Below are positions 1 to 64,000 of a stretch of DNA of 64,000 nucleotides, piece after piece (position 1 is the stretch's first letter; each line of letters begins with the position of its first letter). The stretch is from Candidatus Heimdallarchaeota archaeon (GTDB lineage Archaea; Asgardarchaeota; Heimdallarchaeia; JABLTI01), in NCBI GenBank assembly GCA_018238155.1, contig JABCTZ010000036.1, forward strand, positions 32,001 through 96,000, in the 5' to 3' direction. The translations under genes and the position numbers were made by a program. The notes below the pieces were generated by a model, which made no database searches, was not told where the DNA came from, and was given only the letters and a program-made list of their open reading frames with translations.

Positions 1-397
1 TAATAGATACAGCATCAAGTCTTACTTTATAACTTAAATCATAACGAGCTATTGGTTTGATTATCGGTAAAATTTTTTTGATAACTTCTTTATCATTGAG
101 AGCAATTTCTCCCAATAACTCAAGACCTCTCGACCGTTTTTTCCTTTGAAAAGATTTCAAGAGTTTTTTCAAAGCAGGTATCGCGGGTTCACCTATCATT
201 ATTACTGTTTCTTCAGCTAGCCCTTGAAGAATGAAATCTTTTCTTCCATTAATAATTTTCATTAACTCTTCTAGAGCTGCTTCTGCATTCAAACCTAAAT
301 CACATAGTTCCTTAACAGCATCTTTTTTCTCTTTAGCAGATTTGCTTTTTTGGAGAACACTAATACATTCATCAACTCTTACTTTAATTTCAGTCAA
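1..397 (-). CDS. HEAT/PBS-lyase-like repeat protein, 5' part (runs off the window start; not in ORF track)
   Basis: Manual translation from TTG at 397 (GGTGTG upstream): MTEIKVRVDEC...IGEPAIPALKKLL...GLELLGEIA...YKVRLDAVSI, open to the edge; 'IGEPAIPAL' helical repeat pattern. Confidence 0.75.
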   Translation of the reverse strand, partial: MTEIKVRVDECISVLQKSKSAKEKKDAVKELCDLGLNAEAALEELMKIINGRKDFILQGLAEETVIMIGEPAIPALKKLLKSFQRKKRSRGLELLGEIALNDKEVIKKILPIIKPIARYDLSYKVRLDAVSI

Positions 398-589
398 AAT
401 TAAACACACCAAGAATTTGTTAAACACTAAATAACACTTTAAATTCTATTGTTCTCGATATAAAAGTTCCAAACTTTATTTAGATTTCTGTTACAAAAAA
501 AATCAATTATAGATATGTATTATACTTTTTTAATTTCGAGTAGAAAAGTAATTAAGTTAACACCGTTTCTGAAGAAACGAGGAATTTTT

Positions 590-1003
590 TTGAGTTTTGA
601 GTTCAAAGATCATACAGCAGATACTATTGTTTATGCAAAAGGAGAGAATTTACAAGAAGCATTTGAACAAGCTGCTTTGGGTACCTATGAGGTAATGACT
701 GATATTTCTCTTATCGAAACATCCCTTTCAAAGGAGGTAAACATAAAATCTGAAGATTTAAAATCATTACTTTTTGATTGGATTGATCAGTTAATTTATC
801 TATTTGATACTGAGTATTTCATCTCAAGTAAAGTTTCTATTCTTGAGTTCGGTATTAGTGGTAAATTTTTCAAAATTTATGCTATATTGGAAGGAGAAGA
901 ATTTAAAATTGGAAAGCATTCACAAAAAAGTGAAGTAAAAGCAATGACCTATTCCTTCATGGAAGTTGGAGAAAATTACGTAGAGTTTACTCTAGACTTG
1001 TAG
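590..1003 (+). CDS. Archease (RtcB cofactor)
   Basis: DHTAD N-terminal motif, EVKAMTY, C-terminal LDL; TTG at 590 preceded by GAGGA (ORF-track start 515 probably too early). Confidence 0.93.
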   Translation: MSFEFKDHTADTIVYAKGENLQEAFEQAALGTYEVMTDISLIETSLSKEVNIKSEDLKSLLFDWIDQLIYLFDTEYFISSKVSILEFGISGKFFKIYAILEGEEFKIGKHSQKSEVKAMTYSFMEVGENYVEFTLDL

Positions 1004-1076
1004 AGTTACAGTTTAAACATTCTTTGGTAATAACAAAACTAAAAAGCAAGAAAATAGAATTTCAAAGAGTGAGAAT

Positions 1077-2741
1077 ATGTCTTCGAAACGCAACCTAGTC
1101 AATGAATTACTCAAAAGAAATTGCCTAATAACTCCTGATTGTTATGAGATTTTAGAGGATGTAGATGATGCTACTTTTGATTTAGACCGGTTAGCGAATG
1201 CTTTGAAAAATGAACTTGTTATCACTGCTGAGAAATTGCGTGAAGCTCTTCAATCATTTGAAGAGTTTTTATCTGAAGGCGAAACCTTTGAATCTGAATC
1301 CACAAATGATGTAGATTTAGATCAATCTGAAATGGACGTTGAACTATCTTCTAAAAAAGAGAAAGAATCTCTTGATAATAATCTTTCAACCTCAAAAGAG
1401 AATGAAACAATAGTTGCGGCACCGATTAAAAATCTTTCAAAAGATCTTACAAGACAATTTGAGCCTATCGGTAGCAATATTGACACACAAATAAAGATAC
1501 TCCATGAATCATCCGGACAAACAACCATCGATGGGACACTAAATGATTTTGGCAGATATTTTTCTAGTAGATTTAAGCAGTTGAGTGCTATTTTGAGGAA
1601 AAGAGGTGATATTGGTGGTTCGTTTCGTATTGGAGACTTGAAGAAATCAAAAATTGATGATAATGAACGAATTGGCATCTTAGGAATGGTAACAACAAAA
1701 GTTTCATTAAAAAATGGCGGAATGTTATTTGAAATTGAGGATCCAACAGGTAGTATTACAATTACGATTTCTGCTAAAATGCAAGAATTACTAGTTAAAG
1801 CAGGAGCATTACTTCAAGATCAAGTTGCTTGTTTTTTTGGAAAGATTTATGGTGACCGGATGGTTCTCGAGGACTTTGTTTTTCCTGATCTTCCATTAAG
1901 TAGCAGAACAAAGACTGTGAAGGATCCAGTTAGTGTTTGCATGACCAGTGACTTACATATCGGGAGCAAAGAATTTCTGGAAGGCTCATTTAATAATTTG
2001 ATAGATTTCTTGAATGGACGGATAGATGACCCTTATCAACAAACACTGGCAAGTCAAGTAAAATATCTTATTGTTGGTGGTGATGTTGTAGAAGGAATCG
2101 GAATTTATCCAAAACAAGAAGATGATTTGATTATTACTGATATTTATAGACAATATGACAAAGCCGCTGAATTATTAGCAAAAATTCCTAATTGGATTCA
2201 CATAATTATCATTTCTGGTAATCATGACGCTTGTAGATTAGCTTTACCTCAACCCGCAATAGGAAGGGAGTATGCACCAAAATTATGGGCTATGAAAAAT
2301 GTTAGTATGCTATCTAATCCCTCCACAGTTAATATTCACGGGAAGGTCTTTCTTCTTTATCATGGGAACTCATTCGAAGATGTTTCTTCTTTGACACCTG
2401 GATTAAGTATGAGCGATGCAAATGGGCCAATGATTTATACTCTAAGATATAGGCACCTAGCTCCAACTTATGGGAGAAGAAGCAGTGTTGTTCCTAGTTT
2501 AAAAGATGAATTAGTTATTGAACATGTTCCGGATGTTTTTCATACTGGACATATTCACATAAACGCTCATACGCGATATAGAGGTGTTGACTGTATTAAT
2601 TCGGGAACTTTTCAATCGCAAACTGATTACATGCAATCAAAAAACATAAATCCAACTCCAGGCAGAGTTCCAATAATGAATCTACAATCAGGTAAATTTC
2701 ATGAGCTTATTTTCTATGACCCAAAAGAAGACAAACAGTAA
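1077..2741 (+). CDS. polB: DNA polymerase D small subunit DP1 (3'-5' proofreading exonuclease)
   Basis: OB fold (EDPTG) followed by calcineurin-like motifs SDLHIG, GDVVEG, GNHD, YHG, HLAPTYG, HTGHIH, SGTFQ. Confidence 0.96.
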   Translation: MSSKRNLVNELLKRNCLITPDCYEILEDVDDATFDLDRLANALKNELVITAEKLREALQSFEEFLSEGETFESESTNDVDLDQSEMDVELSSKKEKESLDNNLSTSKENETIVAAPIKNLSKDLTRQFEPIGSNIDTQIKILHESSGQTTIDGTLNDFGRYFSSRFKQLSAILRKRGDIGGSFRIGDLKKSKIDDNERIGILGMVTTKVSLKNGGMLFEIEDPTGSITITISAKMQELLVKAGALLQDQVACFFGKIYGDRMVLEDFVFPDLPLSSRTKTVKDPVSVCMTSDLHIGSKEFLEGSFNNLIDFLNGRIDDPYQQTLASQVKYLIVGGDVVEGIGIYPKQEDDLIITDIYRQYDKAAELLAKIPNWIHIIIISGNHDACRLALPQPAIGREYAPKLWAMKNVSMLSNPSTVNIHGKVFLLYHGNSFEDVSSLTPGLSMSDANGPMIYTLRYRHLAPTYGRRSSVVPSLKDELVIEHVPDVFHTGHIHINAHTRYRGVDCINSGTFQSQTDYMQSKNINPTPGRVPIMNLQSGKFHELIFYDPKEDKQ

Positions 2742-2805
2742 TCCCTTATAATAAGAATCGAAAGCTTTTTGTTCACTAGTGCAACCGAGTTGTTTGTGGT
2801 TGATT

Positions 2806-3720
2806 ATGAAAAATCCTTGGTTGCGTATAATGCGCCCCTTTAATTGTTTTCTCATTTCTATGTGTGCTATAGTTGGTTGGGTTGCTGATAAAGGCTTATC
2901 CGCATTTACAGAACATTGGCCTGCATTGATAATGACTTTTATTGGTGGTTGGGCACTAAGTGCTGCAGCAATGATTTTGAATGATTATTTTGATATTGAA
3001 GTGGATATAATTAATCAACCACAAAGACCAATCCCTAATGGAGAAATAAAATCAAAAACAGCCTTAATAGTAGGTATTATTTTAGTTGTTCTTGGAATTT
3101 TGTTTGGTTTAGGCATCGATCTATACAGCTATTATGTTTTAGGTGGTGTTTTTGGTGTTGCTATTGTTTTTGCAATAGTAAATTCAATAATACTTCTAAC
3201 TTATACTAATTTTTTGAAGAAATATTCTATTCTTGGAAATTTAGCTGTATCAATGAGCGTATGGTTTGGATTTATGTACGGTGATTTAGTAGTTGATCTT
3301 CATTTCAATATTTTCCCTGAAACATTGGGTTTCGCAGCTTTTGTTCTTAATTTTGGAAGAGAAATAATGAAAGGCATTATGGATATTGAGGGTGATCGTA
3401 AGAACAATGTAACAACCGTTGCAACTGCTTTTGGAGTTAAGGCAACAGCAGTAATTTCAGCAATAACCTATATTCTTGCAATCAGTTCTGGTTTAATACC
3501 TATTTTTGTTGCAGAAGTAAGTTGGGTATATGTTTCAACCATTTCTTTTGCATTCATTTTAGCGGTAGTATGTGCAATCTGGATTTTAAAAGATCAAAGT
3601 ACCAAATCAATTATTAGAATCAAAACGATTATTCTCATTACAATGCTTGCAGCATTGGTGGCTTTTGCTTTAGAAGCTTTGTTAAGAGGTATAGTTCCAC
3701 CACTTATTATTAGCACTTAA
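2806..3720 (+). CDS. UbiA-family prenyltransferase, likely digeranylgeranylglyceryl phosphate synthase
   Basis: RPFN, NDYFDIEVDIINQPQRPIP, REIMKGIMDIEGD motifs; multiple TM helices. Confidence 0.88.
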   Translation: MKNPWLRIMRPFNCFLISMCAIVGWVADKGLSAFTEHWPALIMTFIGGWALSAAAMILNDYFDIEVDIINQPQRPIPNGEIKSKTALIVGIILVVLGILFGLGIDLYSYYVLGGVFGVAIVFAIVNSIILLTYTNFLKKYSILGNLAVSMSVWFGFMYGDLVVDLHFNIFPETLGFAAFVLNFGREIMKGIMDIEGDRKNNVTTVATAFGVKATAVISAITYILAISSGLIPIFVAEVSWVYVSTISFAFILAVVCAIWILKDQSTKSIIRIKTIILITMLAALVAFALEALLRGIVPPLIIST

Positions 3721-3737
3721 TATATTATTAGCTTTAA

Positions 3738-3782
3738 GAAGAAAAAGAAAAAGGCTAAGAATTAGATTAATACTAATCTTAG
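3738..3782 (-). terminator. Hairpin plus T-tract after the 3784-4638 gene
   Basis: ctaaga-attag...ctaat-cttag inverted repeat (3755-3782), then a T-rich tract on the minus strand. Confidence 0.45.
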
Positions 3783-3783
3783 T

Positions 3784-4638
3784 TTATTCTATATTAGAAG
3801 GTTTAGAATTTGGTTCTGCAGCTGGAGGCAATTCTGTTGCTCCTTCTACTGGTGCAGCAGGTGCGTTTGTCTTAATTTTTATCTCAATGGACGTTAATCT
3901 TTGGTTTATAAGATCAAATGCTTTTGATAACCTCCCTAGTTCTTCTTTTAGACTTCCAGTGGATTCTACACCTGTGTTTTGTACTTGATTTGCAGATGTT
4001 GCACTTCCTCCGGTAATTGCTGTCCCTTCTAATTGATTTACTTTTGATTCAAGAGCATCTACTGCAGTTAAGAGTGATGGAACACGATCATCATGGGGAG
4101 TTTTTGCCACAGATTCCTCGATTTTGTCTAGTCTATCTATTAGATTAGTGAACATTTCGGCGTCACCTTTGGTTTTATTCTTTGCAAACTCAGCTTCCAA
4201 TCTTGCTACTCGTTCAGTCTCCAAAGATCTTAAGCTGTTGTTAACATCGCCAATGCTCTCTTTCAGCTCTTCTACCATATTTTCTATCGTGTTTTCAATT
4301 AAGTCAATCTTTTGTTTCATTTCTTCAAGTTCAGAAGAATCAATTATGTCCTCAATTGCTTGAGGCGCTGATGTAGGTAAGCTTGTTTCTGCTTGTGTGA
4401 AAAGTTGGTCACAAACATTTCTTAAGGGATATTTATCGATAACAAGTCTTGAATTTTTCAATAATTCATTAGAAGCTTTATTAATTCCATTTTTAGAAAA
4501 TACTGGAACAATAACTTCATTTTCAACACCTCCTCTGAGTAAAAGAGATAAAACCCATCTACCACGGTCTTCAGCAAGTTGCAAATAATACATTGTGCCT
4601 GGAATTTGTATTTTCACTTTATCTATACTTTGTGACAT
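3784..4638 (-). CDS. Hypothetical protein: small globular N-domain, long coiled coil, Pro-rich tail
   Basis: 284-aa ORF; heptad-rich middle (LEEMKQKIDLIENTIENMVEELKE...); C-terminal APAAP...LPPAAEP. Confidence 0.75.
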   Translation of the reverse strand: MSQSIDKVKIQIPGTMYYLQLAEDRGRWVLSLLLRGGVENEVIVPVFSKNGINKASNELLKNSRLVIDKYPLRNVCDQLFTQAETSLPTSAPQAIEDIIDSSELEEMKQKIDLIENTIENMVEELKESIGDVNNSLRSLETERVARLEAEFAKNKTKGDAEMFTNLIDRLDKIEESVAKTPHDDRVPSLLTAVDALESKVNQLEGTAITGGSATSANQVQNTGVESTGSLKEELGRLSKAFDLINQRLTSIEIKIKTNAPAAPVEGATELPPAAEPNSKPSNIE

Positions 4639-4740
4639 CGTAACACCGTTCCTTTCAAAAAGATATTTTGTTTTCTTATGACTTTATGTTAATGAAGAAT
4701 ATATATAAAACTTTACGAGTGGGTAAATTTCAACCAATTT

Positions 4741-4768
4741 AAAAAAGGAGCTAGAAATAGTTCTAGCT
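4741..4768 (-). terminator. Hairpin plus T-tract after trxB
   Basis: agctagaa/ttctagct 8-bp stem (4749-4768), then T6 on the minus strand. Confidence 0.5.
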
Positions 4769-4778
4769 TGTAAAATAT

Positions 4779-5699
4779 TTATTTTTCTAAGAACTCTTGT
4801 ACTTTATAGGCTGCGACACAACCGTCTCCAACAGCAGTAGCAATTTGTTTTATTCGACCACAAACATCACCAATAGCATATACACCAGGGATATTTGTTT
4901 CCATAGTAGCAATATCGGATATGATATAGCCACGATCATCTACTTCAATTTTTAGTTGCTCTGCTAAGACAGTATTTGGCACACTACCATATTCGATGAA
5001 AATCCCTTCAGCCTTCACTTTGTGTTCTTCTTTGCTAGATTTAAAAGTAAATGACTCAACGTATTCTCCACCAGAAATCTCGGATACTCTAGTTTGATAA
5101 TGAATTTCTATATTATCTCGAGTTTTTAATCTATTTTCATAAATAGGTTCTGCACCTAGCTCTTTTCTTGTACAGATTAAATACACTTTAGAAGAAATAT
5201 TAGAAAGATAAATCGCTGCTTTAGCTGCTCCCGTGCCATATCCAAGGACAGCGGTTGGTTTTCCTTGATAAAGAGCTCCATCGCAAACAGCACAATAAGA
5301 CACTCCTTTGCTATAATATTCTTCTTCACCTTTAATTTTCATTTTTTTATGCCGTGCACCCATGCCGAGGATAACTGCTTGAGCTTTAATTGTTTCTTCT
5401 TCCTCAGTTTTTACAATGAATTTTCCATTCTCTTTTTCGATTGAAATAACTCTATCATAAGAAACTTTGGCACCATTTGCTTTGGTTTGTTTTTCCATTC
5501 CTTCCATTAGCTCTAAACCTTGAACTCCTTTTGCAAAGCCGGAATAATTTTCAATCAAACCTAAATTCGCAACTTGAGACTCATAAGGGTTGCCGATTAC
5601 CAAAGTTGACACTCCTGCTCTGGCAGTATATATTCCTGCTGTCAATCCTGCAGGTCCTGCTCCTACAATCACTACTTGATATTCTTTCTTTTGTAACAT
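4779..5699 (-). CDS. trxB: Thioredoxin reductase
   Basis: GAGPAG FAD motif, GVSYCAVCDG redox CxxC, TNIPGVYAIGD. Confidence 0.92.
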   Translation of the reverse strand: MLQKKEYQVVIVGAGPAGLTAGIYTARAGVSTLVIGNPYESQVANLGLIENYSGFAKGVQGLELMEGMEKQTKANGAKVSYDRVISIEKENGKFIVKTEEEETIKAQAVILGMGARHKKMKIKGEEEYYSKGVSYCAVCDGALYQGKPTAVLGYGTGAAKAAIYLSNISSKVYLICTRKELGAEPIYENRLKTRDNIEIHYQTRVSEISGGEYVESFTFKSSKEEHKVKAEGIFIEYGSVPNTVLAEQLKIEVDDRGYIISDIATMETNIPGVYAIGDVCGRIKQIATAVGDGCVAAYKVQEFLEK

Positions 5700-5785
5700 T
5701 TTGTTTGTCTATCCCTTGTTTTATTTTTGCTGTCAAATTTTTGTTGTATACAGAGAACTTTGATGGTAATTAAATATGCTTCTCC

Positions 5786-7408
5786 TTACATAGTAATTTT
5801 TTCTGAATAAATAATATTAGTTATTTTTCCGATACCTTTTGTTCTCCCTTCCCTGAAAAGTATTTTTGCCCCTACTTTCAAATATTCTGGATAATACATG
5901 AATCTAAATCTTACTTTTGCTTTATCTCCCGTTCTCACTACTTCCTTATTCATATCAATGATTTTTGCTGTTTGCCGAATCGTGCCACAATGAATTACTG
6001 CTTGATAATTCTTTTGAATTGTTGTGGAATGATATAATATTAGTACTTCTGCTTCAAATTCTTTTGCCACTTTTGGAATGATTTGTTGGTCAAGTAATAC
6101 CATACCTTTTCTAATTGCAGTTCTTTGAATTCTTTTTAATGCAAATGTTGCCGTTTGACCTGCAACCACTCTTTTAACAGGCAATCGTTTATTATGAATG
6201 CTCTTTACTTTTACTTGTTTGAATTTTCCATTTTCATCTGGTCCTAATTGCAAAATATTGTCGATTGCGATGGATCCACTCAAGAGTGTTCCTGCGACTA
6301 CAGTACCAACTCCTGTAACTGAGTATGTTTCATCGATATGAAATTCTGCCTGTTTATCAATAAATTCTTCCCATTTTTTATTCGCTGGAAGGATATTGAG
6401 AAATCTCCTAAGAAGGGCTAGATTTTCACCTGTAACATTGGATACAAGAAAGATGGGTACAATTCTTCCTGATAAAAGGTTCTTTGCACTCACTATTATA
6501 TCATCTTCATTCCTAATAATAATTGGAATTTTGTTAGACCCAGGCAGTTTCAATAGTTTCGTCAAATTCTCAATAGTTTGTTTTAAGATGTGTTTGGGAC
6601 AGATATCAATTTTTGTTATTACAACAATTACAGGTACTTTTAGAGCTAGGACAATGCCAAGATGCTCTTTTGTCATACCAACCACTCCCATATTTGATCC
6701 GACAACGAGTAATGCATAATCTGGTAGATGGCCTGTTAAACCGAACAGAGTTGTTTTCAGATATTTCTCATGACCTCCTAAATCAATAAAAGTTAATACT
6801 TTTGCACTTTCTTCAATTATTTTCGCCCAAGATTGATTACCTAATAAATTATAATTAACAATTTTTCCTTTGCTATCAAATCCAAGTATCTGTTGACTAA
6901 TACTAGATGTTCTACCTGTTTCCACTTCATGTTTGTGTCGAAAAACATTGACTCGAGTCAATCCTCTCCCATTATCTAATTTCCCTTGTGTAAGCACTCC
7001 AACTAAAGTGCTCTTTCCACTATCAACATTTCCTGCAACTGCAACTCTTATTTCGATATATTCTTCCTCTGCTAGTTTTCGTACTAAAATTTCCGCTACT
7101 TTTCCTGATTCTCCTTCTCTTTCTCTTAAGATAGTTATATCAGCTTGAAGTTGTTCAGCCATTTTCTCAAGGGTTTTAATGGAGTTTTTTAGTTCTTCTT
7201 CATTAATACCTTTGGGATATCCATTATCTTCAATACCAATTTCATAAATCGCTTCTCCTTGCCCTTCTTGTAAGCGGAATTTCATTTGAGTAACTAAATG
7301 CTCAAACCTAGTTGCTGAAGGATCGATTAACTTTAGTTTATATTCAACATTTCCTTCCTCCTTCTCTTGTTCTAAAAAAGGCGTTTTATCTTTTTTGGAA
7401 GAGGGCAT
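5786..7408 (-). CDS. Translational GTPase of the GTPBP1/GTPBP2 family
   Basis: N-terminal GNVEYKLKL...RLQEGQGEA domain; G1 GNVDSGKST, GRTSS, DLGGHEKY, TKID, SNVTG; EF-Tu-like domains II/III ending FREGRTKGIG. Confidence 0.95.
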   Translation of the reverse strand: MPSSKKDKTPFLEQEKEEGNVEYKLKLIDPSATRFEHLVTQMKFRLQEGQGEAIYEIGIEDNGYPKGINEEELKNSIKTLEKMAEQLQADITILREREGESGKVAEILVRKLAEEEYIEIRVAVAGNVDSGKSTLVGVLTQGKLDNGRGLTRVNVFRHKHEVETGRTSSISQQILGFDSKGKIVNYNLLGNQSWAKIIEESAKVLTFIDLGGHEKYLKTTLFGLTGHLPDYALLVVGSNMGVVGMTKEHLGIVLALKVPVIVVITKIDICPKHILKQTIENLTKLLKLPGSNKIPIIIRNEDDIIVSAKNLLSGRIVPIFLVSNVTGENLALLRRFLNILPANKKWEEFIDKQAEFHIDETYSVTGVGTVVAGTLLSGSIAIDNILQLGPDENGKFKQVKVKSIHNKRLPVKRVVAGQTATFALKRIQRTAIRKGMVLLDQQIIPKVAKEFEAEVLILYHSTTIQKNYQAVIHCGTIRQTAKIIDMNKEVVRTGDKAKVRFRFMYYPEYLKVGAKILFREGRTKGIGKITNIIYSEKITM

Positions 7409-7516
7409 ACTTACAAACTCCTTCTATTATCTAATTAGAATAGCTAATCTTGCTTTATTAATGCTAAGAATTATTTGCTTGTATGGTGTTTATTACTAAA
7501 AAACAAAGGGTATCTC

Positions 7517-8725
7517 TTAATTTTTTATGTCAATTTTTACGTCATGATTTGTTAATTTTCTTACTTCTCTCTGAGCTTCGGCTGCAAAAGAAGCAATGGT
7601 TTTATTTAATTCTTGAAGAGAACTATCCATTTCACGAATTCTACGTTGCTTCCTATTTTCGTTTTTCTCTAAAGATTCTTGCGCTTCTTTATATTCTTGT
7701 ATTTGATCCTTCAAACCTAAATTATCAATTTTTACTTCAATATTGGTTATCTGTTCTTTTAGCATTAGTAAATCAGTGTGAAGTTCCTTTATAGATCCAT
7801 CAATTACATTATGCGCATATGTTATTGCTTTATTTTTCATTGAAGCTTTCAATTTTATTTTTTCAGCTTTTGCTGCTTCAATCAATATTTCCATTAAATT
7901 ATCTAACTTCTTATGTCCTTCTTCTAACTCCCAAAGAGCCTCTATAGGGTTTTCTCTTAAGAGATTGGCTATTATAATTAACTCAGGAGGAACCATAATT
8001 TTTCCATCTTGTGCTCGAGAAGTTAATTTTCTTAGAGGTTTATCCATTCCTCCAAGTTCTAAACGGAGTTTCTTTCCAATTATTTGGACTTCTTTATTTA
8101 GTTTATCTAATTGTGCTAATACTTCTTTTGATTCAAGAGAAGTTGTACTATTGTTTAATTTTGAAATCTCTTCTAAAATTTCATCAACTTCTGCTTTTTC
8201 AGCAGAAATTTGTTTCTTGAGATTATCTCGACTTTCAACTTTGCTGATAATCAGCGAAATTTTCTCAGAAGTATTATCTACTTCTTGGAGAAGTACAGTT
8301 TTATTTTCGATGAATTGATTAAAGTCCTGATAATTTTTTTGTATTCTAGTAAGAGCTCTATTTAAAATAAACACTCTTGTTTTGTATTTTCGCTTCAAGT
8401 TTGGAATGAATCTTCTACCAATTATCATAACTCTTTGCAAAAACTTTCCCAAACTTTTAACCCACTCTTCCGTTGACTTATAAGTAATCTTTTCGGGATA
8501 CTCAAAATTAGTAACCATCGCAGTCATTTTTTCGAAGATATTTTGTGAGGAACGCGTTTCAGCATCTATGGTATCTCCAATTTCGAAATCTTGTGCTGCA
8601 AGTTCCAATTCTCCCATCGAAGATCTGACTAATTCAATTCTCTTATGTATTTCTTGCCGCACTTTTTTTACACTATTTTCGGTTTCATCTTTAAACCATT
8701 TATTCATTTTACTTAGTGAAATCAA
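7517..8725 (-). CDS. Hypothetical all-helical/coiled-coil protein
   Basis: 402-aa ORF with extended heptad repeats; no P-loop seen. Confidence 0.75.
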   Translation of the reverse strand: MISLSKMNKWFKDETENSVKKVRQEIHKRIELVRSSMGELELAAQDFEIGDTIDAETRSSQNIFEKMTAMVTNFEYPEKITYKSTEEWVKSLGKFLQRVMIIGRRFIPNLKRKYKTRVFILNRALTRIQKNYQDFNQFIENKTVLLQEVDNTSEKISLIISKVESRDNLKKQISAEKAEVDEILEEISKLNNSTTSLESKEVLAQLDKLNKEVQIIGKKLRLELGGMDKPLRKLTSRAQDGKIMVPPELIIIANLLRENPIEALWELEEGHKKLDNLMEILIEAAKAEKIKLKASMKNKAITYAHNVIDGSIKELHTDLLMLKEQITNIEVKIDNLGLKDQIQEYKEAQESLEKNENRKQRRIREMDSSLQELNKTIASFAAEAQREVRKLTNHDVKIDIKN

Positions 8726-9299
8726 TTTGTTTCATCCCTAGAACAATGTATATTCCATAATTATTATGCTGAAATTAATTTTTAGGTATATTACTAAATT
8801 GTAAATGCTGTTTTATTTATGTTTGCATTTTTAGGTCTATTACTACTTTTTATTGATTTATCTCTCTTGAAAAGAGAGATTGCTATTTCACTTAAATCAT
8901 TTGGGTTAACTGGATTATCAATAATTTTGATTCTTCCTAATTCCTACTACTCTTTTACTGTGAAGAATAATACTCTTTTTTTTTGACACAATGTTGTTTT
9001 ATAACGATAGACTACCAATCATCAAATGATAGTTTCTTCACTCCGTTAAGTTGAGTGAGCTCACAAGAAATCTAATTAGCAAAATGTCTTTGAGATTTAA
9101 TTAATAAAGATAGACCATGTTTCCTTTTCTCATTCTATATAATTTGCTAAATTATTAAAATATTGATTAATAAGAAGAATTTTTAATTATGAATCAGAGA
9201 AAAAGACTTTTAACTAGGTTATTCAGAGTTTTGAAAATTAGGATTAACTTTAATTATAAGTAAAGATTATAGTATTCTGATACAGAAATTTTCTGTAGG

Positions 9300-10190
9300 A
9301 TGAAAGTAATGCCTTCAAAACAAGTAGATAAAACAAATCTAAAAGAATCAGTAACTGAAATTAAAAAGAAATTTCACATAGTTGGACGAACAAGTGAATT
9401 AATGAGATCCCTCGCAGCAAAAGCTGCTGGAAGACATATTCTATTAGAAGGTCCTGTTGGTGTGGGAAAAACAGAAATTGCTCATGCACTTGCTGCTTAC
9501 CTTAATACAAAATTTGTTAGATTTGATGGGGATGAAAGATATCATCCTGATAAATTAGTTGGTCATTTCGATCCTCCTGTAGTCTTAGAGAAAGGATATT
9601 CCTTTGATTCCTTTGTTTCAGGACCACTTATTCGAGCTATGAACAGTGGAGCTATTCTTTTTGCGAATGAGATTAATCGTTGCCCTGAATCTACACAAAA
9701 TGTTCTGTTATCTGCTATGGATGAAGCAAGAATTGTTATACCAAAACTTGGTGAAGTAAACGCAAAAGATGGCTTCTTTATAATTGCAACACAAAATCCT
9801 GTAGAATTTATAGCAACAACACCATTGGGTGAAGCTATTAAAGATAGATTCGTTTGGATTAGATTAGATTATCAATCCGCTGTAGAAGAGAAGCAAATAG
9901 TTGCCGCAAAAATGAAAGATGCCCCCAAAGAACTCGTTGAATATTCTGTAAACATAGTAAGAGAAACACGTATTTCAGCTAAATTACGAAGAGGGTCTAG
10001 CATCAGAGGTGCTATTGATTTAGCTTCAATTATTTTTGAATTTGAGGACAGGTCAATGCAAACCTGGATAGATATCAGTATAATGGCACTTGCAACTAAA
10101 ATAGAATTGGAAGATGGCATAGAAGAAAAAATTGAGACTGTAATCGAAGAAATTGTCCGAAAGGTTATTGGTAAGTTTTTTCGGACCTAG
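9300..10190 (+). CDS. MoxR/CoxD-like AAA+ ATPase
   Basis: Walker A GPVGVGKT, Walker B-like ILFANEINR, IATQNP, DRF arginine finger. Confidence 0.92.
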   Translation: MKVMPSKQVDKTNLKESVTEIKKKFHIVGRTSELMRSLAAKAAGRHILLEGPVGVGKTEIAHALAAYLNTKFVRFDGDERYHPDKLVGHFDPPVVLEKGYSFDSFVSGPLIRAMNSGAILFANEINRCPESTQNVLLSAMDEARIVIPKLGEVNAKDGFFIIATQNPVEFIATTPLGEAIKDRFVWIRLDYQSAVEEKQIVAAKMKDAPKELVEYSVNIVRETRISAKLRRGSSIRGAIDLASIIFEFEDRSMQTWIDISIMALATKIELEDGIEEKIETVIEEIVRKVIGKFFRT

Positions 10191-10200
10191 TGAGATAGTA

Positions 10201-11262
10201 ATGCCTCAAACAGGTGGTGGTCGTGCTCCACCTCAATTTGGTCGCTTAACACCAGAAAAACTTATTGAAGCCGAAATTGTTTCTGGTACTCGTTCAGCTG
10301 AACAATATCAAGATATGACCAAGGGAATGAAATTCCCTAAAATTAAAAAAATGACCGAGCTTGCTATTGAATATGATAATATTCCTGCTCTAAAAGGCAT
10401 AGCTAAAAGCAATCAATTTGCTGTTGCTGAGGCACTACAATCAAACGAAGGTGTAAGAATGCTTGAAAGAAGAGCTGCAAGAGGCGAGGGTAGTGCACCC
10501 GAATTGTTCTTTATGTTGCGGAGCAATTTTGACCCACAATATCGAAAAATCTATCGAAGATTAGCAAGAAAATCAGTTTTGAAATCCTCTTACAGAGTTG
10601 TTGGTCGAGGACTGAAAGGTGAATTGCGTATTAAAACTGAATATGAACCTGGAATGACTGATTTTGACATGGATAATTTAATTGAGAAATTTCTGTTAAA
10701 TCGATATATTCAATATTCTGATATCGTTGCTATTGAACGAAGAAGCAGAGAAAATATTGGTGTGTTAATGTTTGATACTTCTGGTTCATTATATGGAGAA
10801 AAGTTTAGAAATGCCGCAATGGCAGTAGCTATACTCGCTTATCATTTAGCAAAAGAAAAATATGCCGTAATTCTTTTCAACACAAATGCAACAATAATAA
10901 AACATCTGGATGAAAAAGTAAAGATAGATGATTTAATCGATAGAGTACTCGAAAGTGAATCCGCAGGTTATACTAATCTCTCTGAAGCATTAAAAACTGG
11001 TTTAGGTGAATTGAATAAGGACAAACACACCGAGAAATTTGGTGTACTAATTACTGATGGATGCTTCAATAGAGGAGTTGACCCACGATCTTTTGCAAAA
11101 AGTTATTTCAACTTGCATGTTCTAGGTCTTCCAACAGAAAAAGCTTGGGGTGAAACCGTTTGTCGTGATTTAGCAAGAATTGGTAAAGGACGCTTTATGA
11201 GAGTAAGCAGTCTAAATCAAATACCAAGAATTCTAATGAAATTATTGCGAAAGAAAGGTTAA
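10201..11262 (+). CDS. von Willebrand factor A domain protein (MoxR partner, CoxE/ChlD-like)
   Basis: MIDAS DTSGS...GYTN...ITDG; ATG at 10201, frame open from 10144 and overlapping the MoxR 3' end. Confidence 0.88.
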   Translation: MPQTGGGRAPPQFGRLTPEKLIEAEIVSGTRSAEQYQDMTKGMKFPKIKKMTELAIEYDNIPALKGIAKSNQFAVAEALQSNEGVRMLERRAARGEGSAPELFFMLRSNFDPQYRKIYRRLARKSVLKSSYRVVGRGLKGELRIKTEYEPGMTDFDMDNLIEKFLLNRYIQYSDIVAIERRSRENIGVLMFDTSGSLYGEKFRNAAMAVAILAYHLAKEKYAVILFNTNATIIKHLDEKVKIDDLIDRVLESESAGYTNLSEALKTGLGELNKDKHTEKFGVLITDGCFNRGVDPRSFAKSYFNLHVLGLPTEKAWGETVCRDLARIGKGRFMRVSSLNQIPRILMKLLRKKG

Positions 11263-11345
11263 CCTAGTTTAAATAGGAATGACTTTCTCATTTACACTTG
11301 AAGTTTGTTTTTTTTTAAAATAAAAAAAAAGAAGATATTGCTGAA

Positions 11346-11651
11346 TCAAAGATTGAACATTTTGCTTAAATCTTCACTTTCTTCTTCTTTTTGTGGTTTT
11401 TTCTTTCTGGTGTAAGCAGATATTAACTCAGGATGGTTGTGTTGAACGTGTTGTCTCCAATTTTTTACCATCACACCACAATAACCACAAATACTTAACG
11501 CCTCTTTTTCCTCTCTTTTCTTTAGATATTCGGCATATTTTGGATGTTTTCTTTTCATATGTTCTTCTACGTCATCGACCAAGCATTGACAAATTTTGCA
11601 AAATTTAAGTCCTTGCCTTTTATTTTGAATAATGGATGATTTAGCACACAA
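11346..11651 (-). CDS. Small protein with two C2H2-type zinc fingers
   Basis: CKIC-x8-HMKRKH and CGYC-x8-HVQHNH; GAGGA upstream of TTG. Confidence 0.72.
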   Translation of the reverse strand: MCAKSSIIQNKRQGLKFCKICQCLVDDVEEHMKRKHPKYAEYLKKREEKEALSICGYCGVMVKNWRQHVQHNHPELISAYTRKKKPQKEEESEDLSKMFNL

Positions 11652-12053
11652 TTTGAGGTTCCTCGGCGTGTTTTTTTTTTAAAAGCTCATTATTTCTATA
11701 TCAAGAATTATCAATCAAGATACAATATATTAAATTCTTATCACTTCGTATAAAAGTATTACTCGTGTTGCTTTTTTTCGAAAAAGGAGCAGTAACAAAG
11801 AGCTAATTTGAATATTTTTGTCGACATATTGTCTAAAAAGAAATAATTGCACTATCTAAATAGTGTTTTTTTCAGTTGAAAATTAACATAAATTTCGAGC
11901 GTTTTAAGGCTTTTTTTTGTCCGTAGAAAGCAAATTTTAGAAAATATTAAAGAAACATCATTTCTATTTTTTACATAGTTCTTTAGAAAAAAAAATAAAG
12001 TAGTACATATATTGTATTCAATGCTATATATCTAGGAGCAAAGAGATCCGATT

Positions 12054-12947
12054 ATGACAACACGTATTGCTTGGGCAATTACAGGCGCAGGTTGCTGGTT
12101 AACAGAAAGTTTTGCCGTTCTAGGAAAGTTATTGAAAAAGGACGGGATTAAAATTGATTTATTCTTCAGTAAAGCTGGTAGAGAGGTTGCACAATGTTAT
12201 GGTGTGTTTGAGTCTCCAGTACCAATGAAAACACCATTTATTGACAAAATTCGTGAAATACCGAATTTTAATGAGGATATCTTTATGCCTAATTTTGTTG
12301 AAAAATTTCAATGGTTAGGTGCAAAGGATACTCGAGATCTTAAGAAAACTATGATAACGAAATCTCTAGAAGAAGAATTTGATTTTGAAGAAGCTTTTCG
12401 TGATGTTGTTTTTGAAATAGATGAAGGATCTAGTTTTCCAACAGCAGCAACAGCTTCTAATAATCGGTATGATGTAATAGTTATTTCCCCTGCAACAGGC
12501 AACACTGTGGCAAAAATTTCTCAAGGTATAGCGGATAATTTAGTTACAAATTTAGCTATAATGGGTAGTAAAAGTGAAAATACACCTGTAATTATCATTC
12601 CAACTGATTTCAAAGAAGGAATTTCAAAAAGCTATTTACCAATAATGCTTCATTCCGATACATGCAAAAAATGCTCGGAATGTTCTTCTCTTTGGGCTTG
12701 TAAACCAGGAGCTATCCGAAGAAAAAGGGGAAAAGTACAAATTCATCGTTTGAAATGTACCGGTTGTTTGGATTGTGTACGATATTGTCGACATGGTATC
12801 ATTACTTTTCTTGAAGAAATTGAAGTACATGTAAGGTCACGTGAGGTAGACGCAACAAACTTGCTCAAAAGCCAACGTGGTTTTAAAGTCTTGGGAACAC
12901 CAGAAGACGCTTACAATTATATCAGTAAGATGCTGAAAAAGAGCTAG
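12054..12947 (+). CDS. Archaeal flavoprotein with ferredoxin insert (AfpA/dihydromethanopterin reductase DmrX-like)
   Basis: IAWAITGAG, SPATGNTVAKISQGIADNLVTN flavoprotein motifs; CKKCSEC...C and CTGCLDCVRYC Fe-S motifs. Confidence 0.82.
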   Translation: MTTRIAWAITGAGCWLTESFAVLGKLLKKDGIKIDLFFSKAGREVAQCYGVFESPVPMKTPFIDKIREIPNFNEDIFMPNFVEKFQWLGAKDTRDLKKTMITKSLEEEFDFEEAFRDVVFEIDEGSSFPTAATASNNRYDVIVISPATGNTVAKISQGIADNLVTNLAIMGSKSENTPVIIIPTDFKEGISKSYLPIMLHSDTCKKCSECSSLWACKPGAIRRKRGKVQIHRLKCTGCLDCVRYCRHGIITFLEEIEVHVRSREVDATNLLKSQRGFKVLGTPEDAYNYISKMLKKS

Positions 12948-13000
12948 CTTTTAGCAAACTCTCTTAATATGAGAGTTAAATTACTTTATCTTGGAGCTGA

Positions 13001-14617
13001 GTGTTTATGTTAAATTCAAAAAGAAAAAAAAACAATAAAATTCTTGCTTTAACTGGACGTTCTGCAGAAAAAATAGTCAGAAGTATCGTTCCATCAAATG
13101 TAACTGTTAAAGTATTGCCGATAGATGTTGCTGCTTTTATTAATAAGGATTTAATACTAAAAAATTTAACAAAAGAAGAAGCGCAAAAATATGATTTAAT
13201 TTTAACACCGGGTTTTGTTCAAGGAGATCTAGCTTCTTTACATACTTTACTTGGAGTGTCTGTTGTAAAAGGTCCAAGATATGCAAGTGATATCAAATTG
13301 GCAGTTACTGAACTGGATTTTGATGAGTTTTCCTCAAAATATTCCGCAGATAGATTTCTCAAAAAGAAAAAATATTCTCAAACCCGTCAAATTCTAAATG
13401 ATGGATTTAATAGACCGGTAAATGAAAAAATAGGTGAATTTATTCTCGGAGTTGGGAATACTTTTCCTATTGGGATAAATCGTCCACCTATTGTTATGAG
13501 TGAAATTATTGATGCACCAAAATTGACTATGGAGGAAGTGCTAACAAGAGCACAATTCTTCATCAATAGCGGAGCCAATGTGATTGATATTGGTGCAATA
13601 GCAAAAAACCCACAACCAGCAAAAATCAAAACGATAATTACTGAGCTCCAAAAATTGAAAAAAAGCAACAATATTATTTTGAGTATTGATACACTAAATG
13701 AAGAAGAAATTTTAGCCGCTGTTGATGCAAAAATAGATTTAATCTTAAGTATAGATCACGGAAATGTTAATCAGCTAATTGATAAAATACCTAAAGAAAC
13801 TGGGATTGTTTTTTTACCTACAAATGTAAAGGAAGGTTTCATGCCTAAAACATCTGAAGATCGAGTAAAATCTTTGATCAAGTTAAGGGATAAATTACGA
13901 GCTGCAGGTTATACAAAACTTTTCGCTGATCCAATAATTGAAATGCCAATATATCCCGGTTTTGCATCTTCTTTAGAAAGTTATATTCAATACAGAAAAA
14001 TAGATTCAACAACACCTATGATGACTTGTATAGGAAATGTTACTGAATTTATTGAAGCTGATCCCGTAGGAATAAATACTCTATTTGGATGTTTAGCAGT
14101 AGAATTAGGCATTCAATTGCTTCTAATGACTGACTTTAGTGTAAAATGTCGTGGAGGAACAAAAGAGATTGTGAAAGCAAGAGATTTAGCTTTTGCAGCT
14201 AAGAAGAGAAATTCTCCACCTATAGGTCATGGCGTTAACATACTCTTAGCAAAGAGTAGAACTGATTTTGAAATTGAGATACCTATAAACAAAGATTTGG
14301 AAATTATTGATCTAACAAGTGATGATGGAGCATTATATACAATGCATTATGACTTGGACCCAAAAGGTAGTTTTACAATTTGGATCAATAACCAAAAACA
14401 GAAGATATATGTTTCTCATTTAGATATTTCTTGTAAGAAACCTGATTTATTGTTAATATCTTCAGAAGCGAGAATGCTTTTTGAAGAAATTACTAAAAGA
14501 GGATTATTATCAAAAATGGATCATGCATTTTACCTTGGAAGAGAATTAGAACGAGCAGAAATCTGCCTCTATTTAGGGAAAACATACATCCAAAACGAAC
14601 AGGCATTTAAAGACTAA
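13001..14617 (+). CDS. Dihydropteroate synthase-like pterin-binding protein (archaeal type, DUF4346-like C-terminus)
   Basis: EIIDAP, GANVIDIG, SIDT, ADPI, GNVTE, DPKGSF, HAFYLGRELERAE. Confidence 0.85.
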   Translation: MFMLNSKRKKNNKILALTGRSAEKIVRSIVPSNVTVKVLPIDVAAFINKDLILKNLTKEEAQKYDLILTPGFVQGDLASLHTLLGVSVVKGPRYASDIKLAVTELDFDEFSSKYSADRFLKKKKYSQTRQILNDGFNRPVNEKIGEFILGVGNTFPIGINRPPIVMSEIIDAPKLTMEEVLTRAQFFINSGANVIDIGAIAKNPQPAKIKTIITELQKLKKSNNIILSIDTLNEEEILAAVDAKIDLILSIDHGNVNQLIDKIPKETGIVFLPTNVKEGFMPKTSEDRVKSLIKLRDKLRAAGYTKLFADPIIEMPIYPGFASSLESYIQYRKIDSTTPMMTCIGNVTEFIEADPVGINTLFGCLAVELGIQLLLMTDFSVKCRGGTKEIVKARDLAFAAKKRNSPPIGHGVNILLAKSRTDFEIEIPINKDLEIIDLTSDDGALYTMHYDLDPKGSFTIWINNQKQKIYVSHLDISCKKPDLLLISSEARMLFEEITKRGLLSKMDHAFYLGRELERAEICLYLGKTYIQNEQAFKD

Positions 14618-14743
14618 AAGTATTACAAATATGGGTTATTAAACGGAGGGCAAATTTTTCAAAATATGAGCAATTCTTAATAAGCTGATGTTCAATTGAT
14701 TAAGCGGTTAGGAAAGAAAACCAGAAATTAGAGGTTATTTAGA

Positions 14744-15139
14744 ATGAAGTTAGATGAGAATGCAAAATATGCTCAATCACATGAGTGGATTAGAAAAGAA
14801 AGCGATGATGTTTTCGTAGTAGGCATTTCTGATTTTGCTCAAAGCTCAATGAAAGATATCGTATTTGTTGAATTGCCATCAGAAGGAACAACTTTTAAGA
14901 AAGGCGATAAAGCTTGTGACCTTGAGTCTGTGAAATCGGTAGAAGAAATAAAATCTCCAATTGCTGGAGAAGTGACCGCTGTAAATAGTACTCTAGAAGA
15001 TTCTGCTGAGCCAATTAATGATGATCCTTATGGTGAGGGTTGGTTCTTTAAAATAAAAGCATCAAACCCAGCTGAATTTGATGAATTATTATCTCCGGAA
15101 GATTATCGGAAATTCGTTGATTCATTAGGTAAAAAATAA
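14744..15139 (+). CDS. gcvH: Glycine cleavage system H protein
   Basis: HEW, GISDFAQ, lipoyl-Lys ESVKS, INDDPYGEGW. Confidence 0.96.
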   Translation: MKLDENAKYAQSHEWIRKESDDVFVVGISDFAQSSMKDIVFVELPSEGTTFKKGDKACDLESVKSVEEIKSPIAGEVTAVNSTLEDSAEPINDDPYGEGWFFKIKASNPAEFDELLSPEDYRKFVDSLGKK

Positions 15140-15147
15140 TAATTATT

Positions 15148-16548
15148 ATGGAGTCTGATCTTTTCATGAGCGAAAAAAATGAAGGGTCAGCTAACGAGAA
15201 ACAAAAACAAATGGAATCGTACCTTGGTATCAAGGATATTGCCGAACTATACAAGGACATTCCATCTTCAGTTCTTTTCAAACGTCCTTTAGAAATTGCC
15301 GGACCAATGTCTGAACGTGACTTGTCAATTTATATTGACAATGTTCTAACAATGAACAAAAAAGTTATTCCATTTTTGGGCGGAGGTGCACAAAACCACT
15401 TCATCCCTGCTTTAGTTCAAGAAGTAATAAGCAAACCAGAGCTTCAAAATGCTTACACTCCTTATCAACCTGAAGTATCACAAGGAATGCTACAAGGTAT
15501 TTTTGAATATCAAAGTTTGGTTAGTGAATTAACAAATCTTAACGTTACTAATGCATCAATGTACGATTGGGCTACTGCTATTGCAGAAGCATTACTAATG
15601 TCAGTTAGATTGTTAAAAAAGAGAAAAAAAGTACTAATCACTGCGAGTGTTCATCCTGATAGATTATCTGTCATTAAAAATTATCTAGATGGACCAAAAA
15701 TCACCTATGAGTTTGTTCAGATAAATGAAAAGACTGGTCAAGTAGATTTAGCTGACCTCAAAGAAAAATTAACAGAAGATGTTGCTGCCTTTTATTTTGA
15801 AAATCCAAACTGTTTTGGAGTAATTGAAAGTAAGGCTGAAGAAATTTGTAATATGATTCATGCTGTCGATGCAATAGCAATTGCTGGAGTAGATCCAATT
15901 TCATTGGGCATTTTGAAACCTCCTGGAGATTACGGTGTTGATATCGCTGTAGGAGAAGGGCAAGGTTTAGGTATTCCTGTGAGCTTCGGTGGACCTCATT
16001 TTGGTTTCTTCTCAATCAATTATGATAGGAAAACCATTAGACAAATGCCTGGAAGATTGGTCGGAATGACTAAAACCCAAGATGGTACTCAAAGGGCTTT
16101 TGTTCTAACACTTTCAACTCGAGAACAACACATCAGAAGGGAAAAAGCAACAAGTAATATTTGTACAAATCAATCAATTCTAGCATTTGGTGCAGGAGTG
16201 TATCTTTCACTTCTAGGTCCAGAAGGAATAAAATGTACAGCAGAATATTGCTTGACTGCAGCAAAATATCTCTCGAGCAAAATAAACGAACTCAAGAATT
16301 TTGAATCACCTATCTTTACAGGATCACATTATAATGAATTCACCGTGAGATTAAAGAAAGGAAAGATGGCTGAAGTGCAGAAAATGCTCGTAGACAAAGG
16401 TTTTGTTGGAGGATTTTCGTTAGTTGAATGCCACCCAGAATTCGGAGAGACAGCAACCTATTGTGTAACAGAAATGCACACAATGGATGATATTAACAAT
16501 CTTTTAGCAGTACTAGAAGAAATTGACAAGAAACTCGGAGGAAAATAA
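15148..16548 (+). CDS. gcvPA: Glycine dehydrogenase (decarboxylating) subunit 1
   Basis: YTPYQPEVSQG, NASMYD, FGGP, REQHIRREKATSNICTNQ; true start may be ATG 15166. Confidence 0.96.
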   Translation: MESDLFMSEKNEGSANEKQKQMESYLGIKDIAELYKDIPSSVLFKRPLEIAGPMSERDLSIYIDNVLTMNKKVIPFLGGGAQNHFIPALVQEVISKPELQNAYTPYQPEVSQGMLQGIFEYQSLVSELTNLNVTNASMYDWATAIAEALLMSVRLLKKRKKVLITASVHPDRLSVIKNYLDGPKITYEFVQINEKTGQVDLADLKEKLTEDVAAFYFENPNCFGVIESKAEEICNMIHAVDAIAIAGVDPISLGILKPPGDYGVDIAVGEGQGLGIPVSFGGPHFGFFSINYDRKTIRQMPGRLVGMTKTQDGTQRAFVLTLSTREQHIRREKATSNICTNQSILAFGAGVYLSLLGPEGIKCTAEYCLTAAKYLSSKINELKNFESPIFTGSHYNEFTVRLKKGKMAEVQKMLVDKGFVGGFSLVECHPEFGETATYCVTEMHTMDDINNLLAVLEEIDKKLGGK

Positions 16549-16549
16549 T

Positions 16550-18076
16550 ATGGCCAAACAAGCGAAATACGATGAACCTCTAGTTTTTGAGATAGAGACA
16601 ACGAAATATGCAAAATATCATCCTCCCAAAATACCTGTTGAAATAACAAAAACAGTTGGAAATGTTTCAGAATTAATTCCCAAAGAAATGCAAAGAGAAG
16701 CATTACCCAATCTACCGAGTTTGGCAGAGTTTCAACTCTCAAGACATTATACACACCTTGCACAAATGACTTTTTCAGTAGATAGTGGATTCTATCCACT
16801 AGGCAGTTGTACAATGAAATATAATCCAAAAATAAATGATGTTATTTCTTGTGATAAGCGCATCGCTGAATCACATCCTTATCAACCTGATGAAACTGTT
16901 CAAGGAAATATCCGTATTCTTTGTGAAACAGATCAGATGCTCTCTGAATTAGCTGGTATGGTTAGAACAACTCTTCAACCTTCTGCAGGAGCACATGGTG
17001 AATTAACAGGAATACTGGTTATTCGTGCTTATCATGAAGATCATGGTGAAGGAGAGCAAAGAACTGAAGTAATAGTTCCAGATTCTGCTCATGGTACAAA
17101 TCCAGCTACAGCAGCAATGGCAGGGTATCGAACTGTAGTCATCCAATCAAAAGAAAATGGCTTGGTTGACCTTGAAGCATTAAAAAGTGCTGTCAGTGAA
17201 AAAACTGCCGCGCTAATGCTTACAAATCCAAACACTCTAGGGTTATTCGAAGAAGAAATTCTTGAAATTGCTAAAGTAGTTCATGATGTTGGTGGATTGC
17301 TCTATTATGATGGTGCAAATTTCAATGCAATAATGGGTATTTGTAGACCTGGTGATATGGGTTTTGATGTTATTCATTTTAATGTTCATAAAACCCTGTC
17401 AACCCCTCACGGCGGAGGAGGACCAGGTTCGGGTCCAGTTGGTGTTGTTGAGAAATTGGTTCCATATTTACCTAAACCAATGCCTGAATATGATACGAAA
17501 AATAACCACTATTACTTAAATCATGACTTGCCAAAATCGATTGGAAAGATTCGTGGATTCTGGGGTAATTTCAGTGTTCTTGTTAGAGCTTATGTCTATA
17601 TGCTGTCCTTAGGCGGAAATGGTTTGAAAATAGCTTCAGAACAAGCTGTTTTAAATGCAAATTATTTGAAAAAGAAAATTCTAGTGCTAAAAGGATGGAC
17701 TCTACCATTCTCTACAGAAACTCCAAGAAAACATGAATTTGTTTTAAGTGGAGAAGATTTGCATAACGAAACAGGTATAAGCACTTTAGATGTTGCCAAA
17801 AGATTACTTGATTTGGGTTATCATGCACCAACAGTCTATTTTCCATTAATTGTTCATGAAGCTTTGATGATAGAACCTACTGAAACAGAATCTAAAGAAA
17901 CTCTTGATGAATTTACAGAAGCAATGAAACAAATTCTCACAGAAGCACGCGAAAATCCTGAAATAATTAAAAATGCTCCTCAGTTAACACCTATCTCTCG
18001 AGTGGATGAAGTATTAGCTGCAAAAGAGCCGATTCTTACATGGCAAATGTTCAAAGAAAAACAAATGGAGAAGTAA
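16550..18076 (+). CDS. gcvPB: Glycine dehydrogenase (decarboxylating) subunit 2
   Basis: PLGSCTMKYNP, SAHGTNPA, PLP-Lys HKTLSTPHGGGGPG, IEPTETES; GGAGG before ATG 16550. Confidence 0.96.
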   Translation: MAKQAKYDEPLVFEIETTKYAKYHPPKIPVEITKTVGNVSELIPKEMQREALPNLPSLAEFQLSRHYTHLAQMTFSVDSGFYPLGSCTMKYNPKINDVISCDKRIAESHPYQPDETVQGNIRILCETDQMLSELAGMVRTTLQPSAGAHGELTGILVIRAYHEDHGEGEQRTEVIVPDSAHGTNPATAAMAGYRTVVIQSKENGLVDLEALKSAVSEKTAALMLTNPNTLGLFEEEILEIAKVVHDVGGLLYYDGANFNAIMGICRPGDMGFDVIHFNVHKTLSTPHGGGGPGSGPVGVVEKLVPYLPKPMPEYDTKNNHYYLNHDLPKSIGKIRGFWGNFSVLVRAYVYMLSLGGNGLKIASEQAVLNANYLKKKILVLKGWTLPFSTETPRKHEFVLSGEDLHNETGISTLDVAKRLLDLGYHAPTVYFPLIVHEALMIEPTETESKETLDEFTEAMKQILTEARENPEIIKNAPQLTPISRVDEVLAAKEPILTWQMFKEKQMEK

Positions 18077-18102
18077 AAGACTTCTCACTAACTCTTTTTT
18101 TT
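18068..18102 (+). terminator. Hairpin plus T-tract after gcvPB
   Basis: gagaagt/acttctc stem (18068-18086) followed by a T run; convergent gene boundary. Confidence 0.45.
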
Positions 18103-19264
18103 ACTTTTCGATTCTCATTAAGATATCTTCATGATAGCTCGTTACTACTCTAATAAATCCATGAAGTTCTTTATCTAATTCAATATCTCCCGTATCCACT
18201 CGAAGACGTTCTGTCTTTTCAAGTTTAGAAACTGTAGCAATTAGAATAATATTCTTTTTTCCAATCTTTCTAATAACTGCCGGAGAAAATTGTTGATTTC
18301 CACGTCCAAAAATAAAACCTTGATTACCAATAACTGTGATAATTATTTTTGAATTTGAATACTGTTTCAGTAAATCCAATAATTGCTTTTCATTTAGATC
18401 CATTGCAATTAGTTTTCTATTAAAGATTGCATCAATTCCTAGGAGAGTTTTTTCTAATTTAAGATAATCAGCTACAACTTTGCATGTTGTTCCTGATCCC
18501 AATAGATAGAGAGTATCTCTATCCATATCATCTGATACTCTTTCAGCAATAACTCTTTGATCATGCTTTTCATCAAAGGTGGATGCAGAAGCCATTTTTC
18601 CTCCCTGAAAAGAAGCTGTAAGATAAGGTATCTTTACCATGCCTTTCAACTCCGCGCTTACTCTACCTGCTCGGAATGCTTCTTCATCAATGTCCATTAC
18701 TTCCATCTCTGTTAGATTTAATTGTCCACTATGAAATTGTTTGAAAATTTCACCTGCAATTTCCGGGCTTAAAGCAAAACAGGCACTGTGCATTTTAACT
18801 CCACTTGGTACTGCTAATACCGGAATTTTATCTTCTATTGCTTCAAAAACATCACATGCAGTTCCGTCTCCACCAATGAAGATCAATAGATCAGCATTTT
18901 TTTCAAGAATGAGTCTAGCTGCTTTTTTAGTGTCTTCTCGAGATGGTTTTTTATTGCTAGTTTTTCCAATAATTGAATAATTAAATCCCATTTCTGCTAG
19001 AACAGCTTCGCCCATTTCATCATTAAAACAAAGAAAGGATGTGGTATCTTTCAAATTTCCAATTGATTTAAGAAACCGCATTGCACGCTCATTTGATACT
19101 TTCTTACCTTCCCCGTCCTCAATTTTTGCCCAAATAGCTTCTACATCATCGCTACCTTTGAAGCCTATTCGACCACCAACTCCTGCAATTGGATTGATAA
19201 TTAATCCGACCAATAAATTCTCTCTCTCAGGAGCTGCTGTTGTACTAATATTTGTTGGATTCAT
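18101..19264 (-). CDS. ATP-NAD kinase family protein (AcoX-like)
   Basis: INPIAGVGG...KGSD, GGDGT, PSGVKMHS, GRGNQQ, VDTGD. Confidence 0.85.
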   Translation of the reverse strand: MNPTNISTTAAPERENLLVGLIINPIAGVGGRIGFKGSDDVEAIWAKIEDGEGKKVSNERAMRFLKSIGNLKDTTSFLCFNDEMGEAVLAEMGFNYSIIGKTSNKKPSREDTKKAARLILEKNADLLIFIGGDGTACDVFEAIEDKIPVLAVPSGVKMHSACFALSPEIAGEIFKQFHSGQLNLTEMEVMDIDEEAFRAGRVSAELKGMVKIPYLTASFQGGKMASASTFDEKHDQRVIAERVSDDMDRDTLYLLGSGTTCKVVADYLKLEKTLLGIDAIFNRKLIAMDLNEKQLLDLLKQYSNSKIIITVIGNQGFIFGRGNQQFSPAVIRKIGKKNIILIATVSKLEKTERLRVDTGDIELDKELHGFIRVVTSYHEDILMRIEK

Positions 19265-19440
19265 TGATTTCTCACTTTCACTCAGTAATGTCTTTCTTTC
19301 TTCAATTAATTGTTAGGGATAGAAAATAATCTATCAATTATATTTGCTTCTACATTTTCTTTATAATATATAAGTAAAGAAGTACAAATATAACACGAAA
19401 AAGTAATAAAACTCAATAACAATCTCTTATTGAAATATAG

Positions 19441-21489
19441 GTGAGAAATGTGGAGTTTCCTAAAACAAAACGTGAAGATATTATTGAAACAATTCATGGT
19501 GTAGAAGTTCACGACCCATATCGTTGGCTTGAAGATTTTAACAACATTAATGTACAAAAGTGGTTGGATGAGCAACATAATTTAACAAAGAATGTGTTGA
19601 AAGCAATTCCTAATAGAGATGTTGCATTAAAACGAATGACAGAACTGTTTTCTTTAGGAGCAATTTCAATTCCAATCAAACATAAAGAGAGTACCTTCTT
19701 CTTTAAGAGAACTACAGAGAAACATTCCATTTTGTATTATCAGGGTAAGGAAAAAAAAACTAGTGTACTAATTGATCCAAATGAACTTAGTAAGAAAAAT
19801 CCTATTGCTTTAGATTGGTATTATGTTTCACCTGAAATAAAATATCTTGTCTATGGTCTATCAGAAAATGGCGATGAATGGAGTTTATTACAAATAAAAA
19901 ATATTGACACCGGTGAAATATTAGAGGACAAAATTCCAAGAACGCGCCACTGTAGTTTAGCTTGGTTACCTGATGAGTCTGGTTTTTACTATACTAGATT
20001 CCCTCAAGTAGGCTCTGTACCAGAAGGTCAAGAGCATTACAATTGTAAAGTCTATTTTCACAAGATAGGCACAAATTGGAAAGATGATAAAATAATATTT
20101 GGTGAGGGACGCGCTGCAACAAATCACTATACTGTCCAAATATCAAAAGATGCCGAATATCTCATAATTGCAATTCAAAAGTATACTAAAAATGATTTGT
20201 TTCTTCTAAATTTGGAAACTAAGGAACTTGTAGACATTATTGTAAATCAAGATTGTCTATCAATGGTGAAGGTAATAGATGATGAACTATGGATTTTAAC
20301 TAACAGAAATGCTCCAAGAAAAGCACTATATAAAACAACTTTCGAAAGACCTACATTTGAGGATTGGGAATTAATTATACCTGAAAGTGACAATATTATC
20401 TCTCAATTTCTTATCTCTAAAGAGAAAATCTATCTTTTAGTAATGAAAAATGCCTATGATCATATTGTGCTCCATAATCATCAAGGACGATATTTGAAAA
20501 CATTAGATTTACCAAAATATGCTTCTATTACTGGATTGGCTAGAAACCAAGAGAAGACAAAGAATGTTTCTGAATTTTTTGTTATGGTTACTTCTTTCTT
20601 ACAACCCAGATCGATTTATTCCTATAATCTTTCACAAGAAGAAATAACTCTATATGATGAGATAAAACCACCTGTAAATCCTGAAGATTATATCGTCAAC
20701 CAAGTTTGGTATAAATCAAAAGATGGTACTAAAGTTTCAATGTTTATTGTTCATAAGAAAGGTTTGAAATTTGATGGAAATAATCCAACATTGTTGTGTG
20801 GTTATGGTGGTTTTAACATTGCTTTGAAACCTCCCTATATTAAAGAATCAAGATTCTATTGGTTGGAGCGAGGTGGTGTAATTGCTATTGCAAATCTTCG
20901 AGGTGGTTCTGAATATGGAGAAGAATGGCACAAAGGTGGTATGCTGAAGAATAAGCAAAATGTATTTGATGATTTCATTTATGCCGGTCAATGGTTAATT
21001 GAAAACAAATATGCCTCTAATAAAACACTAGCTATTTTTGGAAGAAGTAATGGTGGATTATTGACTGGTGCAGCAGTAACTCAAAGACCAGATTTATTTA
21101 GTGCTGTATATATTGGAGTGCCATTACTCGATATGATTCGATATCAACTTTTTAGCATAGCAAGATACTGGATCCCTGAATATGGTTCTTCAGAAGATCC
21201 GGAACAATTCAAATTCATTTACAAATATTCTCCATATCACAACGTCAAAAAAGGAACAAAATATCCGGCAACATATCTAGTAGCTGCTGCATCTGATAGT
21301 AGAGTTGATGTCAATCATGCAATGAAAATGACTGGATATATGCAGTGGGCAAATGCATCAAAAGAACCAATTCTGTTGTTTGTTGAAAGACAAGCAGGAC
21401 ATGGAATAGGAAAACCCATTGACAAAGTTGCAGAAGCGGAAGCAAATAAATTCACTTTTCTTGGGTGGAAAACAGGAATGAAATTATAA
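19441..21489 (+). CDS. Prolyl oligopeptidase (S9A)
   Basis: DPYRWLED, GYGGF, RGGSEYGEEWH, catalytic GRSNGG, DSRV, GHG. Confidence 0.96.
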   Translation: MRNVEFPKTKREDIIETIHGVEVHDPYRWLEDFNNINVQKWLDEQHNLTKNVLKAIPNRDVALKRMTELFSLGAISIPIKHKESTFFFKRTTEKHSILYYQGKEKKTSVLIDPNELSKKNPIALDWYYVSPEIKYLVYGLSENGDEWSLLQIKNIDTGEILEDKIPRTRHCSLAWLPDESGFYYTRFPQVGSVPEGQEHYNCKVYFHKIGTNWKDDKIIFGEGRAATNHYTVQISKDAEYLIIAIQKYTKNDLFLLNLETKELVDIIVNQDCLSMVKVIDDELWILTNRNAPRKALYKTTFERPTFEDWELIIPESDNIISQFLISKEKIYLLVMKNAYDHIVLHNHQGRYLKTLDLPKYASITGLARNQEKTKNVSEFFVMVTSFLQPRSIYSYNLSQEEITLYDEIKPPVNPEDYIVNQVWYKSKDGTKVSMFIVHKKGLKFDGNNPTLLCGYGGFNIALKPPYIKESRFYWLERGGVIAIANLRGGSEYGEEWHKGGMLKNKQNVFDDFIYAGQWLIENKYASNKTLAIFGRSNGGLLTGAAVTQRPDLFSAVYIGVPLLDMIRYQLFSIARYWIPEYGSSEDPEQFKFIYKYSPYHNVKKGTKYPATYLVAAASDSRVDVNHAMKMTGYMQWANASKEPILLFVERQAGHGIGKPIDKVAEAEANKFTFLGWKTGMKL

Positions 21490-21521
21490 TCAAAGGAATG
21501 CTCTAATATAAGGTGATTTTT

Positions 21522-22028
21522 ATGAAGATATATTTAGAACAAGGGGATATCACAAATATTCAAGCTGATGCTATTGTAAATGCAGCAAATAATGAATTGT
21601 GGATGGGTGCAGGGGTTGCAGGAGCCATTAAAAGAAAAGGGGGGATAGAAATAGAAAAAGATGCAATGAGCAAAGGACCGATAGAACATGGTGAAGCTAT
21701 AGAATCAATTGCTGGCAAATTGAATGCTAAATATGTTATACACGCTGCTGGTATGAGAAGTGATGGTTTCATCAGCAAAGAAAGCTTATCTAAATCAGTT
21801 GAAAACAGCTTATTTATTGCAGAAAAATTGCAATTACAATCGATTGCTTTTCCAGCTATTGGTACGGGCGTTGCAGGATTCCCACCAGAAGAATGTGCAA
21901 AAATAATGTTAGATGTATTGAGAAATTTCAAATATACAAAGCTGGAAAAAGTAATTCTTGTGTTGTATAGCAATGAAATGTATTCGCTCTTTCTAAAAGT
22001 TGCAGAAAACAAAGAAATTGAATTGTAA
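21522..22028 (+). CDS. Macro domain (ADP-ribose binding/hydrolase, Af1521-like)
   Basis: GDIT...DAIVNAAN...GAGVAGAI, VIHA, FPAIGTGVAG; AGGTGA before ATG 21522. Confidence 0.93.
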   Translation: MKIYLEQGDITNIQADAIVNAANNELWMGAGVAGAIKRKGGIEIEKDAMSKGPIEHGEAIESIAGKLNAKYVIHAAGMRSDGFISKESLSKSVENSLFIAEKLQLQSIAFPAIGTGVAGFPPEECAKIMLDVLRNFKYTKLEKVILVLYSNEMYSLFLKVAENKEIEL

Positions 22029-22044
22029 CGTTGGGTTACAATTC

Positions 22045-24732
22045 CTAATTATCCTCTGAAGTTTCTTGCTCTTCAGTTTGAGATGATTCTTCTAAAGCAT
22101 TTTGCGCTTTAACTATATTATCTTCCTTTTTGTCTTCTTCCTGAGAAAATTCCATTTCACGTTCAACTAAAATATCCAGTATTTTAAGTGAGAACGCTTG
22201 GCATTGATCAATAATTCGTTCTGCTTCTAGAGTATCAACATATAATTGCTCCTCAGAACCTTTGATTAATGGTAGGATTGTTGAATTCCAGATTCCTTTT
22301 GCTTCTGAATAGAGTGTTTGCGCATCTGTAGCAAACTCTGTTAATCCTTCACGAGATGCTGTACTTAAGACTTGAGAAGTCATTTTTTTGTCTAGTAAAT
22401 CCTCAAGTTCTTTTTCATATCCCAATAAAATGGTGATTGTCTTTTTTATTTCTTCTTTCTTTTGATCAATTACTGAAGGTTCTATTTCTTCTCTAACCTT
22501 TGGTAGGTCAATTGTAAATTCTTGAGCTGGCTCCTCTTGCACTACTTCTGCTGGGATATCTGCTGCGAGCTCCGTTTCAGAAATTATCCTTGTGTCAGCA
22601 TCCTCTTGACTTGACTTCATCTTATCTTCAAATCGTTTCTTTGCTGCCACTTCGACATTATTTCGTTCGGTTTTCTCCCAAGTCATTTCGCGTCCTTTAG
22701 CTTTTTCACTAGCAAACAATTCTGATTCTTCTCGTTCTAATTCCTTCTTTTGTGATGACTTCTTAGGTCTAAATGATCTAGCAACTAGAAATGAAAATGT
22801 TAAGAATAATGCGATTGTTGCTACACAGATAATGACTATGAACATAATTTGAGCATAATCAATAGGTTCTGCAATGCTTGGAGGGAATGAATCCGGATCT
22901 AATGGATCTGTACCGGCATTTACTTCCACACCATCATTATAACCATCTCCGTCTGTATCCGGATTTGTGGGATCTGTCCAGATACGTGATTCAAAATCGG
23001 TTGTAAGACCATCTCCATCTAGATCTAAATCAATATTATCAGCAACAAGTGGGTTCAATCCCCACTTAACTTCATATCCATCAGATAAAGTGTCTCCATC
23101 TGAATCGATTTTGAGTGGATTCGTATGATACTCATTGACTTCTTCTCCATCTAATAGAAAGTCACCATCTGTATCTGCTAGATGAGGATCTGTTCCTTCG
23201 AGGTATTCCTCAAGATTTGTCAAATCATCTTCATCTGTATCAATAGCTGCATCTGAACTATTTGTTGGGTTAAAGTTTTCTAGGATCTCGTAATCATCTG
23301 GCATCCCATCTGCGTCGCTATCACTACTGAGTGGATTTGTTCCGTAAACTAAAATCTCATTTCCATCGGAAATTGTGTCTCCATCCGTATCAGCTAAAGC
23401 AGGATTTGTTCCATATATTGCTTCATCTAAATCAGATAGTCCATCTCCATCTGTATCGATGGAACCATAGACGATATAAGCTTCTGTTGTTAGCTGATAT
23501 CGTTCAACAAAGGCAATATAATAATTACCAATTTTATCTACAGCGATTGATGGATCATGAGCAATACTTGAAGGTGAGCTTATTCTTTTTTCAAAATCCC
23601 AATTACTGGCCATATTTTTCTGCTTAAGATGGATTTGTGAGTTTCCCGTAATTTTTGTTTCAAAAACAACAATAATATTGCCATTTTGATCTGCTGCTAT
23701 TCCAAAATCACTTTCATCAACTAAAAAGGAATGAATGGTTGTTGGTGAAGACCAAGCACCTGCAGCACCTTTTGCCGGCGCAGTAATGTAATAGAGGTTG
23801 TTAGTTGTGCCATTATCTCTAAAAACAACTTCGATATTTTTACTATAATTGTTATAGGTAATAATAGGATCAATTGGCGCATAAGCTACATTAGTAATCT
23901 TCTCTTCTGATGTCCAAGCAGATCCTTCATCCAAGTAGGAATAATATAATTCCTGATCACTTGTTCTCTTATCTGACCAGATTAAATGAAGCGTATCGTT
24001 GCTATCAACAGTCAAAGCAAGCTGTGTTTCAGCAGCAATTTCTGCTCCATTAGTAATTCGAATAATTGGCGTATCCCAAAGACCAGTCGTAGCATTATAT
24101 TTTGTATAATAAAGGTCTCCAAGAGCATTATCTGTTGTATCTCTCCAAACTAGATGAACCAAACCAACACTATCAGATACGGTTATTGGATTTTCAGCAT
24201 CACCACTATTTGAAGTTAAATTATTTTTTCCACTGACGTTAATTCCATCTTCAACAATTACTTCTTGCAACTCGAAATCATCTTGTGGGTTTTCATCTTC
24301 TTCAAACACAAAATGAATGGATCCGTTAATATCAGGTGTAGGATTATAACCAGTTGGTAATGCATCTAATACCGTTTCAATTACCAATGGGGTTGGTAGC
24401 CATGCACTACTACTATTGCCAATAGAGAAGTAGATAGTACTTACCGGGCTTGTCTCAGGATTGATGATATCAACCCAAGAAACTCCTACCATTTCAGTTA
24501 AAGGATCATAGATTACTCGAGAATGAGATGAATTAGTTCCCGTATTAGAAATTCTTTCACCATCAGTAACAATGACTGCATTTGGATTAAATATTACAAC
24601 TATTGGCTCTTCAAGAATTGAAGGACTAACTCCTATTGCATTAGGAATTGCATTATATCCTTGAATGGCAATTGGTAGTACTAGACATAAAAATATAACA
24701 AAAGTAAAGGCAAAATTGGTTGACTTTTTCAT
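22045..24732 (-). CDS. Single-pass surface protein: signal peptide, beta-propeller-like repeats, Ca-binding thrombospondin type-3-like repeats, TM helix, long cytoplasmic helical tail
   Basis: Repeated D-x-x-G-x-x-H-L-V-W blades; about 8 DxDxDG motifs; TM IMFIVIICVATIALFLTFSFLV; charged tail of about 240 aa. Confidence 0.8.
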   Translation of the reverse strand: MKKSTNFAFTFVIFLCLVLPIAIQGYNAIPNAIGVSPSILEEPIVVIFNPNAVIVTDGERISNTGTNSSHSRVIYDPLTEMVGVSWVDIINPETSPVSTIYFSIGNSSSAWLPTPLVIETVLDALPTGYNPTPDINGSIHFVFEEDENPQDDFELQEVIVEDGINVSGKNNLTSNSGDAENPITVSDSVGLVHLVWRDTTDNALGDLYYTKYNATTGLWDTPIIRITNGAEIAAETQLALTVDSNDTLHLIWSDKRTSDQELYYSYLDEGSAWTSEEKITNVAYAPIDPIITYNNYSKNIEVVFRDNGTTNNLYYITAPAKGAAGAWSSPTTIHSFLVDESDFGIAADQNGNIIVVFETKITGNSQIHLKQKNMASNWDFEKRISSPSSIAHDPSIAVDKIGNYYIAFVERYQLTTEAYIVYGSIDTDGDGLSDLDEAIYGTNPALADTDGDTISDGNEILVYGTNPLSSDSDADGMPDDYEILENFNPTNSSDAAIDTDEDDLTNLEEYLEGTDPHLADTDGDFLLDGEEVNEYHTNPLKIDSDGDTLSDGYEVKWGLNPLVADNIDLDLDGDGLTTDFESRIWTDPTNPDTDGDGYNDGVEVNAGTDPLDPDSFPPSIAEPIDYAQIMFIVIICVATIALFLTFSFLVARSFRPKKSSQKKELEREESELFASEKAKGREMTWEKTERNNVEVAAKKRFEDKMKSSQEDADTRIISETELAADIPAEVVQEEPAQEFTIDLPKVREEIEPSVIDQKKEEIKKTITILLGYEKELEDLLDKKMTSQVLSTASREGLTEFATDAQTLYSEAKGIWNSTILPLIKGSEEQLYVDTLEAERIIDQCQAFSLKILDILVEREMEFSQEEDKKEDNIVKAQNALEESSQTEEQETSEDN

Positions 24733-25003
24733 TCGAACTAAAGTAATTTCAGATGACACAGTTTCAGACTTCCTACTCAATCTAGTATTTAGACTATGAG
24801 AAAAAAAAGCTTTTTATAGTGAACATTGGAGGTAAAATGATACAGTAGCAATTTAAAAGATAGCTAACAAGGGGAAAACTTTTTCTTTCTTGTGAAATTG
24901 AAACAACAGAGTATAGGAAAACTTATTAAAACAAATCCAAGGGTTGGAGAAATAGTTAATAAACACTTTGTTGTGGAAATTTTAATAAAATAAGGTGCAA
25001 ATA

Positions 25004-25510
25004 ATGGCTAATCAAGAAATCAAGGTACTCGTTGAAGGTGGAAAAGCATCTCCCGCACCACCACTAGGTCCTGCATTAGGACCAACTGGAGTAAATATCG
25101 GTCAAGTTATCAGTCAAATTAACCAACAAACCTCAATGTATAGAGGGATGAAGGTTCCTGTTACAATTACTATCAAACCTGATAGATCATTTGAGCTTAA
25201 TGTAGGTATCCCAACAACAAGTGGTTTAGTACTAAAAGAAGCAAAATTATCAAAAGGTGGGCATGGTTCAACAGAGGAAGTTCCTGAAGAACCTTTTATT
25301 GGAAATATCTCCATGCAACAAGTAATGAACATTGCTGAAATCAAAAAAGAAGGAAGTTTTGCTATAACGTATAAAACCCTTTGTAAAGAGATTTTGGGTA
25401 CTGTTTTAAGTTCAAAAGTTTCGTGTGAAGGAAAAGATCCTCGCGAAGTTCAAAAAGACATTGACAAAGGTGTCTACGATAAACTCTTTGTTGGCAAAGA
25501 TAAATTGTGA
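25004..25510 (+). CDS. rpl11: 50S ribosomal protein uL11
   Basis: VEGGKASPAPPLGPALGPTGVNIGQV, GMKVPV; AGGTG before ATG 25004. Confidence 0.96.
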   Translation: MANQEIKVLVEGGKASPAPPLGPALGPTGVNIGQVISQINQQTSMYRGMKVPVTITIKPDRSFELNVGIPTTSGLVLKEAKLSKGGHGSTEEVPEEPFIGNISMQQVMNIAEIKKEGSFAITYKTLCKEILGTVLSSKVSCEGKDPREVQKDIDKGVYDKLFVGKDKL

Positions 25511-25530
25511 CATCACCACTCTTTTTTTCT

Positions 25531-25660
25531 ATGGATAAATAGGATATCTAGTTTATCCATCATTAGTTACCATAACAAATAAGTTGTTGGTACAGGTTCA
25601 TTTCTGAACCCCCACAAGGAACAGTCGTGTAAAGGATTCCTAAGTCTGTATAGAGCACAT
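25531..25660 (-). mobile_element. Putative IS200/IS605/IS607-type right end / omega-RNA scaffold, copy 1
   Basis: Overlaps the 3' end of the tnpB remnant; GGUUCA-GAAA-UGAACC hairpin (25595-25610) and 9-bp atggataaa/tttatccat stem (25531-25560); homologous to 33918-34065. Confidence 0.55.
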
Positions 25661-25860
25661 GGTTGAAGTCTTTCAGATTTCTAATTTTGTGATAATCAAT
25701 GAAGGATGCTTGGCAGGTGTTCACAGTAGCAATGTAATCGTGATTTGCGGTGAATCTACATTCTGAGTAATGGAACCATCGATTTCGCTTATCAGCGGTC
25801 AAGTTGTTTGATTCCTTAACTTTCATTCCTTCATCATCTGTTTTAGCTTTTTTGTGTTTC
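25563..25860 (-). pseudogene. tnpB: Degenerate C-terminal remnant of a TnpB-like RNA-guided nuclease
   Basis: ...EGMKVKESNNLTADKRNRWFHYSECRFTANHDYIATVNT resembles the TnpB Zn-ribbon/RuvC-III pattern F-x-C-xx-C-G-x-x-x-D-R-D-x-x-A-x-x-N-I with C>Y, G>R, DR>NH decay; N-terminal part absent (upstream TGA). Confidence 0.62.
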
Positions 25861-26295
25861 TTTCATTACCTCTGTGTTATCCAATAATACCTACCTCTAT
25901 TACAATTAGCAACTGTAAAACCTTGCCCAATTTGCATCAAACTAACAGTACAACCATTAGGATTTGTGCTTGAACACCAATATTTTTATTGTTTCTTCTC
26001 TTCAAATTCTTGTCCCTTCATTTCTCAATTCACATGCTCCAGTATCCCTTATTCTAATTGCTCATAAAAACATCAATAGTAGTAACCCAAACTTTTATTT
26101 TTCAAAAGCTTTTGATTCTATAATTGAGCAAAGTTTGTTTTTGCTCAAATGCGCTGAATAAAAAACGAACAACCCAAATACGAATCCGAGTAGTTGATTG
26201 GATAAGAATTCCTCTCAAAAAAACTCTTAATTTGGGTAATTTAAAATAAAATGGTTCTAATTAATTTGGAACCTTCAGAGAAAGAGGTGTAAAAA

Positions 26296-28431
26296 ATTTC
26301 AAAACATTCAGGCTTGAAATTCTTATTCAAACCAAAAAGTATTGCCGTTATCGGAGCCTCAGCAAAACCAGGGAAAATAGGTTACGAAATAATGGATAAT
26401 ATTCTATCCTATGGCTTCAAAGGTGAATTGTATCCTATTAATCTAAAAGAAATAGAGATTCTAGGTAAAAAATGCTATAAATCAGTAGCAGACGTACCTG
26501 GTGAAATCGATTTAGCTGTTATTTCAATTCCAGCAAAATACGTCCCTGCTGTTTTCGAAGGCTGTGGTAAAAAAGGTGTGAAATCTGCAGCAATTGTTAC
26601 AAGTGGTTTTGGCGAGGTCGGTGACCATGAAACTGAAAATCGTCTTGTTGAGATTGCTGAAAAATATAATATGCCATTTATTGGGCCAAACATTTTTGGA
26701 ATAGTATATGCTCCAAACAATATTAATGCCTCATTTGGTCCTGCTGATGTAAAACCAGGCAAGTTAGCCTTCATTACACAAAGTGGAGCACTAGGTATTG
26801 CACTTATGGGTTGGACAATTACCAATAAAATTGGTCTCTCATCAATCGTTAGTATTGGAAACAAAGCTCAAATTGGTGAAAGTGAGCTTCTAGAAAACTT
26901 TTTGAAAGATGATCCAAACACAAAAGCAATTTTGCTTTATGTTGAAGGTTTAATTGATGGTAGACAATCAATGAAAACATTCAAAGAAGTTGGTTTGAAG
27001 AAACCAATTATAGCATTAAAATCCGGGCGCTCAAAAAGAGGTGCAGCTGCTGCTGCAAGCCATACAGGAAGTCTAGCTGGTGCAGACAATATCTATTCTG
27101 CTGCATTCAAACAGTCAGGTGTTCTCAGAGCCATAGATGCTTCTGAAGCTTTTGACTGGGCAAGATGTATTACAAATAACCCTCGTCCTAAAGGAAAGAA
27201 TGCCGTTATCATAACAAATGGTGGTGGAGTAGGAGTAATGGCTACTGATGCTTGTGAGGACAATGATTTAGATCTTTACAATGATCAAGAGAAACTCAAA
27301 GAACTATTCTTTAAACCTGAGATAATGCCTCCTTTTGGTTCAACCAAAAATCCAGTAGATATTACTGGTGGCGGCGGAGAATTAGCATATAAAAAAGCAA
27401 TTGAAGCTGCTTATAATGCCAAAGAAATTCATTCCATTGTTGTACTTTATTGTCAAACAGCAACAACTAATCCAGATCTGTTAGCTGATTATATCATAGA
27501 AGTGGTAAAGAAAAACGGTGGTAAGAAACCATTTGTTATCGCAAATATTGGTGGAGAAGCAGTAGAAACTATGATTGACAAACTAAATGAAAATGACATC
27601 TCTGCATACGATCTCCCAGAAAAAGCTATTTCCTCCTTGAGCGCACTTTATAGATGGTCTGAGTTTATAGATAGAAACGAAAAACAAGGGAAAACAAAAC
27701 CACTGAAATTGCCAATTCCACAAATTAAAGCAATCATTGACAATATCAGAAAGGAAGGCAGAATTCAAATGCTCGAACATGAATCCAAACAAATTTTCAA
27801 ATTAATTGGTTTAAATGTTCCACCTTTCGCTCTGGCCCAAACTGTTGATGAAGCACAAAAATTTGCTCAAGAGGTTGGTTATCCCGTTGTTATGAAAATT
27901 GTTTCTGAAGATATTATTCACAAAAGTGATGCTGGTGGAGTAGTTGTTGGACCAAAAAATGCTAGAGAAGTCGATGAAGCATTTAATAAAATTTTAACAA
28001 ATGCCAAAAACTACAAAGCAGATGCAAATATTCGTGGTGTATTCATTTCTCATATGGTTCCAAAAGCAACAGAAGTCATTGTAGGTGTAACTCGAGATCC
28101 AACCTTCGGACCAGTAGTTATGTTTGGTCTAGGTGGAATCTTCGTAGAAATAATGAAAGATGTTGTTTTTAGAGTAGCTCCCTTCCCAAAGGAAGAAGCA
28201 AGACATATGATAAATGAAATAAAAAGCAAACCAATGCTCTACGGAGCTAGGGGAACAAAACCCGCAGATATAGATGCTTTAGTAGATACCATCTACATTA
28301 TTAGTCAGCTTGTATCTCAAGTGGATGACATTAAAGAATTAGATATCAACCCACTCTTTGCATTAGAAAAAGGTGCAAGTGCAGTCGATGCTCGGATTAC
28401 ATTAACAGAAAAAAGCTATCCAAGTAACTAA
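26296..28431 (+). CDS. Acetate/acyl-CoA ligase (ADP-forming), fused alpha-beta
   Basis: PKSIAVIGAS, GPN, QSGA, phospho-His SHTGSLAG, NPVD, HKSDAGGV, DINPL; start either ATT 26296 or TTG 26314. Confidence 0.94.
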   Translation: MSKHSGLKFLFKPKSIAVIGASAKPGKIGYEIMDNILSYGFKGELYPINLKEIEILGKKCYKSVADVPGEIDLAVISIPAKYVPAVFEGCGKKGVKSAAIVTSGFGEVGDHETENRLVEIAEKYNMPFIGPNIFGIVYAPNNINASFGPADVKPGKLAFITQSGALGIALMGWTITNKIGLSSIVSIGNKAQIGESELLENFLKDDPNTKAILLYVEGLIDGRQSMKTFKEVGLKKPIIALKSGRSKRGAAAAASHTGSLAGADNIYSAAFKQSGVLRAIDASEAFDWARCITNNPRPKGKNAVIITNGGGVGVMATDACEDNDLDLYNDQEKLKELFFKPEIMPPFGSTKNPVDITGGGGELAYKKAIEAAYNAKEIHSIVVLYCQTATTNPDLLADYIIEVVKKNGGKKPFVIANIGGEAVETMIDKLNENDISAYDLPEKAISSLSALYRWSEFIDRNEKQGKTKPLKLPIPQIKAIIDNIRKEGRIQMLEHESKQIFKLIGLNVPPFALAQTVDEAQKFAQEVGYPVVMKIVSEDIIHKSDAGGVVVGPKNAREVDEAFNKILTNAKNYKADANIRGVFISHMVPKATEVIVGVTRDPTFGPVVMFGLGGIFVEIMKDVVFRVAPFPKEEARHMINEIKSKPMLYGARGTKPADIDALVDTIYIISQLVSQVDDIKELDINPLFALEKGASAVDARITLTEKSYPSN

Positions 28432-28448
28432 TTTTTTAAAAAAAAACT

Positions 28449-28477
28449 GAGTGAATCGTTTTCACTCTTTCTTTTCT
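28449..28477 (+). terminator. Hairpin plus T-tract after the acyl-CoA ligase gene
   Basis: gagtgaa/ttcactc stem followed directly by tttcttttc. Confidence 0.55.
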
Positions 28478-28610
28478 ATTTTTTAATCACAGAAAACTTA
28501 ATTTTGAATGAATGACTTTGAGAATTGATAGTTACAATTCTACAAGATGTTCGGTAATTTTAATAATCGGCTTGGCTTGAGCAATAAGCAATAAATGAAT
28601 ACTAGCAAAG

Positions 28611-29804
28611 GTGGGTCTTAAAATATACAAATTCAGCTATCAAAATGGGTTACTTTTAGAATTTTCCAATAACCAAAAGGTAATGATTGATAGCAAGAAT
28701 ACCAAAATACCACTAAAAGTAAACGCAATTGTGACACATGCACATTCAGATCACTTTGCAGCGATGAATTCTTACTCAACAACATTTGCAACACAAGCAA
28801 CGATTGATCTTTTTAATAAAATAAAAAAAACAAAAACAAGAAGTAATTTTATCTCTGTAGAATTTAATGAACAATTAAAACTACAACCTGACTCACCCGA
28901 TGTGAAAATTTCATTTATACCATCTGGTCATATTCTTGGTTCTGCATCTGTGTTCATTGAAAATGATAATAGTCGGTTTTTATTCTCGGGAGATGTAGGA
29001 GGAAAGGGGCAGCTAACCTCATTAGCACCTTTGAAAGCTGTTCAAGCAGATATTTTAGTTGTCGAAGCAACGTTTGGTTCTCCGGAATTAGTCTTCCCGT
29101 CTCGAGAGGAAACCTCAATGGAGATATTGAAATGGTCTGCAAACGTCATAAAAGAAAAGAAGAATGTGCTGTTTTCAGCAGGACGGTTAGGTTCCTCACA
29201 AGAATTGATTAAACTATTTAATAACCTCACAAATCTAAATGTTATAACTCATGGAGAAGTTACTCAACTATCAGAGATTTATCAAAAACATGGTGTAAAG
29301 CTGGTTTTTCATGATTCAAAATCAGAGGAAGGAAAGGAAATACTGAGAAACGGAGAGGCAATAATCATTCAACCCCGAGGGAAGAAGATCGTTCCGTATT
29401 TTATTACGGAACATGTTGAATGTAAGACTGCAATAGTAACAGGTATGGCTTCAAGATTTCAATATAGAAATTACGATGCTTCATTTCCATTATCTTCGCA
29501 TGCGAATTTTCACGAATTGATAGAATATATCAAAGAAGTATCTCCAGAATTGGTTTTCACAATATACGGTCTCGAGAAAAAACTCGCAAAAGCAATAACA
29601 AGAGAATTAGATATTCCAGCAATTCCTCTAAAAGACAAAACACCAAATGCAATACAAAAAACAAGTGATAAAATTGCTGTAGAACAAAATCAAAGAAAAA
29701 ATCTAGAAAGGGAAAAAGTAACCTTAAAGAAAATAGAGAGAAAAGTTGTTTCCAAAGAAAAGAAGGAAATAACCTTAGATGATTTTTTCAAGAAGGACAG
29801 CTAG
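28611..29804 (+). CDS. Metallo-beta-lactamase/beta-CASP family nuclease
   Basis: THAHSDH, SGHILGS, FSGD, EATFG, LSSHA motifs; C-terminal EITLDDFF. Confidence 0.85.
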   Translation: MGLKIYKFSYQNGLLLEFSNNQKVMIDSKNTKIPLKVNAIVTHAHSDHFAAMNSYSTTFATQATIDLFNKIKKTKTRSNFISVEFNEQLKLQPDSPDVKISFIPSGHILGSASVFIENDNSRFLFSGDVGGKGQLTSLAPLKAVQADILVVEATFGSPELVFPSREETSMEILKWSANVIKEKKNVLFSAGRLGSSQELIKLFNNLTNLNVITHGEVTQLSEIYQKHGVKLVFHDSKSEEGKEILRNGEAIIIQPRGKKIVPYFITEHVECKTAIVTGMASRFQYRNYDASFPLSSHANFHELIEYIKEVSPELVFTIYGLEKKLAKAITRELDIPAIPLKDKTPNAIQKTSDKIAVEQNQRKNLEREKVTLKKIERKVVSKEKKEITLDDFFKKDS

Positions 29805-29825
29805 TTATAATGGCGCTGATTAGTT

Positions 29826-30227
29826 GTGACTCGAATTTTCAAAATGGTGTTATCAAAAATTCAACCAAGTCAGCTCTATATTAGTGAGAAAAAATTAGCT
29901 AATATAAAGGAAAAAACAAATAAAAACGGTATAGTTGAATTAGATCCTATACCGATTAAAAAGTTGGGCGATGATATAATCTATACAGATGGACATACTC
30001 GCGCTTTTCTTGCCTATCAAAACGGTGAAAAAGAAATTAGCGTTGAATGGGACGATGACGATTTAGATTGGGAAATGTATGCAGTATGTGTTCAATGGTG
30101 TAAAGATGAAGCAATTTATACAATTGGCGATTTACAAAAGAGAGTTGTTCCACATAAAAAATATGAAGTGGTTTGGTACAAGCGCTGTGATACTTTGCAT
30201 GCAGAAATAGCTCAGAAGAAAGCATAA
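29826..30227 (+). CDS. ParB/sulfiredoxin-like domain protein
   Basis: IQPSQLYIS and TDGHTRA motifs. Confidence 0.7.
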   Translation: MTRIFKMVLSKIQPSQLYISEKKLANIKEKTNKNGIVELDPIPIKKLGDDIIYTDGHTRAFLAYQNGEKEISVEWDDDDLDWEMYAVCVQWCKDEAIYTIGDLQKRVVPHKKYEVVWYKRCDTLHAEIAQKKA

Positions 30228-30259
30228 AAGTGACATGAAAAATACTTTGGGAGTTTCTT

Positions 30260-30784
30260 TTACTTGGATTCTCTTTTTTCTTTGCCTTTATTTAAATCAA
30301 TAGCTTTTTCTTTCACTAGAGAGATTGGCGCTACGTCCTCGAATTTTGGTTCTGTTACAACATATATTTCAGCTATACCTTTTGGTGTGAAATTTTTTAC
30401 CATTCGACCTGAATGGAATCCAAATGGTCCAGGATGTTGAACATCTCGGAAAGTTAAACGATAATACGTTGCAAGATGTGCCCATTCATTGAGTTCATCA
30501 GGATGCTTTACAGATTTGGGTGCTGTTTCAGCTAAACCAATCCAATTGTACCAAGCATGTACATCTTCTGGGTCACCTAACGCACGACTTGTACTTGGGT
30601 CCATAGTTCTTCCGCTGTAATTTGCTGTGATTTTAATACACAACCATTTACCAACAAGTGTGATGATTCTATCCGCTGTACCTGGTCCATTTTTCTCAAA
30701 AGAATAATCAGACCATTCACTTTCCACTTCATCTTCAAGTTTACTGATCAAGAATTTTTCTAGTTTTGATATATCAATAGTCAT
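30260..30784 (-). CDS. Hypothetical protein
   Basis: 174-aa ORF with GGAG upstream of ATG; no motif recognised. Confidence 0.7.
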   Translation of the reverse strand: MTIDISKLEKFLISKLEDEVESEWSDYSFEKNGPGTADRIITLVGKWLCIKITANYSGRTMDPSTSRALGDPEDVHAWYNWIGLAETAPKSVKHPDELNEWAHLATYYRLTFRDVQHPGPFGFHSGRMVKNFTPKGIAEIYVVTEPKFEDVAPISLVKEKAIDLNKGKEKRESK

Positions 30785-30846
30785 CTGTCTAACTCCTTGA
30801 ACTTTAGTATACTGAAAAGATATTCTTCTTCTCCGATTTTCTTTTT

Positions 30847-31704
30847 TTAATAATCGGTTTTTCCATATTTAACATCTTTTGCTTTTACTACTTCTACATT
30901 ACGAGTTGAGCAACCATCCTTAATGATTTGAATTAAGGTTGCATTCAAGCTACTCCGATCAATTATCGCCCATTTGATTTTCTCAATTGTTTTATCGATC
31001 ATTTGTTCTACTATTGCTTGAGTGAGGTGTTCTTTATGATATTTAGGTAGAATGTGACCGATTGCTACAGGTGTTAATTCCATTAATTCATTGAATCGTG
31101 TTGTGTAATGTCCACCTCCAAAACAAATACTGGGAATAATTTTCTCTTCATTTTTTTGCAAACAGATTTTCATTAGAGTATTTGCAACAGCTTGTAACGC
31201 TAATTTATTCTTGAACTCTATCTCTGTGCTCCCTACTTCAACATAGATTAATGGCGTTTTTAGATTGGTTGGTCCATGGTGTGTTGCTTCTACTGTAACG
31301 TCAAAGTTAGTTAGAGCAAGTTTTTCTTGTTCTTTCAAAAGGTTGAGATATGCTTCTCTAATTGCTCTTGTACTTCCAAAAGCTAATTCCAAAGGATTGC
31401 CACCATGACTATTATCAGAACTAAGATTTCCGGTAATATGCGTTAGTAGGCTTGGTTTATTTGCCTTACTTTGATGACGTGAACCAAATAGCAATAGATC
31501 TGCTTCAAGCTTATCACAATGGTCTGTATGGATAACATCTTTTGTTGAATTCACTAATCGAATATTTTTATGTTTATAAATTGGTGTTTCATCAAATGTT
31601 TCTTCAGTTTCTTCGAATGACCAATTGTCCAAAAGGGTTTGGCGTATATTTCTACCACAAATATTTTTATCGGTGGTTATTATAACCGGTTTTTTAAGAT
31701 TCAT
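30847..31704 (-). CDS. dtdA: D-aminoacyl-tRNA deacylase (archaeal DTD2/GEK1 type)
   Basis: SRH, THITGN, EATHHGP, VEVGS, GGGHY, GHILPKY; GAGGTGA before ATG 31704. Confidence 0.93.
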   Translation of the reverse strand: MNLKKPVIITTDKNICGRNIRQTLLDNWSFEETEETFDETPIYKHKNIRLVNSTKDVIHTDHCDKLEADLLLFGSRHQSKANKPSLLTHITGNLSSDNSHGGNPLELAFGSTRAIREAYLNLLKEQEKLALTNFDVTVEATHHGPTNLKTPLIYVEVGSTEIEFKNKLALQAVANTLMKICLQKNEEKIIPSICFGGGHYTTRFNELMELTPVAIGHILPKYHKEHLTQAIVEQMIDKTIEKIKWAIIDRSSLNATLIQIIKDGCSTRNVEVVKAKDVKYGKTDY

Positions 31705-31718
31705 TTGAACTTTCACCT

Positions 31719-32636
31719 CTAATTCAAAGAAATATTTTTAGCATTAATGAATTCCTCTATTTCATCTTTCCTAGGCATTCCATCTCGAGCATTGGAGAGT
31801 GTAATTTGTAACGCTGCACACGCTGCAGCATATTTCCCACAAGCAGAGAGGGATAGATTTTGTTTGTAAGAATGAATAAATCCTGCGGCATAAGCATCTC
31901 CCGCACCTGTAGTATCAACAACAGGAACTTCAAAGGATGGTATTTTCTCTATACCATCGTGGGAAACAATATATGACCCTTCATGCCCAAGTGTTACATT
32001 CAAAATTGTTGATTTGTTCAATCTAAGAGTCTCTAAATTCTCTTTTGTTGGGAAAAATCCGTATGCTTTTTCAAAAGCAATTTTATTTAGAAAAATAAGT
32101 GTATAACTTTCGATTATTTTTTGAAGTACTTCTCTAGTTTCAATCATTAATTCTCCTCCAAAATCGATTGAAGAGATGATTGACATCTTGTTACAAACTT
32201 GAGCAATTTTATGCGCTACTTTGGTGGAAACACTTGAAGCATGCACAATTTTGGCATCAGAGAACAATTGCCCAGTAATATCTTTTGGTGCTAGCTTGGC
32301 ATTTGCTTCTCGATAGCCAATTTTCATTGTTTGCCCTTCTTTATCAACTAATATAATGACAAAGCCCGTTGCACAATCTTCTTCTTTGATGACTTTAGAA
32401 ACATCAATTTGTTCTTCTATTAGAGAGGTTAATCCTACTCTGCCATTTTGATCATTACCCACATGACCAAATAGTGAAACTTTTGAACCTAAACGTGAGA
32501 GTCCTACAGCAAAATTACAAGCTCCCCCACCAGGTACAATTTCAAGATTTGAAACAATGACTTTATCATCTGGACTGGGAAGACGTGGTACTTGACAAAT
32601 AAGATCAACATTGATATTTCCTATTGTTAAAATCAA
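31719..32636 (-). CDS. PfkB/ribokinase-family carbohydrate kinase
   Basis: PGGGACN, VGND, DTTGAGDAYAAG. Confidence 0.92.
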   Translation of the reverse strand: MILTIGNINVDLICQVPRLPSPDDKVIVSNLEIVPGGGACNFAVGLSRLGSKVSLFGHVGNDQNGRVGLTSLIEEQIDVSKVIKEEDCATGFVIILVDKEGQTMKIGYREANAKLAPKDITGQLFSDAKIVHASSVSTKVAHKIAQVCNKMSIISSIDFGGELMIETREVLQKIIESYTLIFLNKIAFEKAYGFFPTKENLETLRLNKSTILNVTLGHEGSYIVSHDGIEKIPSFEVPVVDTTGAGDAYAAGFIHSYKQNLSLSACGKYAAACAALQITLSNARDGMPRKDEIEEFINAKNISLN

Positions 32637-32716
32637 ACCTACATCCGATCCTGCATTTGTTAATAATAATTCACAGCATAAATAACACTAATTAAAATTA
32701 ATGGTAAAATCGGAAC

Positions 32717-32754
32717 AAAAAGAAAAAGAATCATCGGGGTCGAACCCCAAATGA
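32717..32754 (-). terminator. GC hairpin plus U-tract after argF
   Basis: Minus strand tcat-tt-gggg-ttcga-cccc-g-atga followed by ttctttttcttttt. Confidence 0.6.
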
Positions 32755-32760
32755 GAACAT

Positions 32761-33702
32761 TTAGTCGCTCATAAGAGCAAGCATAACAGCTTTTTGTGAA
32801 TGTTTTCTATTTTCAGCTTCATCAAACACTACACTTTGTTTGCTATCAATAACTTCGTCAGTAACTTCGTATCCTCTGTGAGCTGGCAAACAGTGTAAGA
32901 ATATAGCATCATTTTTAGCGTGAGCCATTAATTTTTTATTGACTGAGAAATCTTTGAATGCTTTGAGACGTATCTCTTTCTGAGATTCATCACCCATTGA
33001 TATCCATGTGTCAGTATAAACAACATCAGCGTCTTTAACTCCAGCTGGAATATCACTAGTGACTTCTAATTTGGTACCTATTTTATCAGCTAATGCTTGA
33101 ACTTTCTTAGTAATTTCTGCATCAGGTTTATAGTCATCTGGGCAAACAATAGAAACATCCATACCCATTTTTGTGCAACCTATCATTAAGGAATGTGCAA
33201 CATTGTTGCCATCGCCAACGTAAACGAGTTTAAGTCCTTTTAGTGTTCCTTTGTGTTCTGTAATCGTTTGAAGGTCAGCTAATATCTGGCAAGGATGATA
33301 AAGGTCACAGAGACCATTTATTACTGGAATGGTAGCATATTGAGCCATTACTGCTAGTGTTTCATGTTTATAAACTCGAGCCATAATTCCACCAAGATAT
33401 CTTGAGAGAACTTGAGCAGTGTCAGAAGGTGCTTCCCCTGTTCCAACAAGTTGAGTGTCTCTAAAACTCAGAAAGAGAGGTTGTCCTCCTAATTCCCAAA
33501 TACCTGTTTCAAAGGAAACTCTGGTACGAGTAGACGTTTTTTCAAACATCATTCCTAAGCTTTTCTTTAATGGCTTGCGATCTGGATGACCACCATTTTT
33601 CTTGTATTCTGCTTTTAATTCTGCCCCAAGATCTAAGAAATATTTGATCTCTTCTGGGGTGAAATCAAAAAGTGTAAGCATATGTCGCCCTTTAAAATTC
33701 AT
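32761..33702 (-). CDS. argF: Ornithine carbamoyltransferase
   Basis: STRTR, HPCQ, GDGNNV, DTWISMG, HCLP; GAGGA before ATG 33702. Confidence 0.96.
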   Translation of the reverse strand: MNFKGRHMLTLFDFTPEEIKYFLDLGAELKAEYKKNGGHPDRKPLKKSLGMMFEKTSTRTRVSFETGIWELGGQPLFLSFRDTQLVGTGEAPSDTAQVLSRYLGGIMARVYKHETLAVMAQYATIPVINGLCDLYHPCQILADLQTITEHKGTLKGLKLVYVGDGNNVAHSLMIGCTKMGMDVSIVCPDDYKPDAEITKKVQALADKIGTKLEVTSDIPAGVKDADVVYTDTWISMGDESQKEIRLKAFKDFSVNKKLMAHAKNDAIFLHCLPAHRGYEVTDEVIDSKQSVVFDEAENRKHSQKAVMLALMSD

Positions 33703-33735
33703 GATTATTCCTCGTATCATATTTTTTTTCTCAGA

Positions 33736-33855
33736 ACAGATGATCGAACAAATTTGAACAATCAACTGTGGTCGTGAGTGCTCTTTTCACTTGCTTCGAC
33801 CGAGGAAAAGATAAACTCGGATTTAGAAAATATCCAAACGTGGATACTAATAAAA
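33736..33855 (-). promoter_or_regulatory. Putative argF promoter with palindromic site and multi-hairpin leader
   Basis: TTTTATTA (33855-33848), TATCCA-N4-TGGATA (33831-33846), three adjacent stems in 33736-33820. Confidence 0.45.
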
Positions 33856-33917
33856 TGTTCGTCTTAATCTAAAATTGCTTTTCGTTTATTTGAAGTAGTA
33901 TAATTAGCTGTAAAACT

Positions 33918-34065
33918 TGGATAACCGTTCCTTTTTTTTTGATCAAATAGGTCATAACTCAATTTATCCACTCCTAGTCACCACAACCAGTTTATTGATG
34001 CAGTTCATTTCTGAGATTCACGGGAACAGTTGGGTGTGGGGTTTCTAATCCTTTTGTGTGAACAT
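33918..34065 (-). repeat. Second, ORF-less copy of the TnpB-associated right-end/omega-RNA-like sequence
   Basis: Collinear shared blocks with 25531-25660: actgttcc, tcagaaatgaac, tggt(a/g)acta, tggataaa; terminal tggataa/ttatcca stem retained. Confidence 0.6.
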
Positions 34066-34267
34066 TTTATTTAGTATAAATAAAAAATTCATTACAAATA
34101 AAAACAATATCTTTATTAACATTCTTGACAGATAAATATTCTAACCTTGTGTGGTGGGTGAATACATTCTCAATCTTGTGAGAATCTTATTATCATCTTT
34201 CTAAAAAGGTTTTAAAAAGTAAGCAATAAAAATCCAAATATACTTAATTTAAGAGAGATGAATTTAG

Positions 34268-37200
34268 ATGTGTAAAAATAGGTACCCTCTACAAAAAGTA
34301 TTAATCAGTAGTTTATTCATGTTTTTAATTGTAATTAATTCAGCTGTAAATGCCATTGAAGTGGATGTTGGCAATGAGGTGGGAATGACCACTTTACCAT
34401 CCCAAGAAGGTAGAGGCTCCTTTGAAACACAATCAACGAAAATCAATAATTATGATTGGGAAGATGAGGAAGTTTTTGAAACATTTGCTCCACTTAATGA
34501 TTTGAAAATAGCTTTGGATGGAAATGAAGATGTTCATGTGTTTTGGTCTGGTGTAGAGAATGGGAACTACATTCTATTCCAAAAGATTAGATACAAGGTA
34601 AATGATACTTGGAGTGAAAGAAAAACACTTGGTATAACTTCTTCTGAAACTGGATCTGTGTTAGATGCTCAGACGGATGCTGGAGGAAAAATCCATCTTG
34701 TTTGGCAACATGATTCTGTAATAAGATATAAGTGTTATAATTATAATAATGGTCTTTGGGAAAACCCACAAGTAATTAGCAGTGGAATGAATCCAACTCT
34801 TGATATAAGTACATTAAATGATGCGCCAACAATTGTATACAAAAGAAAAGTAAATAGTTGGTATATTGATTACAATTATTTTTTTGCTGAGTATAATACA
34901 TCAACTGAGATTTGGGATACAAATCAAATTAATATGAATAATTATTCTCCAAGTGGGGGATCATCTTATGCATATGCAATTGTTAAATCTGGTGGTAAAA
35001 ACAAACCACATATTTTTAATAGCTATATGGATCGATATTGGTATTGGGATTACACGACAGGTCAACGAAGATCTATTACGACAATTAATTATAAAATATT
35101 GAGTAGAGATTATGCGACTTCAAATTTCGTAAATGATGGCTTTGATCTTGAAAGTGAAATAGGTATTACTGTGCCAATAGTAACAAAACCAATTCTTATC
35201 AATAGCCCAACAGATGGATTATTTGCTTTTTATAACAAACCAAGAACAGATGGAACATATGCGATAACTTTTACCAAAAAGACAGGTTCTTCTTGGAGCA
35301 CTCCAATAACACTATCAACTAAAGCTGCACTAAAGTGCGAAATGACTGCAACAGTGGATCAATTTGGAAAAATAACACTAATTTGGAATTATGTAAGTGA
35401 AATAATGGTAGAAGGATTTCCACTGTCAACTGCTGCACTATATATGAAAACATTTTCTCCACGCACAAATAGTTGGTCAGGAGATTCGGCGTTAAACACT
35501 GTAGAAATGTATTCACAATATTCTACAATGACTCGAGACAATGATGGCAATTTGTTTACTGTACATATCGATTTGAATCACACAAATTCACTTGAAAAGA
35601 AATTAGTTTACAGAAAAGCATGGACAGATACAGATGAGGATGGGTTGACAAACAATGTGGAAATAGATACTTATGGAACAGATCCATATAACCCTGATAC
35701 AGATGGCGACCAAATGTTGGACGGAGAAGAAATAGAATTAGGCTTTGATCCATTTAATCCAGATGAAGATTCAGATGGTATGGCCGATGGGTATGAAATT
35801 CACAATGATTTAGATCCTTATACTAATGACTCCTTGGATGATTTTGATTCAGATTTACTAACCAATATTGAAGAATTTTTAGCAGATACATTGGCAAATG
35901 ATAATGATACAGACAATGATCTAGTGAGTGATTATAATGAGCTCAAGGTATATTTCACTGACCCGAAAGATGTTGATTCGGACAACGATGGAGTCTCAGA
36001 CGGAGAAGAAATAAATATTGCCGGTTCTAATCCGAATTCTATTGACAGCGATAATGATACAATGCCTGATTACTATGAGTGGATTTATCATCTAAATCTG
36101 ACTCTAAATGATACTTTTGAAGACCCAGATAGCGATGGGTTATACAATATTTACGAATTCTTGAATAATATTGACCCACATAAAAGTGATTCTGATGGTG
36201 ATTTATTGGGCGATTACGAAGAAGTTATGGTCTATTTTACTATTCCAAATAAATTTGATACAGATGATGACGGCATTTGGGATGGGATAGAAGTTTATAC
36301 TTACGGTACTAGTCCAACAATGAAAGATACTGATAGTGACTTATTAAATGACAAAACAGAAATTGATGTTGGTTTAGATCCACTCGATAATGATACTGAC
36401 AATGATCTAATGATAGATAGTTATGAGTATCTTTTTGGTCTAGATTATTTTAATGCTTCAGATGCAAATTTGGATTATGATGGAGATACCCTTACAAATT
36501 TAGAAGAATCTTATTTATGGACAGATCCGTTTAATTCAGATACCGATGGAGATAGAATTACAGATGATTATGAGCTTGTATTAGGTAGTGACCCTGCAAA
36601 ATATGATACAGATGAGGATGGTTTAAATGACTATAATGAGCTATTTGTAATTAATTCCGATTTCGATAATCCTGATACAGATGGAGATGGTTTACTTGAC
36701 GGTCTTGAAGTATATCAATATAAATCAAATCCTCTCAATGTTGAATCTGATGGGGATACCCTCGAAGACGGTGATGAAGTATTTATTCATGGAACAAATC
36801 CTGCTTCTGCAGATACTGATGGTGATCTTCTTGCCGATAATCTTGAGCTAGATTACAATTCAAATCCTTTGGTTATGGACACAGATTTAGATGGTATGGA
36901 TGATTATTTTGAGTGGCTCTATAATCTTGATCCCTTAACCGATGATTCAGAAATTGATACCGATAAAGATAATGTACCGAACCTCGAAGAGTTTCTCCAT
37001 AATTCTAATCCTTTGGTTAATGATACAGATTTAGACGGCTTGACTGACTTCGAAGAAATCTATATTTATTTTACCGCTCCTGATTTCAACGACACAGATG
37101 AAGATTTTCTAGCAGATTATGATGAAGTAATGGTTTATGGGACATCCCCTCTTGACCCTGATTTTGATGACGATGGACTTTTAGACGGTGAAGAGATTAA

Positions 37201-37522
37201 GCTTGGTACTGATCCAACAAAATATGATTCGGATAACGATGGTGTGTCTGATGGTCAGGAATTTTTAGATGGAACAGATCCGAATAAACCTTCTGATAAT
37301 AAAGCTCTCAGACTTTCACGTTTATTGATTGTTATATTTTCTGGTATTATTGGAAGTCTTATTATTTATTACATTGGCCCATTTCTTGTCGCAAGATTAT
37401 CTCATAATGAAGAAGCCAAATGGATTGAAAAAGGACTTTTATTACGAAAACAGAAAGGAACTCAAATTCTCGATACATCACCTCATTCTGAGGAAATTTC
37501 AGAATCGAAAACGGAAGATTAG
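34268..37522 (+). CDS. Large surface protein: signal peptide, propeller-like domain, about 24 Ca-binding thrombospondin type-3-like repeats, C-terminal TM helix
   Basis: DGNEDVHVFW, DAGGKIHLVW blades; long DxDxDG-L-x-D-x-x-E array; TM LLIVIFSGIIGSLIIYYIGPFLV. Confidence 0.82.
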   Translation: MCKNRYPLQKVLISSLFMFLIVINSAVNAIEVDVGNEVGMTTLPSQEGRGSFETQSTKINNYDWEDEEVFETFAPLNDLKIALDGNEDVHVFWSGVENGNYILFQKIRYKVNDTWSERKTLGITSSETGSVLDAQTDAGGKIHLVWQHDSVIRYKCYNYNNGLWENPQVISSGMNPTLDISTLNDAPTIVYKRKVNSWYIDYNYFFAEYNTSTEIWDTNQINMNNYSPSGGSSYAYAIVKSGGKNKPHIFNSYMDRYWYWDYTTGQRRSITTINYKILSRDYATSNFVNDGFDLESEIGITVPIVTKPILINSPTDGLFAFYNKPRTDGTYAITFTKKTGSSWSTPITLSTKAALKCEMTATVDQFGKITLIWNYVSEIMVEGFPLSTAALYMKTFSPRTNSWSGDSALNTVEMYSQYSTMTRDNDGNLFTVHIDLNHTNSLEKKLVYRKAWTDTDEDGLTNNVEIDTYGTDPYNPDTDGDQMLDGEEIELGFDPFNPDEDSDGMADGYEIHNDLDPYTNDSLDDFDSDLLTNIEEFLADTLANDNDTDNDLVSDYNELKVYFTDPKDVDSDNDGVSDGEEINIAGSNPNSIDSDNDTMPDYYEWIYHLNLTLNDTFEDPDSDGLYNIYEFLNNIDPHKSDSDGDLLGDYEEVMVYFTIPNKFDTDDDGIWDGIEVYTYGTSPTMKDTDSDLLNDKTEIDVGLDPLDNDTDNDLMIDSYEYLFGLDYFNASDANLDYDGDTLTNLEESYLWTDPFNSDTDGDRITDDYELVLGSDPAKYDTDEDGLNDYNELFVINSDFDNPDTDGDGLLDGLEVYQYKSNPLNVESDGDTLEDGDEVFIHGTNPASADTDGDLLADNLELDYNSNPLVMDTDLDGMDDYFEWLYNLDPLTDDSEIDTDKDNVPNLEEFLHNSNPLVNDTDLDGLTDFEEIYIYFTAPDFNDTDEDFLADYDEVMVYGTSPLDPDFDDDGLLDGEEIKLGTDPTKYDSDNDGVSDGQEFLDGTDPNKPSDNKALRLSRLLIVIFSGIIGSLIIYYIGPFLVARLSHNEEAKWIEKGLLLRKQKGTQILDTSPHSEEISESKTED

Positions 37523-37620
37523 TTCTTCCAATCATTTTCTTTTATTGTAGTATACATTTTGAAATAAATGCGATTCAAAAAAGAAAAATAATTAAAAAAA
37601 TAATCCGTAGTTTCTAAGAT

Positions 37621-38535
37621 TTATTTTTCAGCGATTATTGAATCTGCAAACCACTTGGCATCAAATGGTTTGAAATCAGAGTATTTTTGTCCTACGCCGA
37701 TGAAGATAATTGGTGCATCTGTTGAATATACGATAGAAAGTGCTGCGCCTCCTTTGGGATCAGCATCTACTTTAGTTAGAATACTTGCATCTATTCCTAT
37801 CATTTTGTTGTACTCTTCAGCTTGCATTGCTGCATCATTTCCAGTAAGTGCATCTGCAACAAAAATGTTCAAATCTGGCTCAGCAACTCTAACGATTTTT
37901 TGTAATTCTCTCATCAGATTTTTATTCGTTTGTAATCTTCCCGCTGTATCTGCAATAACAACATCAACTTTCTTTGAACGTGCATGTTGTATGGTATCGT
38001 AAATTACTGCTGCAGGGTCTGAACCATAATCCTGTTTAATTATTTTTACACCTAGTCTCTGACAATGTTTACTTATTTGGTCTATTGCTCCTGCGCGAAA
38101 AGTGTCCCCTGCACCAATAACTACAGTCAATTTCTTATTGATAAGAAACTGTGTGAGTTTTGCAATAGTAGTAGTTTTTCCTGCACCATTTGGACCAAAA
38201 ATGGCTAATATAGTTGGTTCTCCATTGGCTTTATTTTCTCTAATAATCTCTAAAAGGTCAATTTTATCTTTTGGCGCATTAAGAATTTTCATAACTGATT
38301 TTCTTAGCGCATCATAAGTTAATTTCTTTTTACTTGAAAGCCTACCAACCTTTGTTTTAACTAATTCTTGCTCAACTTCTTTAGTAATCTTCTCAGCAAT
38401 CGGTACTGCAACATTATTTGCAATTAAGGCTAATTGTAATTCATACAATGGTTTCTCAAGAGCTTTTTTTGTCAAATCTCTTTGAGTGATAGATTCTACC
38501 GCGCTATTAACTCCATCTCTAAATTTTTTGAACAA
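37621..38535 (-). CDS. ftsY: Signal recognition particle receptor FtsY
   Basis: GPNGAGKTTT, DTFRAGA, DTAGR, TKVD, KGGAALS. Confidence 0.96.
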   Translation of the reverse strand: MFKKFRDGVNSAVESITQRDLTKKALEKPLYELQLALIANNVAVPIAEKITKEVEQELVKTKVGRLSSKKKLTYDALRKSVMKILNAPKDKIDLLEIIRENKANGEPTILAIFGPNGAGKTTTIAKLTQFLINKKLTVVIGAGDTFRAGAIDQISKHCQRLGVKIIKQDYGSDPAAVIYDTIQHARSKKVDVVIADTAGRLQTNKNLMRELQKIVRVAEPDLNIFVADALTGNDAAMQAEEYNKMIGIDASILTKVDADPKGGAALSIVYSTDAPIIFIGVGQKYSDFKPFDAKWFADSIIAEK

Positions 38536-38623
38536 AAGAAATCACCTAATATTTGCTAATTATTTATCGGAGCTTTCGCTCTAATAAAGTATAATGAATG
38601 AGTAAATAAATACTATTCATTAT

Positions 38624-39091
38624 TTAACTTACTAAGCTTGGATCATATTGAGCCGGAGCTGGTCCTTGTAATTGCTGGATAAGAGCTTGTCCTTGTCGTT
38701 CAAGAGAACCCATTTGATTAGCAATCTGGTTTAATTGATCTGCTAATGTTTTACTTTCATTTTCAACTTCTACGATTCTCTTATCAATGTCCGTTATTGC
38801 AACATCGACTGTTTTTGATACAATAACTCCTGCACCAACACTATACAAAACATTCTTTGTATCTAGTGGCTTTGCTTTCATCATTATACCACTACCTAAT
38901 TGAATCAAAGTTTCCTCAGGATTACTCTCTTCTTTTAAGTTTACCAAAGTTGATTTTGATCTGCTTAAATCGAGCATATAGCTTCGTAAAGTTTCCATTT
39001 GTGTTTGGAGTTGTTTACTATACTCCTCGAATTGTTGTAGAGTGTTACTAATTTGTTGTAACTCATTTCTTAAAGTATCTTCATTACTCAT
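38624..39091 (-). CDS. pfdA: Prefoldin alpha subunit
   Basis: Coiled coil - LGSG...VGAGV beta hairpins - coiled coil; conserved aIF6-eL20-pfdA-ftsY order. Confidence 0.92.
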   Translation of the reverse strand: MSNEDTLRNELQQISNTLQQFEEYSKQLQTQMETLRSYMLDLSRSKSTLVNLKEESNPEETLIQLGSGIMMKAKPLDTKNVLYSVGAGVIVSKTVDVAITDIDKRIVEVENESKTLADQLNQIANQMGSLERQGQALIQQLQGPAPAQYDPSLVS

Positions 39092-39176
39092 TCAATTCAC
39101 CAATTATTGCTTTAATCATTTTCTAGTAAAAAAGTTTCCAGCAATAATAATTACTGTTCTTATTTACTAATTACTA

Positions 39177-39443
39177 TTATGAGACGGGGAGTTTGAGTTT
39201 ATCATTCCCGGCGATTTCTCTTAAGATTGGATTCTTTAATTCTGTCAAATCAATTTCAGCTACTTTACGAATAACTAAAAGTTGTCTTGGAACCCTATGT
39301 TTGCTTCCGATCAATGAATAAGCTTCTTCCAAAGCGTCCTTCTTTGATACTGCTCTTATTTCTATTTCAAACATTTTTTTATTCTTAAGTGGTTTTCTTG
39401 CAAATAATATTCTAAAATTTTTTACCTGAACTTCATTTGGCAT
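39177..39443 (-). CDS. rpl18a: 50S ribosomal protein eL20 (L18Ae/LX)
   Basis: EIRA...ALEEAYSLIGSKHRV motif; synteny. Confidence 0.9.
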   Translation of the reverse strand: MPNEVQVKNFRILFARKPLKNKKMFEIEIRAVSKKDALEEAYSLIGSKHRVPRQLLVIRKVAEIDLTELKNPILREIAGNDKLKLPVS

Positions 39444-39525
39444 TTGTTTTTAACCTTCTTTTCTGGTTTGTTTGAACTGCAAATCATATGTTTTTATTAT
39501 TTTTGGATAAAATGAATAATAAATA

Positions 39526-40200
39526 TTAACTTCCTTTCAAGGTTTGATATAATCTCTGTAACTCCGGACCAGTTGTATCTTTCCCTGTCACTGCTCCATG
39601 TGAATTTGCAAAAACGCCTATGCTAACATATGGAGTTCCTCTGTTCATTGTTCCAACGTTAACAGGTACATCTAACTTCTCGCTTAACCAAGTCATTTCC
39701 ATTTCTGTTGTTAATGGATGTGTCAATGCTCCTCTATTGGTTGTTAGAGCATGAGAACCAACTAGTGATGAATTGATTATATTCCCTTTTTCAACATCAA
39801 CATCCAAAACTTCCTTAATGACTGAAATTGCTTCTGGCTCGAATTTTTCATGTATAATTGCTCCATTATCATTTGCAAGAATACAGTTAGCTAAACATGT
39901 GAGTTTACTTTGCACAACACCAATTTTCACATCATCAGTTAATACTTCTTGAAGTCTTTCCAAGTCGCGATTACTAACAAAATGTGGAACAAGAATTCCA
40001 TTTGAATTAGCAACAGCTAATATACCGATAAGATTTGTATCGCCTACATTCACCTGGAAAACTGGAACTTCTAGTGCTTTTTCTATTGCTTCTACTGCTT
40101 TTTGCTCCCAGAGCTCTGAGATAACAGCAAATTTATCTGTAGCAACACCAAATGCACCTAGCGAAGTTAACCCTTCAACAGTAGTGCGTATAATATTCAT
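39526..40200 (-). CDS. eif6: Translation initiation factor 6 (aIF6)
   Basis: ANSNG, LANDNGA, GTMNRG, TTGPEL; GGTGA before ATG 40200. Confidence 0.95.
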   Translation of the reverse strand: MNIIRTTVEGLTSLGAFGVATDKFAVISELWEQKAVEAIEKALEVPVFQVNVGDTNLIGILAVANSNGILVPHFVSNRDLERLQEVLTDDVKIGVVQSKLTCLANCILANDNGAIIHEKFEPEAISVIKEVLDVDVEKGNIINSSLVGSHALTTNRGALTHPLTTEMEMTWLSEKLDVPVNVGTMNRGTPYVSIGVFANSHGAVTGKDTTGPELQRLYQTLKGS

Positions 40201-40462
40201 TTTATTCACCTAATTTAACATTCAGAGGATTAATTTTCACTTAATACTAACAAATTTACAACTAGTACTAAGAAAACGATTTTCTCTATTTGAGCAACCT
40301 TCTGAATTGCTATTTAAATCATTGCGAAAGAACGATTTTTCAGAATAGCATCATTATAGCTATTATGAAAATCGAAAAAATGACTAATAAATAAAATACT
40401 TTGGTTGAAAAATAACTAAATTGAGGGATAATTTTTAACGATACAATTGTATTAATTCTACT

Positions 40463-41386
40463 ATGGCAACTTTGAAGGTAGTCTCAATATCACATTCAAT
40501 TGATCCTGATGGAATAGGTTCACAAGCAATTATTTTTAGATACTTTAGAGAATTGAAAATTGAACCAATCGGTTTTCTTACAGATTATCATAATTTTGTA
40601 GAAGTATTTCAACAAGCATTAGATGAGAAACCTAATGTTTTGATAATTAGTGATATCGGTATCAATAAATCGCACTTCTCGAAGATCATTGAATCTTTAA
40701 AGGAGCTTCAAGCAAGGAAAATTTGGATTGATCATCACAAAGTATCTGATGAGGATAAAGCTGTCTTACTGGATGTTTTGGATGAATTTATTCATGACAC
40801 AAAATATTGTGCAGCAGAACTCGTTCAAAAAAGGTTCATGCCAAATGATGAAATATCTAAGAAAATTGCTACTATAGGTCATAACGGAGATTTTGATGTT
40901 CCAGACAGACTGTCAAATATTTTCTATACATTGATTGATTATTACAGACTGTCGATGAAAGATTTAATCAAGGTTCGAGAAATGTTTGCAAAAGGTGATT
41001 TTGAAGATGAACAATTTATCAATTGTTATTTGGAAGCATACAAAATTTTCGAAGCAGAGCGAGATCGAATTAAAAACGCTAAAAAAGTGCTAACTATTGC
41101 AGGATTTACTATTGCTATTGCTGAATCAGCTCTTCTTCCAAGAGGGAAGGTAACTAAATTTTTATCAGAAATTGGTGCTCAAGATATTTATCTAGCAATT
41201 GATACCACTAATTTCAGAATTGGATTAAGAAGTGATAATTTTGATGTTGCTGCATTGGCAGTTAAATTCGGTGGTGGTGGACACAAACACCGCTCTGGTT
41301 TTACCTATGATGGAGCTCTAAATAAAGAGCAAAATTTAGATGAAAACTTTCTTAAAAAATTTGAAGATGCTCTTAAAAATCCTTAA
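40463..41386 (+). CDS. DHH/DHHA1 phosphoesterase
   Basis: HSIDPDG, SDIG, WIDHH, GGGGH motifs. Confidence 0.88.
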   Translation: MATLKVVSISHSIDPDGIGSQAIIFRYFRELKIEPIGFLTDYHNFVEVFQQALDEKPNVLIISDIGINKSHFSKIIESLKELQARKIWIDHHKVSDEDKAVLLDVLDEFIHDTKYCAAELVQKRFMPNDEISKKIATIGHNGDFDVPDRLSNIFYTLIDYYRLSMKDLIKVREMFAKGDFEDEQFINCYLEAYKIFEAERDRIKNAKKVLTIAGFTIAIAESALLPRGKVTKFLSEIGAQDIYLAIDTTNFRIGLRSDNFDVAALAVKFGGGGHKHRSGFTYDGALNKEQNLDENFLKKFEDALKNP

Positions 41387-41480
41387 AGATAGCAAAAAGC
41401 ATATGCTTCTAGATTAATTAATTAATTAATTCATTAATTGTTTGAAAGAAGCTATTGTACTATTTGGAAGTTTGTTTAAA

Positions 41481-42566
41481 ATGCTAAAAGATAGACAAAA
41501 ACGTTTGAAAGATTTTATGAAAACTGATGGTTCAGAATGCTTGCTTTTATTTCCAGGAGTAGATTTGTTTTATTCTACTGGTTTGGAAACACATGCGAGT
41601 GAGCGATTGACTGTAGCAATAATTCCAACTGAAACTGACCCAATAATTATTTGTCCCAGTTTTGAAAAAACAAGGCTCGAAAGAGGACTCGGAACAGGCT
41701 CAATAAGAACTTGGGAAGAAAATGAAAATCCGTTTGAGCTATTAGGAAAAATTCTTCAAGAGCTTGATGTTGACCAGAAGCAGATATCCTTAGATAATAA
41801 ATTATGGTTTGAGTGGTTTCTAAAAATAAGAGAACAAATACCAAAAGCAACTTTTGTTGACGCGAAAGCAATAGTTCAAGCATCACGACTGATAAAATCT
41901 GAAGGAGAAATTTCTTTACTTCGCGAAGCTGCGAAAATAGCTGCACATTCAATTAGAGATACAATCGCAGAAGTAGAAGTGGGAATGACTGAGCTTGAAA
42001 TTGCTAAAATCGTTGATGAGAAATTATCAAAGGCAAGTGGAACAACTGCATTTGCAATAGTTCAATCCGGACCAAACACTGCAGTACCTCATGCCGGACC
42101 TTCTGAAAGAAAAATTGAAAAAAATGATGTTTTGCTTATTGATGCGGGACCAAAGTACAAGGGCTATCTCGGAGATATCACAATGACTTCTGTAATTGGT
42201 GAACCAAGTGATAAATTCAAGAAAATTTATGATATTGTCTATAAAGCAAATAGGGCTGCGTTTGCTGCATCAAAGGATGGAGCTATTGCAGAAGATGTCG
42301 ATAAGGCAGCACGCCAAGTGATTATTAAAGAGGATTATGGCCAATATTTTTCCCATAGATTGGGACATGGGATAGGAGTAGAAGTACATGAAGCACCATA
42401 TATGGTCTCTGGAAACAAACTTATCTTAAAAGAAGGTATGTGTCACACAATTGAACCTGGAATTTATATTGAAGGCGAATTTGGTATTCGAATAGAGGAT
42501 GATGTTGTCGTTCGTAAGAATAATTGTGAATTTCTTTATGAGGCGCCGCGAAGGATTTGGGAGTGA
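41481..42566 (+). CDS. Xaa-Pro peptidase (M24B)
   Basis: Creatinase-like N-domain; DAG, GDITMT, HRLGHGIGVEVHE, EPGIY, RIEDD. Confidence 0.93.
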   Translation: MLKDRQKRLKDFMKTDGSECLLLFPGVDLFYSTGLETHASERLTVAIIPTETDPIIICPSFEKTRLERGLGTGSIRTWEENENPFELLGKILQELDVDQKQISLDNKLWFEWFLKIREQIPKATFVDAKAIVQASRLIKSEGEISLLREAAKIAAHSIRDTIAEVEVGMTELEIAKIVDEKLSKASGTTAFAIVQSGPNTAVPHAGPSERKIEKNDVLLIDAGPKYKGYLGDITMTSVIGEPSDKFKKIYDIVYKANRAAFAASKDGAIAEDVDKAARQVIIKEDYGQYFSHRLGHGIGVEVHEAPYMVSGNKLILKEGMCHTIEPGIYIEGEFGIRIEDDVVVRKNNCEFLYEAPRRIWE

Positions 42567-43069
42567 CCTCAATCCAAACTCTTTTTTCTAGTTCAAACCT
42601 ACATCTATCCAATGCTAGTGGAACTTATGTAATTTTCATTGATGTTTCTAAAGAAATTCTCTTAAAAATAGGCTCATTAGGAGAGATGAAATTTAGTAAA
42701 GGATATTATATCTATATTGGGTCTGCATTTGGTCCTGGTGGATTAGTAAAAAGAGTTGAAAGACATTTACGAAATGAAAAGAAACTTTTCTGGCATATTG
42801 ATTATTTATTGAATTCTTCATCAGCTAAAATAATTGCTGTTGCTTGGATAGCAGATAGGCAAAAATTGGAATGCATTATTTCACAGGAAATAGATAAATC
42901 ATCGCCTTTAGTGAAATCTTTACTTCATTTTGGATCTAGCGATTGTAAATGCACAAGTCATCTGAAACAAATAAAGACAAAACTCAGAAGAGATTTTTAC
43001 AAAGTAATTTTATCAATGATTGAGCCTTACGATATGATTTTTGAAGACTTCACTAATAATCTCTCTTGA
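42563..43069 (+). CDS. GIY-YIG (Uri/DUF123) endonuclease
   Basis: GTY...GYYIYIGSAFGPGG...RH...WHIDYL, FGSSDCKC.SHL. Confidence 0.88.
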   Translation: MTSIQTLFSSSNLHLSNASGTYVIFIDVSKEILLKIGSLGEMKFSKGYYIYIGSAFGPGGLVKRVERHLRNEKKLFWHIDYLLNSSSAKIIAVAWIADRQKLECIISQEIDKSSPLVKSLLHFGSSDCKCTSHLKQIKTKLRRDFYKVILSMIEPYDMIFEDFTNNLS

Positions 43070-43146
43070 TGATAATTTTTTAAACAAGATTAATAATCAG
43101 TATTTAACATATTCACGTTTATTAAAAATACTATTTCAAAGATACT

Positions 43147-43728
43147 GTGGTTGATAAAATGCCTGAAGTTGAGACAATTGAATATTTCAAAAGCGCCGGG
43201 AAAGCAAATACAGAGAAAGCATTGAAACTTGCTTATGAATATTCTGAAGAATATAAAATCCCCAAAATAGTTATTGCTACTACAAAGGGCAGCACCGCAG
43301 CAAAAGCACTTGATATTTTCACAGACCTTGAAAAATTAGTTATAGTAACTCATTCATTCGGTTTTTTGAAACCAGGCGAGAGTGAAATGGATGATGATTT
43401 GCTTGGACTACTTAAGAAAAAGAATATTTCAGTTCTAACAGGAACTCATGCTTTCGCAGGAGTAGATAGAGCCATTAGAAAAAAGCATGGTACCTGGGAA
43501 ATTGCAGAGTTAATTGCTGAAGTCTATAGGACATTTGGTCAAGGAACAAAAGTTTGTGCAGAAATAACTTTGATGGCAGCTGATTCTGGGCTTGTACCAA
43601 TTGACCAAGATATCTTGGCTGTGGGTGGAACTGGTAGAGGTGCAGATACTGTGTGGCAAATTCAACCTACAAACACCTTTAGTTTCTTTGATTTAAAAAT
43701 GAAGAAATGTCTTTGTAAACCACTTTAG
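43147..43728 (+). CDS. Pyruvate kinase C-terminal-like domain protein (archaeal conserved family)
   Basis: GKANT, VTHSFGF, THAFAG, FGQGTKVCAEITLMAADSG, GGTGRGADT. Confidence 0.85.
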   Translation: MVDKMPEVETIEYFKSAGKANTEKALKLAYEYSEEYKIPKIVIATTKGSTAAKALDIFTDLEKLVIVTHSFGFLKPGESEMDDDLLGLLKKKNISVLTGTHAFAGVDRAIRKKHGTWEIAELIAEVYRTFGQGTKVCAEITLMAADSGLVPIDQDILAVGGTGRGADTVWQIQPTNTFSFFDLKMKKCLCKPL

Positions 43729-43732
43729 ATTT

Positions 43733-44200
43733 TTATGTTAATCTTTTTGCAGCTTTAACTATGTATTCTCGAGCATTCTCTCGAGATGCTTGTTTAATTA
43801 TTAATCGAGTAAAGAAATTCAATTTTTCTTTATCTAAATTAAATTGCTCAACTAAAAGAGCTTTTATTTTCAATTCAGAAGAATTCGAAGGCAAATCTGC
43901 GATAAATTCTGCAACATCTAATATTGAAGCATCTTGAACTGTTTCTCTTTTGGGTGTTCCGAAAATTTGTTTTGAAAGCTCTTCCAAGTGATTGTTGTGT
44001 GCTTTCACAATCACTTCATATTCTTTTCCTTCATATTTCGGCAAAATGCGAATTTCTAAAGAGCGATCTTCATTGTGTAAACTGTACCCCAATTCTTGAT
44101 TTAAATTTGCTTTTCTAATTTCTACTCTTTCTTCTAGCTTATCAATGAGTACTTCAACTTCTGAATCGGATTTAAAATTATAAATTAATTCTTTCGCCAA
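43733..44200 (-). CDS. Hypothetical protein, paralog of 46504-46953
   Basis: GGTGA before TTG; shared IFGTPKR / LIIKQASRENA...KAA blocks. Confidence 0.75.
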   Translation of the reverse strand: MAKELIYNFKSDSEVEVLIDKLEERVEIRKANLNQELGYSLHNEDRSLEIRILPKYEGKEYEVIVKAHNNHLEELSKQIFGTPKRETVQDASILDVAEFIADLPSNSSELKIKALLVEQFNLDKEKLNFFTRLIIKQASRENAREYIVKAAKRLT

Positions 44201-44298
44201 ATGAGTTCACCTGAAAGCTTAACCTACGAGTCAATCTTTCTAACTACCATTGAACAATTCTAATTTTAATATGTATCTAAATTTGATAGAAATTTTCG

Positions 44299-44335
44299 AA
44301 AAAAGAGATACTGTTGGTAGTCTTTTTCTACCAAC
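44299..44335 (-). terminator. Hairpin plus T-tract after the PLD gene
   Basis: gttggtag/ctaccaac 8-bp stem, then T6 on the minus strand. Confidence 0.5.
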
Positions 44336-44358
44336 TCTTCAGAATTTTTCATGAAATT

Positions 44359-46425
44359 CTATTGTTTTCTTCTCTTAATAGATACCGTTGCAACGAGTAT
44401 TATTGCAAAAATACTGGTTACAAATACGTATCCCGGAATAAATCCGGAAGCAGTTGATAGAGGAGGTATGGTAATAAATACCGTTCCAGGATTAGGTGTA
44501 TCTGTTTTAAAGTCTACTGAGCAATCATCTGTATCGTGATTTGCGGGGTCTCTTTGTAGACTCAAAGATTCATCCATATCGCTATCCCATGCAGTTATTG
44601 TTGTAAGACTTCCAGTACCCCAAACAACTGCATCCACCATTGTTGTGGTTGGAGTGTCTAATTTTAGATAATCGCCTGTATTTGCCAGAGTAATTGATCC
44701 ATAGGTGAAATCAGGAGCAACTGTAGATACTCCAAGATCATCCATTTGTTCCATGAAAGCAGTGGCATTTCGAGCAAAAATCAAAATATCTCCAGCAGAA
44801 AACACTGTACCGGCAGGAATAACATAAGAGGCTCCATTGTCAGAAATCTCCCATCCACCTATACCTACATTGAAAGCAAATCCATTATATAGCTCAAAGA
44901 ATTCACCATCAGGTTCTGGTGTGTCAGCATCATATCTTACTTCAGAAAAGAGTAATAACCATTCTTCATCGTTTATGATATTAACATCAATTTCATCTAC
45001 AATCGCAGTAAGGTCAGCTTTTGTACCAACTATTTTTATGGTAGACAATCCATTAGCAAAAGATGTTGTATCTAAATTGTAAGAAACAACTGCAGATGGA
45101 TTTGTCCAAGTATGTGCTAATGTTGTTCCAACAAATAATTCACCTTTAGTATAAGTATCGATGTAAAATCCTGCATCTATGCTATAGGTTCCGTCAATGA
45201 CTTCATGCTCTTCCACATCAATTATTTCCACTGTGCCTGTATACCCTGTAGGAACTTCACTATTAGCCCAATCCCAATCAAATACTGTTTTGAAATATTT
45301 TGAAACATTGGCGTTAAATACAATGGCACCTGCTTCTCGGTTTTTTGTTATAGAATTATTCGAGAAATTTATGCTCGAGATTGAGGTTTGTTCTCCATCA
45401 ATGGAAAGGTATTTGTTATGATTATGTCCAAGTCCTTTGAAGAATCGTATTTCAATATTATTTGACAATAGCGTTCCAGTTACATTCTCATTAGCTACTC
45501 CGGGTTCTGGAATTAGAACTCTCACAGAAACTCCTCTGCTTGCTGCAGCAATGATATTGTCCAATAAATCACAATCAAATTTGATGTATTGCTGTGAAAT
45601 ATCAAGTGTTGTTGTTGCATTATTGATGAGTGAGGATAACAAATGATAGCTATTATCGGGTGAGAAGATTGGCGTTACAATCATATATTCATTTATTACT
45701 TTTAGAGTATCAAATGGATGAGTGTATGTTCCACCTGTTTCATTTCCTTGTAATGAACCAAGATGAGGTTCTATTCCTGCATAAGGATTTCCAATTGCTT
45801 GATCATCAAAGAACACATCTTCATAATAAGCAGCTATACTTGCATTTTCAAAAGCAAAACCCAATTCTCTATTGGTCCTAGCCCAATTTACTTGTGGAAT
45901 ACTTGAGGGTGCCCAGTTCCCTGAATAAACAAAGGCTTCAAGACTATCCACAATCCAGAATTTTGCATGAGTGAATCTAAAGCTTGAGCTGCACCAAGTA
46001 ACAGTGATACTCAAATTTGCATTGTCAAGTCGATATGCAGCTTCTTCAGTGTAATCATCTTCATATCCACTAACGCGGTCATGAGATAATGATACTTGAA
46101 CATCTACACCTCTTCTTGCAGCTTCAATTAGTCTATTGACTAATGGTTCACTGGAGAGTGTATAAACCTCAAGATAGAATGACGTTGTTGAATCATTTAA
46201 TGATTTCATAATAACCTCATATGCTGAATCTGGTCCAACAAAACAAGTAACCTTGCTCACACCTGCAAACTCTTCGGTTGTGATTGCATTAGGATTTACC
46301 CATGGATTGATTATTTTAATTGGATCTTTAGCAACAACAACAGTCGCTTCTGTGTTGAGTACCATAAAGACTGTAGGTAAAATTAACATTGTTGCAATAA
46401 AAATCACGAGCTCATTATTTTTCAT
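44359..46425 (-). CDS. Secreted, surface-anchored phospholipase D-family protein with lamin-tail domain and C-terminal sorting signal
   Basis: Signal peptide; two HKD motifs (HAKFWIVD, HNKYLSID) with NRELG/NREAG; LTD SEVRYD...EFFELYN...LANTGD; IPGY + TM + KRRKQ. Confidence 0.87.
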   Translation of the reverse strand: MKNNELVIFIATMLILPTVFMVLNTEATVVVAKDPIKIINPWVNPNAITTEEFAGVSKVTCFVGPDSAYEVIMKSLNDSTTSFYLEVYTLSSEPLVNRLIEAARRGVDVQVSLSHDRVSGYEDDYTEEAAYRLDNANLSITVTWCSSSFRFTHAKFWIVDSLEAFVYSGNWAPSSIPQVNWARTNRELGFAFENASIAAYYEDVFFDDQAIGNPYAGIEPHLGSLQGNETGGTYTHPFDTLKVINEYMIVTPIFSPDNSYHLLSSLINNATTTLDISQQYIKFDCDLLDNIIAAASRGVSVRVLIPEPGVANENVTGTLLSNNIEIRFFKGLGHNHNKYLSIDGEQTSISSINFSNNSITKNREAGAIVFNANVSKYFKTVFDWDWANSEVPTGYTGTVEIIDVEEHEVIDGTYSIDAGFYIDTYTKGELFVGTTLAHTWTNPSAVVSYNLDTTSFANGLSTIKIVGTKADLTAIVDEIDVNIINDEEWLLLFSEVRYDADTPEPDGEFFELYNGFAFNVGIGGWEISDNGASYVIPAGTVFSAGDILIFARNATAFMEQMDDLGVSTVAPDFTYGSITLANTGDYLKLDTPTTTMVDAVVWGTGSLTTITAWDSDMDESLSLQRDPANHDTDDCSVDFKTDTPNPGTVFITIPPLSTASGFIPGYVFVTSIFAIILVATVSIKRRKQ

Positions 46426-46503
46426 AAAAGATAATTAGCATCTCATTAAATAAATATGTAGCGCCTAAAAAAATAATGTTCGAGATCTAGAAACCTTGTT
46501 TTA

Positions 46504-46953
46504 CTATTTTTGTAGTATTTCTGCTGCTTTAATAAATAGATCTGCTGCATTCGATCGTCTGAGTTGATTCTTTATTAACTTTTGATATTGAAGATATTGT
46601 CGTTCATTTACTTCCATGATTTCCATAATCTCTTCTTTTGATTTTTCCGTTATTCCTGGAATAGCAATTAATTCCTGTGCAAATTCTAGTGGAGTTAAGC
46701 GTTGTTCTGCTGTTCTAGCAGGATCTCCCAAGATAGATTTGAGAAAATCGATGTCTTTCTGGGATGCACCCCAAACATTGTATGTATATTTATCGCCCAT
46801 GCTTCGTTCTGTGATTTGTAATTTAGGTTCTACTAAAATGAATCTACTCACACCATCGTCATCATACTGTGTTGTAGTAGAATATTTTTCAGCTATTTTA
46901 TCTAATTGATCTGTAGAGTAGTTCTCTGTACTAATCTGAAATATGGCTTTCAT
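46504..46953 (-). CDS. Hypothetical protein, paralog of 43733-44200
   Basis: ILGDPAR / LIKNQLRRSNA...KAA blocks. Confidence 0.75.
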   Translation of the reverse strand: MKAIFQISTENYSTDQLDKIAEKYSTTTQYDDDGVSRFILVEPKLQITERSMGDKYTYNVWGASQKDIDFLKSILGDPARTAEQRLTPLEFAQELIAIPGITEKSKEEIMEIMEVNERQYLQYQKLIKNQLRRSNAADLFIKAAEILQK

Positions 46954-47006
46954 ACATTTGAATTCTTACTGTACTTTTTATTGCTTTCTCTATCAGCAAA
47001 AACGAT

Positions 47007-48116
47007 TTAAAATAGATCCTTCACTGAAAGTTCAATCGCTTTTACAAAATCATTGGGAGAAACGCCTGGAATATCTAATTTATGTTCTTGATAAGCAATT
47101 GAAATAGCACTTTCGATATGTTTTGGATGAACAAGCTTACCAATTAAAGCATTTTCTAGAACTTCAGGAGTATTCATTGGATTTGCAGAAAAATCACCAC
47201 TAATGATAATATCCTTGAAAAAACCGTCAACAATTTCCATGAAGATGCGAATAAGCCCACCAGGAGCTTTGTAAACTGACTCATAAATCTGAGTTGAACT
47301 TGATATCTTTACTTTTCGTTTTGACATTAAATCAGACCGTCTGTGTTGAGGAATATTCAACCACTCATCTTCTTTGTAAAGTTTTAGAAGTTCTTTGTTG
47401 ATTACTTGTTCTTTTTGAAGGAATTCAGTTTCCCTTCTAAATTTCACTCCAAGAACCTTTTCAAAATTATTGATGAGGATTTGTTTAATTTTCTGTCTGT
47501 CAGGTTCTTCCTTGAGGAACCCCTTAATTGTTCCTAATCTCTCACGAAGACTTGAAGCTATTTTATCTCTAAATTTCTCATTTGGCACTTTGAGAACCTT
47601 AACCATTTCTTCAAAATTGAAATCAAAAATGAGGTTTCCTGTTAAAACACGGGCACCACCAATCTGTGCGGCTCCATTTCCAGAAATCTTCTTACCATCT
47701 GCAACAATATCATTTATTGGTGCATAAACGGCATTAATTCCAATTGTTTTATAGGTTTCAATTGGTGCTTGGAGTATTTTTTGATAGAATCTAGCAACAT
47801 CTTTTGGTATAACTTTACTATCTAATCTAGCAATTATTTGATAGAACAATTGACCTTTATCTAGATAGACTGCTCCTCCTCCTAAAGGTCTACGAACGAT
47901 TGTCAAACCTTTTCTCTGACAATATTCTACATCTACTTCCTCTTCAATTATCTGATGATAGCCAATACAAACCGTTGGATCTTCTGGCCAACAGATAATT
48001 ATTGTATTCTCAATGTCATCATATCTTTCCATTGCTTCTGCAATTGCATGATAGACTGTTTGGGATTCTGCACCTGGTAATTCATCAAATTCAATTAAAC
48101 GCCATTCTTCAGACAT
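47007..48116 (-). CDS. lplA: Lipoate-protein ligase A family
   Basis: RRPLGGGAVYLD, ND...GKKISGNG, C-terminal KAPGGL...SGDF domain. Confidence 0.9.
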   Translation of the reverse strand: MSEEWRLIEFDELPGAESQTVYHAIAEAMERYDDIENTIIICWPEDPTVCIGYHQIIEEEVDVEYCQRKGLTIVRRPLGGGAVYLDKGQLFYQIIARLDSKVIPKDVARFYQKILQAPIETYKTIGINAVYAPINDIVADGKKISGNGAAQIGGARVLTGNLIFDFNFEEMVKVLKVPNEKFRDKIASSLRERLGTIKGFLKEEPDRQKIKQILINNFEKVLGVKFRRETEFLQKEQVINKELLKLYKEDEWLNIPQHRRSDLMSKRKVKISSSTQIYESVYKAPGGLIRIFMEIVDGFFKDIIISGDFSANPMNTPEVLENALIGKLVHPKHIESAISIAYQEHKLDIPGVSPNDFVKAIELSVKDLF

Positions 48117-48228
48117 GGTTTACAAACTCTAATATGTTGCTTTTCTTCCAATACAATCAATTGTTAATATTTCTTTCCCAATAATTTTTAACATTTGAAA
48201 CCTAGATTGACACAAGTATGGTGATACA

Positions 48229-48594
48229 ATGATATTTGAGAAAACAAATTTTGGTTCTATTATTATTGATGGGAAGAAATATACTCATGACATTTATCTT
48301 AACTTGGATGGAACAATATCCAAAAGAAAGAAAGAACTATCAAAACCATATAGCAAAGGTCACACAGTCTTAGGACCTAAAGAGATTAAATTCTTGCTGG
48401 ATCAAAAACCTGATACAATGATAATTGGTAAAGGACAATATGGTATTTTACCAATGCCCAAAGAATCTAAGAAGCTTTTAGATGAGTCTGGAATCATTAT
48501 TATTAAAACAAAAACACCGAATGCATTACCAATGTTAAATGAGCTTTTGAAACAAAAAGCGAAAATCGTTGCTATCTTGCATTTAACATGCTAA
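48229..48594 (+). CDS. Mth938-like (DUF498/AAMDC-family) protein
   Basis: FGSIIIDGKKYTHD, IIGKGQYG, C-terminal HLTC. Confidence 0.88.
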   Translation: MIFEKTNFGSIIIDGKKYTHDIYLNLDGTISKRKKELSKPYSKGHTVLGPKEIKFLLDQKPDTMIIGKGQYGILPMPKESKKLLDESGIIIIKTKTPNALPMLNELLKQKAKIVAILHLTC

Positions 48595-48665
48595 AGAAAA
48601 CATTGTTAGTAAATTGAAAAGTGTTTTATAGAAAGATAGATAATAATTGTTAAACACAAGAAATA

Positions 48666-49880
48666 TTGGAGAGCAAAAATGTGCCAAAAAGAGATGTTCT
48701 AACACAAAAGGTTTTCACTCTAAGAAAACCCAGTTTTTCAAAAATTCGTTCTCCAACAATAACTGCTGCTGAAAAAGAAATAAATGACCATCTAAAACGT
48801 AATGATATTGAATCAACAGCAGACCCTTGCAATAAGGGAGATATTTTAGTTGTTTTTATACATGGTTTTGCTGCATCTAAATATTGTTGGCTTGATCCTG
48901 ATGTTGGTAATATGGGTTGGGTTAAGGACTATGAGAATACTCCATCTACTCGTGATTTCGGTTGGCATACAATTCCTCCTCCTCCCTTTGTTCCTGTAGA
49001 CTGGACATTATCAAATCAAATAATCATTAATGGTGCATCGACAGAGATGGATAAAAGGGGAGTAGAGTGGTTGACCTACTCACAAAGTTCAGCTTTTGGA
49101 GATATTAAAAATTCTGTAGATGAATTGAAAAGGATTATGCACGAAATAAGGATTGTTTATGGTTCTAGAAGAATTGTCATTATCGCTCATTCACGAGGTG
49201 GACTGATTTCGAAGAGATATCTTGATACAGTTCAAGATACTGATGTTGTGAAACTCGTAACGTTTGGCACACCTTATGGTGGAACATTTATGTCTTCCAT
49301 GGAAACATTTCGAAAACCTTCAAAACATTTCTTGAATAGATTTAAAACTGCAAGAAAGTTGTGGGATGTCAGCAAAGAACGTCGTGTCGAATCTGTGTCT
49401 ACAAAACAAATGGCTCCAAATTCAGACTTTCTCACGGAATTACATACTTGTGGTTGTAGAAAAGACATCGAATATGTTAATGTAGCAGGTTCAAATTCGC
49501 ATTACACTAATGTGTATTCCTGGAGATGGGCATCATCTTCTTGGAAAAGAAACTTTAGATTAGCAAGACGAAAGAAAAAGGAACGAAAAAAACTGATAGC
49601 AAATAATCATCCTCCAATTGATTGGTGTACTCTCCCAAATTATTCTTTTATTAATGCTCACAATTGGATTATGGAACCTGTCAAATTATTTGAAATTTAT
49701 CCTAACATTGGATATCATGAGGTAATACAAGGAGATGGTGCTGTTGCAATTAAAAGTGCTCTTCTTGCTCTTCCAGAAGTAAAGCATTATATTATACATA
49801 AAAATCATATTGATATGACTTGTTGTATTGATGGATATGAAATAATGCATAGAGAATTGGAGTTTAGTATTGAAGATTAA
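48666..49880 (+). CDS. Alpha/beta hydrolase (lipase/PGAP1-like)
   Basis: FIHG, nucleophile AHSRGG, GTPYGG, GDGAV, NH; start may be GTG 48681. Confidence 0.8.
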   Translation: MESKNVPKRDVLTQKVFTLRKPSFSKIRSPTITAAEKEINDHLKRNDIESTADPCNKGDILVVFIHGFAASKYCWLDPDVGNMGWVKDYENTPSTRDFGWHTIPPPPFVPVDWTLSNQIIINGASTEMDKRGVEWLTYSQSSAFGDIKNSVDELKRIMHEIRIVYGSRRIVIIAHSRGGLISKRYLDTVQDTDVVKLVTFGTPYGGTFMSSMETFRKPSKHFLNRFKTARKLWDVSKERRVESVSTKQMAPNSDFLTELHTCGCRKDIEYVNVAGSNSHYTNVYSWRWASSSWKRNFRLARRKKKERKKLIANNHPPIDWCTLPNYSFINAHNWIMEPVKLFEIYPNIGYHEVIQGDGAVAIKSALLALPEVKHYIIHKNHIDMTCCIDGYEIMHRELEFSIED

Positions 49881-49913
49881 TATCCATAAATTATCTGCTG
49901 TGGTTGTTTAATT

Positions 49914-50933
49914 TTGAAAGAGATGAAAATTATCCAAACAGATCAAAAAAAACAGATTACAATCAAGCACATACCATTTTGGCGGTTATTCTGGTTTGCA
50001 AAATTAACAATAAAAATTCATGAAAAGGATCCCATATTCCGTAAAGCACAAGTCAATTTTTCTGAAAGGTTAAAGTTCTTTTTTAGTTTTAGTTGGAAAC
50101 TTCTCTTCCAATCACGTTTCATATTGTTGGAAAATGGTCATGTTTGTGGCACGCTGTCGTTAGATGTTAAACCTGATTCAGTTTTTGTTTTTGCTGTTGG
50201 TATATTTGAAGAGTATCGACGCAAAGGATATGGTAGTTTACTCATGGAATTCACGGAAGATTTTGCAAAAAAACGAAAAATAAATTTTGTTAATTTTTCT
50301 GTTCTGCTTGAAAACAAATCTGCAACAAGTATGTATTATAAATTGGGCTATAAATCTCAAGGAATAGGGTTAACGCTGATCAGGTATATTCAAGAGAAAT
50401 TGGTGTCAATAAATGCAGATGGTTTAATTGATCAATATGGTGCAATAAATTTTAGAAGAGTGATACTTAAAAATGAAATCAAATCAAAAATAATTCATTG
50501 GTGGAGTGAGGAAATTGAAGCTTTTGCAGGTCAAAACGCAAAAGCAAATAGTATTCAAACAAATCTTTTAGACTTTGATTTCAGGAACGAATGGAAAATA
50601 TTCGAAATTATTACTAATGATGAGGAATCTGGGATTGTTGCAATTCTTCCTTCAGATGTTTTCTTAACATTAGTCTTTTTTACTGATCCGAAAAATACTT
50701 GGACGATAAATTGGACTAAATTATTTTTGCACTCACTTGTAAAAGAAAAAATTAGTAACTCCTTAATAAAAAAGAGTACTACCTCACCAAGTTTAATCTC
50801 ACTGAATGCTTCTCCACTAGTTCAGGTTTTTCTAACATATCAGCACAAAGATGCTCTTGAAAAAACAAACAAATCACTCTTTACTCACGATTCAAATGAG
50901 GACCGACAAATTTTTTTCAAAAATCTTGATTAA
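49914..50933 (+). CDS. GNAT acetyltransferase with C-terminal extension
   Basis: YRRKGYG, N..A..MYYKLGY. Confidence 0.8.
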   Translation: MKEMKIIQTDQKKQITIKHIPFWRLFWFAKLTIKIHEKDPIFRKAQVNFSERLKFFFSFSWKLLFQSRFILLENGHVCGTLSLDVKPDSVFVFAVGIFEEYRRKGYGSLLMEFTEDFAKKRKINFVNFSVLLENKSATSMYYKLGYKSQGIGLTLIRYIQEKLVSINADGLIDQYGAINFRRVILKNEIKSKIIHWWSEEIEAFAGQNAKANSIQTNLLDFDFRNEWKIFEIITNDEESGIVAILPSDVFLTLVFFTDPKNTWTINWTKLFLHSLVKEKISNSLIKKSTTSPSLISLNASPLVQVFLTYQHKDALEKTNKSLFTHDSNEDRQIFFKNLD

Positions 50934-51032
50934 ATTATTAAATAGAACAAATCTTTTAACTTTAGTAAGCTTGAAAGAATTAATTGAGTAATCTTATCCT
51001 TATTCTTTATCTAGGTAAGAAGGTGAATTGGA

Positions 51033-51713
51033 ATGACCACGATTGATGAAAATGAGATAATAGTTGATGGAAAAAGTGAAATGATAATTACTCATTCAAA
51101 GAAAAGAATATTGATAGAACTTGCCTTCTTCTTATTTTGGAGTGCAATTGGTACTACATTGATTGTTTTTGGTTCTAAATTCATTTATTCTGCTGAACTT
51201 GGGCTTGGTATTCCCATGATAGTTATTGGCAGTTTTTTTGTAGTTATTTTCTTCGATTCATTTCTTTCTAAATTAACTAACAGAATAATATTGAATCAGA
51301 ACGGGATACAAACTAGAGTTCATATTGGATGGTCTTCTCTATCTTGGAAAGAAATTGAAGCACTTGAAATTGAAAAACGTGCATCTTCACTAATGAAAAA
51401 TGATAGGTCTTCAAGAATAACAATATTGAAAATTGTTTCCAATAATGAGAAACAAATAATATATCCAATGTTTAGATTTCATGCTATTGAATCAGAAAAT
51501 ATTGTTAGCTTGATTAAAGAGTACTTCAAAATCAATAGAGATATTGAACTCAATGAGAAAACAATTAAATTCTCCGGAAATGATGAATTTGAACCTACTA
51601 ATAACTCTGATAAAAACCACTCTTCAAATCTTGAAGATAAAATTGAATCACAAATACCTCCTCGAGTAGAGGATTATGAAATTGATGATGTTCCACCAAA
51701 TTCATCTACATAG
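51033..51713 (+). CDS. Membrane protein with two TM helices and a PH-like soluble domain
   Basis: Two hydrophobic helices, then ILNQNGI...LSWKEI pattern; GGTGA before ATG. Confidence 0.6.
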   Translation: MTTIDENEIIVDGKSEMIITHSKKRILIELAFFLFWSAIGTTLIVFGSKFIYSAELGLGIPMIVIGSFFVVIFFDSFLSKLTNRIILNQNGIQTRVHIGWSSLSWKEIEALEIEKRASSLMKNDRSSRITILKIVSNNEKQIIYPMFRFHAIESENIVSLIKEYFKINRDIELNEKTIKFSGNDEFEPTNNSDKNHSSNLEDKIESQIPPRVEDYEIDDVPPNSST

Positions 51714-52716
51714 TTAGTGATGAACAATTTACAATCCATTCATGATGATGATCATAAGACTTGATATCTTCACTATATTTTATCATTCGTAATAAAGATG
51801 ATCGGATATGGAATCCGTATTTCAGAAGGTATTCAAATACTAACCAGTAACTCGAGTTAATACTCATTCTAAAATCTTTTTTACCATTTTTCTGTCCAAA
51901 ATCTTCACAACAAAGAAGAAGAGTATCTAATACTTGCTTATTTTTTTCATCTTTATCAATAACAATTATTTTTACCATTAACGTAGGATTATCTGTATCA
52001 CCCCGTTTATTAGTTATTAATCTGCAATTCGCAAATGCTATAATGAAACCATCTTTCTTTAATAAAATGGTTTCACCTTGATGGTATTTTTCCGTAATAA
52101 CTATTTTTGAAGAATAATCTAATCCATTCTCTATTTTATTTGATAACCAGCTACATCTTGTGAGAGCATCTTCTCGTTGTGATTCATTGGAAAAATATTC
52201 TATTTCAATACTACCCTCTTCAAGTAATTCGTTTAGTTTTTTTTGTTTTTCAGCAGTAAAATTTATTTCCTTTGTTAAAAACATCGTTTGGAAAGCTGGT
52301 TTGAATCCTAATTTACTGTATAAGCCAATATTTGTTGCACTTGAAGTCATCGTTTCTAAACTTAATTTTGTAACATTCTTTTCAACATCGAGATATTTTA
52401 TTGCCCCTATCATTAATTCCTTTCCTACTCCTTTATTTTGATAATCGGGGTGCACACCAAATGTACCTATCCATCCAAATTTTCCCCAAACATGAGCAAA
52501 GATTGCACCGACAACCTTTCTTTTATCTATAGCAACCAAACTTCCATTTGGGTCTAATTCCATATATGGAATGATATATTCAGGTAATCTATATCTTTTC
52601 TCAACATCCTTTCCTCGTCTTTGAATTCTCCATGCATGAAAAGCATCAGCTAATACTTCTATGACTTCTGGCAGATGCTTTTTAGTCATCTTTGTAATTT
52701 TCATATGAATAGCCAC
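51706..52716 (-). CDS. Tandem-domain GNAT acetyltransferase
   Basis: GVHPDYQNKGVG, LYSKLGF; second degenerate GNAT domain (LLKYGF). Confidence 0.85.
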   Translation of the reverse strand: MAIHMKITKMTKKHLPEVIEVLADAFHAWRIQRRGKDVEKRYRLPEYIIPYMELDPNGSLVAIDKRKVVGAIFAHVWGKFGWIGTFGVHPDYQNKGVGKELMIGAIKYLDVEKNVTKLSLETMTSSATNIGLYSKLGFKPAFQTMFLTKEINFTAEKQKKLNELLEEGSIEIEYFSNESQREDALTRCSWLSNKIENGLDYSSKIVITEKYHQGETILLKKDGFIIAFANCRLITNKRGDTDNPTLMVKIIVIDKDEKNKQVLDTLLLCCEDFGQKNGKKDFRMSINSSYWLVFEYLLKYGFHIRSSLLRMIKYSEDIKSYDHHHEWIVNCSSLTM

Positions 52717-52781
52717 TTCTTAGTTTTTAGCTTAACCAATTTAAAGATTTTTTTTCTAGAAGAACAATTGTTGCTATTTAG

Positions 52782-53288
52782 TCAGGGTTGGAATATTTTC
52801 ATTCCATTTATAATAAATAATGTAATGCCAATTACAACAAGTACTAATCCTAAAACTCGACCAAGAACAAGAGATTTTTTTAATCCTAAACCATTAACAG
52901 TTTTTTCTCCAAGGTGGGGGAGAATAATAACACCAAATCCTAAAGAGATGAATATTAAGAAAACAAATAATAAATTGCCGGAAATAGCTAATGAAACTAA
53001 CAAACTAATAGGAACTAAAATTATAAATAAATAATAGATTAAACGAAAATTATTCGAATATTTGTAGAATCGGATTATTTTTTGTTCATGCTCTTTGGAG
53101 CAATAATAATATTTCTTTTTTTGCTTGTCCTTAGATATTTCGACTTGCAAAAACTGCTCATTTTCATCTTCTAAATTATGACACCAATAACACAATGGTT
53201 CTATTGATTCTTTCAAAGTAGTTTCTAAGTTATTTTGTGGATCCAAAGTTCGTGTATCTTTATTGTTATTTTCAGTATTTCGTGTCAT
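52782..53288 (-). CDS. Membrane protein with N-terminal TRASH/Zn-binding-like motif
   Basis: CYWC...YYYCSKEH followed by three hydrophobic helices. Confidence 0.65.
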   Translation of the reverse strand: MTRNTENNNKDTRTLDPQNNLETTLKESIEPLCYWCHNLEDENEQFLQVEISKDKQKKKYYYCSKEHEQKIIRFYKYSNNFRLIYYLFIILVPISLLVSLAISGNLLFVFLIFISLGFGVIILPHLGEKTVNGLGLKKSLVLGRVLGLVLVVIGITLFIINGMKIFQP

Positions 53289-53489
53289 GAAGAACCACTA
53301 GAGTATTGAAATAAAATCTTTCCCTAAATTTCTATTAAAATCCTACAATTTGAAATCATTATGCTTTTATTCCCAAAAAACAGCTTAATATCAAATAAGC
53401 CATTCATTATACAAATCTTATTCAAAGCAACAAACTTAAAAGTAAAATGCCTATTAATAAAACCATAGAAAAACTATAGGTGAAATATC

Positions 53490-53633
53490 GTGCCCTTCCA
53501 ATGTCCAAAGTGCGGATCAGAAAATATCAAAGAAGTAGAAGACAAATCAAGAGTTTTAGGCTATGCAGGTCATGTGCCCATTTACGCAAAAGTAAAAGTT
53601 TGTAAAGAATGTAGCAACAGGTTTACTGATTAA
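53490..53633 (+). CDS. 47-aa zinc-ribbon protein (not in ORF track)
   Basis: GGTGA-N6-GTG; MPFQCPKCGSENIKEVEDKSRVLGYAGHVPIYAKVKVCKECSNRFTD with two CxxC pairs. Confidence 0.8.
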   Translation: MPFQCPKCGSENIKEVEDKSRVLGYAGHVPIYAKVKVCKECSNRFTD

Positions 53634-53746
53634 TAACTTGAACCAACAAAGTGCCTTAAAGAAAGAACTGATTTTTTTCTTTCTTTTCTCGTGATTTTGA
53701 TAACTGAATACGATTTTTTTTCTTTATTTTTCTTATATATTCAATT

Positions 53747-53938
53747 CTATTCTTGTACCCAAATGACTTTACCATTTGGTTGTGGGACTTGAGTTATTTC
53801 GATGATAATGGGTGGTCGCACACGAATTTTGAGTCCGTATTTTCGTGCAAGTTCATTTAATTTTTCTTTGGTATCTTCTAAAGCATGAACAATGGTTTCA
53901 TCTACTAAAAAATCGAGAGTTTCTTTATCAATGGGCAT
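53747..53938 (-). CDS. Small hypothetical protein
   Basis: 63 aa; GAGGA before ATG; fills an intergenic gap. Confidence 0.6.
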   Translation of the reverse strand: MPIDKETLDFLVDETIVHALEDTKEKLNELARKYGLKIRVRPPIIIEITQVPQPNGKVIWVQE

Positions 53939-54096
53939 CTGTATTCCTCATTTACGTTTATACATCAAGTCTTTTTCTCAGTTTCTATAATTAACATTAA
54001 TTTCCTTGAATATTTGGTAATCATAATTTCAATATTCGGTAGATTTTTGTAATATGAATTCCTAGTCAAAGTACCAATTACTCTGAGGAAAAATAG

Positions 54097-54630
54097 TTGA
54101 CCAATGTAACTAAGACTTTACTTAACTCATTTATTACTGCTGTTTTTGGATTAAGTCTATTAATATTTTCTGCTTATTTTATAGACCGTCAACCAGTTAT
54201 GTTTTGGTTTTTAGCTGTTTTAATTTGGATTATTGCCGGTATTATCAATGGACTCCTTTTTACAGGGTGGAAAGAAGCACTAATTTCTGGTGGAATAATA
54301 AGTGGTGCTATTTTTCTTATTGTGTCTATATTTTTGGTATTACTCAGGTTATTATCTGAAGCTATCGTTGAATACTTTTCTGGTCTTGATATTTACCATT
54401 TAGATAGTATCTTTGGTATCTCGTTTTTGATTGGTTTGTTGTTTGCTCTTGTAGGTGGAGCAATTTTTACTGGTTCTGCTATTGCGACCATTTATATTAT
54501 GAGTGGCATAAAAAAGTCAGAAGGCATTCAATCAACTCAAAATTATGAATCAGAGTTATTTGAGCAGTATGAAACAGATGATAGTACTGCTGGTGAGTAT
54601 CATTCCTTTGAAGAGAAGGAGGAAATTTGA
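54097..54630 (+). CDS. Hypothetical membrane protein (about 4 TM) with acidic tail
   Basis: Hydrophobic helices; GAGGA before TTG. Confidence 0.7.
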   Translation: MTNVTKTLLNSFITAVFGLSLLIFSAYFIDRQPVMFWFLAVLIWIIAGIINGLLFTGWKEALISGGIISGAIFLIVSIFLVLLRLLSEAIVEYFSGLDIYHLDSIFGISFLIGLLFALVGGAIFTGSAIATIYIMSGIKKSEGIQSTQNYESELFEQYETDDSTAGEYHSFEEKEEI

Positions 54631-54754
54631 GAGTGAAATTTCTACCTGCTCAATTAAAATAATAGGAACTCGTTCACCTAATCGCAAGGTTATTATTTGA
54701 ATCTCGTTACGTTTACCTCGAAATTCGTATATTATATATGATTCTTTGTGATGG

Positions 54755-55189
54755 ATGAAAGAAATGTTTGACCTGCTAGATAAAGAAATAATTGATTTGC
54801 TAAGAGAAGATTCACGAACTACAAATGTCCAAATTGCGAAAAAAATTAAGAGAAGCGAATCGACTGTCAGACAAAGAGTAAATAAATTAGTAGAGAAAGG
54901 AATAATTAAAAAATTCTCTATACTGGTAGATCCAATTGCAATGGGTTTCAATACTATTGCTTATATCGGTATTAATACTCATCCAAGTCGTTTACTAAAA
55001 GCAATAAAAGCATTGAAAAAAATAGATGAAATAATCTTTATTTCCACAACAACAGGTGATTATATGATTCTTTGTCAAATTTGGGCTGAGGATGGTGTAC
55101 ATTTATCTGAAGTTGTTGATAAAATCGAAGAAATCGATGGTGTTTTGGAAGTTTTACCATCAATTATTCAAGAGCGTCATAAAGAGTAG
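54755..55189 (+). CDS. Lrp/AsnC-family transcriptional regulator
   Basis: DLLDKEIIDLLREDSR...SESTVRQRVNKLVEKGII HTH; TTGDY RAM domain. Confidence 0.93.
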   Translation: MKEMFDLLDKEIIDLLREDSRTTNVQIAKKIKRSESTVRQRVNKLVEKGIIKKFSILVDPIAMGFNTIAYIGINTHPSRLLKAIKALKKIDEIIFISTTTGDYMILCQIWAEDGVHLSEVVDKIEEIDGVLEVLPSIIQERHKE

Positions 55190-55202
55190 TAGTCGATTCT
55201 TT

Positions 55203-56150
55203 CTATTTTTCTCTAATGAAATCCAATGGATAATGCTTCTCGATTAGATCCTTAATATTTACTCTGGTAAAATTGTTAGCTGATTTTACAATTTTTTCGT
55301 GCAAATTTTTGACTATTTGAACTGCTCGTGCAGCGGGGTCCATTTCTCCAATAATAACACCAATAACATTCATCTTGTTCTTTGTGATAACTAATTGCTT
55401 GCTTTCAACTTGAAGGAGCGTTTCTGCTGTATCGAATCCACTCATTTGTTTAATAAATTTGATTGTCTCAGCACGCCCTTTTTTGAACAAGGTAACATTT
55501 TTAGCTTGTGTCTTTGGTTTTCCAAAGAGTACAGTATCAATCTCCATCCCTTCACTTTTGAAAAATAAGTATCCGCAGATTTTGACATTATTCGTAGGAA
55601 GATCTTCATCTTTACATAATTTTAACGTTAGCCAGTCCCAAGATTCAAAGAGTTGTGCACCTGTTAATGCTGAACATCTAGTAAAATTGTATTTTCGTTG
55701 TAAACGTATGAGTTCACCAAAATCTATTACATCTAACACTTCATCTGTAGAAGCAGCATTTTCAAGATCAATTTTATTTGAAATAAATAAAATAGGTGCT
55801 TTATCATTAAAAGAAAGTGCTCTGTTAAATTCTTCTGAAGCTAATTCAAATCTTTCCTTATCTGCGGAATCTAAAACAAATACAAGTCCATCTGCACTTT
55901 TGATAAATTTCTCCCATAAGGATTCTCTCAAAGGGGTCTGACCACCTAGATCATAAACAATAAATTCCAAAGCTCGATACTTGTATACTTCAATATTAAC
56001 TCCAAAGGTTGGACGAGAAAGAGTAAATTCTGATTTCAATATCCTCTTAACGATTGTTGTTTTTCCCGCACCATCTAAACCAATAATAGCTACTGATTTC
56101 TTCTCAGAATCTTCACTTTTTGTTTTTTTTAATCTTCTAAATAAAGACAT
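55203..56150 (-). CDS. Arf-family small GTPase fused to a C-terminal longin/roadblock-like domain
   Basis: GLDGAGKTT, PTFG, DLGGQ, NKID, CSA; extra C-terminal alpha/beta domain of about 130 aa. Confidence 0.88.
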   Translation of the reverse strand: MSLFRRLKKTKSEDSEKKSVAIIGLDGAGKTTIVKRILKSEFTLSRPTFGVNIEVYKYRALEFIVYDLGGQTPLRESLWEKFIKSADGLVFVLDSADKERFELASEEFNRALSFNDKAPILFISNKIDLENAASTDEVLDVIDFGELIRLQRKYNFTRCSALTGAQLFESWDWLTLKLCKDEDLPTNNVKICGYLFFKSEGMEIDTVLFGKPKTQAKNVTLFKKGRAETIKFIKQMSGFDTAETLLQVESKQLVITKNKMNVIGVIIGEMDPAARAVQIVKNLHEKIVKSANNFTRVNIKDLIEKHYPLDFIREK

Positions 56151-56401
56151 TTGATTAATTCCCTTTGTTTGTGAAAAGATTGTTATTTTGCTTGATTTCC
56201 TTCAATGATATCTTTAGAACGAAACTCATATAGTATCAGAATTAATTCAAATACTAAAAGTTTTAGTTTTGGTAAAAAATCGAAATAATGTTGAAAATAC
56301 AACAATAATCGCTGTCAGTAGATAATTTTTTCTAATAGCAAACAAATAAAAAGTTAAGAGATATGTTATGGTGTAGAATAAAATACTTTAGGTGCTAAAA
56401 A

Positions 56402-57328
56402 ATGAGTCAAGAATATATTATTGAAGTCAAAAACATAGTCAAAGAATATGGCTCAATAGAAGCACTTTCAGAAATATCATTCAATATCAGTAAAGGACAA
56501 ATTTTTTCGCTTCTAGGTTCTGACAGTTCAGGAAAAACTTCATTGATCGAAATTTTAGTTGGATTGCGAAAACCAACTTCTGGAGAAGCTTTTATTTTAG
56601 GTTACAATATTAATAGCAAATTTGAGATGCGAGAGATTAAGAAAAGAATAGGCGCATTACCACAAGAATTCAAAACACATGACAATCTTACAGTGAAAGA
56701 AAATATTCTATTTTGGGGGAAAATGTATGATAAAATGGTTGACCCCATAGAATTAATGAAACTAATGAAACTTGATGATGTAGCAAATATTCGGTACAAA
56801 AAATTATCAAATACATTGAAACAAAAAGTTGGGATAGCTACTACTCTTGTAAGCGATCCTGAGATAATCTTTCTTGATCAACCTACTGCTGGTTTAGATT
56901 ATTATGTTAAGAAGGAAATTTGGCAAGTATTGATGGATATTCGAGACCAAGGAAAAACTATTTTTCTAACCTCTAATGATGTATTAGAACCTCAAGCTAT
57001 CGCTGATCGAGTAGCAATTCTCCACAACGGAATAATAAAAGATATTGGCTCTCCCAACGAATTGATTGATAGATATAGCAATGAAAAAAAATTCATTATC
57101 AGATGTCCTAATAAGGTTATCACACAGAACGCCTTAAATGCTTTACAAGAAATAAAGGTTGTAGAATTTGAAACTGGCGATTTAGTTGTTTCGAGTGATG
57201 AAATAACCTTACTGGAATTACTGGAAAAACTAGAGAAATTTAATGTTAAATATTCAGATATAATTACACAAAGTCCTTCTTTGAATGATGTCTTTCTAAT
57301 TTTAACCGGAGAAGAATTACGTAAATAA
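56402..57328 (+). CDS. ABC transporter ATP-binding protein with degenerate catalytic motifs
   Basis: Walker A GSDSSGKT, Q-loop PQ, signature LSNTL, Walker B FLDQP, switch TSND. Confidence 0.9.
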   Translation: MSQEYIIEVKNIVKEYGSIEALSEISFNISKGQIFSLLGSDSSGKTSLIEILVGLRKPTSGEAFILGYNINSKFEMREIKKRIGALPQEFKTHDNLTVKENILFWGKMYDKMVDPIELMKLMKLDDVANIRYKKLSNTLKQKVGIATTLVSDPEIIFLDQPTAGLDYYVKKEIWQVLMDIRDQGKTIFLTSNDVLEPQAIADRVAILHNGIIKDIGSPNELIDRYSNEKKFIIRCPNKVITQNALNALQEIKVVEFETGDLVVSSDEITLLELLEKLEKFNVKYSDIITQSPSLNDVFLILTGEELRK

Positions 57329-57352
57329 GTACTAACATTTGGTGGAAAAAAT

Positions 57353-58540
57353 ATGAGTGAAGATATTGTCCAATCTGATGAAATCGATCCAAAACCTATC
57401 GAATTATTCATCAGAAAAATAAGAGCTGCCTTAAAACCGGTTGTAAGTAGCTTCAGGAGAATATCGAACCAAATTGGGGGACTTAGTTTAGGATTTTTCA
57501 GATCACCTGGGCTGATTTTTCTCACCATTGTTCTTCCAATCATTTTAACCTTATTATTTGGAGCACTATTTGGCAGTACAATAGATACAAATTATCAGTT
57601 AGATGTTTTTGATAAGGATCAAAGTGAAGCATCAATACAATTTACTAATTATTTGGAAAATAACACTGGTTTGACAATAGAAGTGCTCGATGAAACAAGA
57701 ATAAATCCAATCGAATGGTTAAAAGAGAATACCAAAACAATTCTTTTGGTAATTCCAATGAATTGGGGAGTTTATTTAAACAATTCAGTTTCTACAGATT
57801 TAACAGTTTATTATGATCATTCATCATCATCTGCGAAAACTATTTTGAAAATTATTGAGGAAGCAGTAATCGATCTCAATTTCGAGATTTTAGCAATTGA
57901 TAATACTTTGGGAATAGAAATTGAGGATTTGTATGTAAATAATCTAAAATTCATTGACTCACTTGTTCCTGGAATTATCATGATTTCTGTTTCTACAATT
58001 GCATTAATTACTAGTCTTAGTTATGATATCAACGAAAAACAGAGTGGTATATTACGAAAATTCGTTACAACACCTGTTTTTAAATTCGAATGGGTACTTG
58101 CTAAGCAATTTTGGCAAATAATTCTAGCATTTCTTGCTAGTACTTTAACAGTATTAATAGCATTAATTTTTGACTTTCAAATTACAAAATTACATCCTGT
58201 GATGTTAGTAATAATTTTATATGGTTCATTAACATTTTCTGGCATTGCTATGATACTTGTAAGACTAATTTCTAATCCCGAAGGTGTTATGTTTGCTTCT
58301 GTATTATTTACGATTCCACAAATTCTACTAAGTGGGGCATTAATGCCGATTGATACTTTTCCACTTTTCTTACAATATGTCGCTCGAGTATTTCCAATAT
58401 ATTATTTAACTGAAGGAATGAGAGCATTAATGCTCGGTCCTTCTCAAGGAGTTTTTTGGATCAATTTTTCCATTTCAACAGTTATGGCAATAGGTTTCTT
58501 TGTGATGGGGATAGTAATCACAAAATGGAAACAAGAATAA
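57353..58540 (+). CDS. ABC-2 type transporter permease with large extracellular loop
   Basis: TM1 - soluble domain - five TM; PGII, SGILRKF.TTP, LSGALMP. Confidence 0.9.
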   Translation: MSEDIVQSDEIDPKPIELFIRKIRAALKPVVSSFRRISNQIGGLSLGFFRSPGLIFLTIVLPIILTLLFGALFGSTIDTNYQLDVFDKDQSEASIQFTNYLENNTGLTIEVLDETRINPIEWLKENTKTILLVIPMNWGVYLNNSVSTDLTVYYDHSSSSAKTILKIIEEAVIDLNFEILAIDNTLGIEIEDLYVNNLKFIDSLVPGIIMISVSTIALITSLSYDINEKQSGILRKFVTTPVFKFEWVLAKQFWQIILAFLASTLTVLIALIFDFQITKLHPVMLVIILYGSLTFSGIAMILVRLISNPEGVMFASVLFTIPQILLSGALMPIDTFPLFLQYVARVFPIYYLTEGMRALMLGPSQGVFWINFSISTVMAIGFFVMGIVITKWKQE

Positions 58541-58560
58541 ATAAAGGTGGATGAAAATAA

Positions 58561-59718
58561 ATGGTACCAGAATATCTGCAAAAAATAATCAATTTTTTCA
58601 TACACATGCGTAATAGTTTTAGAAGAATTCGAAACCACATTGGTGTTTCTATACGATTGTTTTATCGATCCCCTGGTTCAATTTTTCTTTTGATAATTTA
58701 TCCCATGATTTTATTACTCTTATTCGGGTCTATCTTTGCTTCTGAAGATGTTTTTACATTCCATTTAGAAGTTCAAGATAAAGATGGAACTGAATTTTCA
58801 GAAGGTCTCATTCAAGAACTAGGCAATCAAGGTTTACTTGATATTCATAGGTTAGATACAACTATAAACCCCAAAGAATATTTGCAAGACAATAATTTAC
58901 ATTCTTGTTTAGTTATCCCACTGAATTGGACAGCAAATAGCTTCAATCCTACTATCACAACATCGAATGTAACTCTTATCCTCGATCCAAACTCCAATCA
59001 AGCGAGCAGAGTTGCTAATATAGTTATTAAAACGGTAAATGGTTATTCTTTTTCTATTAGTACTGAAGAGCCACTTGTTGGCATATCTGAAGTGAATTTT
59101 TATTCAGATTCTATAAGTTATATTGATTTCTTTATTCCAGGAATTATTGGTGTAATTATAATGAATGCTGGCATATTAGGAGTTATCAACCGTCAAGTCC
59201 ATTTCAAAAAATCAGGTTTATTTAGAAAATTAGCTACTACACCAATAACTCGTTGGGAATATGCTGCAGCAGAAATTGGTTGGCAATATATAATTGCCTT
59301 CTTAACAACTCTCCTAACATTTTTAGTAGCTTGGATAGTCTTTTCGTTTAGTTGGGCAAGTTTTGATGAGCTGATTCCTGTTATAATATTCGTAGGAGTG
59401 TTGGTATTTTCAGGAATTGGTTTAATAATAAGTCAGCTTGTTCGAAATCCTAACAATACTTTAGCGGTAGGAACTATCGTAACCATTCCAATGATATTTT
59501 TAAGTGGAATATTTTTCGATATCTCAGGTATACAAGTTTTGGTTGTCATTTCGAAATTCTCACCACTAACGTATATTGTCGAAGCTCTTCGATCTTCCAT
59601 GATAGCTCGAAATTTCTCTTATGCTTGGTTAAATATTGGAATTGCTTTCGCAATAGGTTTAACAGCATTTATTGTTGGAGTATTTCTAACACAGTGGAAC
59701 CAAGATAAAAAACAATAA
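58561..59718 (+). CDS. ABC-2 type transporter permease (paralog of the previous gene)
   Basis: Same architecture; PGII, SGLFRKLATTP, LSGIFF, PLTY. Confidence 0.9.
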   Translation: MVPEYLQKIINFFIHMRNSFRRIRNHIGVSIRLFYRSPGSIFLLIIYPMILLLLFGSIFASEDVFTFHLEVQDKDGTEFSEGLIQELGNQGLLDIHRLDTTINPKEYLQDNNLHSCLVIPLNWTANSFNPTITTSNVTLILDPNSNQASRVANIVIKTVNGYSFSISTEEPLVGISEVNFYSDSISYIDFFIPGIIGVIIMNAGILGVINRQVHFKKSGLFRKLATTPITRWEYAAAEIGWQYIIAFLTTLLTFLVAWIVFSFSWASFDELIPVIIFVGVLVFSGIGLIISQLVRNPNNTLAVGTIVTIPMIFLSGIFFDISGIQVLVVISKFSPLTYIVEALRSSMIARNFSYAWLNIGIAFAIGLTAFIVGVFLTQWNQDKKQ

Positions 59719-59776
59719 TACTTAGCAACTTCATTTATACTCAGAGTTGAACAATGTTTACGAGGACAAAACTACT

Positions 59777-60346
59777 ATGTCAAAAGAATTGTCTATTACT
59801 TTTGTAACAAATAACAAAGAAAAAATCACTGATATTAGATTAATGCTAGGTAATACAGTTACTTTGAATTTTGTTTCCGATATTGAGTTATTAGAGATTC
59901 AATCATTATCCGTTGAAGAAGTGGTAATATCTAAAGCAAAACAAGCATATGAAATATTAGGTGAACCTGTTGCAGTGTCTGATAGCGGTTTAGAAATTAC
60001 TTGTTTGAAAAATTTTCCCGGGGCTCTTGTGAAATTTACAAACGAAGCGATTGGTCAAGATGGTTTGTTGAAATTACTTGAAGGAAAAGTAAATAGACAA
60101 GCCTATTTTGTTGCTGCCATCGCTTATTGTTACTCAAAAGATGATGTCGTTTCTTTTGTAGAGAGAGATGAGGGAACCATTGCAGAAAAACAACGAGGGA
60201 TAGGATGGCATTTCGATAAAATTTTCATTCCAAAGGGGGAAACTCTAACTTGGGCGGAAATCGGACGAAAGAATAAAAATATTCATTCAGCATTTCGAAG
60301 AGCATTGACGGGTATGTCAGAATATGTAAGAAAAAAAAATAGCTAG
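59777..60346 (+). CDS. Non-canonical purine NTP pyrophosphatase (RdgB/HAM1/ITPase family)
   Basis: VTNNKEK, LEIQ, KA, DSGL, FPG, DKIFIP. Confidence 0.88.
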   Translation: MSKELSITFVTNNKEKITDIRLMLGNTVTLNFVSDIELLEIQSLSVEEVVISKAKQAYEILGEPVAVSDSGLEITCLKNFPGALVKFTNEAIGQDGLLKLLEGKVNRQAYFVAAIAYCYSKDDVVSFVERDEGTIAEKQRGIGWHFDKIFIPKGETLTWAEIGRKNKNIHSAFRRALTGMSEYVRKKNS

Positions 60347-60360
60347 TCTAAATGACTAGC
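60342..60360. terminator. Hairpin between convergent genes
   Basis: gctagtc-taaat-gactagc. Confidence 0.45.
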
Positions 60361-60374
60361 ATTCTGGTCTTCGA

Positions 60375-61694
60375 TTAGACTTCATCCCTATCTGCAATAG
60401 GATTTCTAGTGAATAGAACAAATGAGTAAATCAAAAATGCACCATAGATGAGTTTTATTATAATAGGTATTATTTGATGAATTTCTGTTTTTAGAAAATT
60501 TGCGAAATATGAGAAATAGGAAGGTACAACTAAGCCAATAAGGAAAATAGCAATGATTATCTGAATTATTAAATCATATTTTTCCATTTTCTTTCGTTGG
60601 ATGGTTGTTTTCCCACCTAATACGATAGATAATCCTCCTATAGGTGCAACTATTAACATAGAAAGACCTATTGGGATAAATAATGCATTCCGAATGATTT
60701 GTTTTATTTTCCAATAGAACTTTCTCATATCCTCAAATTGACGATTGAGTATTGTTCGTGGATCTTTTTTCGGTCGAATGAAGAAGAGAATTCTCCTTCT
60801 CCTTTTCTCCTCTTTTACTTTAGAAATGAATTCTTTTGTTGGATCTCTATATATTCTGATAGCAGGAACAATGTAAAGTGCAATTATACTTATTGCTGCC
60901 ATAATTCCTTTGTAATATTCCATAATAGTATCTAAAGTATTGAGTACACCAATTTGTGTACCTTCTACCCATCGTATTATTGGGTTAATAAGTCCAATTA
61001 ATGTTAACACAATACCTAAAATAATCATAATATAGATTGGAACTAACATAATCAATTTGAATCTTCTAGGATCAATATCTTCTTGAGTAGTTATTACTTT
61101 CTCAGAAAGTTTTCCACGGTATTGTTTTTGTTTTTCTTTAAGTTTTTTCTTCTCTTTTGAGAGTTCTTCTGAAAATTCTTCCTGATCTTCTTTGAGCTCT
61201 TTTTCTTTCTTTTCAAGCTTTGAAAGTTCTTTTTTAGTTTTCTTTTCATTCCACTTTCCGCTTTCTTGTTTATCCTTAATTTCCTTTTTCTTCTTACTCA
61301 ATTTTTTCTCTTTTTTGTTAAACTCTTGCATTTCCTTCTTTTCTTTGCTTTCCAATTTGTCAATCTCTTTTTCCCACTTTTGAACTTCTTTCTCACTATA
61401 TGCTTTCTTTTTGGATGTTTTGGATAGCCAATTGATTATACCTTGTGCAATTGGAATGTAACCCGTAATAAATCCAAATCCACTTAGTACTTGTTGGAAA
61501 ATGAAATAAGCTAAGAGTGGATAAGCAAAAATCAGCAACCATGGTGTTGAATCAGACTTAATAAAGTGAATGAGTATTATCGTTATAATAAGGACTAAAG
61601 TACCTATTCCAAATCCCCAGTAATATTTCTTATCAAATGTTCTCAACAAAAATTCTTTAATACTAGGTTTTGGTTCGGTTTCAAGTTCGTTCAT
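60375..61694 (-). CDS. Hypothetical multi-pass membrane protein with Lys/Glu-rich coiled-coil loop
   Basis: Several TM segments interrupted by a K/E-rich stretch of about 110 aa. Confidence 0.75.
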   Translation of the reverse strand: MNELETEPKPSIKEFLLRTFDKKYYWGFGIGTLVLIITIILIHFIKSDSTPWLLIFAYPLLAYFIFQQVLSGFGFITGYIPIAQGIINWLSKTSKKKAYSEKEVQKWEKEIDKLESKEKKEMQEFNKKEKKLSKKKKEIKDKQESGKWNEKKTKKELSKLEKKEKELKEDQEEFSEELSKEKKKLKEKQKQYRGKLSEKVITTQEDIDPRRFKLIMLVPIYIMIILGIVLTLIGLINPIIRWVEGTQIGVLNTLDTIMEYYKGIMAAISIIALYIVPAIRIYRDPTKEFISKVKEEKRRRRILFFIRPKKDPRTILNRQFEDMRKFYWKIKQIIRNALFIPIGLSMLIVAPIGGLSIVLGGKTTIQRKKMEKYDLIIQIIIAIFLIGLVVPSYFSYFANFLKTEIHQIIPIIIKLIYGAFLIYSFVLFTRNPIADRDEV

Positions 61695-61834
61695 AGTAAT
61701 GAATGATATTCAGACAAAGTCAAAAAGATTTCGTTTTTACTAAAAGCAATTATTAATTTTTCCAGCTTATTTCTTCATTAAAGTTTATCAATTAAACTGT
61801 CTTTATCAATTCAAGGCAATTGGTTGAATTAGAA

Positions 61835-62335
61835 ATGGATATTAAAACAAGAATTGCTACTTTAGAAGATCTTGAAGAGATTTATCAAATTGAGAGAGTT
61901 TGTTTTGAAACTAGTGATATTTTTCATAAAGAAACTTTTGAATTCTTTCTTACAACAAATGAGGTTATTTTTTTACTAGCTGTGAATACTGAGAAAAAAA
62001 AATCTGGAAATGATCTTATAGTTGGTTTTATTATTGTTCAACCAAAGTTCAAATCAAAATTCGAGATTACTACAATAGATGTGCATCCTGATTGGCAAAA
62101 TAAAGGCATTGGCTCCCTATTGCTTCGAGAAATTGAGGAAAGAATTTTAATACGAATCAATGATGATAATAGAGAAAAAATAGATTGTTTCATTGAGCTA
62201 GTTGTTTATGAGAATAATCATAGCGCAAAGAAATTGTATACAAATATGGGTTATCAGATATTGGGTAAATTGCATAGTTACTATTCCCGTGATCGAGATG
62301 GGCTAAGGATGGGCAAAAAATTATCCAAAGAGTAA
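61835..62335 (+). CDS. RimI/Ard1-like N-acetyltransferase
   Basis: IERVCF, VHPDWQNKGIG, N..A..LY...GY, YY...DG..M. Confidence 0.85.
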   Translation: MDIKTRIATLEDLEEIYQIERVCFETSDIFHKETFEFFLTTNEVIFLLAVNTEKKKSGNDLIVGFIIVQPKFKSKFEITTIDVHPDWQNKGIGSLLLREIEERILIRINDDNREKIDCFIELVVYENNHSAKKLYTNMGYQILGKLHSYYSRDRDGLRMGKKLSKE

Positions 62336-62506
62336 TCTTTTATTTATTCAACAATTTAATCTAATTCTTAGTCATTTTAAATAATAAGAAAAATCTTGTA
62401 ATAAGACAGTTCTCTTGAAAAAATGTTGTCGGTTTTCGCCAAAACGCATACATTTTTAATTAAGGGTAGAACTATCAAATTATTGTATATCGGAGTACTG
62501 TGGTAA

Positions 62507-63721
62507 ATGAATCCCGAAGTAGAACAAGGCGATGATAACAAAGAAATAGCTGAAAAAGATAGAAGCTATTTATTGTCTTATACTCGTCATTTAGAAAGAA
62601 AAATTCGGACTCTTGAAACAGAGAAGCAATTAATTGATAATGAACGTATGCGTATGGAACGTGAAATTGCTTCTATGAGAAACGACCTCGAACAAATGAA
62701 GAGAAGTCCATTAATCACTGGTCAAATAGTTGATCTCTTAGATAATAATCGAGCAGTAGTAAGAAGCTCTAGTGGTCCAAGTTTTGTTGTCAATGTTATA
62801 AAATCAATTGATTCAAACTTGTTAAAACCAAATGCTCGTGTTGCTTTGAATCAAAGAAATTTTGCAATCGTTGAAATTCTCCCCCAGCAAAAAGATCCAA
62901 TGGTTTCTGCGATGGAAGTCGAAGAAAAACCAGAAATTTCATATGCTGATATCGGAGGTTTAGAGGAACAAATTCTTGAATTAAGGGAAACTGTTGAATT
63001 ACCACTAACAAAACCCGAGTTATTTGAAAAAGTAGGAATTACACCACCAAAAGGTGTAATGCTTTATGGTCCACCTGGGACAGGAAAAACTCTCCTAGCT
63101 AGAGCAGTTGCACATGAAACAAATGCAACGTTCATTAGAGTGATTGGTAGTGAATTAGTCCAAAAATTCATTGGAGAAGGCGCACGATTAGTTAGAGAAA
63201 TCTTTGAATTTGCAGAAGAAAAATCACCAACCATTTTGTTTATTGATGAATTGGATGCTATTGGATCTCGAAGATTAGATATTGCAACAAGTGGAGACCG
63301 TGAAGTTCAAAGAACGTTAATGCAATTATTGAGTAATTTAGATGGCTTCGATATTCGTGGTGATGTTCGAGTCATTGCTGCAACAAATAGACCTGATATT
63401 TTAGATCCTGCTCTTCTAAGACCAGGACGATTCGATAGGGTTATAGAAATAGGTATTCCATCATCAAAATCACGAGAACAAATCTTTAAAATTCATACCA
63501 GAAAAATGTCACTTGAGACTAAGATTGATTTGAAAATATACGTGAGTTTGACAGAAGGTGCATCTGGTGCTGATATCAAAAATATTTGTATGGAAGCAGG
63601 AATGTTTGCAGTTAGAAATGAACGTGATCATATAATTAATGCAGACTTTAAGAAAGCCGTCAGCAAAGTTATGGGCAAAATAAAATCCTCAACAGGTAAC
63701 ACAGGACGATTCTATGTTTAA
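62507..63721 (+). CDS. pan: Proteasome-activating nucleotidase
   Basis: Coiled coil + OB domain, [28 protein letters not shown]-terminal HbYX motif (FYV). Confidence 0.97.
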
Positions 63722-63745
63722 TAGGTAGGTATTTTTCTACCTATT
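63720..63745. terminator. Hairpin between convergent pan and atpD
   Basis: aataggtag/ctacctatt 9-bp stem. Confidence 0.5.
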
Positions 63746-63801
63746 CTTCAAATTTTTAGATTATTTTCTTAATAAGAAATGGGAATAGAAAGAATAAAGA
63801 T

Positions 63802-64000
63802 TTAGCTGCTAGATTTTGCAGCCGCTTTTCTTTCAAGTTTTTCTTTAATTTTCTTTAATTGAGCAAATTGCTCTCTTTCTTGTTCCTCTAATGTAGTTTC
63901 AATAAAAACTATTTGAGTCTGTAAACGAGGAATAAGAATAAATCTTAACGCATTTACTCTTCGTTTTGTTTCAGTAATTGCTTGACCCAAAATCTGTAAC
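63802..64000 (-). CDS. atpD: A/V-type ATP synthase subunit D, C-terminal part (begins beyond the window)
   Basis: ITETKRRVNAL...IP...LEEQEREQF.QLKKIK. Confidence 0.93.
   Translation of the reverse strand, partial: LQILGQAITETKRRVNALRFILIPRLQTQIVFIETTLEEQEREQFAQLKKIKEKLERKAAAKSSS

Follow-up and report, generated by a model that had tools for sequence, protein, structure and literature searches.

Protein-less, PATE-like derivatives of IS200/IS605 elements that encode omega-RNAs have been described (Meers et al. 2023, bioRxiv 10.1101/2023.03.14.532601), and Asgard archaea carry aCas1-associated, repeat-flanked TnpB transposons, groups Cas1H-Asgard-1 and Cas1H-Asgard-2, for which the guide region was left open (Altae-Tran et al. 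2023, PMC10691335). In these aCas1-associated elements a hypervariable region follows tnpB, and is followed in turn by a conserved GTTCACTCA motif (PMC10691335). We analysed a stretch of 64,000 nt (the window) from the genome of a Candidatus Heimdallarchaeota archaeon, in which an earlier note had singled out the intergenic DNA upstream of a carbamoyltransferase gene as an orphan copy of a TnpB-associated structured RNA (here, copy 2), resembling the 3′ end of a tnpB remnant elsewhere in the window (copy 1). The note suggested an Asgard family of non-autonomous elements, or an orphan guide RNA acting in trans with a TnpB or a TldR-like protein. Wiegand et al. are said to have found that TldR proteins are nuclease-dead, TnpB-derived RNA-guided repressors. 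We conclude that copy 2 is probably a non-functional, left-truncated and decaying right-end relic of a genus-specific TnpB transposon (Table 1).

Table 1. Features of copy 2, copy 1 and their surroundings, in window coordinates
Feature	Position	Strand	Evidence
Copy 2: 3′ ~125 nt of an omega-RNA-type scaffold, reaching from helix a (3′ strand) to the right end	33924-34048	-	leave-out HMM, covariance model R1
Right-end terminus and 3′ strand of the pseudoknot, GGAACGGT	33924-33931	-	flanks of 30 copies; filled/empty pairs
5′ strand of the pseudoknot, ACTGTTCC; in the loop of helix b in intact copies	34023-34030	-	pair counts, 32 copies
Position of helix b, broken	34015-34041	-	1/8 pairs
Helix c (CUCAG/CUAGG) around the internal loop AGAAAUGA...GUGA and helix d	33973-34015	-	pair counts, covariation
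Helix e, right-end hairpin in subterminal position; the inner inverted repeat common to the left end forms its 3′ arm	33940-33970	-	9/11 pairs
Would-be guide, flanking host DNA directly 3′ of the scaffold	33904-33923	-	orthologous to intergenic DNA of G009 and G001
AT-rich tract, ancestral intergenic DNA	34049-34092		aligns with G001/G009 between conserved anchors
Ornithine/aspartate carbamoyltransferase gene, downstream of copy 2	32761-33765	-	Pfam OTCace_N E = 1e-44, OTCace E = 1e-64
Copy 1: scaffold of full length but with a weakened pseudoknot, immediately following the gene for ribosomal protein L11	25516-25666	-	covariance model, 129.1 bits
tnpB 3′ remnant, upstream of and overlapping copy 1	25599-25832	-	tblastn with the C17 TnpB
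Copy 1 locus DNA absent from the orthologous L11/acetyl-CoA-synthetase spacer of G009	25529-26085		comparison with G009:C35

The two copies in the window are homologous. Copy 2 (33924-34071) aligns collinearly with copy 1 (25516-25666), both on the minus strand as the note had seen, with a local alignment score of 43; 2,000 shuffles, a control for which the note itself had called, gave 10.6 ± 1.8 (z = 17.7). A profile hidden Markov model (HMM) of 30 other family members, with neither window copy included, matches copy 2 at 33924-34048 on the minus strand (E = 2.7e-22, model positions 24-151) and copy 1 at 25523-25664 (E = 1.7e-27), and the covariance model R1 gives copy 2 111.3 bits over 33924-34071 (for copy 1, see Table 1). 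Although the genome is AT-rich (GC 0.33), these values already refute chance or low complexity as the source of the similarity. The homology runs only from 33924 to about 34048-34058; this part of the element span first proposed (33918-34090) stands, and positions 33918-33923 and the AT-rich remainder drop out of it. Because a sister genome has sequence that aligns with the tract at 34062-34092 in its orthologous intergenic region, this tract is ancestral flank rather than element, and the TATA-like stretch at 34075-34090, which had been tied to copy 2, belongs to the host. The proposed TGGATAA/TTATCCA terminal stem is likewise lost: TTATCCA (33918-33924) straddles the boundary between element and flank, and the real 3′ hairpin is helix e.

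Both copies belong to a family about 150-165 nt long. BLAST and nhmmer searches of the whole genome (4.08 Mb, GC 0.33) recovered nine strong copies, all with E < 1e-24, and the search of related Asgard genomes that the note had proposed added about 25 copies, spread over 5 of the 10 sister genomes at a maximum of 11 per genome. When 100 relatives were searched with R1, matches came from the same genus only, apart from two weak ones that were more distant. Rfam holds no family matching the element or the neighbouring leader, and returned unrelated sub-threshold matches only.

The link to tnpB 3′ ends, which the note had drawn from a remnant, holds for intact genes. Family copies overlap the 3′ ends of two intact open reading frames (ORFs) of 547 amino acids (C17) and 453 amino acids (C6), which we identify as TnpB because both have Pfam OrfB_IS605 and Cas12f1-like_TNB domains; sister genomes contain at least eight further tnpB-linked copies. 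In the alignment, the C17 and C6 tnpB genes read the shared stretch in different frames, so what is conserved is the RNA or DNA and not a protein-coding sequence. Aligned to solved TnpB and Cas12f chains, the 547-amino-acid C17 TnpB has the RuvC motifs IDLG, IEDL and DRD in place; its D-E-D triad is intact and the protein apparently catalytic. Family homology ends exactly after the octamer GGAACGGT in every copy, and the flanks of 30 copies diverge at once beyond it; the empty sites of C17 and C21 identify the flank after the scaffold as host DNA. A scaffold inside the element with the guide in the flank outside is the arrangement of TnpB omega-RNAs, and the note was right to take the guide from the flank and to end the module at the transposon right end.

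The family RNA has a covariation-supported structure of five helices (a-e) and a pseudoknot, in which ACUGUUCC, located in the loop of helix b, pairs with the terminal GGAACGGU. We set the helices by hand, because folding of single sequences was uninformative (minimum free energy z-score of +1.06 for copy 2 and -1.84 for the intact C17 copy) and RNAalifold on the raw MAFFT alignment gave only part of the structure, and then tested them by counting pairs against slid partners. In the nine in-genome copies, 79.5% of cells are paired, compared with 34-48% with partners slid; in 32 aligned copies the figure is 87.8%, compared with 35-47%. The note had proposed a covariance model and a covariation check; the model is R1, and over the 32 copies 26 of the 46 pairs show double-sided, compensatory changes. 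As the pseudoknot is absent from the model, its 92.9% pairing across the 32 copies, with C-G/U-A/U-G variation, is independent of the fit of the alignment.

Helix b covaries across the family (A-U/G-C and C-G/U-A; variants CCUUCACC/GGUGAGGG, CCCCCACU/AGUGGGGG, CCUCCGCU/AGCGGAGG and CCUUCGCC/GGCGAAGG) and is intact, with 7-8 of 8 pairs, in every tnpB-linked copy. Helix c is formed by CUCAG pairing with CUGGG across helix d, and covariation is found in its outer pairs and in helix d. In helix e, UGGAUAAAU.. is paired with ..CCUAUUUGAUCA. An extra hairpin of 4-5 bp adjoins the modelled region on its 5′ side, reading GUCUxAAAGAC in tnpB-linked copies and GCCUUCGAGGC or GAGCUUAGCUC in the mini-elements described below. 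The UCA-GAAA-UGA hairpin of the earlier note is not part of this structure, and conflicts with helix c, the helix that covaries: a U to C change in at least eight copies would break that hairpin but forms a C-G pair in helix c.

An internal loop between helices c and d, AGAxAUGA opposite GUGA, is invariant in all copies (alignment columns 61-72 and 123-131; 34004-34015 and 33973-33981 in copy 2) and is probably a protein-contact motif. We considered a K-turn and rejected it, as the register misfits the standard K-turn.

Copy 2 is an orphan, as the note had described it: the structured module of tnpB 3′ ends, here without a tnpB ORF. It keeps 29 of the 46 pairs, compared with 35-44 in tnpB-linked copies, and the losses are uneven (helix a 3/6, b 1/8, c 4/5, d 4/8, e 9/11, pseudoknot 8/8). 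Helix b has suffered a 3-nt deletion together with substitutions in its 3′ strand, the 5′ hairpins are missing and the scaffold is truncated at its 5′ side. Family-invariant positions are kept at 21 of 34 in the 5′ half and at 20 of 22 in the 3′ half, and identity to any other copy is at most 71%. The GC content of copy 2 is 0.37, compared with 0.44-0.50 in tnpB-linked copies and 0.33 in the genome.

This state bears on the suggestion that copy 2 is a working stand-alone guide RNA, which would be transcribed from the AT-rich spacer and loaded in trans by the C17 or C6 TnpB, with helices c-e and the pseudoknot as its scaffold and the 16-20 nt just upstream of the carbamoyltransferase promoter as its guide. 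The complete pseudoknot, the nearly complete helix e, the exact terminus and the well-kept invariant positions of the 3′ half would suit such an RNA, and the genome encodes a TnpB of the family whose RuvC triad is intact. Protein-less mini-elements that keep the RNA intact make use in trans plausible, and the literature accepts trans-acting omega-RNAs of protein-less IS200/IS605 derivatives (bioRxiv 10.1101/2023.03.14.532601). However, helix b, intact and covarying in every tnpB-linked copy, is destroyed here, and the 5′ hairpins have gone with it. The guide-match check that the note had proposed, run on this genome, gave near-matches to the 20 nt after the scaffold at the level of shuffled expectation and thus no second target; the locus itself carries ACGGT, and not an AGGGT-like motif (see below), next to the would-be target. 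The exact junction 22-mer had no hits in public metagenome and genome collections. With copy 2 also absent at the same site in the nearest genomes, a working guide seems unlikely, and to propose copy 2 as a candidate guide in trans over-reads it. Nothing was found to favour the TldR-like version of the idea: it meets the same absence of conservation and of a second target, and in addition the matching C17 TnpB has an intact D-E-D triad.

Trimmed omega-RNAs are known for other TnpBs, and by analogy the 5′-truncated scaffold of copy 2 might still bind TnpB. That it is made and loaded in trans, as a naturally minimised guide RNA near the carbamoyltransferase promoter, strikes us as improbable; if true, it would mark an early stage in the domestication of an RNA-guided regulator in an Asgard archaeon. 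A search of sequencing runs for the locus returned two metagenome DNA runs with 5% of its words and no RNA run, which speaks neither for nor against such a transcript.

The family forms the right end of a transposon that has inverted subterminal repeats and occurs in two forms: an 11-kb form with tnpB, and protein-less mini-elements of 280-400 nt. At C17, 11.1 kb separate the left end of the 11-kb form from the tnpB right end downstream of it, and the two ends share a perfect inverted repeat of 22 nt. The element encodes an MrfA-Zn-binding/metallophosphatase protein, a DEAD helicase, a 1,392-amino-acid protein without Pfam hits and, divergently from tnpB, a LAGLIDADG_3/HTH_3 protein. The whole 11.16 kb is missing at the orthologous site of the sister genome G009 (C99), which reads ...TTAGGGT/TAACTCAGTATGAG..., the element of the present genome (G000) standing exactly at the slash. 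It is inserted precisely between AGGGT and TAACTCA (L061:1202-1212 and 12363-12380), with a GT(T) ambiguity only.

Most family copies without tnpB are more than a bare right end. Mini-elements occur at C3, C7, C21 and C40/C16 in this genome, with further copies in G004, G005 and G009, and consist of a left end, a tnpB-upstream segment and the RNA module, with no gene. The left end starts directly after AGGGT and reads xxCAACTGTTgCC...TATGGACAAATAGGACAT; its inner 18-22 nt are the reverse complement of ATGTCCTATTTGTCCATA in the right end. The second segment (AATACTTTC..AGAGAAAAG) is the one found just upstream of tnpB in full elements. These two parts explain the upstream sequence that the C3 and C7 copies have in common, for which the left end of the C17 and C6 tnpB genes had been tried as a source with an empty BLAST result. 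The mini-element at C21 (G000 C21:201109-201456; L003:2302-2649) has an intact RNA scaffold (41/46 pairs) and is a precise insertion of 345-347 nt, absent at the orthologous sites G001:C321 and G009:C124.

Neither of the two filled/empty pairs (C17 and C21) shows a target duplication beyond the 2-3-nt GT(T) ambiguity. Of the 12 left ends in the genome, 10 follow an AGGGT-like motif, and the last bases of the right end are ACGGT. The motif before the left ends, taken together with the filled/empty pairs, makes AGGGT a candidate target-adjacent motif, with insertion just 3′ of it. Element retention through TnpB targeting of the empty site is the usual TnpB logic, and the RNA of the C17 element would likewise match its empty site. 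IS200/IS605 elements combine a Y1 (HUH) TnpA, subterminal hairpins at both ends and duplication-free insertion 3′ of a short motif. Here, insertion 3′ of AGGGT without duplication (two pairs) and a right-end hairpin were observed in an element with inverted repeats; no left-end hairpin is evident, and the only Y1 transposase in the genome is a single disrupted fragment.

Three further sites illustrate how these elements are arranged. At C6 (G000 C6:29587-29700; L056:588-700), a family left end truncates a Y1 (IS200-type) transposase to its N-terminal codons (HYHIIFVVKYRKRVF...); beyond that end lies an MrfA-Zn/metallophosphatase gene and, 2.3 kb further, a classical 418-amino-acid IS605-type tnpB, an arrangement that looks like one mobile element inside another. 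At C7 (L007:2270-2345), GGAACGGT follows a weak right-end look-alike and abuts the left end of a mini-element (GGAACGGT/GGGCAACTGTT), which may reflect a head-to-tail insertion, with the ACGGT of the older right end serving as target motif. G009 (contigs C124, C79, C117, C35, C50, C116 and C5) has at least six near-identical mini-elements, mostly at contig ends, which suggests recent bursts of the protein-less form in that sister genome.

Mini-elements such as the precise C21 insertion and the near-identical copies in G009 raise the question of whether copy 2 is itself an intact MITE- or PATE-like element that the family transposase could mobilise. No left-end motif was found near copy 2, the nearest look-alike being part of conserved host DNA where the neighbouring gene starts, and without a left end copy 2 is not an intact non-autonomous element. 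The net extra DNA at the site, about 107 nt, is also below the size of any mini-element. An intact element is accordingly very unlikely, and the idea of an Asgard non-autonomous family is correct for the protein-less elements with this module in the genus, but not for copy 2.

The orthologous sites speak for a truncated relic. Copy 2 is absent from the site in the two closest genomes, G009 and G001, although their carbamoyltransferase genes next to it are 89-90% identical to the one here; the distance between identical anchors is 305 nt in G000, 198 nt in G009 and 199 nt in G001. The site has gained about 107 nt net, whereas the fragment measures about 125 nt, so some host DNA was also lost; a gain smaller than the fragment fits an insertion and then a deletion of the left part of the element. 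The right boundary is exact, directly after GGAACGGT, and the left boundary is blurred, with about 20-40 nt of host DNA missing. Because the nearest genomes lack it, copy 2 is no conserved, domesticated feature. We also considered that a mature omega-RNA had been retro-inserted, and rejected this, as the sequence that follows GGAACGGT comes from the local host flank rather than from a foreign guide.

Other debris of the family is distributed in the same genome. Copy 1 keeps 33 of 46 pairs, with 3 of 8 in the pseudoknot in the model register, and has a GC content of 0.36. The intact 547-amino-acid C17 TnpB matches its locus in tblastn over amino acids 447-524 (59% identity, E = 3e-22), in agreement with the note, which had called it a tnpB 3′ remnant. 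In the comparison with G009:C35, matches cover query positions 1-829 and 1386-2000, which abut in G009. Further right-end fragments measure about 45-50 nt at C8 and about 80 nt at C39, alongside about 310 nt with a tnpB tail for copy 1. The left truncation points differ among the fragments, which points to random deletion rather than a defined functional unit. Left-end-only relics are found at C39:15101-15653, C44 and C11.

Within the insert at the copy 1 locus, 160 nt (25826-25986) are 87% identical to the start of contig C13 (62-218) and 78% identical to that of contig C12 (62-223), and thus form a further repeat at which the assembly breaks.

Some 160 nt separate copy 2 from the carbamoyltransferase gene that follows it on the same strand. 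Independently of TnpB, it could have been co-opted as a cis element of that promoter region, for example through altered spacing or through half-sites like those of a TATCCA-N4-TGGATA palindrome 70 nt downstream: TGGATA in helix e and TATCCA at the flank junction resemble the halves of this palindrome (~33835-33850). We regard this as speculation with little to recommend it, because the hexamers belong to the family consensus (TGGATAAA) or to AT-rich flank and so arise easily by chance, the proximal promoter and leader block is conserved with sister genomes and untouched by the insertion, and the insertion itself is not conserved.

The block in question, 33740-33890 on the minus strand, is near-identical in G000, G009 and G001 and conserved above the level of coding sequence. 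The palindrome follows a TATA-like TTTTATTA within it, Rfam gives no match, and the block is probably an operator and structured leader.

We hypothesize the following history for copy 2 as a decaying right-end relic. An intact right end would encode a scaffold RNA of about 165 nt, comprising a small 5′ hairpin, helices a-e and a pseudoknot that would tie the loop of helix b to the last 8 nt of the scaffold. The RNA would overlap the 3′ end of tnpB and continue into the flank, which would serve as the guide. TnpB and this RNA would cut the empty site, consisting of the AGGGT-like motif and then the flank, so that the element would be preserved. In the present lineage an element, either mini or full length, would have inserted between the carbamoyltransferase gene and a TSP3-repeat gene, and a later deletion would have taken its left part and about 20-40 nt of host DNA. 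We infer this order of insertion and deletion, and with it a loss of function of copy 2, the remainder of which would now be drifting towards the AT-rich composition of the genome. The good preservation of its 3′ part may mark a young relic; with one copy and no closer strains, copy 2 may also be under purifying selection.

Protein-less omega-RNA derivatives of IS200/IS605 elements and repeat-flanked Asgard TnpB elements are already known, and copy 2 is a fragment of such an element. Like the omega-RNAs of TnpB (OMEGA; ISDra2 and the G. stearothermophilus IS605 family), the family RNA overlaps the 3′ end of tnpB and stops at the right end, takes its guide from the adjacent flank, has pseudoknot nucleotides next to the guide and is linked to a TnpB with an intact RuvC D-E-D triad. 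Unlike them, it is not in Rfam and belongs to a transposon with inverted subterminal repeats and no Y1 TnpA, and copy 2 lacks tnpB and part of the scaffold. TldR shares with the earlier suggestion the notion that a guide RNA of the TnpB family is directed to the promoter region of a host gene; in contrast to TldR, the catalytic triad of the matching TnpB is intact, the guide is a mere insertion flank and the locus is not conserved in the nearest genomes.

The similarity to the Cas1H-Asgard transposons includes a Heimdall-group Asgard host, a tnpB at the end of a repeat-flanked multi-gene element with a helicase and a LAGLIDADG/HTH protein, and a variable region that begins after a conserved T downstream of tnpB. 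The GTTCACTCA motif, however, is absent from the 150 nt downstream of all 29 copies whose flanks are readable, even with one mismatch allowed, and the 1,392-amino-acid ORF gives no Cas1 signal in Pfam, NCBIfam or Atlas. Casposase-type integration produces a target-site duplication, unlike the two filled/empty pairs.

The mini-elements (C21, C3, C7, C40/C16 and the sister copies) resemble PATE in having both ends and the RNA but no gene, and, as with PATE, would need TnpB and a transposase in trans. They differ from PATE in deriving from an inverted-repeat transposon, with an 11-kb parent that carries cargo, and in keeping the tnpB-upstream segment; copy 2, having no left end, is itself not PATE-like. 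Copy 2 alone is ordinary transposon debris of little weight. What its family adds to the known systems is a covariation-backed scaffold model with a pseudoknot and an exact scaffold/guide junction for the hitherto little-characterised Asgard TnpB transposons, an AGGGT-like candidate target-adjacent motif from duplication-free filled/empty pairs, and mini-elements in which the tnpB-upstream segment and an intact RNA persist, as a guide RNA acting in trans would lead one to expect. These results could aid the mining of Asgard TnpBs as compact RNA-guided nucleases.
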